A stretch of DNA of 64,000 bases from NCBI GenBank assembly GCA_965219995.1, contig CBDCOX010000002.1, positions 5,056,001-5,120,000 on the forward strand. Direction: 5' to 3'. Under the pieces are notes generated by a model. The model saw nothing but the letters and a program-made list of their open reading frames with translations. It was not told the DNA's origin and did no database searches. The translations under genes and the position numbers were made by a program. Positions 1-64,000 of the stretch are shown piece by piece. The stretch is from Candidatus Latescibacterota bacterium. GTDB lineage: Bacteria > Latescibacterota > UBA2968 > GCA-2709665. Position 1 is the stretch's first letter, and each line of letters opens with the position of its first letter.

Positions 1-75
1 GAGACGAGTTGGCATAATGGCAGCCGCGAGGGAACGCGCATGTATAGATGAATTCGAATTCGGGGGTCCGTACCA

Positions 76-1356
76 ATGAAAGTCTTGATTGTGGGAAAGG
101 GAGGCCGCGAGCACGCGTTCGCCTGGAAGATTTCCCGGAGTCCGAAGGTAAGCGGCATCTATGCAGCCCCGGGCAACCCCGGTATGGCGAGACATGCCAC
201 CTGCGTGGATATCGGCGTCGACGATCTGGACGGTCTGGTGGGATTTGCACAGCGGGAGCGTATCGACCTGACGGTGGTGGGTCCGGAGGACCCGCTTGCG
301 GACGGGCTTGCAGACCGGTTCGAAGCGGTCGGGCTCCGGGTGTTCGGTCCCTCGCGACAGGCGGCGCAGATTGAGGCCGATAAGGATTTCGCGCTCCGCC
401 TGATGCACAGATACGACATTCCAACCGGTCAATATCGGACGTTTACGGACCCGGACGCCGCGCGCGGGTTCGTCCGGGACTGGGGGGCGCCGGTCGTGTT
501 GAAAGCCTCGGGTCTGGCCGCGGGAAAGGGCGCGCTCGTGTGCCGCTCGGTCGACGAGGCGCTACACGCCGTAAACAGAGTGCTGGTGGACCGGGAGTTC
601 GGCGCCGCGGGTGACAGGCTGGTCGTCATGGAATACCTGGAGGGCGAGGAAGCCTCGATTACGGGGTTTACCGACGGGGAACACGTGGTGTGCATCGTAC
701 CGTCGCAGGACCACAAGACCATCGGCGAGGGCGATACGGGCCCCAATACGGGCGGGATGGGCGCGTACGCGCCGGCCCCGGTGGTGACGCGGGAGATGCA
801 GCAATCCATTCTCGAACGCGTGATGATTCCCACCGTGAAGGCGCTGGCCGCGGAAGGGCGGCCCTACAAGGGGATCCTCTATGGCGGCCTGATCATTACC
901 GAGCGCGGCCCCCGGGTCATTGAATTCAACTGCCGCCTGGGCGACCCCGAGGCGCAGGTCGTGCTGCCGCTGCTCAAGACCGATCTTGTCGACATTATGG
1001 TGGCGGTGTGCGACGGCACGCTCAAAGACCTGGAGATTGAACTGGACAGCCGGGCCGCGACCTGCGTCGTTCTGGCCTCCGGAGGGTATCCCGGCGAAGT
1101 TGAAACGGGAGTTGCCATTTCGGGCATGGACGAGGCGGAGGCGCTGGACGACGTGATGGTGTTCCACGCGGGCACCGCGCGGAATGAAGGCGCAACGGTG
1201 ACCGGCGGCGGCCGGGTTCTGGGCGTTACGGCCATCGGCGAGGACATTCGGGCTTCGATCCATCGCGCTTATGAGGCAGTCGGGAAGATACAGTTCGATC
1301 ACGCAACCTACCGGAGGGACATCGGACACCGTGCACTGGCGCGACAGGAGGTGTGA
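76..1356 (+). CDS. purD: phosphoribosylamine--glycine ligase
   Basis: MKVLIVGKGGREHA N-terminus; APGNPG, VVGPE, GLAAGKG, QDHK...GPNTGGMGAY, EFNCRLGDPE, FHAGT and GGRVL motifs. Confidence 0.98.
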   Translation: MKVLIVGKGGREHAFAWKISRSPKVSGIYAAPGNPGMARHATCVDIGVDDLDGLVGFAQRERIDLTVVGPEDPLADGLADRFEAVGLRVFGPSRQAAQIEADKDFALRLMHRYDIPTGQYRTFTDPDAARGFVRDWGAPVVLKASGLAAGKGALVCRSVDEALHAVNRVLVDREFGAAGDRLVVMEYLEGEEASITGFTDGEHVVCIVPSQDHKTIGEGDTGPNTGGMGAYAPAPVVTREMQQSILERVMIPTVKALAAEGRPYKGILYGGLIITERGPRVIEFNCRLGDPEAQVVLPLLKTDLVDIMVAVCDGTLKDLEIELDSRAATCVVLASGGYPGEVETGVAISGMDEAEALDDVMVFHAGTARNEGATVTGGGRVLGVTAIGEDIRASIHRAYEAVGKIQFDHATYRRDIGHRALARQEV

Positions 1357-1391
1357 TGTCTCCGGTCCGATGTTTCGGCGGGTGACGGAAG

Positions 1392-2600
1392 ATGGATACG
1401 GGCGCTGACGAACAGAACAGGAGGGTTCGGACGGCGGTGTTGGAAGCCGTTCTGGACCAGGGATCGTTTCTGCGGCTTACGATGAGCGGGAACGTCCGCG
1501 GTCAGCCGGCGCCATGGGTCAAGGTCGTGGCGAGGCCGGTGGCGGCGAAGCGCCAGCGGGGAATTCAGGTTTCGTATTTCGGCGAAAGGAAGAGCCTGCA
1601 GAAGAATTTTACGGAGGAAAACGTCGGCCCCGCGATCGAGGCATTGCTGGATCTTCCCTTCGGCAGGGTCCACGTGCAGTGCACGTCGATGGACCTGCAC
1701 GTCCGCCGCACGAAGAAAAATCGCGTGCTGATAAAGCACGGCAGACCGTCGCTTCCGGACGAAACGCCAGATTTCGAACACAATCGAAAAAAGCGGCGCG
1801 TCCTCGAAGAAGACGGGGCCGGCGAACTGTTGCGGGCGATCGGGATTGCGGACAAACGCGGCGGCGTGCGGCCTTCGATGCAGGGCAAGTTCAGGCAGGT
1901 CAACGAGTTCCTCAGACATCTTCAACAGATGATCGGATCGACCCGGCCGCCCATGCGACGGATTCACATGGTGGATTGCGGCTGCGGCCGGGCCTATCTG
2001 ACGTTTGCCGCGTACGACTTTCTGTCCCGGAAAAAGGTCGTATCTCTGACAGGGGTCGATCATGACCCCGAAATTGTGGAGACCTGCCGCGCGCTCAGGG
2101 ACGAACTGCAACTGGATGGCGTGGATTTCCGGATCTGCGAAATCTCCGAGTACGATCCGGAAACGGCGCCGGATGTCGTCTTGAGCCTGCACGCGTGCGA
2201 TACGGCCACGGACGAGGCGATCGCGCTGGGCGTCCGGTGCGAAAGCCGGATCATCCTGGCGGCGCCCTGTTGCCAGCATGAACTCCGCTCGCAGCTGGAT
2301 GCGCCCGTTTTCGGCCCGGTGCTCCGCCACGGCCTCCTCAAGCAGCGCACCGCGGACATTCTGACGGATGCGTTCCGGGCGCAGGCGTTGCGGATCATGG
2401 GATACCGGACGGACGTCGTGGAGTTTGTGGATCCGGATCACACCGCGAAAAACCTCATGATTCGCGCGGTGAAGACGTCGCCCCCCGGCAACGCGGAGGC
2501 TGTGGATTCCTATCGGAAACTGAAAGCATTCTGGAACGTCTCGCCGAGCATCGAACGGCTGCTCGGCAGGCCGTTCACGCACATGATGGAGGCTGTCTGA
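1392..2600 (+). CDS. SAM-dependent methyltransferase (Methyltransf_32-like)
   Basis: [15 protein letters not shown]-binding motif [18 protein letters not shown] and HTAKN motifs. Confidence 0.88.
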
Positions 2601-2661
2601 AGCGCCGGCGCCGAGGGACCGGCAACGAGTCGTTCAAACGTCACAGAGGAGGAAGAGGATC

Positions 2662-3108
2662 GTGGTAGGCATAATTATGGGCAGCAAGTCCGACGAACCA
2701 ACGATGCGGAAGGCAATACCCATGCTGGAAGAATTCGGAATTCCGTACGAGATGACGGTGTCGTCCGCGCATCGGAACCCCGAACGGACGGGCGAGTATG
2801 CGCGCACGGCCGAGGCGCGCGGTCTCAAAGTCATTATCGCCGGAGCGGGCCTCGCCGCGGCGCTGCCCGGCGTGATGGCGGCGCATTCCACGTTGCCCGT
2901 GATCGGAGTGCCGGTCGCCTCCGGGGCGCTGAACGGGGTCGATTCGCTGTATGCGATCGTACAGATGCCGCCCGGAGTGCCCGTGGCCTGCGTGGGGATC
3001 GACAACGCGAGAAACGCCGCCGTGCTCGCCGCGCAGATCATCGCGCAGACGGACGCGGGCGTCAAGGAGAAGCTGGAGGCCTACAAGAAGGCCCTCGCGG
3101 AGGGGTAG
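2662..3108 (+). CDS. purE: N5-carboxyaminoimidazole ribonucleotide mutase
   Basis: [31 protein letters not shown] and QMPPGVPVA motifs; GTG start after GAGGAGG. Confidence 0.97.
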
Positions 3109-3136
3109 GTTCGGAAATCGGCTGGATGGAGATTCA

Positions 3137-3170
3137 GGGCGCATGCCGTGAGGAATGCGCCCTTTCTCTA
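3137..3170 (+). terminator. intrinsic terminator-like hairpin after purE
   Basis: AGGGCGCAT/ATGCGCCCT stem followed by TTCTCT, between convergent genes. Confidence 0.6.
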
Positions 3171-3193
3171 TGGTAGCGATCGGGTGACTGGCG

Positions 3194-4321
3194 TCAGGAT
3201 GGCGGCGTGAGGCGGGAGGCGGCGGTCATTTCCCGCACCACCGACCGGGCATCGCCGGTCCTGTTCAGGATCTCCACCTGCCGCTGGGCCCAGGTCGGCC
3301 TGGCCGCCAGGTCCAGATTTCTCTCCAGGTATGAAGCGCAATCCAGGGCATCGGCGGTCGACTTCAGCTGATCCACAAGGCGCCGGACCATTTCGCGCGC
3401 CGGCTGCAACTGGTAGGTATCGGAGTCAACCAGTTGGGCATCGAGTCCGTAACGGGCGGCGCGCCACTTGTTCTGCCGGATGAGCATCGGGTGGCAGTCG
3501 TGCTGATAGGCGCCGTGGTCGATGTGGTCGGAGAGGTATTTTACAAGGGACTGGATCAGGGCGACCAGGCCCAGGGTATCGTGGAAGTTGCCTGGAATGT
3601 CGCAGATGCGGATTTCGACCGTACCGAATTTGTTGTGGGGTCGAACGTCCCACCAGATTTCCCGGATGGTCTCGATATAGCCGGTTTCCACGAGGTGGTT
3701 CACCAGCCAGACGTATTCACTCCAGTTGCGCATCAGCGGCGGCAGCCCGGCGGTGGGCAGGCCGTCCATGATCTTGGACCGCCAGGAGCAGACCCCGGTA
3801 TTCCGGCCCTCCCAGAAGGGGCTGTTGCAGCTCGACGCCAGCAGGAGCGGCATGTAACGCAGGATGAATTCGCAGATCATGACCGCCTTGTCGCCGCTGT
3901 CCACGCCCACGTGCACGTGCAGGCCGAACGTGACCAGCTGGCGCGCCGTGTCCTGCAGCAGATCCACCAGGCCGGCGTATCGCTTGTTGGGCGTGATCTC
4001 CTGATCGCGCCACGTCGAGAACGGATGGGTTGCGGACCAGAAGAGTCTCACGTTCTCTCGATCGGCAACTGCCTCGAGGGCGCACAGCTTCTCTCTGAGA
4101 TCCGCTTCGACCTCCTTGAGGTTCATGCAGACGTCGGAGTTGATTTCCACGTAACACTGCATCAACTCCGGCTTGATCGTTCCCTCGAGTTGCGGTGGGA
4201 CCCGCGCGATGAGCCCCTGGCTGGCGCTTCGCAGGGCCATCGTGCGACAGTCAACGAGCGCAAGCTCGATCTCCACGCCGACCGTGGGTTGCAGGCTGGG
4301 GTTGAACTCCATTCGGCTCAT
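3194..4321 (-). CDS. YbdK-family carboxylate-amine ligase (GCS2 glutamate--cysteine ligase-like)
   Basis: TVGVEIE, FGLHVHVG, NSPFWEG, IWWDVRP, GTVEIRICD and NKWRAARYG motifs; start moved to the ATG at 4321, which overlaps the upstream stop (ATGA). Confidence 0.93.
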   Translation of the reverse strand: MSRMEFNPSLQPTVGVEIELALVDCRTMALRSASQGLIARVPPQLEGTIKPELMQCYVEINSDVCMNLKEVEADLREKLCALEAVADRENVRLFWSATHPFSTWRDQEITPNKRYAGLVDLLQDTARQLVTFGLHVHVGVDSGDKAVMICEFILRYMPLLLASSCNSPFWEGRNTGVCSWRSKIMDGLPTAGLPPLMRNWSEYVWLVNHLVETGYIETIREIWWDVRPHNKFGTVEIRICDIPGNFHDTLGLVALIQSLVKYLSDHIDHGAYQHDCHPMLIRQNKWRAARYGLDAQLVDSDTYQLQPAREMVRRLVDQLKSTADALDCASYLERNLDLAARPTWAQRQVEILNRTGDARSVVREMTAASRLTPPS

Positions 4322-5556
4322 TGATCTGCCTCTTTGTCGTGAGTTTTCGGTTCCGACCAGTACACGATCGCGCGCGCCAGAATCTTCGCGCCGATGCCCA
4401 GCGCGCGTTCGTCGATGTCGAAATCCGGTGAATGCAGGCCCGTCACCGGCGTTCCGGGAGCCGAGCATCCGAGGCGAAACAGGCTGCCTGGAACGTGGTT
4501 GAGATAGTGGGCGAAATCATCGCCTCCCATACTGGGCTGTGCGATATACTGGACCCGATCGGGTCCGAGCAGATCGACCGCGCAGTCCCGGATCAGATCG
4601 GTCAGGTCCGGATCGTTCAGGACCGATGGAGGCCCCGATCTGAACGTGATGTCGATTTCCGTGCCGGACGTCCGCGACACCCCCTCCCCGACCTCCCGCA
4701 CCCGTTCCAGGGCCCGGCGGCGCGCATCTGTATCGAGGCTGCGTACGGTGCCCCTGAGCACCGCGCGATCGGGAATCGCATTGTAACGGCTTCCGGCTGT
4801 CACGGAACCGACCGTAAGGACCACGGTATGGCGCGGATCGAGCGACCTCGGCACCGCCACGTAAAACGCATTGATCAACTGGGCTGCCGCGGCAATGGGA
4901 TCCCTGGACTCATAGGGTCGTGCGGCGTGGCCGCCGCTGCCCCGGACGAGCACGTGCATCTCATCGCAATGCGCGGTCAGGACCCCCGATCGATGCCCGA
5001 TGGTTCCGGCGGGGCGCGACGGGTCCACGTGGAGCGCCAGCATCGCGTTGACGCCGTGGAGCGCACCGGCTTCGATCATTTCCAGCGCGCCCTGGTTGGT
5101 CTCTTCGGCCGGCTGAAAGACGGCCCGCCACGAAGCGGGCCAGGGCAAACTTCCGGATTTTCCGGCGGCGTCGAGCGCCAGAGCGGCCCCCAGCACCGCT
5201 GCGGCATGGGCGTCGTGGCCGCAGGCGTGCATCGCCCCGCGCACGCTGCTGCGATAGTCGACGGCTTTGGCGTCCTGGATGGGCAGTGCGTCCAGGTCGG
5301 CCCTCATGGCGATTCTCGGCCCGGACCCGTTCCCGGCAGACTCGGCGATCACCCCGCGTCCCGCGGGGCCCGTGCGGGCGTGGAAGCCGTCGGACGCCAA
5401 CTGCTCTTCCAGATACCGGGTGGTCTCCGTTTCCTCGCCGCTTACCTCGGGATGGGTATGAAGATGCCTCCTGGTCTGCACCATGCGGTCGTGCAACGCA
5501 TCGACGGTACGGTCGAGTTGTGTGATCCAGGACGCCTGATTTGTTGTCGTATTCAT
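4318..5556 (-). CDS. M20D-family amidohydrolase
   Basis: RRHLHTHPE, RADLDALP, MHACGHDAH, FQPAEE, GGHAARP and LHSPDF motifs; start placed at MNTTT. Confidence 0.92.
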   Translation of the reverse strand: MNTTTNQASWITQLDRTVDALHDRMVQTRRHLHTHPEVSGEETETTRYLEEQLASDGFHARTGPAGRGVIAESAGNGSGPRIAMRADLDALPIQDAKAVDYRSSVRGAMHACGHDAHAAAVLGAALALDAAGKSGSLPWPASWRAVFQPAEETNQGALEMIEAGALHGVNAMLALHVDPSRPAGTIGHRSGVLTAHCDEMHVLVRGSGGHAARPYESRDPIAAAAQLINAFYVAVPRSLDPRHTVVLTVGSVTAGSRYNAIPDRAVLRGTVRSLDTDARRRALERVREVGEGVSRTSGTEIDITFRSGPPSVLNDPDLTDLIRDCAVDLLGPDRVQYIAQPSMGGDDFAHYLNHVPGSLFRLGCSAPGTPVTGLHSPDFDIDERALGIGAKILARAIVYWSEPKTHDKEADQ

Positions 5557-5644
5557 AAGGAAAGCAGGACCGTTATGCCTGCATCGGCGGCGGTATCGTA
5601 AGGAATCCCAGGTCGGCACAAAAAAGCCGGATTGAACAAATGAC

Positions 5645-5675
5645 GACGGGACAGGCTTTGCGCCTGCCCCGTTTT
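5645..5675 (-). terminator. hairpin, possible terminator downstream of the transaldolase gene
   Basis: ACGGGACAGGC/GCCTGCCCCGT imperfect stem; U-tract weak. Confidence 0.4.
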
Positions 5676-5729
5676 CAATAATCCCCGGATTCCGGGAGGT
5701 GGCGGTACCGGCGCGCCAATATCAGAATG

Positions 5730-7670
5730 CTAACCCGCGACCTCTCTGGCGATGGCGACGCATTTGGCGGCGAAGGTGTCGTAGGCGGCCCGGAACTCGG
5801 CGCTGGTTTTCTGCACCGAACCGAATTCAGGCCAGTCGTCGGGTTCCAGGCCTTTGATCTGCCAGCCGGTGACGTCGATGCCGACGACGTTCTGCAGGAA
5901 GTCCTTGAGGGACGGCGTCAGGTCGTACCCGCGGCAGAAATCGGGAAGTTCGCGCAGGCGCTGGTCCACGCCGGGTTCGTAGGAATCCAGCACCGCGTCA
6001 CGAAAGTCCTCGAGGCGGAAGCCGTCGGCTTCGGATGCCTCCTGGACAGCGCGCGCGTGGTTCGGAAATTCGGTGTTGCACATGTTGGACGCGCCCAATG
6101 TGTGGAAGGAGTCTTCGGGAATGCGTTTGGAAGCAGGAAGGACGTCCATGGAATCCACGATCCACTTTGCCTGGTCGTCCGTGACGCCGTAGGTCTTGCA
6201 AAGGTGTGCGACCCATTTCGGCCGGTTTTCCGGGCTGAAGAAAACCCAGTAGACGCGGCGGGCCACGAGGGTGCCCGCTTTTTTCAGATCTTCTTCCAGC
6301 AGCAGGATCGCGTCCGCGGACTGTCCGGCGGCTTCGGCGGCCTCCAGGACGATGGGGTGATCGAGGGTCTTGAGGTTCGCGTACGCGCAGACTGCCCGGG
6401 CTCTGTCGGCCAGAGATCCATCGTCTTCTTGCCCGACGTCCAGGTCGGCGGCCAGGGCATCCAGGAGGTCGGTCGCCCTGCCGTCACCCGCCCGCGCCGC
6501 CGCCGCGAGGAAGATCTTCTCGGCTTCGACTTCCCGCAGGTGACTCACGAACCTGCCGCCCATATTGGTTTCGTACGTGCGCACGACCTGGCCGTCCCCC
6601 TTTGCGGCGCGCGCCTTGCCCTCGAACGCATCCAGGATCAGCTGGACTTCCTGGGCCACGGTGTAGACCACGGTATTGTTGGAACCGACGGAATTGCCGT
6701 TGAGTGTCGTTGTTATTTTTCGGGCGGCCTCGTGGCTGGCGGCGACCTTGAAGACGATGTTCGGATTCACCCGGCCGGAGCCCTCGCCCAGGCCCAGCAG
6801 GCGGTCGTATCCTTCGAGGAAGTCGGCGGCCAGCCCGTACGCGTTTCGCGCGTCCTCGATACTCGCGTCGGCCTGATCCGCGATGTTGGGATTGAGCTGG
6901 AAGCTGACCATATAGTCCTTGAGGTCCGTATGCACCGCGAGCGGCCTGAAGATGGACAGGTTGGGCCAGAGGGCGATGAGGGTGGCCGCCATGGCGATTT
7001 CGTCGGCGTGGGCCTCGGGGTCCTGCTTCCAGTTGTCGTGCCTCGCGATTTCACATTTGAGTTGTTCGGCAAGGGAACCGTCTTCATCGAATGCCTTTGC
7101 CGCCAGTACAGGGTTGGTGGAGACCTGGCAAAATCCGTAGTGACGAAGATATTCCAGTCCTCGCGCGAAATCGTTGCCGAATTTGCAGAAGTCGTCGCCG
7201 ATCATTTCCCAGTAGACGCCACTGCGCATGTGGCGTTTGAGCAGCGTCAGAAAAGAACCGCCCGGACTTGCCGGCTTCAGGTCCGCTTCGATGCGTTCAG
7301 CGAGGAGGCCGGAGAGGCTGTCGCTCCCGTTGACGGACTTCATGTCGGCGAGGAATTCAGCCACGACGTCCGCCATGACGACCCCTTCGAGATCGTCGAC
7401 GGCGGAACAAACCTGCTTGAGCGCCTCGTCGGCCTCGTCCGCGCCGTACCCCACGATCTCGGCGTCGCGCCCCACAAAGTTCATGCCGAGCCGGATCAGG
7501 GTTCGGCACACCCCGGCGGCCGGGCAATCGTTATTCTGAATCGCCGACAGGAGTTCGTCCACGCGGGTGTTCAGCGTGCCGGGCTGCGGATCGATGAGAA
7601 TCCGGTCGGCGGCGGCGAGTGTCTGCCCGTTTCCGATGGCTTCCGCCACAGCTGAAACGTCGATTGCCAT
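5730..7670 (-). CDS. long transaldolase-family protein (646 aa)
   Basis: STNP motif, SFQLNP, Schiff-base-type Lys in NIVFKVAA, NNTVVYTVAQ and GRF; about twice the length of a typical Tal. Confidence 0.75.
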   Translation of the reverse strand: MAIDVSAVAEAIGNGQTLAAADRILIDPQPGTLNTRVDELLSAIQNNDCPAAGVCRTLIRLGMNFVGRDAEIVGYGADEADEALKQVCSAVDDLEGVVMADVVAEFLADMKSVNGSDSLSGLLAERIEADLKPASPGGSFLTLLKRHMRSGVYWEMIGDDFCKFGNDFARGLEYLRHYGFCQVSTNPVLAAKAFDEDGSLAEQLKCEIARHDNWKQDPEAHADEIAMAATLIALWPNLSIFRPLAVHTDLKDYMVSFQLNPNIADQADASIEDARNAYGLAADFLEGYDRLLGLGEGSGRVNPNIVFKVAASHEAARKITTTLNGNSVGSNNTVVYTVAQEVQLILDAFEGKARAAKGDGQVVRTYETNMGGRFVSHLREVEAEKIFLAAAARAGDGRATDLLDALAADLDVGQEDDGSLADRARAVCAYANLKTLDHPIVLEAAEAAGQSADAILLLEEDLKKAGTLVARRVYWVFFSPENRPKWVAHLCKTYGVTDDQAKWIVDSMDVLPASKRIPEDSFHTLGASNMCNTEFPNHARAVQEASEADGFRLEDFRDAVLDSYEPGVDQRLRELPDFCRGYDLTPSLKDFLQNVVGIDVTGWQIKGLEPDDWPEFGSVQKTSAEFRAAYDTFAAKCVAIAREVAG

Positions 7671-7784
7671 TCTGGGCCTCCCTTCACGTCACATAATGTT
7701 TCCGTTGCGTCCCATATCTCGCGTATTGCGCATCTGCGTTAACGCCGGGGAGCCGTCTGGTACCTGCTTGCTTCGGGAGAACCG

Positions 7785-8591
7785 TTACTCAATGCCCAGC
7801 ACGTCCCGCATGGTGAACATTCCCGGGGGCGCGTTCGCGACAAACCGGATGGCCTCGAGGACGCCCACGCCGTAGGAATCCCGGCTCTGCGCGCGGTGGA
7901 CCAGCTGGAAGATCTCGCCCGTGCCGCCGAAGATGACGGTATGTTCTCCGGCCAGGTCCCCGGCGCGGATGGCGTGGATGCCGATTTCGTCACCGGTGCG
8001 TGCGCCGACTTCCCCGTGGCGTCCATAGAGAGCCACGTCCTCCAGGTTCCGGCCCAGGCCCGCTGCCGCTGCCTTCGCCAGCGCGAGGGCGGTACCGCTG
8101 GGCGCATCCGTCTTGAAATGGTGATGCGCCTCGACGATTTCCACGTCGTACCCCCGGCCCATCATGCGCGCGGCGTCTTCGACGAGCTTCGTGAGTACGG
8201 TAACGCCGATGCTGAAGCTTGGCGCAAAGACACAGGCGACGTCCTTCAGGGCCATTTCGAATTCGGCAAGTTGCTCTGAGGACATGCCCGTGGTGCCCAC
8301 CACCATGGGCCTGCCCGCTTTCCCGGCGGTCCGTGCGGCGTCCAGCGTGCCGTCCGGTGGCGCGGTAAAGGCGACGACCACGTCGGCATTTTCGACGACG
8401 GAATCCAGGCTGTCGACAACGTGGTGACCGGTGCGCGCGGTACCCAGGATCTCCCCGATTTCTCGTCCGATGGCCGGGTTGCCCGGAGCCTCCACGCCGC
8501 CGACGATTTCGAGGTCGTCGGATTCCATGGCAAGATGGGCGATGCGTCCGCACATGCGTCCCGCGATGCCACAGATAACCAGGTTTGTCAT
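7785..8591 (-). CDS. dapB: 4-hydroxy-tetrahydrodipicolinate reductase
   Basis: GIAGRM, VVGTTG, EAHHHFKTDAPSGTA, IRAGDLAGEH and HRAQSR motifs. Confidence 0.97.
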   Translation of the reverse strand: MTNLVICGIAGRMCGRIAHLAMESDDLEIVGGVEAPGNPAIGREIGEILGTARTGHHVVDSLDSVVENADVVVAFTAPPDGTLDAARTAGKAGRPMVVGTTGMSSEQLAEFEMALKDVACVFAPSFSIGVTVLTKLVEDAARMMGRGYDVEIVEAHHHFKTDAPSGTALALAKAAAAGLGRNLEDVALYGRHGEVGARTGDEIGIHAIRAGDLAGEHTVIFGGTGEIFQLVHRAQSRDSYGVGVLEAIRFVANAPPGMFTMRDVLGIE

Positions 8592-8629
8592 TTGGATTCT
8601 CCGGGTGGTTTGCCTGCGCTACCGGATTT

Positions 8630-10423
8630 CTATGTTCTCAGCCGTTCCTCGAGAGCATCGAGTTCCGTCTGAAGTTCCGACGGCAGTCGATTGCCGAATC
8701 CCGCGTAGAACTCGCGGATATCCGGAAGTTCGGCGCGCCAGTGGTCCGGGTTCACGGAGAGCAGTTCCTCGACGTCGGCATCAGGGATGTCCAGGCCGTC
8801 CAGATCCAGGGCTTCGGGCGTGGGCACGAAGCCGATCGGGGTCTCGACCGCGTCGGCGGTTCCGTCGATCCGCTCGCAGATCCACTTGAGTACCCGACTG
8901 TTCTCGCCGAATCCGGGCCACAGCCAGCCGCCCTCGGCGTCTTTGCGGAACCAGTTCACGTAGAAAATCCTGGGCGCGTTGTCGCCCAGCCTGGCGCCGA
9001 TTTTGAACCAGTGGCTGAAATAGTCGCCCATATTATAGCCGCAGAATGGAAGCATCGCAAAGGGATCTCTCCGCAGCTTGCCCACCGCGCCGGCAGCGGC
9101 GGCCGTGGTTTCGGACGCCATGATGGAGCCCAGAAAGACGCCGTGCCTCCAGTTCAACGCCTCGAATACGAGAGGGACGACCGTGGAGCGCCGTCCGCCG
9201 AAGATAAAGGCGGACATGGGGACCCCATCCGGATTCTCCCATTCCGGGTCGATAACGGGGCACTGCGCGGCGGGGGCGGTGTATCTCGCATTGGGATTCG
9301 ATGCCTTGTCGTCCGACGCCGGGGTCCAGGCACGGCCGAGCCAGTCTTCCAGTTGGGGCGGCGGGTCGTCCGTCATCTCTTCCCACCAGACGTCGCCTTC
9401 CGGAGTGAGCGCCGTGTTCGTGAAGAGGCTGTTCTGTTCAAGGGCGGCCATGGCGTGCCCGTTGGACTTCATGCTGGTACCCGGAGCGACGCCGAAGAAT
9501 CCGGCTTCGGGGTTGATCGCCCGCAGCCTGCCGTCTGGGTCCTGGCGCATCCACGCGATGTCGTCGCCGACACAGCTGGCCTTCCAGCCCGGGACCGTGG
9601 GCTGCAGCATGGCCAGGTTCGTCTTTCCGCACGCGGACGGAAAGGCCGCCCCGATGTAATGTTTCCTGTTCGCGGGCGACGTGAGGCCCAGGATGAGCAT
9701 GTGCTCGGCCATCCAGCCCTCGTCCCGCGCCATGGTTGAAGCAATGCGAAGGGCGAAACACTTTTTGCCAAGGAGCGCGTTTCCGCCGTAGCCCGAGCCA
9801 TAGGACCAGATGGACGGCTCGTCCGGAAAGTGGACGATATATTTCTGTTCCGCGTCGCACGGCCACGAAACGTCGGCCTGACCGGGCTCGAGCGGGGCCC
9901 CAACCGAATGCAAGCAAGGCAGGAAGTCGCCGTCGCCGAGCGCATCCAGCACCGCATCGCCCGTTCGGGTCATGATGAACATGCTGCAAACGACGTACGG
10001 CGAGTCAGAGATTTCGACGCCGATCTTGGAGGTGGGAGAACCGATAGGGCCCATGGAAAACGGGATGACGTACATCGTCCGTCCGCGCATGGAACCGGCG
10101 AACAGTCCATTCAGCGTGCGTTTCATCCCAACGGGCTCGCGCCAGTTGTTCGTGGGGCCCACGTCTTCTTCGTTCGGGGTGCAGATATACGTGCGGTCCT
10201 CCACTCGCGCGACGTCGCCGGCGTCCGAGCGGGCGAGAAAGCTGTTGGGCCGCCGGTCCGGATTCAGCCGGATAAAGGTTCCCGCACGGCACAGCACGTC
10301 GGCAAGCCGATCGTACTCTTCCCGGGATCCGTTGCACCAGCAGACGTCATCAGGTTCGCAGAGTTTCGCGGCTTCGTCGACCCAGTTCAGCAGTTTACGA
10401 TTCGTGGTACGTGCGTTTCTCAT
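8630..10423 (-). CDS. pckG: phosphoenolpyruvate carboxykinase (GTP)
   Basis: [58 protein letters not shown] and WPGFGEN motifs. Confidence 0.97.
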
Positions 10424-10447
10424 TCTACTCCTTCCAGGCTTTACGGT

Positions 10448-11485
10448 TTAGTCTGCGTACGCCAGGTCTTGGAGAACAGAGGCGTCCGAGACGCGGTTTG
10501 AAATGTCCACATTGAAGAACTGTTCGATGGGCGCAAAGAGTTCAGGATTCCTGTCCTGCACGGTTCGCGCGATTTCGAGCACCTGAATCAGACCGTCCCG
10601 GTTCATCAGGCCCAGCGGCCGCCGGCACGGTCCGGCGGGCATGCCGAGGATATTCATCAACGTCTTTATGGGCACGGGGTTGCGGGCTTTGACCTGCGTC
10701 GTTCCGAAGGGTGTCTCTTCGTCCGAAAGGACGGTGACCATTCCGAAGAGGGGCCTGAGCGCATCCGCGAGGAGGTCCGCTTCATCCATATCGCCGTTGA
10801 GAATGGCCTGCGTGAAACGCTGTATGGGTCCGGGGACCACGTTGGACATCACGGAAATGACGCCGGCCGCACGGATTCGGGCGTCGGTCATCATGGCATA
10901 GGTGATGTCGTCGTCCCCTGAGAGAATGTAGAAATCGTCCCCGCAGACAACACGCGTCCGGGCCATGTTTTCCAGGTCGCCCGTGGCTTCTTTGACGGCA
11001 TTGACGTTATCGCAACCGCGGTGCAGGATGGCCAGGTCTTCCGGGAGCAGTTTCGTTCCCGAACGGCCCGGAATGACGTAGGAGACCATCTGAATTTCGG
11101 GAAATGCTTCGGCGACTGGCGCGACGTATTCCCGGCGGATTTCAAGCGAACTGGGACCGTTGTAATAGGGATCCACCAGCAGCGCGGTATCGGCGCCGGC
11201 GTGCGCGGCGTGCTCCGTGGCGCGCAGCGTTTCCTCCGTGGAATTCCCTCCGGTGCCGGCGATGGCGCGGCACTTCCCCCGGGCCAGCGCGCAGACCCGA
11301 TCCGTGACGCTGTTGTGTTCTCTACTGTCCAGGGTTGGGCTTTCGCCGGTGGTACCCACCGCCAGAACGCCGCTGACACCCTGCGATATCTGGAAATCGA
11401 CCAGCCTTTCCAGCCCCGGTTCGTCCACGCCTTTGTCGGCGTCCAGGGGAGTGATGAGAGCCGTATAACACCCGCTGAATAACAT
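10448..11485 (-). CDS. dapA: 4-hydroxy-tetrahydrodipicolinate synthase (long variant)
   Basis: TALITP, GTTGESPTL, PYYN, YVIPGRSG, VKEATG, LSGDD and NPVPIK motifs; GGAGGTG RBS before the ATG at 11485; lysine riboswitch upstream. Confidence 0.93.
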   Translation of the reverse strand: MLFSGCYTALITPLDADKGVDEPGLERLVDFQISQGVSGVLAVGTTGESPTLDSREHNSVTDRVCALARGKCRAIAGTGGNSTEETLRATEHAAHAGADTALLVDPYYNGPSSLEIRREYVAPVAEAFPEIQMVSYVIPGRSGTKLLPEDLAILHRGCDNVNAVKEATGDLENMARTRVVCGDDFYILSGDDDITYAMMTDARIRAAGVISVMSNVVPGPIQRFTQAILNGDMDEADLLADALRPLFGMVTVLSDEETPFGTTQVKARNPVPIKTLMNILGMPAGPCRRPLGLMNRDGLIQVLEIARTVQDRNPELFAPIEQFFNVDISNRVSDASVLQDLAYAD

Positions 11486-11534
11486 GGGGTCACCTCCAGG
11501 TGAAATTTGGGGGAACCGGATTGTCATTCAGGGC

Positions 11535-11583
11535 AAAAAAAACAGCCGGTTCCCGAGGAGAATGGAGGCAAGGCCGGCCGTGC
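11535..11583 (-). terminator. expression-platform terminator of the lysine riboswitch
   Basis: On the minus strand, ACGGCCGG...CCGGCTGT stem followed by a run of about 8 T, between the aptamer and dapA. Confidence 0.7.
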
Positions 11584-11603
11584 AAGGTCCAGCATGGATG
11601 GCG

Positions 11604-11778
11604 CAAGAGAGCACTCCACGGAGGATTCCGTGACAGTCCAGCGGATCTTATCCGAGTGGACCAGTCCCTATCTGCGGCGGAGCGGATTCGGGACTTCGGC
11701 AGGCTTCCCCTTTTGCCGATGCGATGGTTACGCCTCGTTGTCACCGGGTACTATTGAAAACCTGCGCCTCTACCCTTG
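11604..11778 (-). ncRNA. lysine riboswitch (L-box)
   Basis: Minus strand reads CAAGGGTAGAGGCGC...ATAGTA...AAAGGGG...GCCGAA...GACTGTCAC...GTGGAGTGCTCTCTTG, matching the conserved L-box blocks with P1 pairing; sits upstream of dapA. Confidence 0.93.
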
Positions 11779-11794
11779 CCTGTCGGAAAGCAAC

Positions 11795-11823
11795 AAATTA
11801 GCCAATGGCCCGGCCTGTGTCAA
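11795..11823 (-). promoter_or_regulatory. sigma70-type promoter for the riboswitch-dapA unit
   Basis: TTGACA-17 nt-TAATTT on the minus strand, placing the TSS just 5' of the aptamer. Confidence 0.75.
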
Positions 11824-12027
11824 GTGGAAAGATGGAACGCGGAACCCCATGTCGGGTGATCGGGGAGGGCCGGGAAGGCCTTCCAGTCGCGAAATGTGCG
11901 ATCTGTCGACCTGTTTTCGCTTTTCTTTATTCACTCCGTAGCCTATATTCCGTCTTTCGGTTTCCGGCGGTCTTCCGGCCTTGAACGGGCTGCCCGCCGG
12001 CAATGGCTATCCCACGGAAGGACGGTT

Positions 12028-13275
12028 ATGCATCCCGGTGAACCGCAGCGACATACGTTGAACAATGGAACTGAGGTCGTCGCAGAGTCCATGCCCGGCG
12101 CCCAATCCGTCGTAGTTGCGTTCCGTTTCGGCTTCGGGGCGAAAGACGATCCTGACGACCGGCTGGGCCTGGCCTGGGTCGCCGAGGAAACGCTTCTGAA
12201 GGGCACGCCGACGCGCGACGCGCGCTCGATCTACGACGCCTTCGATTCCCTTGGCGTGCGACGGGGGTCCGCGACGGCCGTTGAATTCATGGAGTTCCAG
12301 GCACAGCTGCTGCCCAGACATTTTCTGGAAGGCCTCATGCTTTACGCCGAAGTGTTCCGCAACGCATCGTTTTCCGATGAACAGGTTGAGGTGACGAAAG
12401 CGCTTGCGCTGGAGGAACTGAAGCGACTGGAAGACAATCCGACGCACCAGGTCATGTATATGACCTATCAGGCCGGCCTGGGGGATCCGATGGGGCGGAA
12501 TCCGCTGGGAGAAGCCCCGACGATTGCCGCTATCGACCCGTCTGACGTCCGCGATTTCTGGCGGCGACTGTGCGGCCCGCAGCATCTTCTGGTTTCTGTG
12601 GCCGGCGGGCTGAAGGCGGAAGAGATGTTCAGCGCGGTGGACGAGGCTTTCGGCGACTGGGGCCGGTCCGGGCCGCCGTCCGGCAGTCCGCAACCGGTAT
12701 CCGTGGCGGACAGGGCGGTACACCATCCCAAGGAATCCGAGCAGGCCCACATCGGCATTCTCTTCGAGGCCGCGCCACGGGGCCACGAGTTCTACTTTCC
12801 GGCCCAGCTGGCGGTGTCCGTACTCTCGGGCAGCGGGTCCAGCCGGCTGTTCACCGAGGTCAGGGAGAAGCGGGGACTGGCCTACAGTGTCTCGGCCTCC
12901 TATCGGGCGCGTCGGGGCGGCGGTCTGATTGCGCTGTATGCCGGCACCACGGCCGAACGCGCGGATGAAACCCTTGCCGTGTGCCGGCGTGAGGTCGGGC
13001 GGCTCGCGGAGGACGTGACGCAGGCCGAACTCGACCGGGCGAAGACCGTCCTGAAGGGTCAGTTGTTCACGACCGGCGATTTGCCGGAAGGCCGCGTGGG
13101 CAGTATGATGGACGGCCTGTTTCTGGATGGGCGGCCGCGTTCCATTCACCGGATTGCGGAAGGGATCGACGGCGTGACGCTGGATCGTGTGCCGGCCTGT
13201 CTCGATGCGTTTCCGCCGTCGCCGGCCACGATCGTTACACTGGGGCCGCGAGCCCTGGACGTACAGAGTACCTGA
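12028..13275 (+). CDS. M16 (insulinase) peptidase, non-catalytic subunit
   Basis: LNNG start and SSRLFTEVREKRGLAY motif; HXXEH replaced by WVAEE. Confidence 0.88.
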   Translation: MHPGEPQRHTLNNGTEVVAESMPGAQSVVVAFRFGFGAKDDPDDRLGLAWVAEETLLKGTPTRDARSIYDAFDSLGVRRGSATAVEFMEFQAQLLPRHFLEGLMLYAEVFRNASFSDEQVEVTKALALEELKRLEDNPTHQVMYMTYQAGLGDPMGRNPLGEAPTIAAIDPSDVRDFWRRLCGPQHLLVSVAGGLKAEEMFSAVDEAFGDWGRSGPPSGSPQPVSVADRAVHHPKESEQAHIGILFEAAPRGHEFYFPAQLAVSVLSGSGSSRLFTEVREKRGLAYSVSASYRARRGGGLIALYAGTTAERADETLAVCRREVGRLAEDVTQAELDRAKTVLKGQLFTTGDLPEGRVGSMMDGLFLDGRPRSIHRIAEGIDGVTLDRVPACLDAFPPSPATIVTLGPRALDVQST

Positions 13276-13296
13276 GCAGAATCACGGGAGATTTCC

Positions 13297-14529
13297 ATGC
13301 AGTCAACGTTTTCCACCCACACGCTCGACAACGGTCTTCAGCTGGTATTTGAGGCGATTCCCAGGATAAACTCCGCAGCACTGGGATTCTACGTCCATAC
13401 CGGCTCGCGCGACGAGCCCGCAAACCTGGCCGGCGTGTCGCATTTTCTGGAACATATGTGCTTCAAGGGAACGGCAAGCCGGGACTGGCGCCAGCTGAGT
13501 CTCGACGTCGACGATCTGGGTGCGATGTGGAATGCGTATACCTGGTGGGAGGGCACGGCCTATTTTCACTGGGTTCAGAGCGAACGGGCCGCGAATTCGG
13601 CGGAAATCCTGGCCGACATGATGCGGTCCACGCTGCCGGAAGACCAGTTCGACATGGAGAAGAAGGTCATCCTCGAAGAGATCGCGATGTACCGCGATCG
13701 GCCCGACGCGCTGATTATCGACGAACTGATTCAGGAAGCGTTCGCGGGCCACCCGCTCGGACAGAGCGTGCTTGGCACCGAGCACACCGTCGGGTCAATC
13801 TCCCGGGAGCAGATGTCGGGATACTTCGGGGATCGATACGCGCCGGACAACATGTCGTTCGTCGTGACCGGCAGATTCGACCGTGACGAGATGATTCGCG
13901 TGGCCGACGCGCAATGCGGCGCCTGGAAGCCGCGGGAGGCGGCTCGGGAGCAGGTGGCGCCGGAATTCCGGCCCTGCAGGAGCGTTCTGGAGCGCCCGAA
14001 CGTGATCCGGGAGCATATCGCCATGGCCTGGCCCGCGCCGTGCGAATCCGATGAATGGGCTGCGACCGCCGATCTGCTTTCCCACTACCTCGGCGCGGCC
14101 ACCAACAGCCGTCTGTTCTGGTCGGTTGTCCAGCAGGGGCTTGCTGACGAGGCGTCGGCTGACTTTTGCGGGTTCAGCGACACCGGTCTGTTCTATGTGT
14201 ACGTCTCGGTGGATCCGAAAAACGTCTCGCAGGTGCTGGAAATCGTGCGGCGGGAAATCGACGCGCTCAAGCGGGGTGTGGACGGGGAAGCCCTTGCGAG
14301 GTCCAGGACCAGGCAGGCGACCGCCCTCGTAATCGGGGGCGAGCACGGCCTCCGGCGGTTCTCGCAGATCGTTGGAAGCCTGAGTACCGGTACACCGCTG
14401 AAAACGCTGGAGGAGGAACTGGCCGAGATCGACGCCGTGACGCCGAAACGGGTCGCCGAGTACCTGGAGCGTCACCCGCTCAACGGTGAAGCGGCGATGG
14501 TCGCGCTCGGGCCGTTGACGTCGATATGA
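13297..14529 (+). CDS. M16 (insulinase) zinc peptidase, catalytic subunit
   Basis: GSRDE, HFLEHMCFKGT (HXXEH), NAYT and EKKVILEEI motifs. Confidence 0.92.
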   Translation: MQSTFSTHTLDNGLQLVFEAIPRINSAALGFYVHTGSRDEPANLAGVSHFLEHMCFKGTASRDWRQLSLDVDDLGAMWNAYTWWEGTAYFHWVQSERAANSAEILADMMRSTLPEDQFDMEKKVILEEIAMYRDRPDALIIDELIQEAFAGHPLGQSVLGTEHTVGSISREQMSGYFGDRYAPDNMSFVVTGRFDRDEMIRVADAQCGAWKPREAAREQVAPEFRPCRSVLERPNVIREHIAMAWPAPCESDEWAATADLLSHYLGAATNSRLFWSVVQQGLADEASADFCGFSDTGLFYVYVSVDPKNVSQVLEIVRREIDALKRGVDGEALARSRTRQATALVIGGEHGLRRFSQIVGSLSTGTPLKTLEEELAEIDAVTPKRVAEYLERHPLNGEAAMVALGPLTSI

Positions 14530-14544
14530 GCGGCGATGGGGGGT

Positions 14545-15768
14545 TCAGGCGTAGCGGGCGAGGACGTCGTCGAGGGAGCGGGCGGGCTTGAAAAAGGAGA
14601 GGACGCGCAGCAGTACCGCGTCGACGATAGCGTCCGGGCAGGAAGCGCCGGATGTCAGCGCCATGGTCAAGGGTCGATTTTCCGGAATCCAGTCCGTCGT
14701 CAAGGCGGTTTTTTTTGTTTCAAGGTTGAAGTGGCGGATCATGGATTCCGAACGGATCTCATCGGCGTCTTTGATAAAATAGGTGGGCATCCGTTCAAGG
14801 CAGAGCTCCACGATATGCGACGTGTTGGACGAGTTGTAACCACCGACGACGAGCGCCAGGTCGGCGTCCTGGTCGACCAGGGCATAGGTCGCGTTCTGGT
14901 TTTCATTGGTCGCGTAGCAGAGCGTATCCGACGTGTCGGCGTAATGATTCTGCAGGTTTTCCTCACCGTGACGGTCCACGAGGGCTTCCCGGATGACCTC
15001 TGCGATTTGCCTCGTCTCGGCAGCCAGCATGGTGGTCTGATTGACGATTCCGATGCGCTTGAGGTGCAGATCCGGGTCGAAGCCTTCGGAGCACTTGTGG
15101 CCGAATCGTTCGAAGAAAGCCTCGCGGTCTGAGGCGCCCCGGATGAAGTCGGCGAGTATGTGCGTCTCCTCCACGTCCATGACCACAACCGTAGGCGCGT
15201 TTCGGACGCTGTGGGAGAAGGTGGCGCGGGTCTCCTGGTGGGCGTCGTTACCGTGCACGACCACGGAGAATCCCGAATCGCCCAGTTTGACGCTGCGGTT
15301 CCAGACCCGCTCCACAAAGGGACACGTCGTGTTGTACGTGTAGGCGTCGATACCGCGGGCGGCAAGGGCTTCCTGTATTTCCAATGTGGTACCGAACGCG
15401 GGCACCACAACGATGTCTTCCTGAGAAAGATGTTCCCACGGGATGAGTTGCATGCCGTACGGGTCGAAGATAAACTCCACGCCCCGGTCCTTCAGGTCGT
15501 TGTTGACGTTCGAATTGTGAATCATCTCGTTGAGGAAGTAGATGCGCTGATCCGGGTGTTCGTCCAGGGTCTTGTATGCGATTTCGATTGCGTTTTCCAC
15601 CCCGAAGCAGAACCCGAAATGCCGGGCCAGCAGAAACCGGACCGGGCCGAAGTCGAGCACTGAAGGCGAGAGATCCCGTTTGCGCATGTCCTGCATCTGC
15701 CTGAACGCCTTCACGCGTGAGATAACAGGACTCTTGTAGAAATCAGGAATGTCGAACTGGCGTGCCAT
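14545..15768 (-). CDS. ispH: 4-hydroxy-3-methylbut-2-enyl diphosphate reductase
   Basis: FGFCFGVENA, EMIHN, TTCPFV, HQET, NQTTM, DTLCYAT.ENQ, GGYNSSNT and SGASCP motifs. Confidence 0.94.
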   Translation of the reverse strand: MARQFDIPDFYKSPVISRVKAFRQMQDMRKRDLSPSVLDFGPVRFLLARHFGFCFGVENAIEIAYKTLDEHPDQRIYFLNEMIHNSNVNNDLKDRGVEFIFDPYGMQLIPWEHLSQEDIVVVPAFGTTLEIQEALAARGIDAYTYNTTCPFVERVWNRSVKLGDSGFSVVVHGNDAHQETRATFSHSVRNAPTVVVMDVEETHILADFIRGASDREAFFERFGHKCSEGFDPDLHLKRIGIVNQTTMLAAETRQIAEVIREALVDRHGEENLQNHYADTSDTLCYATNENQNATYALVDQDADLALVVGGYNSSNTSHIVELCLERMPTYFIKDADEIRSESMIRHFNLETKKTALTTDWIPENRPLTMALTSGASCPDAIVDAVLLRVLSFFKPARSLDDVLARYA

Positions 15769-15843
15769 GATTCGGCTCCGGCCTGTGAATCGGACCCGTC
15801 CGGCAAGCAATGAGCCGGGGGCCCGCATTATCCACCCGCACCT

Positions 15844-16290
15844 CTATCGTCCGGTACTCCCGAATCCGCCGCGATCCGGTGCGCCGAGGGTTTCGGTCTC
15901 TGTCCAGTCGGCCTGGACGATACGGACGAAAATCCCCTGTGCGAGCCGTTCGCGGCGCTGAACGTTCACCGGACGACCTGTAAAGTTGTAGACCTGGACG
16001 TGGATCTCGTCGTTTGGACCCCGGTAATCCTGATCGACAATGCCCACGCCGTTCGGTACCATCAGGCCCTTTCTGCGCGGGAGGCTGCTGCGGGCCGCAA
16101 GCAGGAGCATGTAACCGGGAGGTACCGCAACGATGAGATTGGCCGGAACAAGACGGATTTCGCCCGGCGGGACGACCATGTCCTTCCGGCAAAGCAGATC
16201 GAATCCGACCGAACCCGGTGTCTGGTGGCGCGGCAGAGGCAGCGTCGGGTCCACTCGTCTGACCTGGATTTTCTTGACTGGCTCGCTCAG
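15844..16290 (-). CDS. dut: dUTP diphosphatase
   Basis: GSVGFDL, ARSS, GIVDQDYRG, ERLAQ and RGGFGSTG motifs; start uncertain (GTG at 16254 or CTG at 16290). Confidence 0.93.
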   Translation of the reverse strand: MSEPVKKIQVRRVDPTLPLPRHQTPGSVGFDLLCRKDMVVPPGEIRLVPANLIVAVPPGYMLLLAARSSLPRRKGLMVPNGVGIVDQDYRGPNDEIHVQVYNFTGRPVNVQRRERLAQGIFVRIVQADWTETETLGAPDRGGFGSTGR

Positions 16291-16605
16291 TATCCCGCTT
16301 CCTTTCGGTGCTGGACTGTCGATGTGACAATGTTAACCATCGGGTCGCGGGCTGTCAATAGTTTTCCTGAAATCAGCGCCGGATTCCGTCGATTCTTCCT
16401 GCCGTTATGGCTTGACATTCCGGGTTCCCGTTGCAATCATATACCGCATCCGCGTTTGGTGCGAAAGAGGTTACCCGAGGGGCGACGCCGGTGCCCGGAA
16501 GGCGCCTCGCGGCCGCGCGCAGGTGGGCGGTCCGGGCGGGTCCCCGGACGATCCTCAATCGCCGCGGGTGCTGGGTTGAAGTACGATCCACGAGGTGAAT
16601 TACGG

Positions 16606-18561
16606 ATGGAAAGTCGATACGAGCGGTGGACGCGTCATCTGCTGCCGCTGCCTCACGAGATCGCGTTCGAAGGCGATATTGAATGCCGACCCGAACAGGT
16701 TTCGATTGTGGTCAGGCCCGGAGCGGGCGCGGTCGAGACACATGCGGCAGCGATGCTGGAACGCCTGTGCGCCACCGGCGAGGGTCCGATGCCCGCGGGA
16801 GGGGTTTTCGAAGTCTCGATCGGGCTGGTGGAACGCGGTCCGGACGCGGATTTGCTGCGGGGGTTGCCGAATTGCAATCAGGCATATACCATCCGGCCGG
16901 AGGGGCGGCGGCGCCTCGTGCTTGCCGCGTTGGCCGATCCCGGAATTTCGTACGCGGCCCGGACACTCTGCCAGTTGCTGGAACCGATGCTGACGCCCGG
17001 AGGCATCCGCATTCCGCTCGTTTCGGTGACCGATTGGCCGGATCTGGACGAACGCGGGATGTGGAACTTTCCACCGCCGGAGGAATGGATTCCGTGGATG
17101 GCGTCAATGAAATTGAACTACGGAAAAATGGCCACCACGGAACTGTCCAGGGTGGTGCGAGGGAAGGCCAACCGCGCCAGGATCGACACAGCGCTGATGG
17201 AAAAGGCTCGCCTGCTGGGATTTCACTATGTGCCGATGATCACCCATCTGAATTTCCTGCATGAACGCGGCCTGTACCGGGCCTATCCCGAGTTGGCGGG
17301 CAAGGGCGACGGGGCGCTGGCCGGGCGGTATTTCGCTCACAAGCAGGGCAAACAGCATCGGGCGCCCTGCGCATCCAATCCCCTGCTCGTGGATATCCTG
17401 GCCGAGTGGATGTCGGACATCGCATCCCAGGGCGCGCTGGAGGTGGGCTGCTGGCTGACCGAGCGGCCCGCCCAGTGTGAATGCGGCGACTGCACGTCAC
17501 GCGGGCAGTTTGTGCTCGAAGCCAGGGCGTTCGTACACGCCTGGAAGCGGATTCGTCCCCGGTATCCCGGGTTCAACATTCGCGTGTTTCTGTCGACCAC
17601 GACGTCTGAGCGGGACTACCGGGTCGTGGCGGAGTTGCCGCCAGAGGTCAAGATCGAACGTGCATGCGCAACCGAAATGGAGCGCGTGCCGCACCTGCCC
17701 CGGGATCTGGCGGCCAATCCCCTTCTGGATCACCTTGCATCGCAGGGTCGCTGGATCGCCAGCTACGACGTGCCGATCAACGCGAACGGACGGGTGGATA
17801 CCCCCGAATTCAAGGTTCCGCAGTCGTCACCGCATCGGATCCGGGACTACGTGGGTCAGCTGATTCGCAGGCAATACAGCGGGGCCTACGGAATGATGGC
17901 GTGGGTCGGCAGGGGAAAGGAGACGTGCGGGTACAACGTCGCGGCCCTGGCGGAATATTCGTGGAACCTGAACGGACGCAGCGAACGGGAGTTCGCCGTG
18001 GCGTGGGCCACGCGGGAAGGGTATCGGGACGCCGACGCGTTCGGAGAATGGTCGGAACGGACAGGACCCGTGGCGTTCGACGTCTACGATTCCGATTTCC
18101 CGATCTGTTATTCCTGGGGCAAAGCGGCTGAGATGATTCGGCAAAAGGAGCGGCCGTATCTCGGCGAGGGCATGTTCCGTTATTTTGAAGATGAACAGGC
18201 CTTCGAGCAAAAGGCTGACGGGTGCCGCCAGGCGATCCGGATCGCTTCTGAATTCGAGCGTCCGCATTGCGCCAATGAGACACGTGTGGTGATGACCTAC
18301 GTGGAACTGGCCCGGTGCGTCTATCGCGTCGCGGAACAGGTGGCGACGTGCGACCTGGCCGACTTCGACGTTCAGACCCGGCTTCATGCCGCCCTCGAAT
18401 CGCTCGAAAAAGCAGGCCGGGACAACGTTGCGGCGATCCGAAACTGGCGGGCGGCACTGGGACCGGAACCGTGGCACGCTCGGGTCCACGATGCGATTCG
18501 AGGTACGGAGACAACCGTTGGCGAGATTGCAGGGTTCCTGCGGGATCGATATTTGTATTAG
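16606..18561 (+). CDS. hypothetical protein with GH20-like zincin N-terminal domain and a probable TIM barrel
   Basis: LLPLP..I, AYTI, GISYAARTL.QL and VTDWPDL..RG are typical of the GH20 domain-2 module; Cys cluster CASNP...CECGDC; start after the GAGGTG RBS. Confidence 0.65.
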   Translation: MESRYERWTRHLLPLPHEIAFEGDIECRPEQVSIVVRPGAGAVETHAAAMLERLCATGEGPMPAGGVFEVSIGLVERGPDADLLRGLPNCNQAYTIRPEGRRRLVLAALADPGISYAARTLCQLLEPMLTPGGIRIPLVSVTDWPDLDERGMWNFPPPEEWIPWMASMKLNYGKMATTELSRVVRGKANRARIDTALMEKARLLGFHYVPMITHLNFLHERGLYRAYPELAGKGDGALAGRYFAHKQGKQHRAPCASNPLLVDILAEWMSDIASQGALEVGCWLTERPAQCECGDCTSRGQFVLEARAFVHAWKRIRPRYPGFNIRVFLSTTTSERDYRVVAELPPEVKIERACATEMERVPHLPRDLAANPLLDHLASQGRWIASYDVPINANGRVDTPEFKVPQSSPHRIRDYVGQLIRRQYSGAYGMMAWVGRGKETCGYNVAALAEYSWNLNGRSEREFAVAWATREGYRDADAFGEWSERTGPVAFDVYDSDFPICYSWGKAAEMIRQKERPYLGEGMFRYFEDEQAFEQKADGCRQAIRIASEFERPHCANETRVVMTYVELARCVYRVAEQVATCDLADFDVQTRLHAALESLEKAGRDNVAAIRNWRAALGPEPWHARVHDAIRGTETTVGEIAGFLRDRYLY

Positions 18562-18593
18562 CCGGAGGCGAACCGCGCCTTCAAGGAACTAAG

Positions 18594-19649
18594 ATGCCGA
18601 TTTTGTCGCATGAAACCTTAAGAAAATGCGGGTACGCGGTATTTGTTGCCGCCGGGCTGCCGGAAGACCAGGCGCGGATCGTAACCGATCATCTCGTGGA
18701 TGCGAATCTGATGGGGCACGACTCCCACGGCATCCACCGGATGCCTGGCTATGCGCGCGGCGTGAAGGCGGGGACGATCAAGCCCGCCGGAAACCATGAA
18801 GTGGTACGGGAGACGCCGGCTTCCCTGACCATCGACGCCGGCGCAGGAATCGGCATCGTGGTGGCCAATATCGCCATGCGCATGGCAGTAGACCGCGCCC
18901 TTGAGCACACGCTCGGTGCGGTTGCGGTCCATCGGTCCGGACACATCGGCAGGCTGGGAGACTTTCCGTCCATTGCGGCAGCGCGCGATTGTATCGGAAT
19001 CCTGATATTGAACGGAGGAGGACGGTTCGCGGCGCCCTTCGGCGGCACAGCCCAGCGGCTGCCCCCCAACCCGATCGCGATCGGCGTCCCCACCGGAGAC
19101 GGTCCGCCCATGACGCTGGATATCACGACCAGCATGGTGGCAGGCGGCAAGGTGGACATCTGCCGCTTGCGGAAACAACGATTGCCCGAAGGCTGGATGG
19201 TCGACCTGGATGGAAACACCGTCACCGATCCTGAGGAATTCTACGCCGGAAACGCGGCCATGCTGCCCCTGGGAGGCCCGGTGGGCCATAAGGGGTACGG
19301 TCTGGCGATGATGATCGACGCCATCGCGGGCGGACTATCCTGGGCCGGATGCAGTACGGAGGCGCCCACGCGGGGCGCGAGCGGGTTTCTTGCATTGGCA
19401 ATAAAGATCGAGAGCTTCGTGGACGTTGACGATTTCAAGTCGGAGGTGGGGAAACTGATCGATTGGGTGAAATCGTCGCCGAAGATGCCAGGGGTAGAGA
19501 CGATCTACGTGCCGGGAGAGATTGAAGCGGAGACGCGAAGGGAACGGGAGTCCGAAGGGGTGTACCTGGAGGACGCGACGTGGTCGGAGATCCGTTCCGT
19601 GGCCGAAGAAATGGGCGTGTCGGTGTCGGACACGGGCGCCGTGGCGTAA
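18594..19649 (+). CDS. Ldh_2-family (malate/lactate/ureidoglycolate) oxidoreductase
   Basis: GHDSHG, HIGRLG, NPIAIG, LDITTS, GHKGYGL and YVPGE motifs. Confidence 0.92.
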   Translation: MPILSHETLRKCGYAVFVAAGLPEDQARIVTDHLVDANLMGHDSHGIHRMPGYARGVKAGTIKPAGNHEVVRETPASLTIDAGAGIGIVVANIAMRMAVDRALEHTLGAVAVHRSGHIGRLGDFPSIAAARDCIGILILNGGGRFAAPFGGTAQRLPPNPIAIGVPTGDGPPMTLDITTSMVAGGKVDICRLRKQRLPEGWMVDLDGNTVTDPEEFYAGNAAMLPLGGPVGHKGYGLAMMIDAIAGGLSWAGCSTEAPTRGASGFLALAIKIESFVDVDDFKSEVGKLIDWVKSSPKMPGVETIYVPGEIEAETRRERESEGVYLEDATWSEIRSVAEEMGVSVSDTGAVA

Positions 19650-19670
19650 ATCTAACAATGGAGAACAGGC

Positions 19671-22316
19671 ATGACCGCTCGTCCCGGATCGGTTGTCAAC
19701 TTCTGCAAGACGGTGTTGCCGCTTCTGCACGGGAAGACGGACGGACGACGGATTCTGCAGGACGTGCGCGAGGTTGTGGCTACCGACCGGTGGAATTCAT
19801 TCGACAGGTTCGCGGAGACCACGGCGTTTCTGGTGCGTCGTTTCGAGGAATCCGGCGCGAAGGCGGAAGTGCACACCATGCGGACCGGCGGAGCCATCGG
19901 ATCGGGGCGGTGGATCATCCATAAGGCCGCAGACGTGCGTTCCGCGACGATGGACGTGATTCGACCGGTAAGAACACGTGTCCTGGACTACAGGGAGAAT
20001 CCCTGGCACGTCATTCAGTGGAGCGACGCCACGCCGCCGGGAGGGATGGAAAACGAGCTGGCCGTCGTGGATTCAAAGGAGGCCCTGACCCGGATTCCCA
20101 GAGGCGGACTGGCCGGGAAGGTGGTGCTGACCGGTATGGATCCGCGCGGCATGTTGCGGTCCTTCTCGGAGGCCGGCGCGGCGGGGGTGGTCGCCGATCA
20201 TCCCGTACCGAATCTGCCCGACGCGACCGCGTGGACGAAATTCGGGTGGGGCGGCGTCCCCATCCAGGATGCGGCGGTCCAGATGGTTGGCCTGGTTCTA
20301 TCGGAGAACCAGGGTAAGCGACTGCGCCGTCTGCTGCGCAAGCACGGCTCATTGACGGTCCGGACAGACGTGGACATTCGTCACTACCAGGGCACGCATG
20401 ATCAGGTGAGCGGGGTGGTGCACGGTGACGCGGATCCTCAGGATGAAGTATGGGCGCTCGCGCACAGCGCGGAACCCGGCGCAATCGACAACGCGTCGGG
20501 GGTGGCGCTGGGCCTGGAAATCGCACGCGTGCTCGAGGAACTGATTGCAGCCGGTAAGCTGGCGCGGCCCAGGCGCACGATACGTCTGATGAGCGCCTAC
20601 GAGTGTCATGGGTTTTTCAAGTACCTGGAGGACACGCAGCGCCTTCAGAACCCTCTCGCCGGCGTTGTGATCGATTCGGTGGGAAGCAAACCCTCGGTTT
20701 GCGGCGGCCGGATCGAGTGGCATGCCTCGATTCCAATGTCGGCCGGCTTCGTGGACCGGTTGGGCGAGACGATCCTGACGGAAACGCTGCGGCGGCGAAA
20801 CCCCGGGTATCGCCTGTCCATGGAGCCGTTCGTGCCCACCTCAGACACGCTGATCGGGGATCCGAAGTATGGATTTCCATGTCCCTGGCTCACCACGCAC
20901 CACCATAAACCAGGCCGGGGATTCGACGCATACCACTCGTCCGCGGATACGCCGGCTCTGTTGAGCACCACGGGGCTTGCGGCGTGCGCGACAGCGATGG
21001 CGGGATATCTTTACTGGCTGGCGGACGCGGGCACGGAGGACATCGTCGACGTGGCCGCCGCGGAGACCGCTCGGACGATGGAGCGGTTAGGGGCGGGGAG
21101 CCTGTCGGTTGCACAGGTCGAATACGAACGCGAGCAGCATCGCGTGAACCTGGAGAAGCTTCATCGCTGGATGTGGGGCGGACGCCGTCGAGACGTCCTG
21201 GAGCAGTTCGCCGGGCACGAGCGCGACGTGCGGGCGTCCGCGGCGGATGCCGTCCGGGGAAAGACGCGACCGCGCAGACGGCGTGTCGAGGGCGCGGACC
21301 GGATTCCGAGGCGCACCCGTGTGTTGTCTCCTATCGGAGAAAACACGGTGCCGGAGATCGCCGGACGTATCAGCAAAACAGGACTCTCTCCCTGGGCGCT
21401 GTTCTGGGCGGATGGCAACCGGACGATTCAGGAGATTTCGCAGGCCGTGGCGTGCGAGACCGGCAATGAAGTGAAGCTGGCGAGCGTCGTCGCCTATTTC
21501 GAAGCGCACGCTGAACTGGGTTATGTGGAGCTTATCGAGAAATCGGAACGGGTGACGCGCGCGGGCCTTGCGGCGGACCTCCGTTCACTGGGTCTGGCCC
21601 GGGGCATGGACGTGATGGTGCACAGCTCCCTGTCGTCCATCGGACACGTGGCGGGCGGCGCGGATACGGTGATCGAGGCGCTGCTGGACGTGATCGGCAC
21701 GCGAGGTACACTCATGATGCCCTCGTTTCACCACCGGGCCGCACAGGTGTACAATCCGATGACGACGCCCACGACCAACGGCGCGATCCCCGATGCGTTC
21801 TGGCGGCGTCCGGACGCGGTCAGGAGCGACCATTCCACGCACGCGGTGGCGGCGGTGGGTCCCAAAGCCGAGGCCTTCTGCAGGGATCACGGCAGGAAAG
21901 GACTGTGGACGCCGGACAGCCCCATCGGCCAACTCGTACACGGCAACGGGCACGTACTGCTGCTTGGCGTCGACCACAATGCCACGACAGCCTACCACGT
22001 GGCCGAGTTATCGGTGCCCTGCGGATGCATCGACCCGTTCGGCAATTTCTACCGCGTCGTGGCGCCGGACGGGGGCGTGCGGCAGGTCAGGGGGCTGGCG
22101 TTCAGATCGGCGCTGTGTCCGGTGCCGCCGGACAAGCTGAACAGGGCGCTGGACCGCAGGGGCAAACAGCGCCGCGGAAGAGTGGGCCGGGCGGACTCGT
22201 TCTTCGTGCCGGCAATAGAGGTCTGGAAGGCTCGGCGGGACCATCTGCGGCGCGTCTGTCCGACGTGTGATATCAAACCTCGAGTCGACGCGCCGGGATC
22301 GGATAGAACACGATGA
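19671..22316 (+). CDS. fusion of an M28/DUF4910-like Zn-peptidase (PA domain, winged helix) with an AAC(3)-family N-acetyltransferase
   Basis: N-terminal AH...GAIDNASG, AYE, DSVG, YHSSADTP and WADGNRTI; C-terminal VHSSLSSIG, GTLMMP, RSDHSTHA and LLLGV...TAYHVAE. Confidence 0.8.
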   Translation: MTARPGSVVNFCKTVLPLLHGKTDGRRILQDVREVVATDRWNSFDRFAETTAFLVRRFEESGAKAEVHTMRTGGAIGSGRWIIHKAADVRSATMDVIRPVRTRVLDYRENPWHVIQWSDATPPGGMENELAVVDSKEALTRIPRGGLAGKVVLTGMDPRGMLRSFSEAGAAGVVADHPVPNLPDATAWTKFGWGGVPIQDAAVQMVGLVLSENQGKRLRRLLRKHGSLTVRTDVDIRHYQGTHDQVSGVVHGDADPQDEVWALAHSAEPGAIDNASGVALGLEIARVLEELIAAGKLARPRRTIRLMSAYECHGFFKYLEDTQRLQNPLAGVVIDSVGSKPSVCGGRIEWHASIPMSAGFVDRLGETILTETLRRRNPGYRLSMEPFVPTSDTLIGDPKYGFPCPWLTTHHHKPGRGFDAYHSSADTPALLSTTGLAACATAMAGYLYWLADAGTEDIVDVAAAETARTMERLGAGSLSVAQVEYEREQHRVNLEKLHRWMWGGRRRDVLEQFAGHERDVRASAADAVRGKTRPRRRRVEGADRIPRRTRVLSPIGENTVPEIAGRISKTGLSPWALFWADGNRTIQEISQAVACETGNEVKLASVVAYFEAHAELGYVELIEKSERVTRAGLAADLRSLGLARGMDVMVHSSLSSIGHVAGGADTVIEALLDVIGTRGTLMMPSFHHRAAQVYNPMTTPTTNGAIPDAFWRRPDAVRSDHSTHAVAAVGPKAEAFCRDHGRKGLWTPDSPIGQLVHGNGHVLLLGVDHNATTAYHVAELSVPCGCIDPFGNFYRVVAPDGGVRQVRGLAFRSALCPVPPDKLNRALDRRGKQRRGRVGRADSFFVPAIEVWKARRDHLRRVCPTCDIKPRVDAPGSDRTR

Positions 22317-23608
22317 ATACGCGTCGATCCACAGCGCTTTTCGAGGCGAGTTCCCGTTACCTCGCGATGGGTGTGTCTTCCGGTATGAGGCGCGCGGTGA
22401 CATCGCCGCCGCTCTTCTTCGATCGGGCGGAGGGGCCGTACTATTACGACGTGGACGGAAACAGACTGCTGGATTACACCCTGGCGTGGGGGCCGCTGAT
22501 TCTCGGTTCGAATCACCCGGAACTGAACGCGGCCGTGACGGCGGCGGTACGGAATTCATACACCCTCGGGGCCCAGCATCCAGGTGAGGTTGCGTTCGCA
22601 AAACTGCTGGTGGAGACACTTCCGGGCGTTGACCAGGTGATTTTTTCCAATACGGGCTCCGAGGCCGTCCAGGTGGCCCTGAGGCTTGCGCGCGCCGCAA
22701 CCGGTCGTAACAGGTTCGTCAAATTCGAGGGACACTACCACGGATGGTTGAACAACATTCTTGTGAGTTACCACGAATCCGACGAAGCACTCGGGAATCC
22801 GGACGCACCCAGGGTCGTTCCCGCCTGCGGCGGACAGCCGGCGGCCGAATACGCGGAGACTGTCACGTTGCCATGGAACCGGCTGGATCTGCTGGAAAAC
22901 CTGTTCGCCGAACGGGGATCGGAGATTGCAGCGGTGATCACCGAGCCGGTCCTGGCCAACTCCGGATCCATCATGCCCTCGGAGGGGTTCCTTAAGGGGA
23001 TGGTCGATCTGTGTCGAAGCAACGGCGCGGTTTCGATATTTGACGAGGTCATTACCGGGTTTCGTCTCGCTCTTGGGGGCGCCAGGGAATATTTCGACGC
23101 GATCCCCGATCTCTCGGTCTACGCGAAGGCGATGGCGGGCGGGTTCACGCTTTCCGCGGTGGCGGGTTCTCGCAAGATGTTTGACGTGCTCAGGAATGGC
23201 GCGACAATTCACGCGGGGACGTACAACGGCAGCACGGTCAATCTTGCCGCAGGGCTTGCGACCGTCACGATCCTGAGCGCGGATCCCGGGGTCTTCCACC
23301 GTATGCATGAGCACGGATACGCGATTCGGCGGACAATCGAGGCTGCTGCGGCTCGCGGGGGAATCCCCGTCTGCACCTCGGGAGCGGGCACGGTCTTCAA
23401 CGTTCACTTCGGTGTACAGTCTCCCCCCGTACACTATCGGGAACTGAAGGCGACGGATATGGCGCTTTATACCCGGTTCAGGACCGGCATGCTGGAGGCG
23501 GGCATTCAACTGTTGCCGGATGGCCGATGGTACGTGGGCATGACCCATGGAGACGAGGAACTCAGTCACGTGCGCGCGGCGGTAGGGTCGGCGGTCGCCG
23601 CGCTGTAG
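22313..23608 (+). CDS. class III aminotransferase, glutamate-1-semialdehyde aminomutase-like
   Basis: GVSS..R, DVDGN, NTGSEA, KFEGHYHG, IFDEVITGFR, YAKAMAGG and HAGTYNG motifs; ATGA overlap with the upstream gene. Confidence 0.9.
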   Translation: MNTRRSTALFEASSRYLAMGVSSGMRRAVTSPPLFFDRAEGPYYYDVDGNRLLDYTLAWGPLILGSNHPELNAAVTAAVRNSYTLGAQHPGEVAFAKLLVETLPGVDQVIFSNTGSEAVQVALRLARAATGRNRFVKFEGHYHGWLNNILVSYHESDEALGNPDAPRVVPACGGQPAAEYAETVTLPWNRLDLLENLFAERGSEIAAVITEPVLANSGSIMPSEGFLKGMVDLCRSNGAVSIFDEVITGFRLALGGAREYFDAIPDLSVYAKAMAGGFTLSAVAGSRKMFDVLRNGATIHAGTYNGSTVNLAAGLATVTILSADPGVFHRMHEHGYAIRRTIEAAAARGGIPVCTSGAGTVFNVHFGVQSPPVHYRELKATDMALYTRFRTGMLEAGIQLLPDGRWYVGMTHGDEELSHVRAAVGSAVAAL

Positions 23609-23656
23609 CGTCCCGCTCGCGAGATCTGCCGGCATTTATTCACAGGGTCAAATACC

Positions 23657-23685
23657 TTGACAATGGGGAGGCGTTATGGTAAAAT
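23657..23685 (+). promoter_or_regulatory. near-consensus sigma70 promoter
   Basis: TTGACA-17 nt-TAAAAT with an extended -10 TG. Confidence 0.8.
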
Positions 23686-23759
23686 CACAGAGAGTTCCGG
23701 GATAATGGTTGCAGTTCGAAGGGCCGTTCGCACCAGTGGGAAGCTGGAGGAAAACGTAT

Positions 23760-24524
23760 ATGGGGATGGATGACATTCAGCCTCTTCTGGAAAGCTGGCC
23801 ATACGAGCCGGACAAACTCTGTGTGAGACGCATCAAGGGGACGGATGGCGAGGAAAAAATCCAGCTCCGCGTGGAGATGGGGATACTGCAGATGGAGGTC
23901 GCGGGACGCCCGGACGGACAGCGCCCACACGGATATGAGTCGCTGCTTCACTACTACAAGGCGAAAGTGCGGGCGTCGCCGGAAGACTCGAAGACGTACA
24001 GGCTCGACCCGGACGTCTGCCTGTCACTTCAGGTCGAAGGGCTTCAGTATTACCATCGACGGATCAGCTTTCTTGAACTGGGAGAATATCGACTTGCCCA
24101 GGATGACGCTCAGCGAAACCTCGATATGTTCGACTTCGTCAAGGAACACGCGCGTGAAGAAGAAGATAGCATGGTCCTCGAGCAATACAGGCCCTTCGTG
24201 ATCGGACATCGCATACGTGCGGTGGTCCTGCAGGAACTGGAGGACGAGAATTTCGATCGGGCGCTCCTGGAAATCCACAACGGGATCGAAGAGATCCAGG
24301 GGTTCTTCAAGGAGTACGACAGGCCCGACCTCGTGGAAGACAGCGAAGAGGTGGTATTTTTGAAGGAATGGGCGGAAGAAATCCGAAAAGATCGACCCAG
24401 GCCCCTGTTTCAGGACCTCAAGGAGCAACTCAGTGAGGCGGTTGCCATTGAAGATTTCGAGCGCGCCGCCCAGCTTCGGGATCAGCTCCAGGCACTCTCG
24501 CCCGGCGCAGACCGAAAATCCTGA
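23760..24524 (+). CDS. UvrB/UvrC (UVR) motif-containing protein
   Basis: C-terminal LSEAVAIEDFERAAQLRDQL UVR motif; N-terminal IQLRVEMGILQME..GRPDG.RPHG; GGAGG RBS. Confidence 0.8.
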   Translation: MGMDDIQPLLESWPYEPDKLCVRRIKGTDGEEKIQLRVEMGILQMEVAGRPDGQRPHGYESLLHYYKAKVRASPEDSKTYRLDPDVCLSLQVEGLQYYHRRISFLELGEYRLAQDDAQRNLDMFDFVKEHAREEEDSMVLEQYRPFVIGHRIRAVVLQELEDENFDRALLEIHNGIEEIQGFFKEYDRPDLVEDSEEVVFLKEWAEEIRKDRPRPLFQDLKEQLSEAVAIEDFERAAQLRDQLQALSPGADRKS

Positions 24525-24578
24525 TCCTGCAAGCAACGTCCGGCGCACGCCGCGCCGGCCCGGAAAGGGAATGATCTA

Positions 24579-25880
24579 TTGGCGGTGCATGAAATCATCA
24601 CCTCACGGGAGCCGGAACGCGCAATTCTGGTGGGCATGGCGCTTCCGGGCAATACATCCTGGGATACGGACGACACGCTGAATGAACTTGCGTTACTCGC
24701 GGACACTGCGGGTGCACAGGTTGTGGACCGGATGGTGCAGGAGCGGGAAAGCATCGATCCGGCTTTTTTTATCGGTCGGGGCAAGGCTGAGGAACTTGCG
24801 CGCCGCGTGAAACGACTCCAGGCGAACGTGGTGATCTTCGACGACGACCTGTCGCCCGCCCAGTTCAAGAACCTCGAGGAAGTCGCGGGCGCCAACGTCA
24901 TCGATCGGAGCCGTCTGATTCTGGACATCTTCGCGGGACGGGCCAAGACACGCGAGGCTCAGACCCAGGTTGAACTGGCGCAGCTCAACTACCTGTTGCC
25001 GCGGCTGACGCGCCGATGGACGCATCTGTCACGCCAGGCCGGCCACGGCGGGACCACAGGCGGAATCGGCACCCGGGGTCCGGGAGAAACGCAGCTGGAG
25101 GTGGACCGACGCGCGCTGCGGAGCCGTATCGGGGTCTTGACCAGAGCGTTGAACAGGATCGCCCGGCGGCGTGTGACGGGGCGCAAACAGCGAACGGATG
25201 CGTTCCGTATCTCCCTGGTGGGCTACACGAATGCGGGAAAATCGACGTTGATGCGCGCACTTTCCGGCGCGGACGTACTCGTGGAAGACCGCTTGTTCGC
25301 AACGCTGGACTCCACGACCCGCAGGGTCTATCTGGGGTACAATCGGGAAGTCCTGCTCACCGACACGGTCGGGTTTATCCGAAAGCTGCCGCATCACCTT
25401 GTCGCTTCGTTCAGAAGCACCCTTGAGGAGGCGGTGGATGCGGACCTGTTGTTGCACGTTGTCGACGTGAGCCATCCCATGTGCGAGGAGCAGATCGAGG
25501 CGGTGCGTGAAACGCTCCAGGGACTGGGCATCGCGGAGTACCCCACGTTGATGGCATTCAACAAGATCGATCAGTTTCACGATCCGTCCATGCAGAGGCG
25601 GCTTAGGGCCGGGTATCCGGACGGCATCTGGATCTCGGCTCAGGAAGCCCGGGGGCTGGACGATCTGCGGTGGGCGATTTACGACCGGCTCGAGGGCGAA
25701 CGCAAGGTGGAGCAACTGCGGGTTCCGCAGGCGGAAGGAAAGCTCCTCTCGGAACTGTATCGGGTAGGCGAGATATTGAATACGACGTATAAGGGAAACG
25801 ACGTGTTTCTGGAGATCAAACTGAGCCGCCAGAATGCGAGGCGGCTCCTGCCCGACGGAAGGTTTCGCATCAAACGGTGA
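24579..25880 (+). CDS. hflX: ribosome-splitting GTPase HflX
   Basis: IGRGK, LILDIFA, RGPGETQLE, GYTNAGKST, LFATLD, DTVGFI and NKID motifs. Confidence 0.97.
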   Translation: MAVHEIITSREPERAILVGMALPGNTSWDTDDTLNELALLADTAGAQVVDRMVQERESIDPAFFIGRGKAEELARRVKRLQANVVIFDDDLSPAQFKNLEEVAGANVIDRSRLILDIFAGRAKTREAQTQVELAQLNYLLPRLTRRWTHLSRQAGHGGTTGGIGTRGPGETQLEVDRRALRSRIGVLTRALNRIARRRVTGRKQRTDAFRISLVGYTNAGKSTLMRALSGADVLVEDRLFATLDSTTRRVYLGYNREVLLTDTVGFIRKLPHHLVASFRSTLEEAVDADLLLHVVDVSHPMCEEQIEAVRETLQGLGIAEYPTLMAFNKIDQFHDPSMQRRLRAGYPDGIWISAQEARGLDDLRWAIYDRLEGERKVEQLRVPQAEGKLLSELYRVGEILNTTYKGNDVFLEIKLSRQNARRLLPDGRFRIKR

Positions 25881-25913
25881 CTTGAAGCTCGATCTTTGCA
25901 GGATAATGAAACG

Positions 25914-25955
25914 AAACAGGCGTTTGCGGACGGGAACCGCGAACGCCTGTTTTTC
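25914..25955. terminator. bidirectional intrinsic terminator
   Basis: AAACAGGCGTTTGCGG/CCGCGAACGCCTGTTTTT stem between the convergent hflX and bactofilin genes. Confidence 0.8.
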
Positions 25956-25988
25956 TGAATAGCGGGTTTATTCGGACACGCCTGCGTG

Positions 25989-26411
25989 TCAGGTCGAGGG
26001 CTCATCCTCTGTTTCGGCAGGCGAAGACTCCCGGTCTGCTAGCGCCGCAGGCGACGTAACTTCGTCTCCGGCGGCGCACTTCCCCCTGATAATGGCGCCT
26101 TCTTCCACGACGATGGAACGTGCGGCGATGTCGCCCGTAAAGACGGCGCTGGCTTCCAGCTTGACGTTCCCCTCGGCTTCCAGTTTTCCGGTAACTTCCC
26201 CGCCGATCACCGCGTCACGCACCCGTACGACCTCTGCATCCACTTTTCCGGACGGACCGATGACAAGCGTGCCCGATGCATGCAGTTCGCCCTTGAGCGT
26301 CCCATCCAGGCGGATGCTTTCGTCCGTCTTTACCGATCCTTCCATCACCGTGTCTTTGCCGATCACCGTTTTAATGGCTTCTTTTTCCAGCTTTTGTTTA
26401 AACGCCAACAT
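25989..26411 (-). CDS. bactofilin (polymer-forming cytoskeletal protein)
   Basis: TVIG...EG...IRLDG...G...LVIG..G.V...GDI...VVEEGA..G beta-helix pattern. Confidence 0.92.
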   Translation of the reverse strand: MLAFKQKLEKEAIKTVIGKDTVMEGSVKTDESIRLDGTLKGELHASGTLVIGPSGKVDAEVVRVRDAVIGGEVTGKLEAEGNVKLEASAVFTGDIAARSIVVEEGAIIRGKCAAGDEVTSPAALADRESSPAETEDEPST

Positions 26412-26529
26412 TCGGATGTCCGCTCACGTGTTTTCTGTTATGGAAGATTGGCCAATTGGGTTTCCCGCGCGTTGGGGAATCTCAACTTCCTGCGGATGGG
26501 CCGGGAACAGGGTTCCGGACCTCCTGAAT

Positions 26530-26976
26530 TCATCTGGAATTCACGGAATCGCGGGGTGACCCGGCAGCGCCCTTGATCGCGCTGGCGACGGGCGCGCCCG
26601 TCTTTCGGTTCTCCTCCGGGCGTACGGTAGAAACCGCATTCGTGAAGGAAGCCTGCGTCGGCCCCGCGTCGGGCAACAGCATCTGACGCAGTTTCTGATC
26701 GGTTCCCTGGATTCGCTTCAGGGTGAGCGCGAGTTCCTCCACGCGTGCAACTTCCTCATTCAGCCGGCTGTTCTCTGCCTTCAGGGAGCGCGCCGACTGT
26801 CTCCACTCCTGAATCTTCCAGATGAACGCGAACTCCAGGATCAGCATGATGAGCAACAGGAGAATCGCGCCGGCCGCCGCCCTCAGCGGCCAGTAACCGA
26901 GCTTGAACACCACGGTGCGCGATCCGTCGTCGGGGATAAACAGTACCGACATCTGTCTACGCCGTTGTCTGGCCAC
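26530..26976 (-). CDS. membrane-anchored coiled-coil protein resembling the N-terminus of bactofilin-associated M23 peptidases
   Basis: SVLFIPD start, one TM helix and a coiled coil ending DQKLRQML; no M23 HxxxD/HxH domain follows. Confidence 0.65.
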   Translation of the reverse strand: MARQRRRQMSVLFIPDDGSRTVVFKLGYWPLRAAAGAILLLLIMLILEFAFIWKIQEWRQSARSLKAENSRLNEEVARVEELALTLKRIQGTDQKLRQMLLPDAGPTQASFTNAVSTVRPEENRKTGAPVASAIKGAAGSPRDSVNSR

Positions 26977-27120
26977 GCAACCGGTCTCCTCTTGGGGTGA
27001 CTACAACTCCAGGGCCAGGCGCCAACCCGTTCCGCCGGACGCGGCATGGCGCCGGATGCGACGCCGAATGCGATTTTCGCCTTCGATTCGGTATAGAATA
27101 CTGAGATCGCATCCGCGTTC

Positions 27121-27149
27121 AGGTTAGCAGGCGGCGGCGGCTTTGTCAA
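27121..27149 (-). promoter_or_regulatory. sigma70-type promoter
   Basis: TTGACA-17 nt-TAACCT with extended TG on the minus strand, upstream of the coiled-coil/bactofilin pair. Confidence 0.6.
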
Positions 27150-27231
27150 GCAATTTAGGACGGGACCGCTGCCCGATGGCGGCGCACGGTGCTCGGGCAG
27201 CCGACGGTTGTCGGGGACAGCACTCTCACGT

Positions 27232-27393
27232 TCACACGCGTTTCTGCAGCAGCCAGCCGGCCGTAAAAATAAGACCGCCGATGATCGCAAAGCGCACCTC
27301 CCGGCCGATGTCCTCTTCGTAGAGGCCGACAAACAGGCCGAAACCCATATAGATCAGCCCGGCAAGTTGAAGGATGCGAGCAAGCAGACGCAT
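27232..27393 (-). CDS. small two-TM membrane protein (53 aa)
   Basis: MRLLARILQLAGLIYMGFGLFVGLY...FAIIGGLIFTAGWLLQKRV, two hydrophobic helices. Confidence 0.65.
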   Translation of the reverse strand: MRLLARILQLAGLIYMGFGLFVGLYEEDIGREVRFAIIGGLIFTAGWLLQKRV

Positions 27394-27578
27394 TGAAAAC
27401 CCTGTTTCCGCCTCATCCCGTCCCGTCCGCATTCTAAGGTTGTGGATTGGGGCGAAGCCTTGCGACGACTCTCGGAATGTTTGGAATTTGCAGGCTTACA
27501 GTCGATAGTCCAAAGTCAACAGTACGGCGAAATCCGGCGGCAGCGTGGTCGGCAAGGTAATCCGGATACGGCAAACGC

Positions 27579-27609
27579 AAAAGCCGACATCCAGGGATAT
27601 CGGCTTTCA
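27579..27609 (-). terminator. intrinsic terminator
   Basis: AAAGCCGATAT/ATGTCGGCTTTT stem just downstream of the 27633 stop. Confidence 0.65.
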
Positions 27610-27632
27610 ATCGCGCGAACCGGGACAGGACA

Positions 27633-28103
27633 CTAAAATGCCTTGTTGAGATTCAAACGGACGCCCCTGGCTTTCAGGTCTCCGTTGACAGCCAGGCCGA
27701 CGCCATTCATTTCGACCAGGTTGTTTCGCTTTTCCGGGGGCGGAAGTTCCTCGCCCTCATCCGATAGAAAGAAATGGACCGAGTACGCCAGGGTTCCGAC
27801 GCCGAGCCCGAACATGATGGCGGCCTTGGTGTCGCCGGATTTGCTCTCGCTGTAATGGTCTCCCGCCGTCTGGGAGGACCTGGCGGTCCGGTACTGCTCG
27901 TACGCGTCGTTTGCGTCCTTTCTTGCAGCGTGCGCCTCGGTGAAGAACCAGATGCTCGCCCCCAGCGACAGCGCTCCGTATAATTTTTTGGAGTACAGGA
28001 AGTCTTTGGATTTCTCTTGCGCGAGGGCCGTGTCCGCTGAAACGAATAACGCGGTGACGGCGATCACGACGGCGACCGCGCAGGTCCGATAACGGATGTA
28101 CAT
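27633..28103 (-). CDS. hypothetical exported/membrane protein
   Basis: Signal peptide ending ALA, two hydrophobic segments and a C-terminal Phe (LNKAF); GGAGG RBS. Confidence 0.7.
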   Translation of the reverse strand: MYIRYRTCAVAVVIAVTALFVSADTALAQEKSKDFLYSKKLYGALSLGASIWFFTEAHAARKDANDAYEQYRTARSSQTAGDHYSESKSGDTKAAIMFGLGVGTLAYSVHFFLSDEGEELPPPEKRNNLVEMNGVGLAVNGDLKARGVRLNLNKAF

Positions 28104-28146
28104 TACGTCCTCCGGGGGTCGATGGAGTTCCTGTTGCAGCTTCGGT

Positions 28147-29520
28147 TCACTCGTCGTTCCGGACAAGCGGCCCGCCGACGTGCTGTTCCAGTTGAGCCAG
28201 TTCGATCTGGTATTGGAATCTGTCCTGAACAAGCTGATTTCGGGCCCCGAAGAGTTGGAGTTGCGCCTGCTGGCGATCCAGAAAAGTGCCGCCTCCGAGG
28301 TTGTAGCGCTGGTCCTGAAGCCTGAAGTTTTCTTCGGCGGCCTTCACCGCCGCTTCGTTGGCGGTTACGCTCCGTCGAAGCCTCTCGAGGTTCAGAAAAG
28401 ACAGCCTGATATCCATGGCCTTCTGACGTTTTGCCTGGTCGAGTTGCTCCCGGCTCCTGAGGTACTCCAGCTTCTGGATCTTGATGGAGTTTACGGTATT
28501 CAGGCTGTTGAATAAAGGGAGCCTGATACTGATGCTCGTGCTGTATGAATAGTTCTTGATGAAGAGGTCTTCCACGCCCGCGAAACTCTCACCCCGGTTC
28601 AATCGCCAGCCGTACCCCGCACTGCCCGTGATGGACGGGAAGCGTACGCCGTATTTTGTAGCTCTCAACTCATCCCTGCTGGCCAGCATTCTGTGTTTCT
28701 GCGCCAGAATTTCAGGGCTCCCCCCGAGCGCCCTCTCCAGAGACTTCTCGTAAGTTATGGGCGGCGGTGCGACTGTAAACGTCTTTTCGGTCGGAAAAAT
28801 GTCCACGTCGGGACTGAGTCCGAGCGAAAATGCAAGCTCCGCGCGAGCCGTGGCAACGTCGTTTTCCCTGGCGATGAGCGCGACGCGATCGCCTGCCAGC
28901 TGAGATTCCGTGCTCAGGACCTCGGCGATGGTGGTCGAGCCGATCTCATACATCGTTTTTTCGCGACGCAGGTCTTCTTCCGAAAAACTGACCTGCTCTT
29001 TCGCCAGTTCCAGTTGTTCGATACGCTGGAGAAGAATAAAGTACCGCTGCTTTACGAGAAATGTCGTCTGCTGCCGGGTTTCCGAAAAGTCCATCTCCGC
29101 CGCCCGCGCATTCTTCTTGCTGGCAGACAGATTCGCAAGATTGGCGGCGTTGAAAATCGTAATGCTCAGGCTGGATCCGACGTTCTGGGATCCGCCCACC
29201 TGGTCTTCACCCACGGTGGTGACGATCGTCTGGGTTGCGGCGTCGAAGATTGCCCCTTCCCTGGGGCCGGTCACGCTCCTGGACATGCCGTAGTTGCCGC
29301 TCAGGCTGGGCAGAAACACGTTTCGCCTCTGGTCGATCTGCGCATCGGAAATCTCACGCGCGAATCGGGATTGAGTGATCGCCGTGTTGTTGCCCAGGGC
29401 GATTTCGATGCATTCGGAGAGGCTGAGATGCATGTCTCCGGGCGCCGTTTCCTCCGCGGCCAGCGGCCATGAAAGAGCCGTAGCAGCGGTGAAAAGCGCA
29501 GTTCTCAGAACTCGTAACAT
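28147..29520 (-). CDS. TolC-family outer membrane efflux protein
   Basis: Signal peptide, LSLSECIEIALGNN, FLPSL, YEIG, LPLF and RYNLG two-repeat OEP pattern. Confidence 0.92.
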   Translation of the reverse strand: MLRVLRTALFTAATALSWPLAAEETAPGDMHLSLSECIEIALGNNTAITQSRFAREISDAQIDQRRNVFLPSLSGNYGMSRSVTGPREGAIFDAATQTIVTTVGEDQVGGSQNVGSSLSITIFNAANLANLSASKKNARAAEMDFSETRQQTTFLVKQRYFILLQRIEQLELAKEQVSFSEEDLRREKTMYEIGSTTIAEVLSTESQLAGDRVALIARENDVATARAELAFSLGLSPDVDIFPTEKTFTVAPPPITYEKSLERALGGSPEILAQKHRMLASRDELRATKYGVRFPSITGSAGYGWRLNRGESFAGVEDLFIKNYSYSTSISIRLPLFNSLNTVNSIKIQKLEYLRSREQLDQAKRQKAMDIRLSFLNLERLRRSVTANEAAVKAAEENFRLQDQRYNLGGGTFLDRQQAQLQLFGARNQLVQDRFQYQIELAQLEQHVGGPLVRNDE

Positions 29521-29676
29521 ACCTGGTACTCCTACTCTCGTCCCGTCAGAGGATTTCTCGACGTCATAGATGGGGATAGCAACCGGTTCGTTTCAAAACC
29601 GCGGGATGCCGAACATGATTATTAGACAGCACAAACCAGGAAAAGTTACCGGTTTATTGCTTCCCCGCTTTCGATG

Positions 29677-29832
29677 ACAAATCACAAAGAAAGCAGAAAT
29701 CACAGGAAAAGGAAAGTGAAAACTTCCGTGTGTGCAAACCTTGATTGGTCGTTGCGGTTTCCGATTTTAGCCTCAATTCGAAAAAAGAAAACCGAAAAAT
29801 TGGCCACAAAAAGCACAAAGGGCACAAAAGGC
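29677..29832. repeat. A-rich intergenic patch with 9-bp-period CACAAA repeats
   Basis: GCCACAAAAAGCACAAAGGGCACAAAAG and AAATCACAAAG...AAATCACAGG; clearly lower GC than the flanks. Confidence 0.55.
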
Positions 29833-30032
29833 ATCCGTACAAAGCGGCGTGTCGTAACGCGGTGACCCTGCAGTTATTTCCTCACCGGGCCGAAAAGGTC
29901 GTCCGGAAGCACATTTCTTTCTTTCACGTCCAGGGACCTGAAGGTTCCTGGAAATCCGACGTCAAATCGCCTCCACCAACACGCGGATATTCGAATGAAC
30001 GTCCCCGAATAATGACGAATCAAAGTTAGACT

Positions 30033-33000
30033 TCAGTCCCCCCGATCCAGCAGGGAATAGACGGTCGGGATGACAATGAGCGTGAGAGCGGTCGAACTGA
30101 TCAGGCCGGCGACGACGGTGATGGCCATGGGCGTGCGGATCTCCGAACCTTCACCCAGACCCAGAGCCATGGGCAGGAGTCCCAGAACGGTGGTTGCCGT
30201 GGTCATCAGAATGGGGCGCAGCCGCACCGAGCCGGCCTGTACGATCGCATCGGTCCTGGACCGTCCGCCGGCGCGCAGATGGTTGATGTAGTCCACAAAG
30301 ACAATGGCGTTGTTGACCACAATCCCGGCCAGCATGATCAGACCCAGGAAGACCACCACGCTGAATGAGATTCCGGTCGCGAAAAGGATGACGAGAACGC
30401 CGATCAGCGCCAGTGGAATCGTGAAAATGATGACAAAGGGATGGACGAAGGACTCGAACTGGGAGGCCATGACGATGTAGACCAGAAAGACGGCCAGGCA
30501 AAGCGCGAAAATCAGGCTCTGGAGCGAGGTCTGCATCTCCCGGTTCTGACCGCCGATGACGAAGGAAACGTCCCCGGGAATGTCGATTTTCTCCAGGGCC
30601 TGCTGGATGAGCCCCGTTGCCGTCCCCAGATCGATACCGGACACGTTGGCCGATATCAGTACCGCCCGCTGCTGGTCGATGCGCCGGATCTCGCTGGGTC
30701 CCTCCCGTACCTGAATGTCGGCGACGGCGGAAAGGTAGATGGGGGTCTCGCCCTCCGGGTTGACCACCAGCCGTTTCAAATCGGATACGCCGGACCGATC
30801 GCCTTCGTCCACTCGGACCAGAACGTCGATGCGCCGGTCGGCCTCCCGGAAACGGGTGACCACGTCGCCCTGTACTTTTTCACGAACCAGCGTGGCAACG
30901 CTGCGCAGATTGAGGCCGTACGAAGCCAGCAGTTCCCTGCGGTAGACGATCTGTACCTCCGGATTCCCGCGCTGGAGGCTGGATTTCACGTCGTAAAGCC
31001 CCGTGATACCGGCAAGGGCGCGTTCCACGCTACGTCCCAGGCTGGCGAGGCTGGCAAGGTCGTAGCCCCGAATCTCCAGCTCTACCGGCGTCTTGAACGT
31101 AAAAAGCGCCGGGCGCGAAAAATCAACCGTGACCTGCGGGAGATCGCCCAGACTGCCGCGCAACCGGGACATGAGGTCCGACTCCCGTTTCGCCAGCAGC
31201 GTGTTGCCGGAAATGCCCGCCCAGACTCGTTTTGGAAAGGTTCGGACGTCCTGCCAGAGCCGGCCCCCGTCGTTTGCTCCGTTTGCCGTCTCGTCGGCTA
31301 CGACGATGGTGACCCTCGAGGTATGTTCTCCCTGGTCGGAGGTGGATACGGAGGTCTTGTCCACCCCCACGACGGTGGCAATGCGCGAAACGCCCCGTTC
31401 ATTCAGAACCCGCGACTCCACGTCGGCAACGGTCCTCTCCGTGCGTTCCAGGGGCGTACCCACAGGCATGGAGAGTTCGAGGTCGAATTCGCCATGGTGA
31501 ACGGCCGGGATGAGCTCGCGGCCGATATGAGGCACCAGGAAGTACCAGCACAGAATGAACGGCAGCAGGGCCATACCGACGATTGTGAGCCGGTTCTGAA
31601 GCGCCCAGCGGAGAACCGGAGGATACGCGCGGCTGATGGCGCCGAAGCCGACTTCGAAGGCGTGTATTGCGGGCGCGAGCAGCGGAAGGGCGATGGCGGC
31701 CAGCAGGGCCGCGACCGTAACTCCGACCGGAAACGTGATCATCAGCAGCAGGATCAGAATCTTCCCGAACAGCGAGACCGTCTGGAAGATCAGGAAACGC
31801 AGGATGAAATAGACAGGTCCGAGTACGAAGAGCAGGACCAGTAGAAGTACGCCGGCCACGGCTGCCGGAACACGCGGGACCATGCCGAGCCGCCTGCCGC
31901 GTAACGGCCACCGGCATGTACGTCCGGCGGCCCGCCACGTCCATCTTACGCAGTCGGCGAGCCCTTCGCCGAACGGGACCGGGGCATTGAAAACCAGCAG
32001 ATCGTGCCAGATGGCCCGGGCGATTCCGGATCCGAACGGCGTCGGGTTCCCGGCCCACGCGCAGAGACCCCTCCACGCATGCGCGGGTTTCTTCCTGATC
32101 TTCAGGACAAGGGCGGCGGCGGGGAAATACAGGACGGGCGCGAGGATCACGCAAACCGCCTTCAGAACGACAATCGCGATTGCGAGTACCACCCAGAGGG
32201 TGCGCCAGACGCATTCGAAGACCAGCCACGGCAGGTAGACGAGGCCCTTGAGTACCACGGAAGGGACCTGTGTGAGAGGCCGTTCGCCGGCGAGCTCTTT
32301 GAGTCGAACGAGGGATCTGAACTGCAGCAATTCCGAACTGAACACGCCGCCCGCGGACGAGCCGGCGCGTCCGCTTCCGGCCCCGCCGATGCGGATCCGA
32401 CGGGATGCCAGCATGGGAATGAAGAACAGCGCGACTGCGAGCGACGCCAGAAGCGAAAAGACCACGGTCAGGGACATATCGCCGAAGACCTGGCCGGCCA
32501 CGCCTTCGACGAAGACAATCGGAAAGAAGACCGCGACCGTGGTGAGCGTGGAGGCAAAGACCGCGCCCCCGACTTCTCCGGTGCCCCTCACCGCCGCGGT
32601 AACGATATCGTCGCCTTCCTCGCGGCATCGGAAGATGCTTTCCAGTACGACGATGGAGTTGTCGACAAGCATACCGATTCCCAGCGCCATGCCTCCCAGC
32701 GACATAATGTTCAACGAGACGCCGAATAGCTTCATGGGAGCAAACGTGGCGATGATCGAGATTGGAATCGCCAGGCTCACGATGCCCGTATGAGAAGGAT
32801 TCCGCAGGAAGATATAGAGCACCAGGATGGCAAGCACGCCCCCGATGACGGCGGTCTGCTTGACTTCGTCGACCGATCGCTTGATAAACTGCGACTGGTC
32901 CGACAGCACTTCCACCTGCATGCCTCGCGGCATCGAGTACGCAATGTAGCTGGTCATTTCCTTGAGCTTGACGAACTGCCGCACCTGCGCGGCCCGGTTG

Positions 33001-34034
33001 GCGGAGTCGGCCGGCTTGATCTCTCCGGCATTCAGCCGCTTCACGTAGGCCAGTTGTTCCGGCGTGCCGAACAGTCGATCGCGTACCCGCTGCGCGGTGG
33101 CGACGATATTGGCGTCGGCTTCCTTGAAGACGTCGATTTCCACGCTCTCCACGCCGTTGACGCGGGTAATAATCTCCCGATCCTTATGGCCTCGGACGAC
33201 CTGGCTGACGTCTTTGAGCCGGATGTCCGCGCTGTTCTTCTGTCCGATGACGAGGTTGCGGATTTCGTCGACGGTCCGGAATTCGTTCAGGGTGCGGACC
33301 ATGTACTGGGTCTGACCGTCAAGAAGACTGCCGCCGGCGAGGTTGACGTTCTCTTCGCGGAGCCGCCGGTTGATGTCGCCGATGCCAAGCCCCATCAGGG
33401 CGAGTTGTCGTTCGTTGATTTCGACGCGGATTTCTTCTTCCAGACCGCCATGCACCCGGGCCGCGGCAACGCCTTTCATCGCCTCCAGCGCCTGCTTGAT
33501 CTCTTCCTCGGCGATAAGCCTCAGCGCATACAGGTCGGCATCGCCGTACAGGCCGATCCGCATGATCGGGTCCTGAGTGGGATCGTAACGCAGGATGAGC
33601 GGTTTGTTGACGCCCCGGGGCAGGTTCAGCCGGTCCAGGTTCTCCCGTACCGTCTGTACAGCGTCGTTCATGTCCGTGTCCCAGCCGAATTCCAGGATGA
33701 CGTCCGACATTCCGGCACGGGAGATGGAGACGATGCTGGCCAGATTGTTGACGACCCCCAGCCGCTGTTCTATTTGCCTGGAAATCAGATTTTCAACTTC
33801 CTCGGGCGCGGTATCGGGATAGTCGGTACGGATGGTGAGGGTGGGATAGGAGATGTCCGGCATCAGGGTGAGCGGCAGTTGCTGGTAGGATATGTAGCCG
33901 AAGACCGCGATGGCCAGGACGACCATAAAAATGGCCACCGGCCTCCGGGTGGTGATTTCGAACGTGCGGGAGATTTGCGTTCCGGCGCGGGAAAGGGGAT
34001 TTCGCGATCCGGCGCCTGCGGATTCCTCGTCCAT
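30033..34034 (-). CDS. RND efflux permease (AcrB/MdtB-like) with large insertion
   Basis: RRPVA, PDISYP, GMLVDNSIVVLE, STLTTVAVFFP, GIVVNNAI and RLRPILMTT motifs. Confidence 0.95.
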   Translation of the reverse strand: MDEESAGAGSRNPLSRAGTQISRTFEITTRRPVAIFMVVLAIAVFGYISYQQLPLTLMPDISYPTLTIRTDYPDTAPEEVENLISRQIEQRLGVVNNLASIVSISRAGMSDVILEFGWDTDMNDAVQTVRENLDRLNLPRGVNKPLILRYDPTQDPIMRIGLYGDADLYALRLIAEEEIKQALEAMKGVAAARVHGGLEEEIRVEINERQLALMGLGIGDINRRLREENVNLAGGSLLDGQTQYMVRTLNEFRTVDEIRNLVIGQKNSADIRLKDVSQVVRGHKDREIITRVNGVESVEIDVFKEADANIVATAQRVRDRLFGTPEQLAYVKRLNAGEIKPADSANRAAQVRQFVKLKEMTSYIAYSMPRGMQVEVLSDQSQFIKRSVDEVKQTAVIGGVLAILVLYIFLRNPSHTGIVSLAIPISIIATFAPMKLFGVSLNIMSLGGMALGIGMLVDNSIVVLESIFRCREEGDDIVTAAVRGTGEVGGAVFASTLTTVAVFFPIVFVEGVAGQVFGDMSLTVVFSLLASLAVALFFIPMLASRRIRIGGAGSGRAGSSAGGVFSSELLQFRSLVRLKELAGERPLTQVPSVVLKGLVYLPWLVFECVWRTLWVVLAIAIVVLKAVCVILAPVLYFPAAALVLKIRKKPAHAWRGLCAWAGNPTPFGSGIARAIWHDLLVFNAPVPFGEGLADCVRWTWRAAGRTCRWPLRGRRLGMVPRVPAAVAGVLLLVLLFVLGPVYFILRFLIFQTVSLFGKILILLLMITFPVGVTVAALLAAIALPLLAPAIHAFEVGFGAISRAYPPVLRWALQNRLTIVGMALLPFILCWYFLVPHIGRELIPAVHHGEFDLELSMPVGTPLERTERTVADVESRVLNERGVSRIATVVGVDKTSVSTSDQGEHTSRVTIVVADETANGANDGGRLWQDVRTFPKRVWAGISGNTLLAKRESDLMSRLRGSLGDLPQVTVDFSRPALFTFKTPVELEIRGYDLASLASLGRSVERALAGITGLYDVKSSLQRGNPEVQIVYRRELLASYGLNLRSVATLVREKVQGDVVTRFREADRRIDVLVRVDEGDRSGVSDLKRLVVNPEGETPIYLSAVADIQVREGPSEIRRIDQQRAVLISANVSGIDLGTATGLIQQALEKIDIPGDVSFVIGGQNREMQTSLQSLIFALCLAVFLVYIVMASQFESFVHPFVIIFTIPLALIGVLVILFATGISFSVVVFLGLIMLAGIVVNNAIVFVDYINHLRAGGRSRTDAIVQAGSVRLRPILMTTATTVLGLLPMALGLGEGSEIRTPMAITVVAGLISSTALTLIVIPTVYSLLDRGD

Positions 34035-34110
34035 ATCTTCTGAGTCCTCGATCGGCGGCGCCGTCGGGCAATGGCCGTACGGCGCCTGCTGCCGCCCGGA
34101 TGGCGCTTCG

Positions 34111-35301
34111 CTACCCGGATTTCTGCGGTTCCTGCTCCGTGGTATCGGGTTTGGCCGGAATGCGCAGGCCCTTTCCGTGAATCACACGGACCCGGGCCAG
34201 ATCCTTGAGGCCGTTCTGGCCGACGACGACGATGCTGTCGCCCCGGGCGACGCCGCTGAGAACCTCCAGGTTCTCGGTGTCTTCAAATCCCACGTCCAGC
34301 TGGATCTTTCGGGCGGTGCTGTCCTGCACCACGAACACATGAGGATATCCGTCGTCGTATACGACGGCGCGCTTGGGCACCAGCAAAGCCTTGTCGTGGG
34401 TGGCGGTGACGATTCTTGTCGTGACGAACATACCGGGCCGCAGCCTTTCGTCCGCGTCGTCGATCGCCAGCGTTACCCTGAACGTACCGCTGTTCGGATC
34501 GACAACAGGGCTGATGCGAATAATGCGACCGGGGAAATCGTCATCGGGTAGAAGGTCCGTGGTGATGCGGGCAGGCTGTCCCACCGAGATGTTGGGCAGT
34601 TCCCCTCCCGGTATGTGCGCCCTGGAGATCAGGCTTCTCATGTTGACCAGCGCATACAGCCTGGTTGACGGGCCGATACGGTCGCCCAATCTGACGATCC
34701 GTTCCGCCACGACGCCGGTTATCGGAGATCGAACCAATGTGTGGTCCAGATCCAGCTGGGCGCGCTGCCACCGGATTCTGGCCTGTTCCAGGTCGAATTC
34801 GTTACGTTCGTATTCTTCTTTGGAGAGCAGGTTTTTGTCGAAGATCTTCTTCTGACGATTGAAGTCGTTCTCCAGCTTGAGGTACGCGACTTTGGCTTCC
34901 GCTTCGGCGAGCTTGAGTTCGTGGTCGACAAGGTGAACGAGGACCTGATCCACCTGGACCCGGTCGCCTTCTTCGGCCAGCACGCGTTTGACGAGCCCGT
35001 TTCCGTGGGCGTAAACGTCCACGGTTTCTTCGGCCTCTACCTTGGCATTGTAGAGCAGGTATGAGGAAATCGTACCCTGTTGAACGTGATGCACCTTTAC
35101 AGGAACGCCTTCCGGCGTCTTTTTTGCTTTGTCTTCAGCGGCTTTGGTCGTGTCAACCGCCGTCGAGTCGGTTTTTGTGGAATCGGCCGCGGCGCCGGTC
35201 GCGCTCTCGCCCTCGGCTTTTTCGCCGCCGCACCCGGTGAGCGCGCCGCACGCAAAAACCGCGGCCAGTAAAACAAAGCGTCTTATGCAGCGGTTTTCCA
35301 T
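34111..35301 (-). CDS. RND periplasmic adaptor (MFP) lipoprotein
   Basis: Lipobox LTGC; EGDRV, RSPITGVV, ISPVVD, LRPGMF and VPKRAV motifs. Confidence 0.93.
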   Translation of the reverse strand: MENRCIRRFVLLAAVFACGALTGCGGEKAEGESATGAAADSTKTDSTAVDTTKAAEDKAKKTPEGVPVKVHHVQQGTISSYLLYNAKVEAEETVDVYAHGNGLVKRVLAEEGDRVQVDQVLVHLVDHELKLAEAEAKVAYLKLENDFNRQKKIFDKNLLSKEEYERNEFDLEQARIRWQRAQLDLDHTLVRSPITGVVAERIVRLGDRIGPSTRLYALVNMRSLISRAHIPGGELPNISVGQPARITTDLLPDDDFPGRIIRISPVVDPNSGTFRVTLAIDDADERLRPGMFVTTRIVTATHDKALLVPKRAVVYDDGYPHVFVVQDSTARKIQLDVGFEDTENLEVLSGVARGDSIVVVGQNGLKDLARVRVIHGKGLRIPAKPDTTEQEPQKSG

Positions 35302-35529
35302 TATCCGTACATCCTTCCGGACGATATGTGGACATTCCCTGCACCATGCGGCATCGAGGCGGCATTGCCGCGGAAACTCCGCATGGTACGGCGCCGGTTC
35401 ATGCGATGCCGGTCCGAGTGAAATCTCCCACCGTCTTTGACGCCCCAGTCATGCCGGATGTTTCGCAAAAAAGCCACCGGGCCGCCATTCTTTCGACGGC
35501 CCGGCCTTGCGGGATCGATGTCCGATGCA

Positions 35530-36324
35530 TCAATGTTCCACGGCTTTTCTGACGCTTGACGCAATTTCCGCGTAACGCCGGGAGATCGGGGATTCGGGAT
35601 CGGCGGCCGAAATGGGGGCGCCGGTATCGCCGCCCCGGCGTATCCGCATGTCGAGCGGGATTTCGCCCAGCAGCGGCACGCCGTACTCAGCGGCCATTTT
35701 TCTGCCGCCGCCCTGCCCGAAGATATCGGCCCGGGCATTGCAGTTGCCGCAGATATATTCGCTCATGTTTTCGACGATTCCCAGAACGGGTACGTCCACC
35801 GTATTGAACATCCGGATGCCGCGACGCACGTCCTCGAGTGCCACGGATTGCGGCGTTGTGACAATGACGGCGCCGTCGAGGCGCGCGGATTGCACGAGGG
35901 TAAGCTGGACGTCGCCCGTACCGGGCGGCAGATCGATAAGGAGAAAGTCAAGCGGCGCCCACGCAACGTCCCTGAGGAATTGCAATACCATTTTGGCCAG
36001 CATCGGACCCCGCCAGATCACCGGAGCGCCCGCTTCCGTGATCAGACCGAGGGAAATCATCTTGACATTGTGACGTTCGAGGGGAACAATCCCGCCGTTC
36101 GGGTCCATGTCCGGCATTTCGTTCCCGCCCATCATGATGGGGACATTCGGGCCGTAGATGTCCGCGTCCATGAGACCCACGGCGGCGCCCTGTCGCGCCA
36201 GCGCCACGCAGAGATTGGCAGCCGTGGTGGATTTTCCCACGCCGCCCTTGCCGCTGGCGACGGCGACCAGGCGCCGGACGCCCGGAATCGGCGCGGGTCG
36301 GGGCACGTTTGCATTCGTATTCAA
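35530..36324 (-). CDS. mrp: Mrp/ApbC (NBP35) Fe-S carrier ATPase
   Basis: VASGKGGVGKST, DADIYGP, IWRGPM, DLPPGTGD, VTTPQ and ENMS...CGNC motifs; TTG start after AGGAGG. Confidence 0.93.
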   Translation of the reverse strand: MNTNANVPRPAPIPGVRRLVAVASGKGGVGKSTTAANLCVALARQGAAVGLMDADIYGPNVPIMMGGNEMPDMDPNGGIVPLERHNVKMISLGLITEAGAPVIWRGPMLAKMVLQFLRDVAWAPLDFLLIDLPPGTGDVQLTLVQSARLDGAVIVTTPQSVALEDVRRGIRMFNTVDVPVLGIVENMSEYICGNCNARADIFGQGGGRKMAAEYGVPLLGEIPLDMRIRRGGDTGAPISAADPESPISRRYAEIASSVRKAVEH

Positions 36325-36361
36325 GACAGGGCCTCCTGCGGTGGGGCCGCGAGGGTTGCGT

Positions 36362-37486
36362 TCAACCTTGCGATTTGCGGCTTCTGCGAATGCAGTCGGC
36401 CAGAATGGGTATGCCGGTGCGGACGTCGTCGTGCGTCGCGAAACCGAATGCAAGTCTGATGTACGGTACATCCTTATTGTACACGTGGAATGCCTTGCCG
36501 GTCGCGTAGTCGATACCCATCGACTCCGCAAGCTGCTCGCATGCGACGGTGTCGGTGGCGTCGGGCAGCTTGACCCAGATAAACAGACCGCCGCTGGGAC
36601 GGCTGAACCACTCGAATGCGTCAGGAAAACGCGAGAGCATGTCGAACATCAGATCGCGTTTCCTCCCGACGATGGCGTTGATCCTGTCCACGTGCGACCA
36701 GAGTTCCTCTCTGAAATATTCGCAGACGACGGCCGCGCTGAGCGAACTGGTCCCTCCGTCGCGCCTGTACTGGAGAATCCGGTCGAGAAGATGCCGCGGC
36801 GCCGCGAGATAGCCGAGACGGACACCGGGCCCCAGGATTTTGGACAGAGACTCTATGTGAATCACCGGCGTTTCGTGTTCGAGTGTCCACAGGGCGGGTT
36901 CGTGGCGGTCTTCGTAAACGGTGTCGGCGTAACAGTGGTCTTCAACCACCGGTATCCCGAAACGGCCCGCAATGTCCAGGAGCTCCCGGCGTCGATCGAC
37001 CGGCATGATCGATCCCGTGGGGTTCTGGTAGGTTGCCAGCGTGTAGATGAATTTCGGTTTTCTGTTCCCGGAAACCAGCATGTCGAGCGTACGCTCGAGG
37101 GCGTCCATCCGCATGCCGTGTTCGTCGAGCGGGACGCCGACGAGTTCGGCGCCCTCCTTGCGGTATGCGCTCAGGGTACCCGAGTACGAGTATTCCTCGA
37201 GCACGATCACGTCGCCGGGCGACTCCACGAGTGCCTGCGCCACCAGCGTCACCGCCTGCATGGAACCCGTGGTAAGGACGATCCGGTCCACGGGAAGGGC
37301 AACGCCTTCCCTGCGGGCGAACCTCTGTGACATCAGTTTCCTGAGCGGCTCGTACCCCAGCGAACCGGGATAGGACGCCAGTTCGTCGCCCAACTCCGGC
37401 AGAATGCGCATGGCCGCTTCCGCCAGGCCCCGATTGGGAAAGGAGGCCGGATCGGGACGGCCGCTGCCAAACGGAAATGTCTTCAC
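36362..37486 (-). CDS. class I/II PLP aminotransferase (LysN/ARO8-like)
   Basis: GRPDP, GSMQA, YQNPTG, VEDHCY, SLSKILGPGVRLG, GGLFIW and IRLAF motifs. Confidence 0.9.
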   Translation of the reverse strand: MKTFPFGSGRPDPASFPNRGLAEAAMRILPELGDELASYPGSLGYEPLRKLMSQRFARREGVALPVDRIVLTTGSMQAVTLVAQALVESPGDVIVLEEYSYSGTLSAYRKEGAELVGVPLDEHGMRMDALERTLDMLVSGNRKPKFIYTLATYQNPTGSIMPVDRRRELLDIAGRFGIPVVEDHCYADTVYEDRHEPALWTLEHETPVIHIESLSKILGPGVRLGYLAAPRHLLDRILQYRRDGGTSSLSAAVVCEYFREELWSHVDRINAIVGRKRDLMFDMLSRFPDAFEWFSRPSGGLFIWVKLPDATDTVACEQLAESMGIDYATGKAFHVYNKDVPYIRLAFGFATHDDVRTGIPILADCIRRSRKSQG

Positions 37487-37511
37487 TCCGTAACGATATC
37501 CTTATTTTCCA

Positions 37512-37690
37512 GTTATTACCAGGAGCAGTAAATAGTGGACAGTGGACAGTGGCCAGTAAAAGGCGGTGAGAGGGAAGACGTTAGACGTGAGATGATATGA
37601 TTGCGCCGTGCGGTTTCATTGCTTGCCAAAGGCATATAGGAACATCCAGTCAGGCAATGACGTCTTCTCCCGTCTCACCGATTTCAGGCG
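37512..37690 (+). repeat. heptamer-bounded intergenic element, copy A
   Basis: Near-identical reverse complement of 43680-43872; AGTGGAC-type tandem heptamers; internal inverted repeat CGGTGAGAGGGAAGACGT/ACGTCTTCTCCCGTCTCACCG. Confidence 0.9.
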
Positions 37691-37733
37691 TCGCCATCGG
37701 TCGCCGGGCCGGATGACGGACGTCTGCGGCGCT

Positions 37734-39323
37734 TCAGATCCCTTTTTCCTTGCCCCGGATTCTGGGATCGAGGGTGGCGAGAAGCTCGTTGTCCTCGGTA
37801 ATCTCGATGGCCCGGACGTTGGCGGCCGCACTCCCCCTGCCCAGCGTGTATTTGACTTCCGACTTCAGGTAATCGGGCGCGATTTCTCCGAACCCTTCTT
37901 CAACGGCAACCCATTCGTTGCCCTCGGAGTGCACTCTTGGCGCGCTGACCGCCCATTCCAGGTCTTCGTCGAGCACCAGCCGCCTTGTGAGCACCTGAAA
38001 CAGTGAGGACGGTATACGGGTTCCTCCCGACGCGCCGAGCGTCATCACAGGCTCCCCGTCGCTGAGGATGAGCATGGGGCACATGTTGTTGACGGGCGCC
38101 TTGCCCGCGTCCACCGAATTGGGCAGTCCCGAGCCGGGATCGAAACGGGACATGCCGGCGTTCATGATAAGCCCCATTCTGGGTACGGTGACGAATGAAC
38201 CGAAACCCGGTCCGTGGGTCAGGGTCAGGGAAGCCATATTGCGGTCGCGGTCCACGACAGAGACGTGGGTCGTGCCGCCGTACGAAAGCGGGCGCAGCAG
38301 TGCCTGCCCGCGCGTTCCCTCCGACACGTGGTCCGCGATTTCGCGCCCTGTTGCGCCGATCTGGACGTCGGAGGTCAGGGTTTCGAGGGGTACGTTGACG
38401 AATGCGGGGTCGCCGAAATATCGGTAACGGTCCAGCCAGGCGGCGCGGATGGTTTCGGTCAGCCCGTGGGCGAGGCGTGCCGCGTCGCGGGCCCAGAGGT
38501 CCAGTTCGGCCACCTCCGCAACGCGGCACATCTGCAGTACAGTGAGGCCGCTGGAACAGAGAGGCGCGGTGTAGAGATCGTAACCGAGGCAGGACGCATG
38601 GACGGGTTCGACATGGCGGGCCTGGAAGTTCGCGAAGTCGTCTTCCGTCAGGATGCCGCCGTTTTCCCGGATATATTTGACAATTCTTCCCGCAATTCTT
38701 CCGCGGTAAAACTCATCGACCCCGCTTTTCGCGATCTGTTCGAGGACCCGGCCCAGATTCGGATTGGCTGCCCTGTCCCTGGTGGTTGGCAATGAACCGT
38801 CGACCATCAGCAGTCGTTCGGTATCCCGGGACGCGCGGATGCGTTTTTCGTTCTCCGCGACGGCGTCCGCGTACTCCGGCGACACCCGAAAGCCGTTCTT
38901 GCACGCCCGAATGGCGGGAGCAAGCGCCTGATCCAGCGGAATTTTCCCGTACTTGTCGAGTGCCGCAGCCAGCCCGGCCAGTACGCCGGGAACGGAGACC
39001 GCAAGGCAGCCGATCTCGTTGGCCCGGTTCCTGACCAGCGACCCGAAGCGCCCGTCGGAGCGGGCAACCTGGAACATCCTTCCGGTGGCGGCCCCGGGCG
39101 CTACGGTATTGAAGTCGATGCACCCGACTTCACCGTTCATATAGACCATGAGGGCCCCGCCGTAGCCGCCGATTCCGGTGTGGTGCGGCGTCACCACGCA
39201 GGCGAGCAGGGCGGCCGTGACGGCAGCATCAACCGCATTGCCTCCTTTTTTCAATATGTTGACGGCCGCGGCATCGGCTTCTGGCTGGCCGACGACAGCG
39301 GCTTCCTCAAACGTGGCCGACAC
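37734..39323 (-). CDS. ggt: gamma-glutamyltransferase family protein
   Basis: GGNAVDAA, GIGG, VPG, FYRG, nucleophile TTHVSVVD and GASGG motifs; no signal peptide. Confidence 0.9.
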   Translation of the reverse strand: MSATFEEAAVVGQPEADAAAVNILKKGGNAVDAAVTAALLACVVTPHHTGIGGYGGALMVYMNGEVGCIDFNTVAPGAATGRMFQVARSDGRFGSLVRNRANEIGCLAVSVPGVLAGLAAALDKYGKIPLDQALAPAIRACKNGFRVSPEYADAVAENEKRIRASRDTERLLMVDGSLPTTRDRAANPNLGRVLEQIAKSGVDEFYRGRIAGRIVKYIRENGGILTEDDFANFQARHVEPVHASCLGYDLYTAPLCSSGLTVLQMCRVAEVAELDLWARDAARLAHGLTETIRAAWLDRYRYFGDPAFVNVPLETLTSDVQIGATGREIADHVSEGTRGQALLRPLSYGGTTHVSVVDRDRNMASLTLTHGPGFGSFVTVPRMGLIMNAGMSRFDPGSGLPNSVDAGKAPVNNMCPMLILSDGEPVMTLGASGGTRIPSSLFQVLTRRLVLDEDLEWAVSAPRVHSEGNEWVAVEEGFGEIAPDYLKSEVKYTLGRGSAAANVRAIEITEDNELLATLDPRIRGKEKGI

Positions 39324-39444
39324 TTATATTCTACCTCCTTCCAACCCATGAAGTCCGCTGGTTTCCGTAGAATTGCGCCCCGCGAGGCGAGAATTGCCTC
39401 ATCGTCTGTCCGGGCGACTCCGGATGGTGGTTCGATAATATATG

Positions 39445-39473
39445 GCGGCCCGGTGCAGGTCAAGGTTTTTTTT
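39445..39473 (-). promoter_or_regulatory. sigma70-type promoter for ggt
   Basis: TTGACC-17 nt-TATTAT on the minus strand. Confidence 0.6.
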
Positions 39474-39569
39474 CCTTTTTTCGGCTTCAGTTCGTCGAAA
39501 CCACGTACGCCCGCCGTGAAACCGCCCGGGCCGGTCCATTGCGTTTTGACGCAGCCGCGCGGAACCCGT

Positions 39570-41729
39570 TCAGGAAGTGACGTATATGGGACTTGTCCAG
39601 GCTTTGGCGCCATCGGTCTGGGTGACCCGGACCCAGTAGGGATGGCAGCCGTCCGGGAATTCGGGCTCCCTCCAGGTGAAGGCGGCTTCCAGTCCCGTGT
39701 TTTCCGGCGCCAGCTCGAAGACAACGGCGATATCGACTCCGCCCGCTGGAATCCGGACAGGCCCGTCGGCGATTTCCCCGAGCGTGACGGTATGGGAAAC
39801 GACATTCGTCCTGAAGTCGATGGCTGCCCGCGGCGGCGCGTCAACGGTGAGTATGACGCCATCCGCATCGCCCGTGGTGACGGATTTCCAGGTCACGGAA
39901 TGGTCCGTGACCGTCCGGATACCCTCTGAAGCCGAATCGAAGGCATATCCTTCCGCGTGGCGTATCCGGCCCTCCCTGAGGGTGAGGCCGCCATCCCAGC
40001 GCACCAGGCGGTTGCGCGCACGGATTCGCTGCCCCGACCAGGCAATGCGGACTCGATCCCGCGACCGGGGTACGGTCTCGGGGTAATGGTGTACGCGCTT
40101 CAACCCTCTGAATATCTCCACGTGTTCGATGGGTGCGGTACCGATCACGTCAACCGCGATTTCCGGCGGTCCCGACGCCTTCATTTCCGAGCCCATCGGG
40201 TGTCCGTCGGCGGTGACGTTCACGAGGATCCGCTGGCCCGTGGTGCCGTAGCAGCGCCGGGCCTTCAGCGCCTCCCACAGCCCGCCCCGTGTGAGTTCGG
40301 TAGCGAACGCGCACGTGAGCCCGCCGTACACGCCGAATGTGCCGCTGCCGGGGTACGCGGCGCCGGGCCTGCCTTTGTGGTCGTCGCTTCCGGCGGTGAA
40401 CCCCACCCGATAGCCGTTCTCGAGAGCCCACCCGAGGAACCATTCGAATTCCCCCCATTCAGAGTAGACCTCCACCAGTCGCTCGAGTTCGGGGTCGTGC
40501 CAGTCCAGATTGGCGTAGCGGCCGCCCACGTGCGGCACGAGCAGGACGTCTCTTCCCTCCATCGCCCTGTAAAGGTCCTTTATGTGCAGGCAATCCGTAT
40601 GGGCGTCGGATTTGTCCGGTACCAGGACATGGCTGGAGCGATGGAGGGGACCTGCGTCGCCGGGGAAATACACGTTGTGATCACCGCCGACCGGCGTGTT
40701 GCCGGACCATTCGTACCCGACGAACGCGACAAACCGCCCGGGATCGTTCTGGATGTTCGCCTGGCGTCGGATTTCCTCCCAGACGGCTTCGGTGATCTGA
40801 AAATCGTTCCCCTGATGTCCTGCGAAGTCGACGAAGGCCGACTCCCGCGCGAAGCGAAAGTACGACGAAACCGGGTTGGTTCCCACGGTCTCTTCGCTCT
40901 GTCCGTGCAGGTCGCCCCAGAATGGACGGTACCCCGTCCCGTTTTCAACGCACCTCAACGGATTGCTTATGGCGTTAAGGCCCAGCCGCCTGTCGGAGAC
41001 GCCGATGCGAAAGACGCCGCTTTCGGGCGCGCGGACATCGTCGAACCGGCGGGTTCCCCGATCTTCCGGGCGGAAGCCGAATGTCTCAGGAAGCCCGGAA
41101 AGGCCGTCGGGATCCACCGTGACTTCGCCGGTATAGTCCCGGCACGGGTTTCCCCATTCATCCTCCGCCTTTATGCCCACCCATGCGGATTCGCCGGGGG
41201 CGGTCTCCGAAGCGCAGACCGCGACGAGCTTGTGCGGCGCCCCGCTGACGATCGGTACGGCCGGCGAAGGCACTTCCACGTAGACCCAGGTGCCGCACCA
41301 GTCGACGGCTACGCGGAATTCAAACCGGTCCTTGCAGAAGGTCTGCGCCCGGATGCCCGGCGATCCCCCCGACGTGTCTCCCAGGATGAGGGTGACCGTG
41401 TCGCCTTCGGAAAGCGAGTCGTCGAAGACATCGATGGTGACGCACCTGCGCCACGGCCGCACGTAGCGCTGCTTTTCAAAGGCGGGGCGGAGCGACGCGG
41501 GTCCCGTGGTGGATACCGAGGCGTACCCCGTCGCGGCCGGATCGTCGAACCGGGGCGCCTCCCAGTCGCTGACGTCGCGCCAGGCGATCTTGATGACACC
41601 GCCGTCATCCACGCCGTATCGGCCGGCGTGATAGACGATACGCCACGTGCCGGTGGCGCCCGCCGTCACCGGGCGGTCCGGGTCGATTTCGGCCCACCCG
41701 TAACGCTCGCGAATTTCCGCTTCGACCAT
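39570..41729 (-). CDS. DUF3604 / PHP-like metallohydrolase
   Basis: WGDLHGQS, GYEWS, GGDHNV, GSDDH, ARRCYGTTG, YWVRVTQ and AWTSPI motifs. Confidence 0.85.
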   Translation of the reverse strand: MVEAEIRERYGWAEIDPDRPVTAGATGTWRIVYHAGRYGVDDGGVIKIAWRDVSDWEAPRFDDPAATGYASVSTTGPASLRPAFEKQRYVRPWRRCVTIDVFDDSLSEGDTVTLILGDTSGGSPGIRAQTFCKDRFEFRVAVDWCGTWVYVEVPSPAVPIVSGAPHKLVAVCASETAPGESAWVGIKAEDEWGNPCRDYTGEVTVDPDGLSGLPETFGFRPEDRGTRRFDDVRAPESGVFRIGVSDRRLGLNAISNPLRCVENGTGYRPFWGDLHGQSEETVGTNPVSSYFRFARESAFVDFAGHQGNDFQITEAVWEEIRRQANIQNDPGRFVAFVGYEWSGNTPVGGDHNVYFPGDAGPLHRSSHVLVPDKSDAHTDCLHIKDLYRAMEGRDVLLVPHVGGRYANLDWHDPELERLVEVYSEWGEFEWFLGWALENGYRVGFTAGSDDHKGRPGAAYPGSGTFGVYGGLTCAFATELTRGGLWEALKARRCYGTTGQRILVNVTADGHPMGSEMKASGPPEIAVDVIGTAPIEHVEIFRGLKRVHHYPETVPRSRDRVRIAWSGQRIRARNRLVRWDGGLTLREGRIRHAEGYAFDSASEGIRTVTDHSVTWKSVTTGDADGVILTVDAPPRAAIDFRTNVVSHTVTLGEIADGPVRIPAGGVDIAVVFELAPENTGLEAAFTWREPEFPDGCHPYWVRVTQTDGAKAWTSPIYVTS

Positions 41730-42032
41730 TGCTGTTTTCCTTTGGAAGACGCCGGGTGCGGCTGCCTGGCGGTCCGTTCGCCGGGGTCCGGCACGGGTTT
41801 CCGCGCGGCTGTGCAAGACCCTCGATGGCGGCGCGGACGCGCCGGGGGGCGAATCAAGATATGGCTTATTCAATGGGGAACAAGAGAAATCAGGGCCGGG
41901 TTTCACGTGCCTGTTCCGCTTGACGCAAGGTCGCTTTCGGGTTAACTTTTCGGCAGGTCGCGTCGTTCGCGGTACCATTCCATCCGTCCGCCTTCAACCC
42001 TGTCCGAATAGACCGGCACGCGGTCACAACCG

Positions 42033-42317
42033 ATGTCCGAAACCCTTCCCGTGGTCAGGCTCTTATCCAGGAACGACTGCCATCTGTGCGACGTCGCGAA
42101 AGGGCGCATCCGGGTGGCCGGTAGGCGTGTCCCGTTCCGTCTGGAGATCGTCGACGTCGATAGCGATCCTGAACTGGCCGCGCGATATACCGAACGGGTT
42201 CCCGTCGTACAGGTGAACGGTGAAGAGTTGTTTTCCTTCCGGGTCAACGAGAGGGTCCTGGTGCGAAAGCTGAAGTCGCTGTCGTCCCGGCCGAGGAGAA
42301 GCGATGGGTGGGGATGA
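42033..42317 (+). CDS. glutaredoxin-like protein (DUF836)
   Basis: CHLC motif and ARY..RVPV. Confidence 0.85.
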   Translation: MSETLPVVRLLSRNDCHLCDVAKGRIRVAGRRVPFRLEIVDVDSDPELAARYTERVPVVQVNGEELFSFRVNERVLVRKLKSLSSRPRRSDGWG

Positions 42318-43638
42318 TCTGTTCGCCGCGCTCGAACCGGAGGCGCCGCTTGCGGACCGGATGAGGCCGCGCTGCCTGGATGAGGTCCGCGGGCAGGATC
42401 ATCTCACGGCGGCCGGCGCGCCGTTTCGCAAGTTGATCGAAGGCGACCGCGCGCCGTCGATGATCTTCTGGGGGCCGCCCGGATCGGGAAAGACCACGCT
42501 GGCGCGTCTCGTGGCCGAGTCCACGGAGAGCCGGTTCGTTGCGTTCAGCGCGGTCACCTCCGGGGTGAAAGAGGTGAGGGAAATCGTCGCGCGCGCAAAG
42601 GGGGACCGCCGGACGGGGAGGCGCACCACCCTTTTCATCGACGAGATTCACCGGTTCAACCGGGCGCAACAGGACGCGTTTCTGCCGCATGTCGAAGACG
42701 GTACCATCAGTCTGATCGGAGCCACGACCGAAAACCCTTCATTCGAGGTGAACGCGGCATTGCTTTCGCGGATGCAGGTGTTCGTGCTGAATCTGCTGGA
42801 CGTCCCTGCAATATGCGATATTCTTGACGCCGCGCTTGCCGGCGACGGACGCGGGCTGCCGGACGTCAGCGCCGACCCGGATGCCCTGGAGGCGATTGCG
42901 GGCGCGGCGGAGGGAGACGCCCGACGCGCGTTGAATGTCCTCGAAATGGCCTCGGCGTCCCTGGGCCCGGGCGAACGGTTGTCCGTGGAATCCGTCAGGG
43001 CGGCGATGGGCGGCAAGGCGTTTCTGTACGACAAGAGCGGCGAGGAACACTACAATCTGATTTCGGCGCTTCACAAGAGTCTGAGGGACAGCGATCCGCA
43101 CGCGTCGCTCTATTGGCTGGCGCGCATGATGGAAGCGGGCGAACACCCGCACTACATCCTCCGTCGCATGGTCCGGTTCGCGTCGGAAGACATCGGGAAC
43201 GCCGACCCCAGAGCGCTTTCTGTTGCGCTGGCCGCAAAGGACGCGTACGATTTTCTGGGCAGCCCGGAGGGCGATCTGGCCATCGCGCACGCAGCCGTCT
43301 ATCTGGCCACCGCGGACAAGAGCAATTCGGTCTACGCGGCCTACGGCAAAGCGCGGAAGGATGTGATGGAACAGCCGAATCTTCCCGTGCCGATGCACCT
43401 CAGGAACGCGCCGACGGACCTGATGCAGGAGTTGGGATACGGACGGGGATACCAGTACGCGCACGACAATCCCGAGGGATTCGTGGCGCAGAGCCATCTT
43501 CCGGAAAATCTGCAGGGACGGGAATATTACCGACCCACCGATCGGGGATACGAGCAGCGCATCAGGGAATTGATGGACTGGTGGGATGCATTGAGAGCGC
43601 AAAAGTCGCAACTGGAAAGCACCCGGGACGACGGTTGA
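42304..43638 (+). CDS. rarA: replication-associated recombination protein A (MgsA)
   Basis: PLADRMRP, GPPGSGKTT, DEIHRFN, GATTENPSF, ISALHKS, SEDIGNAD and VPMHLRNAPT motifs. Confidence 0.97.
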   Translation: MGGDDLFAALEPEAPLADRMRPRCLDEVRGQDHLTAAGAPFRKLIEGDRAPSMIFWGPPGSGKTTLARLVAESTESRFVAFSAVTSGVKEVREIVARAKGDRRTGRRTTLFIDEIHRFNRAQQDAFLPHVEDGTISLIGATTENPSFEVNAALLSRMQVFVLNLLDVPAICDILDAALAGDGRGLPDVSADPDALEAIAGAAEGDARRALNVLEMASASLGPGERLSVESVRAAMGGKAFLYDKSGEEHYNLISALHKSLRDSDPHASLYWLARMMEAGEHPHYILRRMVRFASEDIGNADPRALSVALAAKDAYDFLGSPEGDLAIAHAAVYLATADKSNSVYAAYGKARKDVMEQPNLPVPMHLRNAPTDLMQELGYGRGYQYAHDNPEGFVAQSHLPENLQGREYYRPTDRGYEQRIRELMDWWDALRAQKSQLESTRDDG

Positions 43639-43679
43639 CGTTCAGGAAGTGCATCCGGGATTGTGTATATTACGGGGGG

Positions 43680-43872
43680 CGCCTGAAATCGGTGAGACGG
43701 GAGACGGGAGACGGTAGAAGACGTCATTGCCTGACCGGATGTTCCTATATGCCTTTGGCAAGCAATGAAACCGCAGGGCGCAATCACATCATCTCACGTC
43801 TTACGTCTACCCTCTCACCGCCTTTTACTGACCACTGGCCACTGTCCACTATCTACTGCTCTTGGTAATAAC
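43680..43872 (-). repeat. heptamer-bounded intergenic element, copy B (inverted relative to A)
   Basis: Reverse complement aligns end to end with 37512-37690, carrying about two extra GGAGACG heptamers. Confidence 0.9.
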
Positions 43873-43892
43873 GTCCAGAAGGGAGGCGAAAC

Positions 43893-43946
43893 ATGAGGCT
43901 GACCGCGACAATCCACCCGACCTATCCGCCTCCTGAGGGCTTCTGA
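43893..43946 (+). CDS. putative leader peptide MRLTATIHPTYPPPEGF
   Basis: Strong SD AAGGGAGG upstream of the ATG; 17 codons ending TGA; followed by a terminator. Confidence 0.5.
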   Translation: MRLTATIHPTYPPPEGF

Positions 43947-43990
43947 CGGATTCATAGCCGGTTATTTCACGACTCGATTGCCTCTCCGGA

Positions 43991-44023
43991 GCCGCGGGTA
44001 GGATTATGTCCCGTGGTTTTTTT
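43991..44023 (+). terminator. intrinsic terminator upstream of the sigma-region-4 gene (attenuator candidate)
   Basis: GCCGCGGG/CCCGTGGT stem followed by a T7 run. Confidence 0.7.
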
Positions 44024-44072
44024 GTGGCCGCAGGTGCGGTCTGTACGCAACACGGAGGAGACGATCGAGCTT

Positions 44073-44465
44073 ATGTATCATCCGGATTTCTGGGAAGTAC
44101 AGCTGGAACAACGCGAACTGGAAAAGGTCCCCAACGAGGACGGCCTCTGGTTCGAGTCGCGGGAAGACAGGCGGCTGCGATACATGTGGGAGGACCGGGT
44201 CGCGGCAGCGGCGTTGCGGATTCTCGCTGCGGTGCCGGGCTGCCTGACGGAAAAACAGAGGGAGGCGACGCTGCTGTATTTCTGCCACGGGAAGACGCAG
44301 CGCGAAATCGCGGAGATCATGGGAATTTCCAGGCGCGTGGTCAGCCAGCACCTTTTCGGTATTACGCGCGGCGGGCGGAAGGTGGGTGGCGCGGTACGTA
44401 AATTGAGAAAGTTCTGTAAGGATGAGGGGTTGGGATTCGGTGTCCGCGGATCCGCATCGTCCTGA
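44073..44465 (+). CDS. stand-alone sigma70 region-4 HTH protein
   Basis: LTEKQREATLLYFCHGKTQREIAEIMGISRRVVSQHL; no region 2 recognisable; start uncertain. Confidence 0.8.
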   Translation: MYHPDFWEVQLEQRELEKVPNEDGLWFESREDRRLRYMWEDRVAAAALRILAAVPGCLTEKQREATLLYFCHGKTQREIAEIMGISRRVVSQHLFGITRGGRKVGGAVRKLRKFCKDEGLGFGVRGSASS

Positions 44466-44480
44466 ACGTCGACAGCAGGT

Positions 44481-45683
44481 TCAGACCGCCCATCTTCGCA
44501 TCTTTTCTTCGTCAAGTTCAACGCCCAGCCCGGGCAGTTCGAAGGGTTCCAGCGTACCGTCCCGGTACCTGAACGGCGTTTTGCAGACGTCGTCCACCAG
44601 AAGGGCGGGCCCCACGAGGTCCGAGGGAACGGTGACGTTTTCGGATGCCACGGCGAGGTGCACGAATGCGGCGGTGCCGGGCCCCATTTCCACGGTGCTG
44701 CCCAGCAGCACGGGGATTCCCGCGGCCTGCGCGACGTGGATCAGGCGCTGGCTGCGCAGGATGCCGCCGGCCTGGGAGGGGATCAGGTTGAAGACGTCCA
44801 CGGCCCGGCGGCGCACGAGCGCCGTGGAGAAGCCATCGTCGAGATCGGCCACGTGTTCGATGATCTGGACGGGGGTCTGTTTCCTGACGCGCGCCAGCGA
44901 GCATGCCGCTGCATCGGCGTTCCTGTTGATCCGCTGGGGATCGTCGTTGGCCACGGCGCGATTCACCGCAACCACCGGTGTTTCGCATGCGTCGATGCCG
45001 GCCGCGGCCATATCCCGGATCTTTGCAATGGCTTCGTCCTCTTCCCACGCGCCGCTGGCGTCGGCCTTCAGATAGACGTCAGGGCCCGCCACCTCGCGGA
45101 ACCGCGCGATTCGTTCCAGGTCGCGTGAATGATCCTCGCCGACCTTCAATTTGAATGCGCGAAGTCCCCGCGAGACCATGGTTTGGATTTCCTCTTCAAG
45201 CGCGTCGAGCTCTTCGTGCAGCGAAAGGCCCCGCCGCATATAGGCGACCCAGCAGACGTGCACGCGTTCGTGACGGCGTCCGCCAAGGAGTTCGTACAGG
45301 GGGGCGCCGTAATGTTTTCCGGCCAGGTCGAGCAACGCGATCTCCACGCCGAACAGGATGAGACCCCGGAGCTCCGGGTGAATGCCGGCTGGCAGTTCCG
45401 CGGCGATACCCCTGTGCAAGGCGTGGCGATCGGCGACGTCTCCGTCCTTCAACTCCCGCAAGAGGAAATCGCACAGATCGGCGCCCGCGAGAGGGTTCAT
45501 GCGGTCCGCAATGTCCGGGACTTCGCCCAGCCCGACGTGCTCCGTATCCGTGAAGAACTCCAGAATCTGATATCTCGATCGACTCAGGTCCTCGTCGGGC
45601 TGGAGGCCCTGCGGATCCGCGGCATAGGTGGTGTAAATGCGCGGAACCGAGACTTCCCGCACGTGGATGTCGACGATCTTCAC
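44481..45683 (-). CDS. mandelate racemase/muconate-lactonizing enzyme family protein
   Basis: GLGE, EIALLDLAGK..GAPLYELLGG, FKLKVG and PGLGVELD motifs. Confidence 0.9.
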   Translation of the reverse strand: MKIVDIHVREVSVPRIYTTYAADPQGLQPDEDLSRSRYQILEFFTDTEHVGLGEVPDIADRMNPLAGADLCDFLLRELKDGDVADRHALHRGIAAELPAGIHPELRGLILFGVEIALLDLAGKHYGAPLYELLGGRRHERVHVCWVAYMRRGLSLHEELDALEEEIQTMVSRGLRAFKLKVGEDHSRDLERIARFREVAGPDVYLKADASGAWEEDEAIAKIRDMAAAGIDACETPVVAVNRAVANDDPQRINRNADAAACSLARVRKQTPVQIIEHVADLDDGFSTALVRRRAVDVFNLIPSQAGGILRSQRLIHVAQAAGIPVLLGSTVEMGPGTAAFVHLAVASENVTVPSDLVGPALLVDDVCKTPFRYRDGTLEPFELPGLGVELDEEKMRRWAV

Positions 45684-45701
45684 GGGTGCGTACCTCCCGT
45701 T

Positions 45702-46040
45702 TCAAACGGGGCCGGTCGTGCCGAGCTGATTTCGCGAATACGACAGGAGGGCGGCCGTGAGGATGCTGGCAATGAGCAGCACGCCCGCGGGCATCAGCTT
45801 TCGGGTCCTGATGAACCGGCTCAGCGAAATTCCGGTAAGCAGCAGGGATAGCATCAGGCCGATGAGTAAACCCGTTGCCGGATCGGTCATTCCGGTCCAG
45901 CAGGCATAGAGCGCGACCAGGCCGCTGATGCCGCCCGCGGCGAGCGAAACCGAACTGTCCGACTTGAGCTTGCCCATGACGCCGCCCGCGATCAGCAGGA
46001 TGCCGTAGAACGCCAGGACGGTTTGCGCGAGTTGAAGCAT
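45702..46040 (-). CDS. TMEM14-family membrane protein
   Basis: YGILLIAGGVMG...S..SLAAG and RF.RTRKLMPAG signatures; GGAGG RBS. Confidence 0.85.
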   Translation of the reverse strand: MLQLAQTVLAFYGILLIAGGVMGKLKSDSSVSLAAGGISGLVALYACWTGMTDPATGLLIGLMLSLLLTGISLSRFIRTRKLMPAGVLLIASILTAALLSYSRNQLGTTGPV

Positions 46041-46066
46041 GCGATTCCTCCGGTTGCGGTTGACGT

Positions 46067-47071
46067 TCACCCGGTGCGGTATTTGTCGACAGTGGCCATA
46101 TCCAGCTTCACGCCCAGCCCCGGGCCTTCGGGCAGAACAAAGTGCCCGTCTTCTACGACCAGGGCGCCGTTCACGACGTCGGCCACGCGGGTGAACGGCA
46201 GTTCGTCGCACGGCAGGGTCGCGTTGGGTATGGTGGCCTGTACGTGCACGGAATAGGCCGCGAGGACGCCCAGGCACAACCCTCCCATCTGCACCCAGCA
46301 CGGCACGTCGTCGGCTTCCGCGAGGGCGGCGGACTTCTTCACCTGCTGCGCCGGCCCCCCCAAATTGACGTAATCGATGCATTCGGCCTTCAGCGCGTTC
46401 AATACCCCTCCCGGCGGCCCCAGGTGCAGCGCGATGGGAATATGGGTCTTCTCGCGGAGGAGGCGGTACCAGTCCAGGTTGTTCTTTCGCACGGGATCTT
46501 CGAAGTTGGCGACGGTCCCGATGGGTTCCAGTTCGCCCGCCAGGCGTGCGGCGGCGCTGGGTCGCTGAAAAGCGGTATTGGGATCGACGCCGACGGTGTA
46601 ATCCGGTCCGGCGGCCTCCTTCATGAGCCGGACCGTTTCCACGATGTTCCACGGGCGCGCCTTGAGCTTGTGGTTGGTGAAGCCCTGAGCGGCGCCGACC
46701 GCGGCTTCGGCCGCCGTCTCCTCGGGCTGCATGGCGCAGGACCAGTACGAAACGGGGATGCGGTCACGGACCTTTTCGCCAAGGAAACGCCAGAGCGGGA
46801 TGCCGTAGGCCTGTCCGGCGACGTCCAGGAGCGCGCACGTGAAGGGGTCGGGATGCGCGAACGGATCCAGGGAAAGGGGATCCTGCCCGGCGAGCGCGGC
46901 GGCCGCATCGGCGAACTGGGCGGGTTCGCCCTGGCATTCGCCGATGCCCTCGATTCCGCCGTCGGTGTGAATGCGGCACAGCGTGATGGAATAGATCTTG
47001 GGATGGTATCTGGCGATGGGCGGAATGGGCGGAATTTCCACTTCGAACAGGTCGACTTCGGTGATTTTCAC
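46067..47071 (-). CDS. mandelate racemase/muconate-lactonizing enzyme family protein
   Basis: TDGGIEGIGE, ALLDVAGQAYGIPL, HKLKAR, VDPN, FEDP and GPGLGV motifs. Confidence 0.88.
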   Translation of the reverse strand: MKITEVDLFEVEIPPIPPIARYHPKIYSITLCRIHTDGGIEGIGECQGEPAQFADAAAALAGQDPLSLDPFAHPDPFTCALLDVAGQAYGIPLWRFLGEKVRDRIPVSYWSCAMQPEETAAEAAVGAAQGFTNHKLKARPWNIVETVRLMKEAAGPDYTVGVDPNTAFQRPSAAARLAGELEPIGTVANFEDPVRKNNLDWYRLLREKTHIPIALHLGPPGGVLNALKAECIDYVNLGGPAQQVKKSAALAEADDVPCWVQMGGLCLGVLAAYSVHVQATIPNATLPCDELPFTRVADVVNGALVVEDGHFVLPEGPGLGVKLDMATVDKYRTG

Positions 47072-47118
47072 TGCGGGCCTCCTTTGAAACGCGCGAGCCG
47101 TCTATCGGTCTTTTCCAG

Positions 47119-48621
47119 CTACCGGTTTCGGGTTCGCAGACACTGGCCGACGGCCGCGAGGCAGACTTCGACGACGGTGTCCGTATTCATGACAAGGGCG
47201 TGCACGTCGTCGCGATTGCCGGACATTTCGATGAGAAAGGCTGCCGGCGTGCCGCGCTCGGCCGCGTAGGAGATGCAATAGGGTTCGGGCGGACGGAATC
47301 CGGTTATGCGGTCCATATTGACCTGCTGGTACGCGCCGGCGTACGGTTTCTGGGTCAGATAACGGTCTTTCAGACGGTCCCGGATATCGGCGTGAATCGC
47401 TGCGAGCAGTTCGCCGTCTCCCTTGTGGGGAAGCATCATGATATAGTCAGCCGTATGGAAGTCGATCACGCAGAGCGGTCGGCAGCGGTCGATAATGCGC
47501 TGGATGACCCGGGTCTCCCGTTCGGACGCGGGTTTCGCGCCCATGTAATTGTAGTCCCAGGGCATCCTCACGTCCTGCGTGTATTGGAAGTTCTCCCAGT
47601 TGCAATCGAAGTTGCGGTTCAGGTCGACGCCCCTCGAGTTCTGGCGGGTGAACCGGTCGAATCCTCCCGGGTTCTGCACCGGCAGCAACTTGAAATGCAG
47701 TCTCCGGGTGTTCATCCCTTCCACGTCCGGATTCCGGCACAGGACTTCCGCAAGGCGCAGCAGGCCGTACGCGTTCTCCCACTCCCATCCGTGGATGGCG
47801 GCGCCGAAGCACATCGTGGGATTGGTCTCATCGCCGACGTTCAGGGAATAGATCGGCCTGGCGTCGCTGGAACGCCCTTCGTCCTCGACGTGGAGGTCCG
47901 GATACTGTTCCGCGGTGTCGAACATCAGGTCGACGAATCCGTCGTAGGAAAAACGTTCGGGATAGTGTTTTCCGTAACGGACGGCGTTGTTGACAATGTT
48001 GCCGAGGAAGAGGTATTTGTTCGTGCTCCCCCAGGAATTGTACCACGGGCGCACCGGCGATACGAGGTCCATCGCCACGATGCGGCCGTCTCCGACTTTC
48101 TCTTCCAGCATGACGGCGCCGCTGTTCAGGTTGGAGATGCCCAGGACGGCGACGTCTCCGGAAGTTTCCACGCCCATGATCTGACGCTGGAACATCTGGT
48201 TGGCGTAGGACTGGTCCGGTGCGCTGGTGACGGTGCCGTACCACCATACGACGTCGCCCACGGCATAGCCGCGAGTCACGTCGTTTTCGATTTCAATTCG
48301 CATCTCCGGTCGGATCCGGTCCTGCACGTGGGTCTTGCTGAAATGCAGGCCGCGGTTGCGCGCGTACTCGAACAGGCAGGAGATGACCTGCCCCCCGGAG
48401 TCCGCGAACGCGGTGACGGCGTCGTAGTCCAGATTCCGCAGGTTGCGTCCGTCGTTCACCACGGTGACGACGAATTCATGCTCGCCGAGAATGCCTTCGT
48501 CGTGAGGGTCGCTCACGAAGTTCAGGCGTCTGACCTTGCCCGGGTACAGAATGTCGAGATCGGCCGCGATCGTGCCGCCGGAACCGTCGGTAAGCAGGAG
48601 GATGTTCTGATCGGATTGCAT
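47119..48621 (-). CDS. M14 zinc carboxypeptidase family protein with N-terminal extension
   Basis: IHGWE (HxxE), NPGG, RQNSRGVDLNRNF, SERET and IDFH motifs. Confidence 0.85.
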   Translation of the reverse strand: MQSDQNILLLTDGSGGTIAADLDILYPGKVRRLNFVSDPHDEGILGEHEFVVTVVNDGRNLRNLDYDAVTAFADSGGQVISCLFEYARNRGLHFSKTHVQDRIRPEMRIEIENDVTRGYAVGDVVWWYGTVTSAPDQSYANQMFQRQIMGVETSGDVAVLGISNLNSGAVMLEEKVGDGRIVAMDLVSPVRPWYNSWGSTNKYLFLGNIVNNAVRYGKHYPERFSYDGFVDLMFDTAEQYPDLHVEDEGRSSDARPIYSLNVGDETNPTMCFGAAIHGWEWENAYGLLRLAEVLCRNPDVEGMNTRRLHFKLLPVQNPGGFDRFTRQNSRGVDLNRNFDCNWENFQYTQDVRMPWDYNYMGAKPASERETRVIQRIIDRCRPLCVIDFHTADYIMMLPHKGDGELLAAIHADIRDRLKDRYLTQKPYAGAYQQVNMDRITGFRPPEPYCISYAAERGTPAAFLIEMSGNRDDVHALVMNTDTVVEVCLAAVGQCLRTRNR

Positions 48622-48645
48622 GGTGTCGACCGGTCCTTGCCGTAT

Positions 48646-49677
48646 TTACGAGCGATTGTCGCATGAACCCGTGAACGCCGGAGGGTTGACGACGTTTCTG
48701 AGCGGCTGGCCGAGCAGAGCCCTTCTGCAGATCTCGGCAGTACTGGTGCGCAGGTCCGTCAGGCTCTGCTCCGAGTAGAAGGCGGAATGCGGAGTCAGAA
48801 GCACGCGATGGTGCGCGGGGTGGGCCGGGTCCCGCCATGCGACGATGAGCGGATCGTCCTCGTCGAGTTGTTCCCATTCGAAAACGTCGATCCCGGCCCC
48901 CGCCAGACGACCGGATGCGACGGCGTCGGGAATCGCCGACGTGTCGACGATCGGGCCGCGGGCGGTGTTCACCAGGTACGAGCCTTCCGGCATGAGCGCG
49001 ATGGCTTCGGCGTCGACCAGGTGGCGCGTCTCGTCCGTCAGCGGGCAGTGGATGCTGAGCGCGAAAGCCTGGCCGAGGGTTTCCTCCAGGGTCTCCACGC
49101 GCCGGATGCCAAGGGCCTTGGCGTAACCGTCCGGCTTGTACGGATCGTAGAAACACACGTCCATCCCCAGCGCCTTCGCGCGCAGGGCGGCGGCGGTGCC
49201 GATCCGGCCCAGACCGACGATCGCGAATACGCTGCCGCGGATGCGCTGCAACGGCGCCGCCTGGGAGGGCGACCAGGGTCCCCGGGAGGCCCGTAGCCTG
49301 GAATTGAGAAACGCGACGCCGCGGATCATGGAGACCGCCATGCCCACGGCCGCGTCGGCCACGTCTTCGGTTCCGTAGTCGGGCACGTTGCAGACGGGAA
49401 TGCCCCGTTCACGGGCGCGGGCCACGTCAACATTGTCGAAGCCGACGCCGCCCCGGGCGATGACTCTGCAGTTACGGAGGCGGTCCAGGGTCGGCGCGGA
49501 AATAACGATATAGTGGTAGGGTATGATGGCGTGGGCGGTTTCGATCCTGCCCGCCAGCTCTTCTTCGCGTGTCGCGTTCAGAACCCGGACGTCGGCGACG
49601 TCGCGAAGGATTTCCCTCTCGATATCGGGATTGGAGATGAAATCCGTGATAACAACGCCTGATTTCCGATCGGTCAT
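48646..49677 (-). CDS. D-2-hydroxyacid dehydrogenase (CtBP-like)
   Basis: GVGFDNVD, NVPDYG, GLGRIG, HCPLT, VNTARG and TPHSAFYS motifs. Confidence 0.93.
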   Translation of the reverse strand: MTDRKSGVVITDFISNPDIEREILRDVADVRVLNATREEELAGRIETAHAIIPYHYIVISAPTLDRLRNCRVIARGGVGFDNVDVARARERGIPVCNVPDYGTEDVADAAVGMAVSMIRGVAFLNSRLRASRGPWSPSQAAPLQRIRGSVFAIVGLGRIGTAAALRAKALGMDVCFYDPYKPDGYAKALGIRRVETLEETLGQAFALSIHCPLTDETRHLVDAEAIALMPEGSYLVNTARGPIVDTSAIPDAVASGRLAGAGIDVFEWEQLDEDDPLIVAWRDPAHPAHHRVLLTPHSAFYSEQSLTDLRTSTAEICRRALLGQPLRNVVNPPAFTGSCDNRS

Positions 49678-50933
49678 AGTCTATCGTACCCAAGCCCGCG
49701 CCAGCGCTCGCGGGCGGATTGGATGGCGTCCCGTCCCGGTTTGACGTATCCCCGCGTGCTGGGAGGAGGCTGGCCGGATCCGGCGTCTTCCGGGTAGGGC
49801 GACCAGTGGTCCTCCGCATAGGGCCCGCATGCCGCCTTCCTGCGAAAGTCCGGGACGGGATGCGGCGCGCCGTTCTCCAGGCACGAGCGCCAGGCCTGCA
49901 CGCCAACGGCGGCCATGGCAACCCCCCGGTACACGTTCAGGTAGGGCTGGCGGCCCGATCGGATGGCGCGGGCGAAGTGGAAATTCGTCCAGAAGTCCCC
50001 GCCTCCGTGGCCGGCCTTCCGGGCGAGAGCGCCGTGTTCGGGCCAGTCGGCGGTGTAGGTGCGGTCCACTGGCTGCCCCTCCTCCCGCAGCCAGTCTTCG
50101 TGGTGAATGCGGACGCAGCTCCAGTGGTTGGGTTCGGCGGTGGCGATGAGACCCCGTTCGCCGTGAATTTCGTAGCGCACCCTGTGGATGGAACTCAGCT
50201 GCAGGCCCAGGATCCGGAAGACGGCGCCGTTGTCCATCCGGACCAGAATCAGACCGCCCTGGTCTCCCACGCGCACGCGATGGGGCGACTGGGTGGGTTC
50301 TTCGACAATGGACAGGGCGTTGACGGATACGGGCATCGTCTCCGTGATGCACATCAGGGGCGCGAGCGCGTGGCTGCAGTAGTAGGTGGGCGGGATCCAG
50401 TTACGCCAGTGATTCAGTCCCGGTGAGATGCCCAGCCGCCAGTTTTCCTCGGCGGCGTGGTTGTATTCGCCTTCGGCGTAGGTGACGTTTCCGATCTCTC
50501 CGCTATGGTAGAGCCTGCGCAGTTCCTGGTTGGCCGAGGAGAAGGGGTAGTTTTCGGCGAACATGTAGATGCGGCCGCTCGCTTCCACCGCCCGGCACAG
50601 CGCGACGCCTTCGGCGAGCGTCTTGCACGCGGCGGTTTCGCTCATCACGTGTTTTTCCGCCTGAAGCGCCTTGATGGCGAAGGGCGCGTGCTCGTGGCTG
50701 TAATTCGCCAGGATGACCGCGTCCATATCATGTTCGAGAAAACGGTCGTAGTCGGTGTAGGTGGACACCCCGTATTCCCGGCCCACCTGTTCGAGCTTCT
50801 CCTCCCATGTGTCGCAAAGCGCCACGAGCTTCATGCCCACGACGCCGGTCGCGCCCCGGGCGAAGCTTTGACCCCGTCCCACGCCGATGATGCCCACCCG
50901 GATGGGTCGGTCAGGGGACTCAGGCTGCGGCAT
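49674..50933 (-). CDS. Gfo/Idh/MocA oxidoreductase
   Basis: VGIIGVGRG, KHVMSE, AENY, EGEY.H and GHGGGDF motifs. Confidence 0.9.
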   Translation of the reverse strand: MPQPESPDRPIRVGIIGVGRGQSFARGATGVVGMKLVALCDTWEEKLEQVGREYGVSTYTDYDRFLEHDMDAVILANYSHEHAPFAIKALQAEKHVMSETAACKTLAEGVALCRAVEASGRIYMFAENYPFSSANQELRRLYHSGEIGNVTYAEGEYNHAAEENWRLGISPGLNHWRNWIPPTYYCSHALAPLMCITETMPVSVNALSIVEEPTQSPHRVRVGDQGGLILVRMDNGAVFRILGLQLSSIHRVRYEIHGERGLIATAEPNHWSCVRIHHEDWLREEGQPVDRTYTADWPEHGALARKAGHGGGDFWTNFHFARAIRSGRQPYLNVYRGVAMAAVGVQAWRSCLENGAPHPVPDFRRKAACGPYAEDHWSPYPEDAGSGQPPPSTRGYVKPGRDAIQSARERWRGLGYDRL

Positions 50934-51006
50934 AAGCGGTGCTCCTTGCGGTCGCACGTTCGAGCATCGGTCGGATCTCTGAATTGGCGGTGGTCATTCA
51001 GTGCGT

Positions 51007-51870
51007 TCAGGCCTCGACCTCGAGCAGCCGCCTCAGATAGGCACCCTGTTCGCCAAGTTTGGCGTCGTCGTCGCCGGGCCCGAAGTCTTCCAGCGAGAGG
51101 TAGCCGGCATAGCCGACGTCTTTGAAGTCGCGGACGATCTGGCCGATGTCGGCAATCCCTTCCCTCATGTCGGCAAAGTCCCATTCCCATTCACGGGCGC
51201 CCATGCCGTCGCGCCCGGTGGAGACGGGTTTGCCGTTTCCAATGTGGCAGTGCGCGAGATAGGGGCCGAGCAGCTCCATGCCCATTCTGGTGTCTTCCAG
51301 GCCCACTCGCAGCATGTTCGGAACATCGTAAATGGCGCCGATGTGTTGCGGGTCCAGGTCGCGCAGCAGCTCGATGGCGCGCGAACAGGTGACGGCGACG
51401 GTGCCCACGTGGATTTCGTAGAGGATCCTGACGTTGTACTCCCTGGCGGTTTCGACGAGGGTTGCGAAACCCGCTCGTGCGTTGAGGAACTGGGGCCAGT
51501 AGGGCTGCGTCCGGTCATGCCTTGGCGCGCCGATGCGGATCATGGGCGGGCTGTCAGGGTTCAGCGCCGCGGCGCCGCGGAACAGTTTCTTCACGACGTC
51601 GATATCTTCCAGCGTGACGTTCGGCGCCAGGGCGATCACCGGAATGCCGGAACGCCTTTCGGCGGCGCGGATCGCTTCGGCCTTTTGAATGATGTTGTCG
51701 GGGCTCACGTCCGAGAGGTGGCGGCCCCAGAACGACGGCGCCTCGCCATCGTCACCGGGGTTGTAGCGGCAACGCAGTTCGATGCCGTCGTACCCGTGTT
51801 CGGCCAGCTTGTCGAACGTGCGGTCCAGGTCCCATCGGGGCAGCATGACAGACGTGCAGGAGAGTTTCAT
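51007..51870 (-). CDS. sugar phosphate isomerase/epimerase (xylose-isomerase-like TIM barrel)
   Basis: GYDGIELR, YEIH, YDVPN, HCHI and GYAGYLSLE motifs. Confidence 0.88.
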   Translation of the reverse strand: MKLSCTSVMLPRWDLDRTFDKLAEHGYDGIELRCRYNPGDDGEAPSFWGRHLSDVSPDNIIQKAEAIRAAERRSGIPVIALAPNVTLEDIDVVKKLFRGAAALNPDSPPMIRIGAPRHDRTQPYWPQFLNARAGFATLVETAREYNVRILYEIHVGTVAVTCSRAIELLRDLDPQHIGAIYDVPNMLRVGLEDTRMGMELLGPYLAHCHIGNGKPVSTGRDGMGAREWEWDFADMREGIADIGQIVRDFKDVGYAGYLSLEDFGPGDDDAKLGEQGAYLRRLLEVEA

Positions 51871-51893
51871 TTCGCCTCCGGATTCGCTGCGTA

Positions 51894-52958
51894 TTACGGT
51901 ATGAATCGGGTTTTCGGACCGATTGCCAGAATGAACTCGGTGAGCAGGGCCACGGTTCGGTCCAGGTCCTTGAGAGACAGGATTTCCACGGGCGTGTGCA
52001 TATAGCGCAGCGCCACGCTGACCAGGCCAGTGGCCACGCCGGCGCGTGTAAGCTGAATGGCGTTCGCGTCGGTTCCGGTTCCGCCGGACGCGGCTTCGAT
52101 CTGATAAGGCACGTCGGCCCTTCGCGCCGCGGCCACGAGGCGCTTGAAGACAACCGGATTGATGTTGGCGCCGCGGGCGATGACGGGCCCGGCGCCCACC
52201 TTGAGGTCGCCGTCGCGGCGCTTGTCCACGTCGGGGTGATCGGTGGCGCAGGCGACGTCCAGGCCGATGCCCACGCGGGGATCGATGCCGTACGCGCTGG
52301 TTTTCGCGCCGCGCAGGCCGATCTCCTCCTGGACGGTGGCAACGGCGAACAGGGCGGCCCGGGACGGTTTCTCGGAGCGGGCGACACAGCGAAGGGTCTC
52401 CGCCGCGATATAGGCGCCCATCTTGTTGTCGAAGGCGCGGGAGACGGCCAGGTCTCCGCGGATCACTTCGAAATTGGGATCGTAGGTGACGGGGTCGCCG
52501 ATGTCGACGATTTTTCCGGCCTCTTTCGCGTCTCCCGCGCCGATGTCGATCCAGAGTTCATGGACCGCGGGCGTTTTCTTCCGGTCCTCCGCGGTCATCA
52601 GATGGATCGGCTTCTTTCCGAATACGCCCGGGACGGCGCCGGAAGACGTATGGATGCGGACTTTCCTGCCCGGGACGATATTCGTGTCGAAGCCGCCGAT
52701 GGTGTTGACGTAGATAAACCCGTTGTCGTCTATATGGTTGACCTGAAATCCCAGTTCATCCATATGTCCGGCCAGCATGATTCTCGGGCCGCCTTTGGCG
52801 TTGTGCACGGCGATCGCGTTGCCGTGCGCGTCGACTGTGACCTTGTCCGCGTATTTCTTCGTTTCCGCCGTCCAGACCTCGCGAACGGGTCCTTCGTACC
52901 CGGATGGACCCGGGGCTTTGAGCATGGCTTCGAGAAAAGCACGGGAAGACTTGCGCAT
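51894..52958 (-). CDS. M42-family aminopeptidase
   Basis: PSGYE, AGHMDELG, WIDIGA, AFDNK, VQEEIGLRGA, GTDA and RYMHTP motifs. Confidence 0.95.
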   Translation of the reverse strand: MRKSSRAFLEAMLKAPGPSGYEGPVREVWTAETKKYADKVTVDAHGNAIAVHNAKGGPRIMLAGHMDELGFQVNHIDDNGFIYVNTIGGFDTNIVPGRKVRIHTSSGAVPGVFGKKPIHLMTAEDRKKTPAVHELWIDIGAGDAKEAGKIVDIGDPVTYDPNFEVIRGDLAVSRAFDNKMGAYIAAETLRCVARSEKPSRAALFAVATVQEEIGLRGAKTSAYGIDPRVGIGLDVACATDHPDVDKRRDGDLKVGAGPVIARGANINPVVFKRLVAAARRADVPYQIEAASGGTGTDANAIQLTRAGVATGLVSVALRYMHTPVEILSLKDLDRTVALLTEFILAIGPKTRFIP

Positions 52959-52995
52959 CGCTCTCCTTTCCCCTTTAATTCACGATTCGGAATTT

Positions 52996-53086
52996 ACATG
53001 GATGAACAGGATGAACAGGATAAAACCGAAAAGCGCGAGAACAAGAACATCAGAAACTACGAAACACGCGAAAAATACGAAAAAGG
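52996..53086. repeat. 9-bp-period intergenic repeats
   Basis: ACATGGATGAACAGGATGAACAGGATAAA, the same motif as at 56696, plus ACGAAACACGCGAAAAATACGAAAA. Confidence 0.7.
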
Positions 53087-53117
53087 CGACATCCTGAATC
53101 ATCTGCAAAAACAGAAC

Positions 53118-54146
53118 TCAGAATGCAGCCCGTTTTCGGCATTGTTCGATGACCCGTATCAATTCACGCGATTCATGGGTCTTGATATGGGGCTCCCCGT
53201 TTCGGGTAAACGTCTCATAAATGTTCGCGTAGAAGTCGAGTTGCGCTTCAGGACGAATCGGCACGGTCTCTTCCCGCCAGGGGAGCCGGTCCTGGTTGTC
53301 GTAACTGCGCCCCGGCGCCGCCCCTTCGATGACGGTCAGTGCCGGCGCCTGGTCTGGCTCGTAGTACCGTATATGGAAGGCGTTCTCTGACTGTACGAGG
53401 GTTCCATAGTGCCCGCAGACGTGCCAGGGCGGAAGGGGCAGGGACGCCGCCTGGTTGATTTCCAGATCGAGCAGCTGGTTTTCTTCAGTCTTGAGCCAGA
53501 TTCTGACCACGTCGTCCGCGTCTCCGCGCGTTGCGACCGCCCAGAGGTTGCACCGGATATCGGAAACGGGCGTGCCGTCGGAGAGGTTGAGCAGCTGGTC
53601 GATATAGTGGGCGCCGTAGTTATTGAGCATGCCGCCGCCGTTCTTGCGCAGGCTCTGCCAGTCGTTGCGCCGCACGTAACGGGTCAGCGAGCGTCGGATG
53701 AGGTAGACCGGGCCGAGAATCCCGCTGTCGATGATCCCTTTGAGGGTTTGCGTCTCCGCTGAAAGCCGGTGCGGCTGGTACACGAGCGCACGGCGGCCGT
53801 TCCGTTCCGCTTCATCGACAATGCGGTCGGCCGACTTCAGCGTGGTGGTCATCGGCTTTTCGAGGATCACGTGACAGCCTTCACGGAGCGCTCGCCGGGC
53901 GTGACGTTCGTGAAGTCTCGTGGGGGTCGCAACGACCAGGACGTCGGGACGTTCTCTTTCCCAGAAAGCGCGCATTGTCCTGTAGGTCCTGCAGCCGGAA
54001 AGCGCGGCGGCCTCGTCGAGGCGTTCCGTCAGCGGATCGATGACGGCGTCGAGCTGATATTGGGGCGATTCCTTGAGGTCCTTGAAATGTTTGGACCATC
54101 CGGCCCGGCCCAGTCCGGCAATTGCCACGTTCAGCTTTTCCGCCAT
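53118..54146 (-). CDS. Gfo/Idh/MocA oxidoreductase
   Basis: AGLGRAG, VATPT..H, HVILEKP and GGMLNNYGAH.IDQ motifs; start at MAEKLNV. Confidence 0.92.
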   Translation of the reverse strand: MAEKLNVAIAGLGRAGWSKHFKDLKESPQYQLDAVIDPLTERLDEAAALSGCRTYRTMRAFWERERPDVLVVATPTRLHERHARRALREGCHVILEKPMTTTLKSADRIVDEAERNGRRALVYQPHRLSAETQTLKGIIDSGILGPVYLIRRSLTRYVRRNDWQSLRKNGGGMLNNYGAHYIDQLLNLSDGTPVSDIRCNLWAVATRGDADDVVRIWLKTEENQLLDLEINQAASLPLPPWHVCGHYGTLVQSENAFHIRYYEPDQAPALTVIEGAAPGRSYDNQDRLPWREETVPIRPEAQLDFYANIYETFTRNGEPHIKTHESRELIRVIEQCRKRAAF

Positions 54147-54389
54147 CGGCGCGTTATCCTGAGGCTTAAGTTGACGCCCTTGCATTCTCTGTCTATATTC
54201 GTGCGAACGGCACAAATAATATAGCCTTTGACCCAAATGTCCATAGAAATCGTCAGCAGCCCGTGGGGTCTGAGGCGGGTTGGGGCCTGACATGCGGGTG
54301 GTTCTCGTCAAGGATACATGAACGGGAGGTTTGCGGTGAGCGCAGGGCCAGAACCATCGGGTGCTTCCGAAGGCGTTAAGTCGACGACG

Positions 54390-54959
54390 ATGCAGGCGGC
54401 CATCCTGGGCATGCTGGTTGTGAATATTCCACTGTTGCTGATCAGCTTCGGCATGGGGTACGCGTCGCGGTTCGACTGGATGTCCGTTTCCGTGGGCGCG
54501 CACCTGAAGGTGGGGCTTCTGGCCGCGTTTCTGACGGTCCTCACGCAGACGACAACGATGTTTTACTTTATGGGAACGGGATCGGCCATCAAGGCCGAGG
54601 TGCGGGAGCGCGGTCTGGATCGGGAGTTTCTTGCGCGTGCCCGCGGGTTCAAAGGCAGTTTCTTCTACCTGCTGACGTTCGGTATTCTGCTGATCATGGT
54701 CACGGCAATGATCGGCGGCGGCGCGCACGCGGATCTGCTCCTGGGCGTCGGCAAGGGCGGCAGGACGTTTTATTCCATCCTGCACGAGGTCCTTGCAGCC
54801 TTAAGCCTGCTGGTGAATATGATCGCCTTTGTCCTGACGCCGGTCTATATCCAGAAAAATAACCGGCTGCTGGACGACGTTGGACGTACCCGGACCGGGG
54901 CGCCGGAGGTAACGCCCGCGGCGGGGCGTCAGTGCAACGAATTGCCGCCCGGTAGCTGA
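54390..54959 (+). CDS. hypothetical 4-TM membrane protein
   Basis: Four hydrophobic helices with His at helix ends; start may be 54318 or 54390. Confidence 0.7.
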   Translation: MQAAILGMLVVNIPLLLISFGMGYASRFDWMSVSVGAHLKVGLLAAFLTVLTQTTTMFYFMGTGSAIKAEVRERGLDREFLARARGFKGSFFYLLTFGILLIMVTAMIGGGAHADLLLGVGKGGRTFYSILHEVLAALSLLVNMIAFVLTPVYIQKNNRLLDDVGRTRTGAPEVTPAAGRQCNELPPGS

Positions 54960-54973
54960 TCACGGAGGAGCCT

Positions 54974-56695
54974 ATGGACAATCGGGAGGTCGCGGAAGTC
55001 CTGGAAGAGATGGCGGCATTGATGGAGTTGAACGGCGACGGCGGATTTCGCCTGCGCGCGTACGCCAACGCCGCCCGGGCAATCGATTCCCTCGGGGAAC
55101 CGGTAGCGACACTGGCAGCCGAGGGAAAGCTGGATACGGTCCGGGGCGTGGGGAAGGGACTCGCGGGGCGCATCGGCGAACTCGTGGAGACGGGGCGTCT
55201 GCCCGGTCTGGAGGAATTGAAGGCATCCGTACCGGAAGGGCTGATGGAGATGACGGAGATTCCCGGGCTGGGGGCGAAGAGAGTACGGGCGATTTATGAA
55301 GAACTGGGTATTGTGGACGTCGATGCGCTCTCCAGAGCCTGCGACTCCGGCGAACTGGAATCGATGAGCGGCTTCGGCAGGAAAACCGCCGAACGGATCG
55401 CGAACGGCATTCAATACATGCAGAAGCACCGCGGCCAGTTTCTATGCAATAACGCAAGCCACGAGGCGGAGAAGATTCGGGCCTATCTCGAGGATCGGGC
55501 GACCGTGGACCGGCTGGCCGTGGCGGGAACGATACGGCGCCGCTGCGAAACGCACAGGGATATCGACCTGGTGGCGTGCGCAAAGGATCCCGAAGGGCTG
55601 GCCGGGGCATTCGAGGGGTATCATGAGGTGGAGGAAGTCCTGGAAGCCGGAGCGACGCCGCTGAGTATTATGTTGAACTCGGGAATGCGCGCGAATCTGT
55701 GGATCGTGGAGGAGGAAGCGTACTCGGCTGCTCTCCATCACGTAACGGGCAGCGCATCGCACGTCGCACAGATGCGCGAGAGGGCGTCGGAAGCTGGATT
55801 GAGACTGAACGAAGGGGGTTTGTTCGACGGCGATCGCCGTATCCCATGTGAGGACGAGCCGGCGCTGTTCGAGGCGCTGGGTCTTGCCGAAGTCCCGCCG
55901 GAACTGCGGGAGGGAGAAGACGAGGTCCGACGGGCCGCGGCCGGAGGGCTTCCCCGGTTGGTGAGACGGAAGGATCTGCTGGGGACGCTTCACGTGCATA
56001 CCCGGCACAGCGACGGCCGGGCGGACGTGATGGAGATGGCGAGGGCGGCGGCCGGCCTCGGATACGGGTACATCGGGATATGCGACCACAGCAAGGCGGC
56101 GGCCTATGCGAACGGCCTGACGGAGGACCGGGTCCGCGCCCAGTGGGAGGAAATCGACAGCGTCAACGCGGAACTCGCGGACATCCGGGTGTTGAAGGGG
56201 ATTGAGGTGGACATCCTGGGCGACGGGCGTCTGGACTTCGAGGACGAATTCCTGGCGGAGTTCGACGTTGTCGTCGCGTCGGTGCATTCCAGGTTCGGCA
56301 TGACCGAAACCGAAGCGACCGAGCGGATCGTGCGCGCGGTGCGCAGCCCTCACGTGCACATTCTGGGGCACCCAACGGGCCGTCTGTTGCTGGCCCGCGA
56401 GGGGTATCCGCTGGATCACCGCGCCGTTATCGACGCGGCGGCCGAGTCCAATACGGCCATTGAGCTGAACGCCAATCCGCGGCGGCTGGACATGGACTGG
56501 CGGCATATCGGATACGCGCGGGAAAAAGGCGTGAAGATCGCGATCAATACGGACGCCCACAGTGTGGAGGGGCTGGAGCAGATGGTGCACGGGCTGGGCT
56601 GCGGCCGTAAGGGCGGGCTGACCGCCGCGGACGTCCTTAACACGATGCCTGTTGATGATTTCATATCATGGTGCAAGGAATCTGAAGAAGCGTGA
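54974..56695 (+). CDS. polX: DNA polymerase X / PHP 3'-5' exonuclease
   Basis: FRLRAY..AA, GVGKG, IPGLGAKR and GTIRR...DID; PHP motifs HVH..SDG, DHS, GHPTGR and NTDAH. Confidence 0.95.
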   Translation: MDNREVAEVLEEMAALMELNGDGGFRLRAYANAARAIDSLGEPVATLAAEGKLDTVRGVGKGLAGRIGELVETGRLPGLEELKASVPEGLMEMTEIPGLGAKRVRAIYEELGIVDVDALSRACDSGELESMSGFGRKTAERIANGIQYMQKHRGQFLCNNASHEAEKIRAYLEDRATVDRLAVAGTIRRRCETHRDIDLVACAKDPEGLAGAFEGYHEVEEVLEAGATPLSIMLNSGMRANLWIVEEEAYSAALHHVTGSASHVAQMRERASEAGLRLNEGGLFDGDRRIPCEDEPALFEALGLAEVPPELREGEDEVRRAAAGGLPRLVRRKDLLGTLHVHTRHSDGRADVMEMARAAAGLGYGYIGICDHSKAAAYANGLTEDRVRAQWEEIDSVNAELADIRVLKGIEVDILGDGRLDFEDEFLAEFDVVVASVHSRFGMTETEATERIVRAVRSPHVHILGHPTGRLLLAREGYPLDHRAVIDAAAESNTAIELNANPRRLDMDWRHIGYAREKGVKIAINTDAHSVEGLEQMVHGLGCGRKGGLTAADVLNTMPVDDFISWCKESEEA

Positions 56696-56893
56696 AACAT
56701 GGATGGACAGGATAAACAGGATAAAGACCACAAACCGCAGATGTGTTACTGTGTCCTTGGTTGAGTGATTGTAGGTTTTTCCCGAATTTGGTTTTAATCC
56801 TGTCCATCCTGTGTATCCATGTTTGGTGACTTTGGCAGTTATTCGGCTAAGTTCATCAACTGCAATAACAACGGACGGACAGGATAAGCAGGA
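56696..56893. repeat. 9-bp-period palindromic intergenic element
   Basis: AAACATGGATGGACAGGATAAACAGGATAAA at 56696 is inverted at about 56793-56824 (ATCCTGTCCATCCTGTGTATCCATGTTT); a third arm lies at about 56870. Confidence 0.8.
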
Positions 56894-56899
56894 GGCAAC

Positions 56900-57649
56900 T
56901 TGGAACGCGAAGATATCTTTGACAAGGTTCAGTCCATTGTTGAGGAAAAGGACCTGTACGCCGCGAGCGAGTTTGTGTTTGGACTCGCGGATGAATGCGA
57001 TGTCGCCGAGGCATTCGGAAACCTGGTGCTGGACTGCTACTGGAAGGCCAAATCCATCGAGCAGGTGATCCACTTTGCGGACGCGGGCATCCACTATTGT
57101 CTCGCCAGGACGTGGTCTTCAGGCGACCTGAGCGACGACCTCTACGACGAAATCTACGACGATCCCGAGAGGGAGCTTCTGTTCGTCGCCAAGCGGACGG
57201 CCACGAATGCCGCATCCTTCACCTGGATCGGCTGGAACGAACCGGACATTGAGATTACGCCCGAGCAGAGGCGGCGCGGTATCGCGTTCGCGCGGTACAG
57301 CGTCAGGCAACTACGTGAACTGGACCCGACTGGCGCGCAGCTTGCCTATACGTACTGGTATCTCGGCGCGCATCTCCTGGCAGACGAGTCATACACGGAG
57401 GCGCTGTCCGTGTTCGCGGAGGCGAGGGTCTTTAGCGGCTCGAACGGGGGAGACCCGGATCAGCAGGCCATGCTCGACGGATACATGGGGCTGACGAAAA
57501 TCCTTTCGGGGGACAATGACGTTGGCGAACCGGAATTCGATACGGCCGTTGCCGCCCTCGAATCCCGCGACAATGAAGACGCCGCCTTCTACGCGCAGCA
57601 ACTCGTCGACGTGAGGGCATTTTTTGAGAGGCGGTTGGAAGAATCCTAA
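56900..57649 (+). CDS. hypothetical acidic helical (TPR-like) protein
   Basis: 249-aa ORF with TTG start after AGGAGG; helical-repeat character; no family recognised. Confidence 0.65.
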   Translation: MEREDIFDKVQSIVEEKDLYAASEFVFGLADECDVAEAFGNLVLDCYWKAKSIEQVIHFADAGIHYCLARTWSSGDLSDDLYDEIYDDPERELLFVAKRTATNAASFTWIGWNEPDIEITPEQRRRGIAFARYSVRQLRELDPTGAQLAYTYWYLGAHLLADESYTEALSVFAEARVFSGSNGGDPDQQAMLDGYMGLTKILSGDNDVGEPEFDTAVAALESRDNEDAAFYAQQLVDVRAFFERRLEES

Positions 57650-57718
57650 CGAGACTTCGCTACGCTCAGCCGCAACCAAATCAGGTACATGTGAATGCGA
57701 GCGCTTTCGACGATTTAA

Positions 57719-57804
57719 TCACTCCCCCCTTGAGGGGGAGTCGCAGAAGCCGATCCGATCCCTGAGCTTGTCGAAGGGCCGGCGAAGGCTGATGCGGTGG
57801 GGGG
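57719..57804. repeat. REP-like palindromes
   Basis: ACTCCCCC/GGGGGAGT hairpin, nested CCCTGAGCTTGTCGAAGGG, and a GATGCGGTGGGGGG tail. Confidence 0.6.
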
Positions 57805-58030
57805 ATCGCAACGAGTTTTTTTTTGATAGTTGGCAGCATGAAAAACTATGGATGCATATTGCGAGGAAGTCTTACTGTAACACTCTAACGGCCGAGCAGG
57901 ACAACCACACGGGTTGGCAATGCAGACAAAGATTCAGCAATCAGTCGCCAGAGAGAAAGCTGTCAGCCGTCAGCTAGAATCAAAATCGAACATCAGATTC
58001 AAAACCCCCTTTTCCCCAAATTCCCTAATG

Positions 58031-58282
58031 GCGGGGAGACGGGAGAGGTGAGAGGTGAGAGGAGATGAGTGCCCTATGGTTTTTCTAGTCGTTACGATAA
58101 CGGTAAATTAGCAGGCACGGTTTGTGTGGAAACACTGCTGGAATTGTCTTCATCTACCGTCTCCCGTCTTACGTCTCACCGGTTTTATTGCCCCGTGCGA
58201 TTTTATTTCTTGCCGCAGGCATTGAGGTAGAACCAATCGGGCAAGGATGTCATCTACCGTCTCCCGTCTAGCGTCTCCCCGC
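58031..58282 (+). repeat. heptamer-bounded intergenic element, copy C
   Basis: Terminal inverted repeat GCGGGGAGACG/CGTCTCCCCGC; homologous over its length to 62353-62605 and in its 3' half to copies A and B. Confidence 0.85.
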
Positions 58283-58309
58283 TTTTTGAAGACCTTACAC
58301 CCAAACCAG

Positions 58310-58397
58310 ACACAGTCAACTCAAACGAAGACACAAAGGGAAGACCGAAAACAGATACTGTCGCATTTTGCGACACCTATTCGACAACATTGCGACT
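58310..58397 (+). repeat. second dispersed repeat, copy E1
   Basis: AGACACAAAGGGAAGACCGAAA...ACTGTCGCATTTTGCGACAC resembles 62096-62190. Confidence 0.65.
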
Positions 58398-58421
58398 CTT
58401 TGAAACGAGAATCGGAACGAG

Positions 58422-60422
58422 ATGGCTTCACGGAGGAAAAAGACAGATCCTGCAGAGCCCGTTGATCCTTTTTCGGAACTGACGTGGGACGATCTGGACG
58501 AATGGGCGGGCAGTCGCATCGTCGCCCGGGGCCGGTCCTATCAGAGAAAAGGGGCGGTTAGGGAATTGCAGCGCGACGAAGAGGGCGCGCTGGTCGCCTG
58601 GGTTGCGGGCAATCGCCTCTATGCCACAAGGGTGACCATCGAAGGAAGCAGGGACCTGATATCCGAATGTACCTGTCCCTACTGGACGACTTGCAAACAC
58701 GCGGTAGCTGTCGTGGTGGAATATCTGGAGGTGGCAAAGTCCGGAAACGCCGTCGGCCAGGTCGAGGCCGACGATCCGCGCGTTGAGCAGTTGGACGCAA
58801 GAATGGAGAACTTCACCGATGCGGAAGAATTCGAGACGTTGCAAATGGATGAGGAGTACGTTGAGACACTTTCCGAAAGCTCCGGGTCCAGCCAGTCACC
58901 GGATTCTTCGTTGCAAGCCTACCTGCAAGAGCATACCACGGCCGAACTTGTAGCGCTACTGCTGGAACTTGCCGAAACCCACGACGAAGTGCGCCAATCT
59001 CTCGAAAACCGCCGCAGCCTGACCTCGGGGCAGACCCGAGAAGTTCTTCAGAGAATCCGCTCCGAGATCGCGGCCCTTGAAGAACCCGTATGGGACCACG
59101 ATCACTACGGGTACCAGGCGGTCAATACGGAGCGCCTCAAGGCGATGCTCCAGGCGCTGGTGGCGTCCGGACAGGTTGACGCCGCCGTGCAACTGGGACC
59201 CGAACTGCTTGCCGCCGGCACTCAGGCGCTGGAATACGAGCACGAGGGGGAGTCAAGCGAAGCGATCGGCGAATGTCTCGACGTCCTTTTCCAGGCCCTG
59301 GACAGGAGTTCCATGTCGCCCGCAGACCGGATCGTATGGGTCCTGGATATGGCACAGACGGACGAGTACGAACTCTGCTCCGAAGGATTTGCAAATCTCT
59401 GGGTTGAAGACTATGATAAACGCGACTGGTCGAAGGTGTGCGACCGCCTGGCCCAGCGACTGGATGCCCGGCCGTGCTCTGCCCGAAATAGCGAGGGGTC
59501 GGGTGAATACAAACGGGACTACATCGTTGACTGGCTCATCAGAGCCATGGAAAAGGCCGGCAGGCGGGACGAGATCATTCCTTTGTGCAAGCGCGAAGCC
59601 CCCATCACCCTTACTTACAATCGCCTGGTGGACCGCCTGATGGCAGAGGGCGTGTGGGACGAGGCGCGGCGATGGTGCCGGCAGGGGCTCGAGGCGATTC
59701 ACGACCGGTATCCAGGACTGCGAGCGGAGCTTCGAGAGCAGCTGCAGACGATCAACAAGCACAGCGGCAATCCGCTTGCCGGGCTGGCCATTCATGCGGA
59801 GGAGTTCTTCGCCGAACCCGGCGCGGAGGCATTCCTGGATCTGTATGACGCCGCCCGGGGGCAGGGCGTTGGGGAGGGCGTCGAGGCGTGGTGCAGGCAC
59901 TATCTCCTGACTGGCCGGCGGCCGCGAAGCGGCAGGAAACGTAAAAGTGATCCGGACGTGGACTGGCCCCTTCCCGCTCCGGAAGTCGAAATACCCGCGC
60001 CACGCGGTGACAATGAGGCGCCTATGGTTGACGTGCTGATCCTCCTGGCCATTGCGGAGAAGAAGCCGAACGAGGTTGTGAAGTGGTACGACCGTGCGGG
60101 TTTGACAGAAGCGGAGCACTGGGAGCGTGACGTCTCCCTCGACGAAGACGTGGCCGAAGCCATCGCATCGACGCATCCCGACCGGGCGGTGGCAATCTGG
60201 AAGGACCTGGCGGAGGCGGAGATCGCCAGGGTAAAGCCGGCGGGGTACCGGGAGGCGGTTCCCTATCTGCGCCAGGTCAGAAATGTACTCACCCGGTCAG
60301 GTCGCGAGGGGGAGTGGGAAGAGTACCTCGCCGCCTTGAGGCAGCAGAACAAGCGCAGGCCCCGGTGCATCGAGGAGCTGGATCGACTCGAGGACGGCCG
60401 CCGGCGAATCATAGATAGGTGA
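58422..60422 (+). CDS. SWIM zinc-finger protein with C-terminal helical domain
   Basis: RGRSY...G.V and CTCPYWTTCKHAVAV (CxC...CxH); C-terminal Y.EAV..L and RRP...EEL. Confidence 0.88.
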   Translation: MASRRKKTDPAEPVDPFSELTWDDLDEWAGSRIVARGRSYQRKGAVRELQRDEEGALVAWVAGNRLYATRVTIEGSRDLISECTCPYWTTCKHAVAVVVEYLEVAKSGNAVGQVEADDPRVEQLDARMENFTDAEEFETLQMDEEYVETLSESSGSSQSPDSSLQAYLQEHTTAELVALLLELAETHDEVRQSLENRRSLTSGQTREVLQRIRSEIAALEEPVWDHDHYGYQAVNTERLKAMLQALVASGQVDAAVQLGPELLAAGTQALEYEHEGESSEAIGECLDVLFQALDRSSMSPADRIVWVLDMAQTDEYELCSEGFANLWVEDYDKRDWSKVCDRLAQRLDARPCSARNSEGSGEYKRDYIVDWLIRAMEKAGRRDEIIPLCKREAPITLTYNRLVDRLMAEGVWDEARRWCRQGLEAIHDRYPGLRAELREQLQTINKHSGNPLAGLAIHAEEFFAEPGAEAFLDLYDAARGQGVGEGVEAWCRHYLLTGRRPRSGRKRKSDPDVDWPLPAPEVEIPAPRGDNEAPMVDVLILLAIAEKKPNEVVKWYDRAGLTEAEHWERDVSLDEDVAEAIASTHPDRAVAIWKDLAEAEIARVKPAGYREAVPYLRQVRNVLTRSGREGEWEEYLAALRQQNKRRPRCIEELDRLEDGRRRIIDR

Positions 60423-60493
60423 GCCGGAGCATCGACCAGCGGTTACGTCCGGCTCTCACCAAACGGAATCCTCACACGGAGCCACAAAACCCC

Positions 60494-62047
60494 ATGAACG
60501 TCAAGGACCGTCTGCTGCTGTCCGGCCGCAACCTACTCGGCAGTCTGTCGCGCGACGACGGCTACCTGCCCTATTGGCACATGGCCGTCGACGAGGACAT
60601 GGGCGCGATGTACCAGTTTCGGCCATACTGCACCGGCCACAACGTCGGACGCTGGTGGAACACTATGCTGCGGCTCGAGCGCGCCGCCGGCTTCGAGATC
60701 CCCGGGGAGATGGAAGTGGCGATGCTGGAGAACAGCCGGCGCCTGTCCGACAACGCCAGCGGCATCTTCCTCGAGGACGTCGACCCCCGGGACCCGGCGA
60801 CCTGGTACATCCACTCCTACCGCGAGACCATGCTGTCCTTCGGACTGCTTGTCGAATGCCGCGGTAACGCCCGCGCCGCCGAGTGGGGCACCCGGGCGAT
60901 CGAGGGGATGAGCCGCGCAAGCCGGGAACTGATGGAGTGGAGGTTTTCGTTCGACGGCGGACCTGAGCGGGCAAAGCACGGCAACAGCGCCGTCCCGGCC
61001 TACACCCACGGCCGTGCCATCGAAGGCCTGCTTTGTTTCCACGCGGCCACCCGCGATTTGGCCGCCCTCGAGGAAGCGGAGCGCCTGGGCGATTTCCATT
61101 TCGAAACCCTGGTGAACTCGGACGGCAGTCTCGCCCGGGGCTGCGGCCACCACACCCACTCGTACCTGAACACCCTCCGCGGCCTGCTGATGCTGGCCGT
61201 GCTCCAGGGTTCGCGAGAACGCCAGGAGTTGATTTACAAGACCTACCGGGGGGCCGTATCCGGGATGATCACCCGCTCGGGGTTCATCACCCACGACGTC
61301 GGCGCCCGTTATGGCGGCGACATCGCCTCGGCAGGAGACATCGCTCACATCGCCCTGTTGCTGTGGGACCTGTTCGCCGACCCCGGACTGCTCGACGATG
61401 CGGAGCGCATCGCGCGGGCCCGGCTGTTCCCTGCGCAGGTGCGGGAACCTGTTCCTATTCGCCCTGCCGAAGCTGCCGACGCCCGGGACTGCTACCGCGA
61501 CCTCCCCAACCGCTTCTTGGGCGCCATCGGTGGCTCCGTAGGCCACGTCAGGGGGCAGACCTGCGTCACCGATTTCACCGCCGCTGCCCTGCACAGCCTG
61601 ATCGAGCTCTGGAACCGGACCGTCGACGTCGAGGGAGAGTTCGTCCGCGTCAACTTCCACTTCGACCGCGAACTGCCCGAGGTGGGGGTGAAGGCGGAGC
61701 GCGACGAGAACCAGGCCCGGGTCACCGTGGTCAACCGAACCGGAAAGGAACTGCGGCTGCGCTTCCCGGGCTGGGCGGATGAGGCGACCTGCGCGGTGAC
61801 CGTCGACGGGCGGCCTGTCGAGGCAACCGTGGAGAACGGGTTTGTGGTGGTGGCGCAGGGTGAAGGGGCGACGACCAGCGAGTTGCGCTTCGCTCTTCCC
61901 GAATACGAGGAGGAGGAACTGTCGCGGGACGAGTCCGCCGAAGAGGAGACGGTGACGTTTCGCTGGCGCGGCGACGAGATCGTCGACGTCAGCAGCGGCG
62001 GACCCTACCTGGCCCCGCATCCGAAATTACGCCGGTCGCTGGTGTAG
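60494..62047 (+). CDS. hypothetical GH127 (beta-L-arabinofuranosidase)-like (alpha/alpha)6 protein
   Basis: HNVGRW, GHHTHS, DDAERI.RA.L and C-terminal LRLRFPGWA..VTVDG...GF beta domain. Confidence 0.6.
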   Translation: MNVKDRLLLSGRNLLGSLSRDDGYLPYWHMAVDEDMGAMYQFRPYCTGHNVGRWWNTMLRLERAAGFEIPGEMEVAMLENSRRLSDNASGIFLEDVDPRDPATWYIHSYRETMLSFGLLVECRGNARAAEWGTRAIEGMSRASRELMEWRFSFDGGPERAKHGNSAVPAYTHGRAIEGLLCFHAATRDLAALEEAERLGDFHFETLVNSDGSLARGCGHHTHSYLNTLRGLLMLAVLQGSRERQELIYKTYRGAVSGMITRSGFITHDVGARYGGDIASAGDIAHIALLLWDLFADPGLLDDAERIARARLFPAQVREPVPIRPAEAADARDCYRDLPNRFLGAIGGSVGHVRGQTCVTDFTAAALHSLIELWNRTVDVEGEFVRVNFHFDRELPEVGVKAERDENQARVTVVNRTGKELRLRFPGWADEATCAVTVDGRPVEATVENGFVVVAQGEGATTSELRFALPEYEEEELSRDESAEEETVTFRWRGDEIVDVSSGGPYLAPHPKLRRSLV

Positions 62048-62095
62048 GGCGGTTGCCCGGGGCCTCGCACAGCGGTTACGTCGGGCTTCCGCCAA

Positions 62096-62190
62096 CACAA
62101 TCCTCACACGAAGCCACAAAGACACAAAGGGAAAACCGAAACCTGCAACTGTTGCGTATTGCAACACTTTCTCAACGTCAAACGCGACGA
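62096..62190 (+). repeat. second dispersed repeat, copy E2
   Basis: CACGAAGCCACAAAGACACAAAGGGAAAACCGAAA...ACTGTTGCGTATTGCAACAC, similar to 58310-58397. Confidence 0.65.
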
Positions 62191-62352
62191 TGGTGTTCAG
62201 TGCTGTTCCGAAGAGCAGCAAAAAACCGCATTCGTCTTGATTCGAGAAACCAATGCGTTGACGTGGGCGCCATAAACCTTCAGAATCAGAAAAGGCGCAT
62301 CGAGGGCAAGATGCCCTCGCTCCCAAAGAACCTCCCTCCCGGCCCCTACCCC

Positions 62353-62605
62353 GGGGGGAGACGGGAGACGGAAGAGTGGAGAAAATATGAGTGCCCTATA
62401 GTTTTTCATGTCATTACGATCACGGCAAAGAAACCGGCACGTGCTGTATGGAAACACTGCGGTAAAGGTAATCCTCTACCGTCTACCGGCTCACGTCTCA
62501 CCGGTTTTGTTGCCTCGTGCGGTTTCATTTTTCGCCGGAGGCAAAAAGAAAGAACCGATTGGGCAAGGATGTCATCTACCGTCTCCCGTCTCCCCTCTCC
62601 CCGCC
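62353..62605 (+). repeat. heptamer-bounded intergenic element, copy D
   Basis: GGGGAGACGGGAGACGG...CCGTCTCCCGTCTCCCC ends; shares ATGAGTGCCCTAT, TGGAAACACTGC and GGGCAAGGATGTCATCTACCGTCTCCCGTCT with copy C. Confidence 0.85.
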
Positions 62606-62679
62606 TCTTGAAAGGGAATAGGGGATTTGTGGGGTGGGGAAGAGTCTACGGTATAATAGACAGCCAAATGGAGGTCTTC

Positions 62680-63468
62680 ATGGACATGAATCTCAAGGGC
62701 AAAATCGCGCTGGTGACGGGCGGGAACCGCGGGATCGGTCTCGCGACGGCGATGGGCCTGGCGGAGGAGGGGTGCGACGTTGCGATTTGCGCCCGGCGGG
62801 AGGAGACGTTGGCAGAGGCAGCGGCGAAAATCGAGGCGCTGGGCGTCCGTGTTGCCGCCATCCAGGCGGACGTGCAGGACCCTGACGACGCGGCGCGGTT
62901 TGTGGAGGAATCCGCGGCACGGCTTGGCGGGATCGATATTCTGATCAACAACGTGGGCGGCCGGTCCGGCGACCGGCTGATGGATTCGACCGACGAGGAC
63001 TGGGTGGAGACCTTCGACAAGAACGTGTTCCACGGCGTGCGGCTGACCCGGCTTGTGGTCCCTCACATGCGGGCGCGGGGCGGCGGTTCGGTGGTGTTCA
63101 TCTCGTCCATATCGGGATGGATACCGCAGCTGAGCGGCGCGGTTCAGTACGGCGCGTCCAAGGCCGCCCAGATCTTCATGGCCGAACCCATGGCGCTCGA
63201 ACTGGTGCACGACCGCATCCGCGTAAACGTGGTATCGCCGGGGTCGATTATTTTCGAAGGCGGCGGTTGGGACGGTATGCGTCAGGAAAAACCGGAGGTG
63301 TTCGCCGCTTACGAGAGAGACGGATTTCCGATGGGCGGTCTCGGATCTCCTGAAGACGTCGCCGACGTGGTTGTGTTCCTGGCATCCGACCGCTCCCGCT
63401 GGGTGAATGGCGAAAACGTCCGCGCGGACGGCCTCGAACAGCCGGTTCCCGCGGTGCGGCCGTGGTAG
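62680..63468 (+). CDS. SDR-family oxidoreductase
   Basis: TGGNRGIG, LINNVG, SSISG, YGASKAA and VNVVSPG motifs; GGAGG RBS. Confidence 0.93.
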   Translation: MDMNLKGKIALVTGGNRGIGLATAMGLAEEGCDVAICARREETLAEAAAKIEALGVRVAAIQADVQDPDDAARFVEESAARLGGIDILINNVGGRSGDRLMDSTDEDWVETFDKNVFHGVRLTRLVVPHMRARGGGSVVFISSISGWIPQLSGAVQYGASKAAQIFMAEPMALELVHDRIRVNVVSPGSIIFEGGGWDGMRQEKPEVFAAYERDGFPMGGLGSPEDVADVVVFLASDRSRWVNGENVRADGLEQPVPAVRPW

Positions 63469-63497
63469 CCGCGGAGCAAATTGGGAATTCTGGCACG

Positions 63498-64000
63498 ATG
63501 GAGCCGGACGAAGACCTGGATACAAGGCGGTCGAGGACGCGGGCGATCATCGGAAAGTTAAAGGGCATTTATCCTGACGCCGAATGTTCGCTGTCTTACG
63601 AGAATCCGCTCCAGTTGCTGATCGCCACGATGCTCTCGGCACAGTGTACCGACGAACGCGTCAATAGGGTGACGCCCGGTCTCTTCGAGCGGTGTCCGAC
63701 GGCCGTGGATTATGCCGATGCGCCCCTTGAAGAATTGGAGGACCTGATCCGCTCGACCGGTTTTTTTCGCAATAAAGCACGAAATATCCAGGGGTGCTGC
63801 CAGGCGCTGGTGGAAAACCACGACGGAAAGGTGCCGCGGACTCTGGATGAACTGGTGGCGCTCGACGGCGTTGGAAGAAAGACCGCCAACGTCGTTCTGG
63901 GAAACGCATTCGGAATTGCCGAAGGCGTGGTCGTGGATACGCACGTGCGCCGGATATCCAATCGACTGGGCCTGACCCGCAGGCAGGACCCTGTCAAAAT
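63498..64000 (+). CDS. nth: endonuclease III (runs off the window; absent from the ORF track)
   Basis: Manual translation gives LLIATMLSAQCTDERVN, IRSTGFFRNKA, GVGRKTANVV and VVDTHVRR. Confidence 0.95.
   Translation, partial: MEPDEDLDTRRSRTRAIIGKLKGIYPDAECSLSYENPLQLLIATMLSAQCTDERVNRVTPGLFERCPTAVDYADAPLEELEDLIRSTGFFRNKARNIQGCCQALVENHDGKVPRTLDELVALDGVGRKTANVVLGNAFGIAEGVVVDTHVRRISNRLGLTRRQDPVK

Follow-up and report, generated by a model that had tools for sequence, protein, structure and literature searches.

A small sigma region-4-like gene in the window (the whole 64,000-nucleotide stretch of a Candidatus Latescibacterota genome that was analyzed) is preceded by a leader which, as judged by comparison of related genomes, is a well-defined cis-regulatory RNA, present in single copy and linked to a single small regulator that is conserved. 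We propose that the region 43877–44072 is a cis-acting, ribosome-dependent attenuator, in which the sensing strand would be the leader's own ribosome-binding site and control would be exerted at two levels. We give this reading about even credence. The parts of the locus are the following.

43649–43667, forward strand: DNA motif GTGCATCC-N6-GTGTA, a candidate operator or promoter element
43685–43825, no strand assigned: imperfect palindromic repeat of about 140 nt, MITE/REP-like, with arms at 43690–43730 and 43780–43820
43877–43889, forward strand: R1, the SD of the leader ORF (SD1) and 5′ strand of helix P1, AGAAGGGAGGCGA
43893–43946, forward strand: 17-codon leader ORF with its stop, predicted peptide MRLTATIHPTYPPPEGF, TGA at 43944–43946
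43923–43937, forward strand: R2, the anti-SD in the leader ORF, codons Y-P-P-P-E, UAUCCGCCUCCUGAG
43947–43960, forward strand: P2, a small hairpin CGG...CCG directly 3′ of the leader stop, seen in minimum-energy folds and by eye only
43973–43991, forward strand: R3, a CCUCC-GGAG strand directly 5′ of the terminator, CUCGAUUGCCUCUCCGGAG
43992–44023, forward strand: T, an intrinsic-terminator-like hairpin plus U7 (CCGCGGG, 11-nt loop, CCCGUGG)
44026–44041, forward strand: P5, a small hairpin (GGCCGC-AGGU-GCGGUC), 3′ of the U-run and 5′ of SD2
44054–44069, forward strand: R4, the SD region of the main gene (SD2) and 3′ strand of helix P3, GGAGGAGACGAUCGAG
44073–44465, forward strand: main gene, encoding a stand-alone sigma region-4-like HTH protein of 130 aa

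Each part listed in the initial annotation was found in place: a strong SD (AAGGGAGG, 43879–43886) ahead of the leader ATG at 43893, a 17-codon ORF, a hairpin followed by T7, and a gene of about 130 aa with a sigma region 4 only. The stem of T is formed by CCGCGGG (43992–43998) and CCCGTGG (44010–44016), with seven pairs of which one is G-U; the T7 stretch occupies 44017–44023, and the energy of the hairpin is −12.3 kcal/mol. A simple terminator scan of the region returned 0 sites, because only loops of 3–8 nt were allowed, while the T loop is 11 nt long. A consensus promoter scan also returned 0 sites. In particular, the 49 nt between T and the main gene contain no promoter-like site, so that the independent promoter which the initial annotation had named as evidence against its proposal was not found there.

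The complementarity between the Pro codons and the leader SD that had been reported earlier was present as well. The sequence CCGCCTCC (43926–43933) is complementary to GGAGGCG (43882–43888), and in the minimum-energy fold this helix is lengthened by the AGAAG/CTTCT pairing. R2 has two alternative partners: R1, with which it forms P1, or R3 plus the terminator 5′ arm, with which it forms an antiterminator (AT) that also takes in the first loop bases of T. R3 in turn pairs by its 5′ part with the SD2 region in helix P3, and its CUCCGGAG portion pairs with R2 in AT. The exact 15-mer that extends from R3 into the terminator 5′ arm occurs once in the genome. In other clades the leader stop codon was seen by eye to sit within a hairpin.

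The product of the main gene was analyzed with profile and structure searches. The only Pfam families above cut-off were Sigma70_r4 (E 7.4e-9) and Sigma70_r4_2 (E 7.9e-9), which cover residues 57–95 of 130. Region 2, responsible for core binding and −10 recognition, was looked for, and only region-4 and HTH models matched; the N-terminal 55 residues match no model, and TIGR02937 scored 38.8, under its cut-off of 42.9. Among 26 orthologue sequences there are 26 invariant columns, the first of them at MYNPDFWE. An AF2 model of the protein had a mean pLDDT of 81.7. In a Foldseek search of the PDB the best rows were sigma region-4 domains, with weak scores (E 0.012 or worse), and nothing was returned at E 0.001 or better. 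Many sources name the 130-aa protein a sigma-70 family sigma factor.

An orthologue of the main gene is present in 53/61 related genomes. In the 30 loci taken from related genomes (30/30) the orthologue is preceded by SD1, by a start codon and short ORF that extends into the anti-SD, by a hairpin with a U-run, and by SD2, and the same layout is found in most of 80 named loci, titled mostly Candidatus Latescibacterota. A covariance model of the leader 3′ half (R3-T-SD2) gave exactly one match per genome in 55/151 genomes of the phylum, and in 43/43 genomes shared with the orthologue search this match adjoins the start of the main gene. With 10 exceptions, every unique upstream region examined has a hairpin and U-run ahead of the gene; L065, L067, L101 and 7/8 loci labelled Poribacteria have a decayed U-run or none. 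Paralogues at 35–43% identity have leaders that differ from this element. The folding energy of the region is ordinary, with a z of −0.44 (56/200 shuffles fold at least as well) and a second z of −0.80. Since the folding energy is unexceptional, the argument against chance is drawn from conservation, and on these comparisons the leader is conserved across Candidatus Latescibacterota and not a product of chance.

The GGAGG core of R1 is almost invariant in 55 leaders, and the predicted ORF begins with a start codon 4–8 nt 3′ of the SD core. Leader ORFs across the family are 17–40 codons long; in 72/74 unique leaders they reach R2, and the other 2 end at its 5′ edge. The 16S rRNA of the genome has the 3′ end CACCUCCUUUCU, a canonical anti-SD, and SD 4-mers are found genome-wide upstream of 1384/4306 long ORFs versus 575 at a control position. 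R1 therefore looks like a real ribosome-binding site.

The DNA further upstream contains two elements of a different kind. The GTGCATCC-N6-GTGTA motif lies 270–400 nt upstream of the orthologue in 49/80 loci, Poribacteria-labelled loci included, and occurs at 84 places in 41 genomes, versus 11 for a reversed control. The palindromic repeat at 43685–43825 gives 209 blastn matches in the genome, with contig depth about 30-fold in excess, and is missing from the closest relatives L002 and L003, being an insertion in this genome only. The hairpin that its arms form (43690–43820) was considered as a part of the structured RNA and rejected, as the repeat has more than 100 copies and is not present in relatives. 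Two metatranscriptome contigs (Logan), in both of which DNA carry-over is possible, join the repeat to the leader ORF (43746–43939 and 43677–43956, with 5 and 8 mismatches, respectively). Most RNA-library matches land on the repeat, and cover in the RNA runs stops by 43971, which carries no weight as a negative. The upstream motif also occurs at a second locus in the genome, together with a similar SD and ATG, a 12-codon ORF and a terminator. A second site of the motif lies on contig 2 at 1197474.

Pairing in AT, P1, P3 and P5 was tallied on an alignment of 55 leaders (a MAFFT alignment for P1, P3 and P5). In AT, 87.0% of cells were paired, compared to 36.0–55.8% when the partners were slid by 1–3 columns, and changes on both sides were observed in 8/14 pairs. 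The two R2 bases facing the terminator loop covary: the first pair is UA in 20 leaders, GC in 11 and UG in 5, and the second is AU in 20, UA in 11, GU in 8 and GC in 5. P1 was paired in 92.7% of cells; part of this complementarity is unavoidable, because any SD pairs with any CCUCC. When RNAalifold was applied to the 55 leaders without bias, the sole consensus helices were SD1:anti-SD (P1) and R3:SD2 (the P3 core). The outer part of P3, which aligns poorly across clades, was paired in 53% of cells on the MAFFT alignment, and for this reason it was assessed by the energy of cognate versus non-cognate duplexes. P5, which also aligns poorly, had two-sided changes in 5/6 pairs, yet only 60.1% of its cells were paired on the MAFFT alignment.

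Shuffle and permutation controls, both inflated by kinship among the leaders, gave two-sided changes at AT in 45 cells versus 19.3 ± 3.4 in shuffles (0/500 shuffles as high), and more stable cognate than non-cognate duplexes for P1 (−17.0 versus −15.7 kcal/mol), AT (−22.1 versus −18.9 kcal/mol) and P3 (R3:R4, mean −18.8 versus −15.5 kcal/mol), with 0/5000 permutations as good in each case. Covariation supports AT and P3, and the two folds, one with P1 and T and the other with AT, are mutually exclusive.

The response of the leader to ribosomes was modelled by footprint-constrained equilibrium folding of the segment 43876–44023. In the unconstrained fold the probability of T was 1.00. With the P site on leader codons 1–3, T dropped to 0.00–0.01 and AT reached 0.99, while with the P site on codons 5–19 T was 1.00. 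This switching, together with AT covariation, bears out the alternative folds that had been suspected from the sequence of the window. Across 75 unique leaders folded without constraint, T was at least 0.7 in 40. In these strong-T leaders blocking of R1 lowered T to 0.3 or less in 24/40 and left it at 0.7 or more in 9/40, and with a block at the leader stop T was still at least 0.7 in 38/40. In 35/75 leaders the terminator as assigned automatically was not the dominant fold; most of these leaders belong to the low-GC genus g6 or to a part of the L069 clade. The unpaired probability of SD2 was below 0.3 in 52/55 full-length leaders, and an R1 block opened SD2 in 2/52 of these at equilibrium. 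Since SD2 is masked at equilibrium whatever the leader ribosome does, the ON state can only be kinetic.

The attenuator that we propose would operate as follows. In the OFF state R1 would be paired with R2 (P1), T would be formed, and R3 would be paired with R4 (P3), masking SD2. In the alternative state R2 would be paired with R3 and with part of T, its 5′ arm and initial loop bases, to give AT, which would block T and withdraw R3 from SD2. A 30S subunit or ribosome that occupies R1 during transcription would make R1 unable to capture R2; AT would then form, RNA polymerase would read through, and SD2 would be open for a while. With no prompt loading, P1 would form and the transcript would stop at the U-run. 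A ribosome located later in the ORF, at the Pro codons or at the stop, would cover R2, and T would again be permitted. Because a late ribosome also allows T, the sensed quantity would be the occupancy of the ribosome-binding site, i.e., initiation capacity or coupling, and not an amino acid. Three elements of this scheme are inferred, namely translation of the leader ORF, the sign of control and the signal that is sensed in the cell.

The same switch could work with the opposite sign, which we consider rather unlikely. On a transcript without a ribosome, R2 would leave R1 in the course of transcription and pair with R3 and the terminator arm instead, and untranslated or uncoupled transcripts would be read through; a ribosome moving in step with polymerase would cover R2 and cause termination, with induction when translation lags (under stress, starvation or inhibitors). 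In unconstrained nascent prefixes ending at 44000–44016, AT was the minimum-energy fold even without a ribosome (energies of −16.1 kcal/mol for AT alone, −11.4 for P1 alone and −23.75 for P1 plus T), and therefore the default could be read-through and the logic reversed. The T probability of 1.00 for every footprint on codons 5–19 fits this arrangement too, as does genus g6 (L023), where an AT-like fold is dominant even without constraint. However, P1 would be left without a role, though it is conserved beyond the SD core. The C that follows GGAGG pairs with a G of R2 in 53/55 leaders (CG 53), the flanks of P1 covary by eye in the L091–L097 clade, and P1 duplexes are more stable in cognate than in non-cognate combinations. 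P1 is also the first helix to form, in nascent prefixes ending at 43940–43972.

It is quite unlikely, in our judgement, that control is independent of leader translation. The element would in that case be a constitutive dampener, or R1, R2 or R3 would be acted on by temperature or in trans, by an sRNA, by the HTH protein or by a different RNA-binding protein, and the short ORF would be incidental. The masking of SD2 at equilibrium in 52/55 leaders means that some other opener may be needed, and the conserved upstream DNA motif suggests extra, possibly auto-regulatory, control. Against this, a start codon at SD spacing and an ORF that extends to R2 are kept in 72/74 leaders despite drift of peptide and frame. 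The interior of P1 differs between clades in both length and sequence, which argues against a ligand pocket, and no match to Rfam 15 covariance models was obtained at E up to 1 on either strand of 43400–44600. The GC-rich helices of 7–8 bp look, in our judgement, too stable for a thermometer.

Sensing of polyproline, on which the initial annotation had centered, appears improbable. A ribosome stalled at P-P-P under scarce EF-P or Pro-tRNA would pick the fold, and the regulator would report proline or EF-P status. The PP-E/G context is a strong EF-P-dependent staller. In the genus to which the window belongs, 14/15 leaders have PPP or PPR exactly on R2, where a stalled ribosome would hold R2 and favor T, and PPP could tune the speed of R2 clearance in this genus; PPP on R2 is also found in L016, L064 and L086. 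However, while the SD, the leader ORF and the terminator are conserved upstream of homologues, a comparison that the initial annotation had called for, the proline run is not: over the anti-SD, PPP is found in only 16/74 unique leaders and PP in 19/74, and 39/74 have no consecutive prolines. Different lineages read the R2 strand in all three frames, as P/S-P-P, A-S or R-L (the frames being taken from the leader peptides themselves). In the close relative L014 a TAA stands directly 5′ of the Pro codons, and L002 reads PPR.

The Pro codons are, moreover, already accounted for at the RNA level. All their bases are constrained by P1 and AT pairing, except for the wobble position of the third Pro codon, which is opposite a mismatch and varies between U, A and C. 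Within the genus the leader has no third-position excess, with 62 synonymous versus 377 non-synonymous pairwise codon differences, and by this measure the leader peptide is without purifying selection. No residue is conserved across leader clades, and regulatory codons for one amino acid are not evident. In the equilibrium model a stall with the P site on Pro codons 12–14 gave T of 1.00 and AT of 0.00, the same as without a ribosome. The Pro codons look like what CCGCCUCC spells in one frame, and the proline run looks like a by-product of RNA pairing and not a sensor. What stands of the original proposal of translation-sensing attenuation is the conserved leader ORF, the terminator and the alternative folds; proline as the sensed input does not.

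Finally, it is very improbable that the locus consists of two units unrelated to each other, the first a gene for a small protein or small RNA that has a terminator of its own and the second a gene with an ordinary SD-masking hairpin: the leader ORF and terminator could give rise to a separate transcript about 150 nt long, and the second genome locus described above has similar parts, but AT covariation ties the leader ORF to the terminator, P3 reaches across the terminator, the element is single-copy and always adjoins the main gene, the leader peptide is not conserved, and the stretch from the U-run to the ATG is devoid of promoter-like sites.

Attenuators of amino-acid operons (trp, his, pheA and ilv type) consist of a leader ORF with an SD, an intrinsic terminator and a mutually exclusive antiterminator. 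The Latescibacterota leader likewise has an ORF with an SD, an intrinsic-terminator-like hairpin and an AT into which the 5′ arm of the terminator is drawn. The amino-acid attenuators have three outcomes, namely 1:2 pairing and the terminator when there is no ribosome, 2:3 pairing when a ribosome is held on strand 1, and the terminator when the ribosome is further on, and this logic was reproduced in footprint folding. Unlike in these systems, strand 1 is the leader SD and start region instead of regulatory codons, no amino acid is consistently enriched and the frame over R2 differs by lineage, the regulated gene encodes an HTH protein and is not a biosynthetic operon, and there is a second lock, on the SD of the main gene.

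The ermK system combines transcriptional and translational attenuation. As in the erm/cat and ermK leaders, an ORF is followed by an arrangement of four strands in which strand 3 masks the main SD and 2:3 pairing frees it, and, as in ermK, control is proposed to act at both transcription and translation. Unlike the erm/cat leaders, the element lacks both a conserved arrest peptide and a resistance gene, its strand 1 is the SD itself, and a strand-1 block opens SD2 in just the 2/52 leaders mentioned above at equilibrium. The ermK case is mentioned in a review (PMC5418344).

The likeness to other leaders is more limited. The Salmonella mgtA and mgtCBR loci are controlled by the Pro-codon leaders mgtL and mgtP. 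Like them, leaders of the window's genus have consecutive Pro codons on a strand that pairs alternatively; unlike them, conservation of the Pro codons does not extend to the whole family, the terminator is of intrinsic type, the gene is unrelated, and a Pro stall gives the default fold. For the E. coli ampC attenuator, Jaurin et al. reportedly proposed in 1981 that ribosomes binding at a minimal RBS in the leader couple read-through to growth rate. As in ampC, ribosome loading on a leader RBS, and not codon decoding, would decide terminator formation. In ampC the ribosome is proposed to disturb the terminator stem directly, whereas here the effect would be indirect, through the freed anti-SD that forms AT; unlike ampC, the leader contains a predicted ORF of 17–40 codons and a second, translational lock. 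The ampC attenuator is described as strong in a review (PMC11024256). In the literature on leader-peptide attenuation and anti-SD antiterminators that was covered, and in Rfam, the element is not described.

We know of no cultured, genetically tractable member of Candidatus Latescibacterota, and because of this almost nothing is known of gene regulation in the phylum. A tentative and possible interpretation, which we would not favor over its denial, is that the leader is a sensor of free ribosomes or initiation capacity. Capture of SD1 by a 30S subunit within the approximately 45 nt before the anti-SD emerges would decide both read-through and SD2 unmasking, and production of the sigma-region-4-like regulator, throughout the phylum, would then require prompt ribosome loading on nascent RNA; the regulator may itself bind the conserved GTGCATCC-N6-GTGTA sites, with a small regulon under its control. 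The leader also gives a reason for caution, in that a striking PPP in a leader peptide can arise from SD/anti-SD pairing. The arrangement that we propose would be the logic of a classical four-strand attenuator, with the leader RBS as the sensing strand and one antiterminator coupled to both the terminator and the SD mask. If true, it would be a clean natural case of control by ribosome loading and not by codon-specific stalling.

Each part of the locus described in the initial annotation was found when positions 43500-44700 were read: a Shine-Dalgarno (SD) sequence, a 17-codon open reading frame (ORF), a GC stem followed by T7, and a gene for a sigma70 region-4 protein. The downstream neighbour of the latter is a convergent enolase-superfamily gene.

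Features of the locus (window positions; read from the sequence unless another basis is given)
42304-43638, + strand, rarA/mgsA gene, upstream neighbour
43649-43667, motif GTGCATCC-N5-7-GTGTA, from motif search; also at 1197474-1197492 of contig 2 of the same genome
43879-43886, + strand, SD1 of the leader ORF, AAGGGAGG
43893 (ATG) to 43944-43946 (TGA), + strand, leader ORF, product MRLTATIHPTYPPPEGF
43923-43937 with 43984-44000, + strand, proposed antiterminator (AT): the anti-SD strand R2 paired with CUCCGGAG and, beyond a CC bulge, with the 5' arm of the terminator and its first two loop bases; by eye, then covariation
43992-43998 (CCGCGGG) with 44010-44016 (CCCGTGG), + strand, terminator-like hairpin, then T7 at 44017-44023
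44026-44041, + strand, second small hairpin, P5
44054-44060, + strand, SD2 of the main gene, GGAGGAG
44073-44465, + strand, main gene, 130-aa product

The main gene was taken to start at ATG 44073 and not at GTG 44013, because 26 of 26 homologues start at MYNPDFWE. Its product matched only sigma-70 region-4 and related helix-turn-helix (HTH) models in Pfam and NCBIfam (residues 57-95 of 130), as the initial annotation had it. Besides the HTH, the AF2 model (mean pLDDT 81.7) has a long helix at the N-terminus and a small beta-hairpin; the top Foldseek matches were region-4 domains of ECF sigma factors, weak throughout (E 0.012 or worse). The usual name in the sources is sigma-70 family factor. 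Since region 2 was not detected by the Pfam and NCBIfam profile searches, the protein should not be classed as a sigma factor despite this name.

The folding energy of the leader was not exceptional relative to shuffled sequences (z of -0.44 and -0.80), and simple promoter and terminator scans of the region returned no sites, the terminator scan covering loops of 3-8 nt while the loop here is 11 nt. The case for more than chance comes from conservation, not from folding energy. Of 61 related genomes, 53 carry an orthologue of the HTH protein, and so do 101 stretches of a species-representative collection. The best 80 of these 101 were retained; they are mostly titled Candidatus Latescibacterota, with some labelled Gemmatimonadota, Zixibacteria, Handelsmanbacteria, Planctomycetota or Poribacteria. 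Comparison of the 330 nt 5' of each orthologous gene revealed one order in all lineages, apart from the exceptions below: a short ORF, headed by a strong SD and a start codon and with a CGCCUCC-like strand near its end, then a CCUCCGGAG strand (R3), a U-run preceded by a hairpin, and finally SD2. The exceptions are L101, where a recognisable leader is absent, L065 and L067, where the U-run has decayed, and seven of eight Poribacteria-labelled loci, which lack the U-run yet have SD1, the ORF and CCUC strands. Of 151 genomes of the phylum, 55 had a match, and never more than one, to a covariance model built on the leader's 3' half (R3, terminator and SD2; 28 sequences, 101 positions); the matches are distributed over families f1 (14/18), f2 (25/30), f3 (12/64), f4 (2/2) and f9 (1/6), with no matches in the remaining nine. 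In all 43 genomes shared with the orthologue survey the match ended at the start codon of the HTH gene, an adjacency partly built in because the last three model positions are the start codon. An exact 15-mer across R3 and the terminator arm occurs once in the window's genome.

The initial annotation proposed that a polyproline leader peptide is what is sensed. While the SD, short ORF and terminator are kept upstream of homologues in most lineages, the proline run is not: R2 encodes PPP in just 16 of 74 unique leaders, PP in 19 and no consecutive prolines in 39, where it reads S-S-P, P-S-P, S-A-S, F-A-S, L-A-S, R-L-R, C-L-P and others. R2 is thus read in all three frames. No amino-acid conservation of the peptide was seen, either among the 74 leaders or within the window's genus, where codons 2-10 vary at 5, 8 and 5 sites in codon positions 1, 2 and 3 and pairwise codon differences comprise 62 synonymous and 377 non-synonymous changes. 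The start codon, 4-8 nt past the SD core, and a frame open into R2 are kept in 72 of the 74 (L099, in which the R2 core was not found, was excluded); in L014 and L093 a stop codon closes the frame at the 5' edge of R2. The polyproline idea is therefore not supported: what is conserved is a ribosome-binding site and an ORF that would bring ribosomes over R2, not amino acids. SD-dependent initiation operates in the window's genome: its 16S rRNA ends in CACCUCCUUUCU, and of 4306 long ORFs 1384 have an SD 4-mer upstream, compared with 575 when a control position is scored.

For helix analysis, 55 of 75 unique leaders were aligned, leaving out near-identical rows of the low-GC genus g6 and of the L069 clade, plus L099 and L106. 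Without prior input, RNAalifold returned two helices only: P1, between SD1 and the anti-SD R2 within the ORF (92.7% paired, nearly invariant), and the core of P3, between CCUCC of R3 and SD2. The third helix, AT, was proposed by eye and then tested on the same alignment. It is 87.0% paired, against 36.0-55.8% when the partners are slid by 1-3 columns, has 45 cells changed on both sides (19.3 +/- 3.4 in shuffles; 0/500) and covaries at 8 of 14 pairs. Loop bases have no partner within the terminator itself, so the covariation of the AT pairs that involve them (UA 20, GC 11, UG 5; AU 20, UA 11, GU 8, GC 5) is informative. As MAFFT misaligned outer P3 between clades, cognate and non-cognate duplex energies were also compared; for each of P1, AT and P3 the cognate duplexes were stronger, and none of 5000 permutations did as well. 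The shuffle and permutation statistics are supportive rather than formal, since related sequences inflate both types of control.

A ribosome was mimicked by forcing a 30-nt stretch single-stranded in folds of 43876-44023. Terminator probability was 1.00 without a ribosome, 0.00-0.01 (antiterminator 0.99) with the P site on leader codons 1-3, which covers SD1, and again 1.00 on codons 5-19, the three proline codons and the stop included. In this folding model the fold changes when SD1 is covered, and a ribosome at the proline codons leaves the same fold as no ribosome. Among the 75 unique leaders the terminator was confident in 40; in the other 35 the automatically defined terminator was not the dominant fold. 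With SD1 blocked, its probability fell to no more than 0.3 in 24 of the 40, while 9 leaders retained it all the same; a block at the leader stop kept it in 38. A ribosome on SD1 would allow AT to form, with loss of the terminator and read-through, while with SD1 uncovered P1 would sequester R2 and the terminator would form. Since R3 is common to AT and P3, AT would free SD2 as well. The attenuator idea is supported in a considerably sharper form than first proposed.

In full-length leaders SD2 is masked in 52 of 55 by a stable junction of P3, the terminator and P5, and blocking SD1 opens it in just 2 of the 52, so any ON state must be transient and co-transcriptional. In minimum-energy folds of the growing transcript P1 is earliest (ends 43940-43972), AT replaces it, with no ribosome needed, when R3 and the 5' arm of the terminator have emerged (ends 44000-44016), and the terminator state comes back only at 44023. 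That AT is the minimum-energy fold of these ribosome-free transcripts speaks for control of the opposite sign by the same switch, a reading we consider unlikely but retain because the speed of P1 displacement is a kinetic matter beyond folding energies. Against it, P1 is kept beyond the needs of an SD: the C after GGAGG pairs with a G of R2 in 53 of 55 leaders, and P1 flanks covary in the L091-L097 clade. Only a role for R2 sequestration accounts for this extra conservation, and read-through with a ribosome on SD1 is the sign that we prefer.

Several lineages differ in architecture. Leaders of g6 (L022-L030, L051-L067) have a weak hairpin before the U-run, AT-like pairing dominates their unconstrained fold, and the long R3:SD2 helix is retained; this genus may rely on the translational lock alone. 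Two g6 loci, L111 and L112, encode HTH-protein paralogues (35-43% identity) whose 330 nt upstream are unlike the orthologues' leaders: they carry a promoter of TTGACA type, a GCCGCTAATAACGG hairpin present twice and a T-run, and a local CCCTCTCC/GGAGG hairpin covers the SD. In the Poribacteria-labelled L103-L110 the orthologue is preceded by a leader ORF of 27 codons with a strong SD, and of two GUGCCUC strands one forms part of a local hairpin that covers SD2. With no U-run found in 7 of these 8 loci, they represent a version of this design that lacks the terminator, in a different phylum.

A search for the GTGCATCC-N5-7-GTGTA motif gave 84 sites across 41 related genomes, compared with 11 when the reversed control was used. 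In 49 of 80 loci, Poribacteria-labelled ones included, one copy is situated 270-400 nt 5' of the HTH gene. Its placement is independent of the upstream gene, rarA being there in only 30 of 80, and further sites recur within the genus. The motif is a candidate for an operator or special promoter that serves a small regulon, and the HTH protein may be what binds it. At the second copy in the window's genome (contig 2, ~1197470-1197760) it is followed ~100 nt on by AAAGGAGGCGAATCATG, closely resembling SD1 and its ATG, then by a 12-codon ORF (MKEMNTRRVAGR) and a strong terminator, convergent with a 366-aa sigma-like gene. By eye, a TTGACA-N17-TAnnnT promoter-like sequence lies 30-40 nt downstream of the motif, before SD1, in L016-L020, L022-L030 and L065; none was evident between motif and SD1 in the window's genus. 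In the window's genome only, motif and SD1 are separated by a dispersed repeat (43685-43825), a ~140-nt imperfect palindrome (arms 43690-43730 and 43780-43820) with 209 blastn matches in the genome and ~30-fold excess depth in DNA contigs, at whose ends contigs and assembly are broken; it resembles a MITE or REP element. Two metatranscriptome contigs from relatives span from the repeat into the leader ORF, which is compatible with, and proves nothing about, a transcription start upstream of SD1.

The leader element shares the three-outcome logic of classical attenuators but uses its own ribosome-binding site as strand 1, and works like a trp-type attenuator and an erm-type SD mask combined. 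The regulatory codons that define leader-peptide attenuators are absent, as are the conserved proline codons of mgtL/mgtP-like leaders. Attenuation controlled by ribosome binding reportedly has a precedent in ampC. No Rfam family matches the element, and a description of it was not found in a literature search limited largely to titles. The leader element, a putative new form of attenuator, is found across one class of this uncultured phylum.
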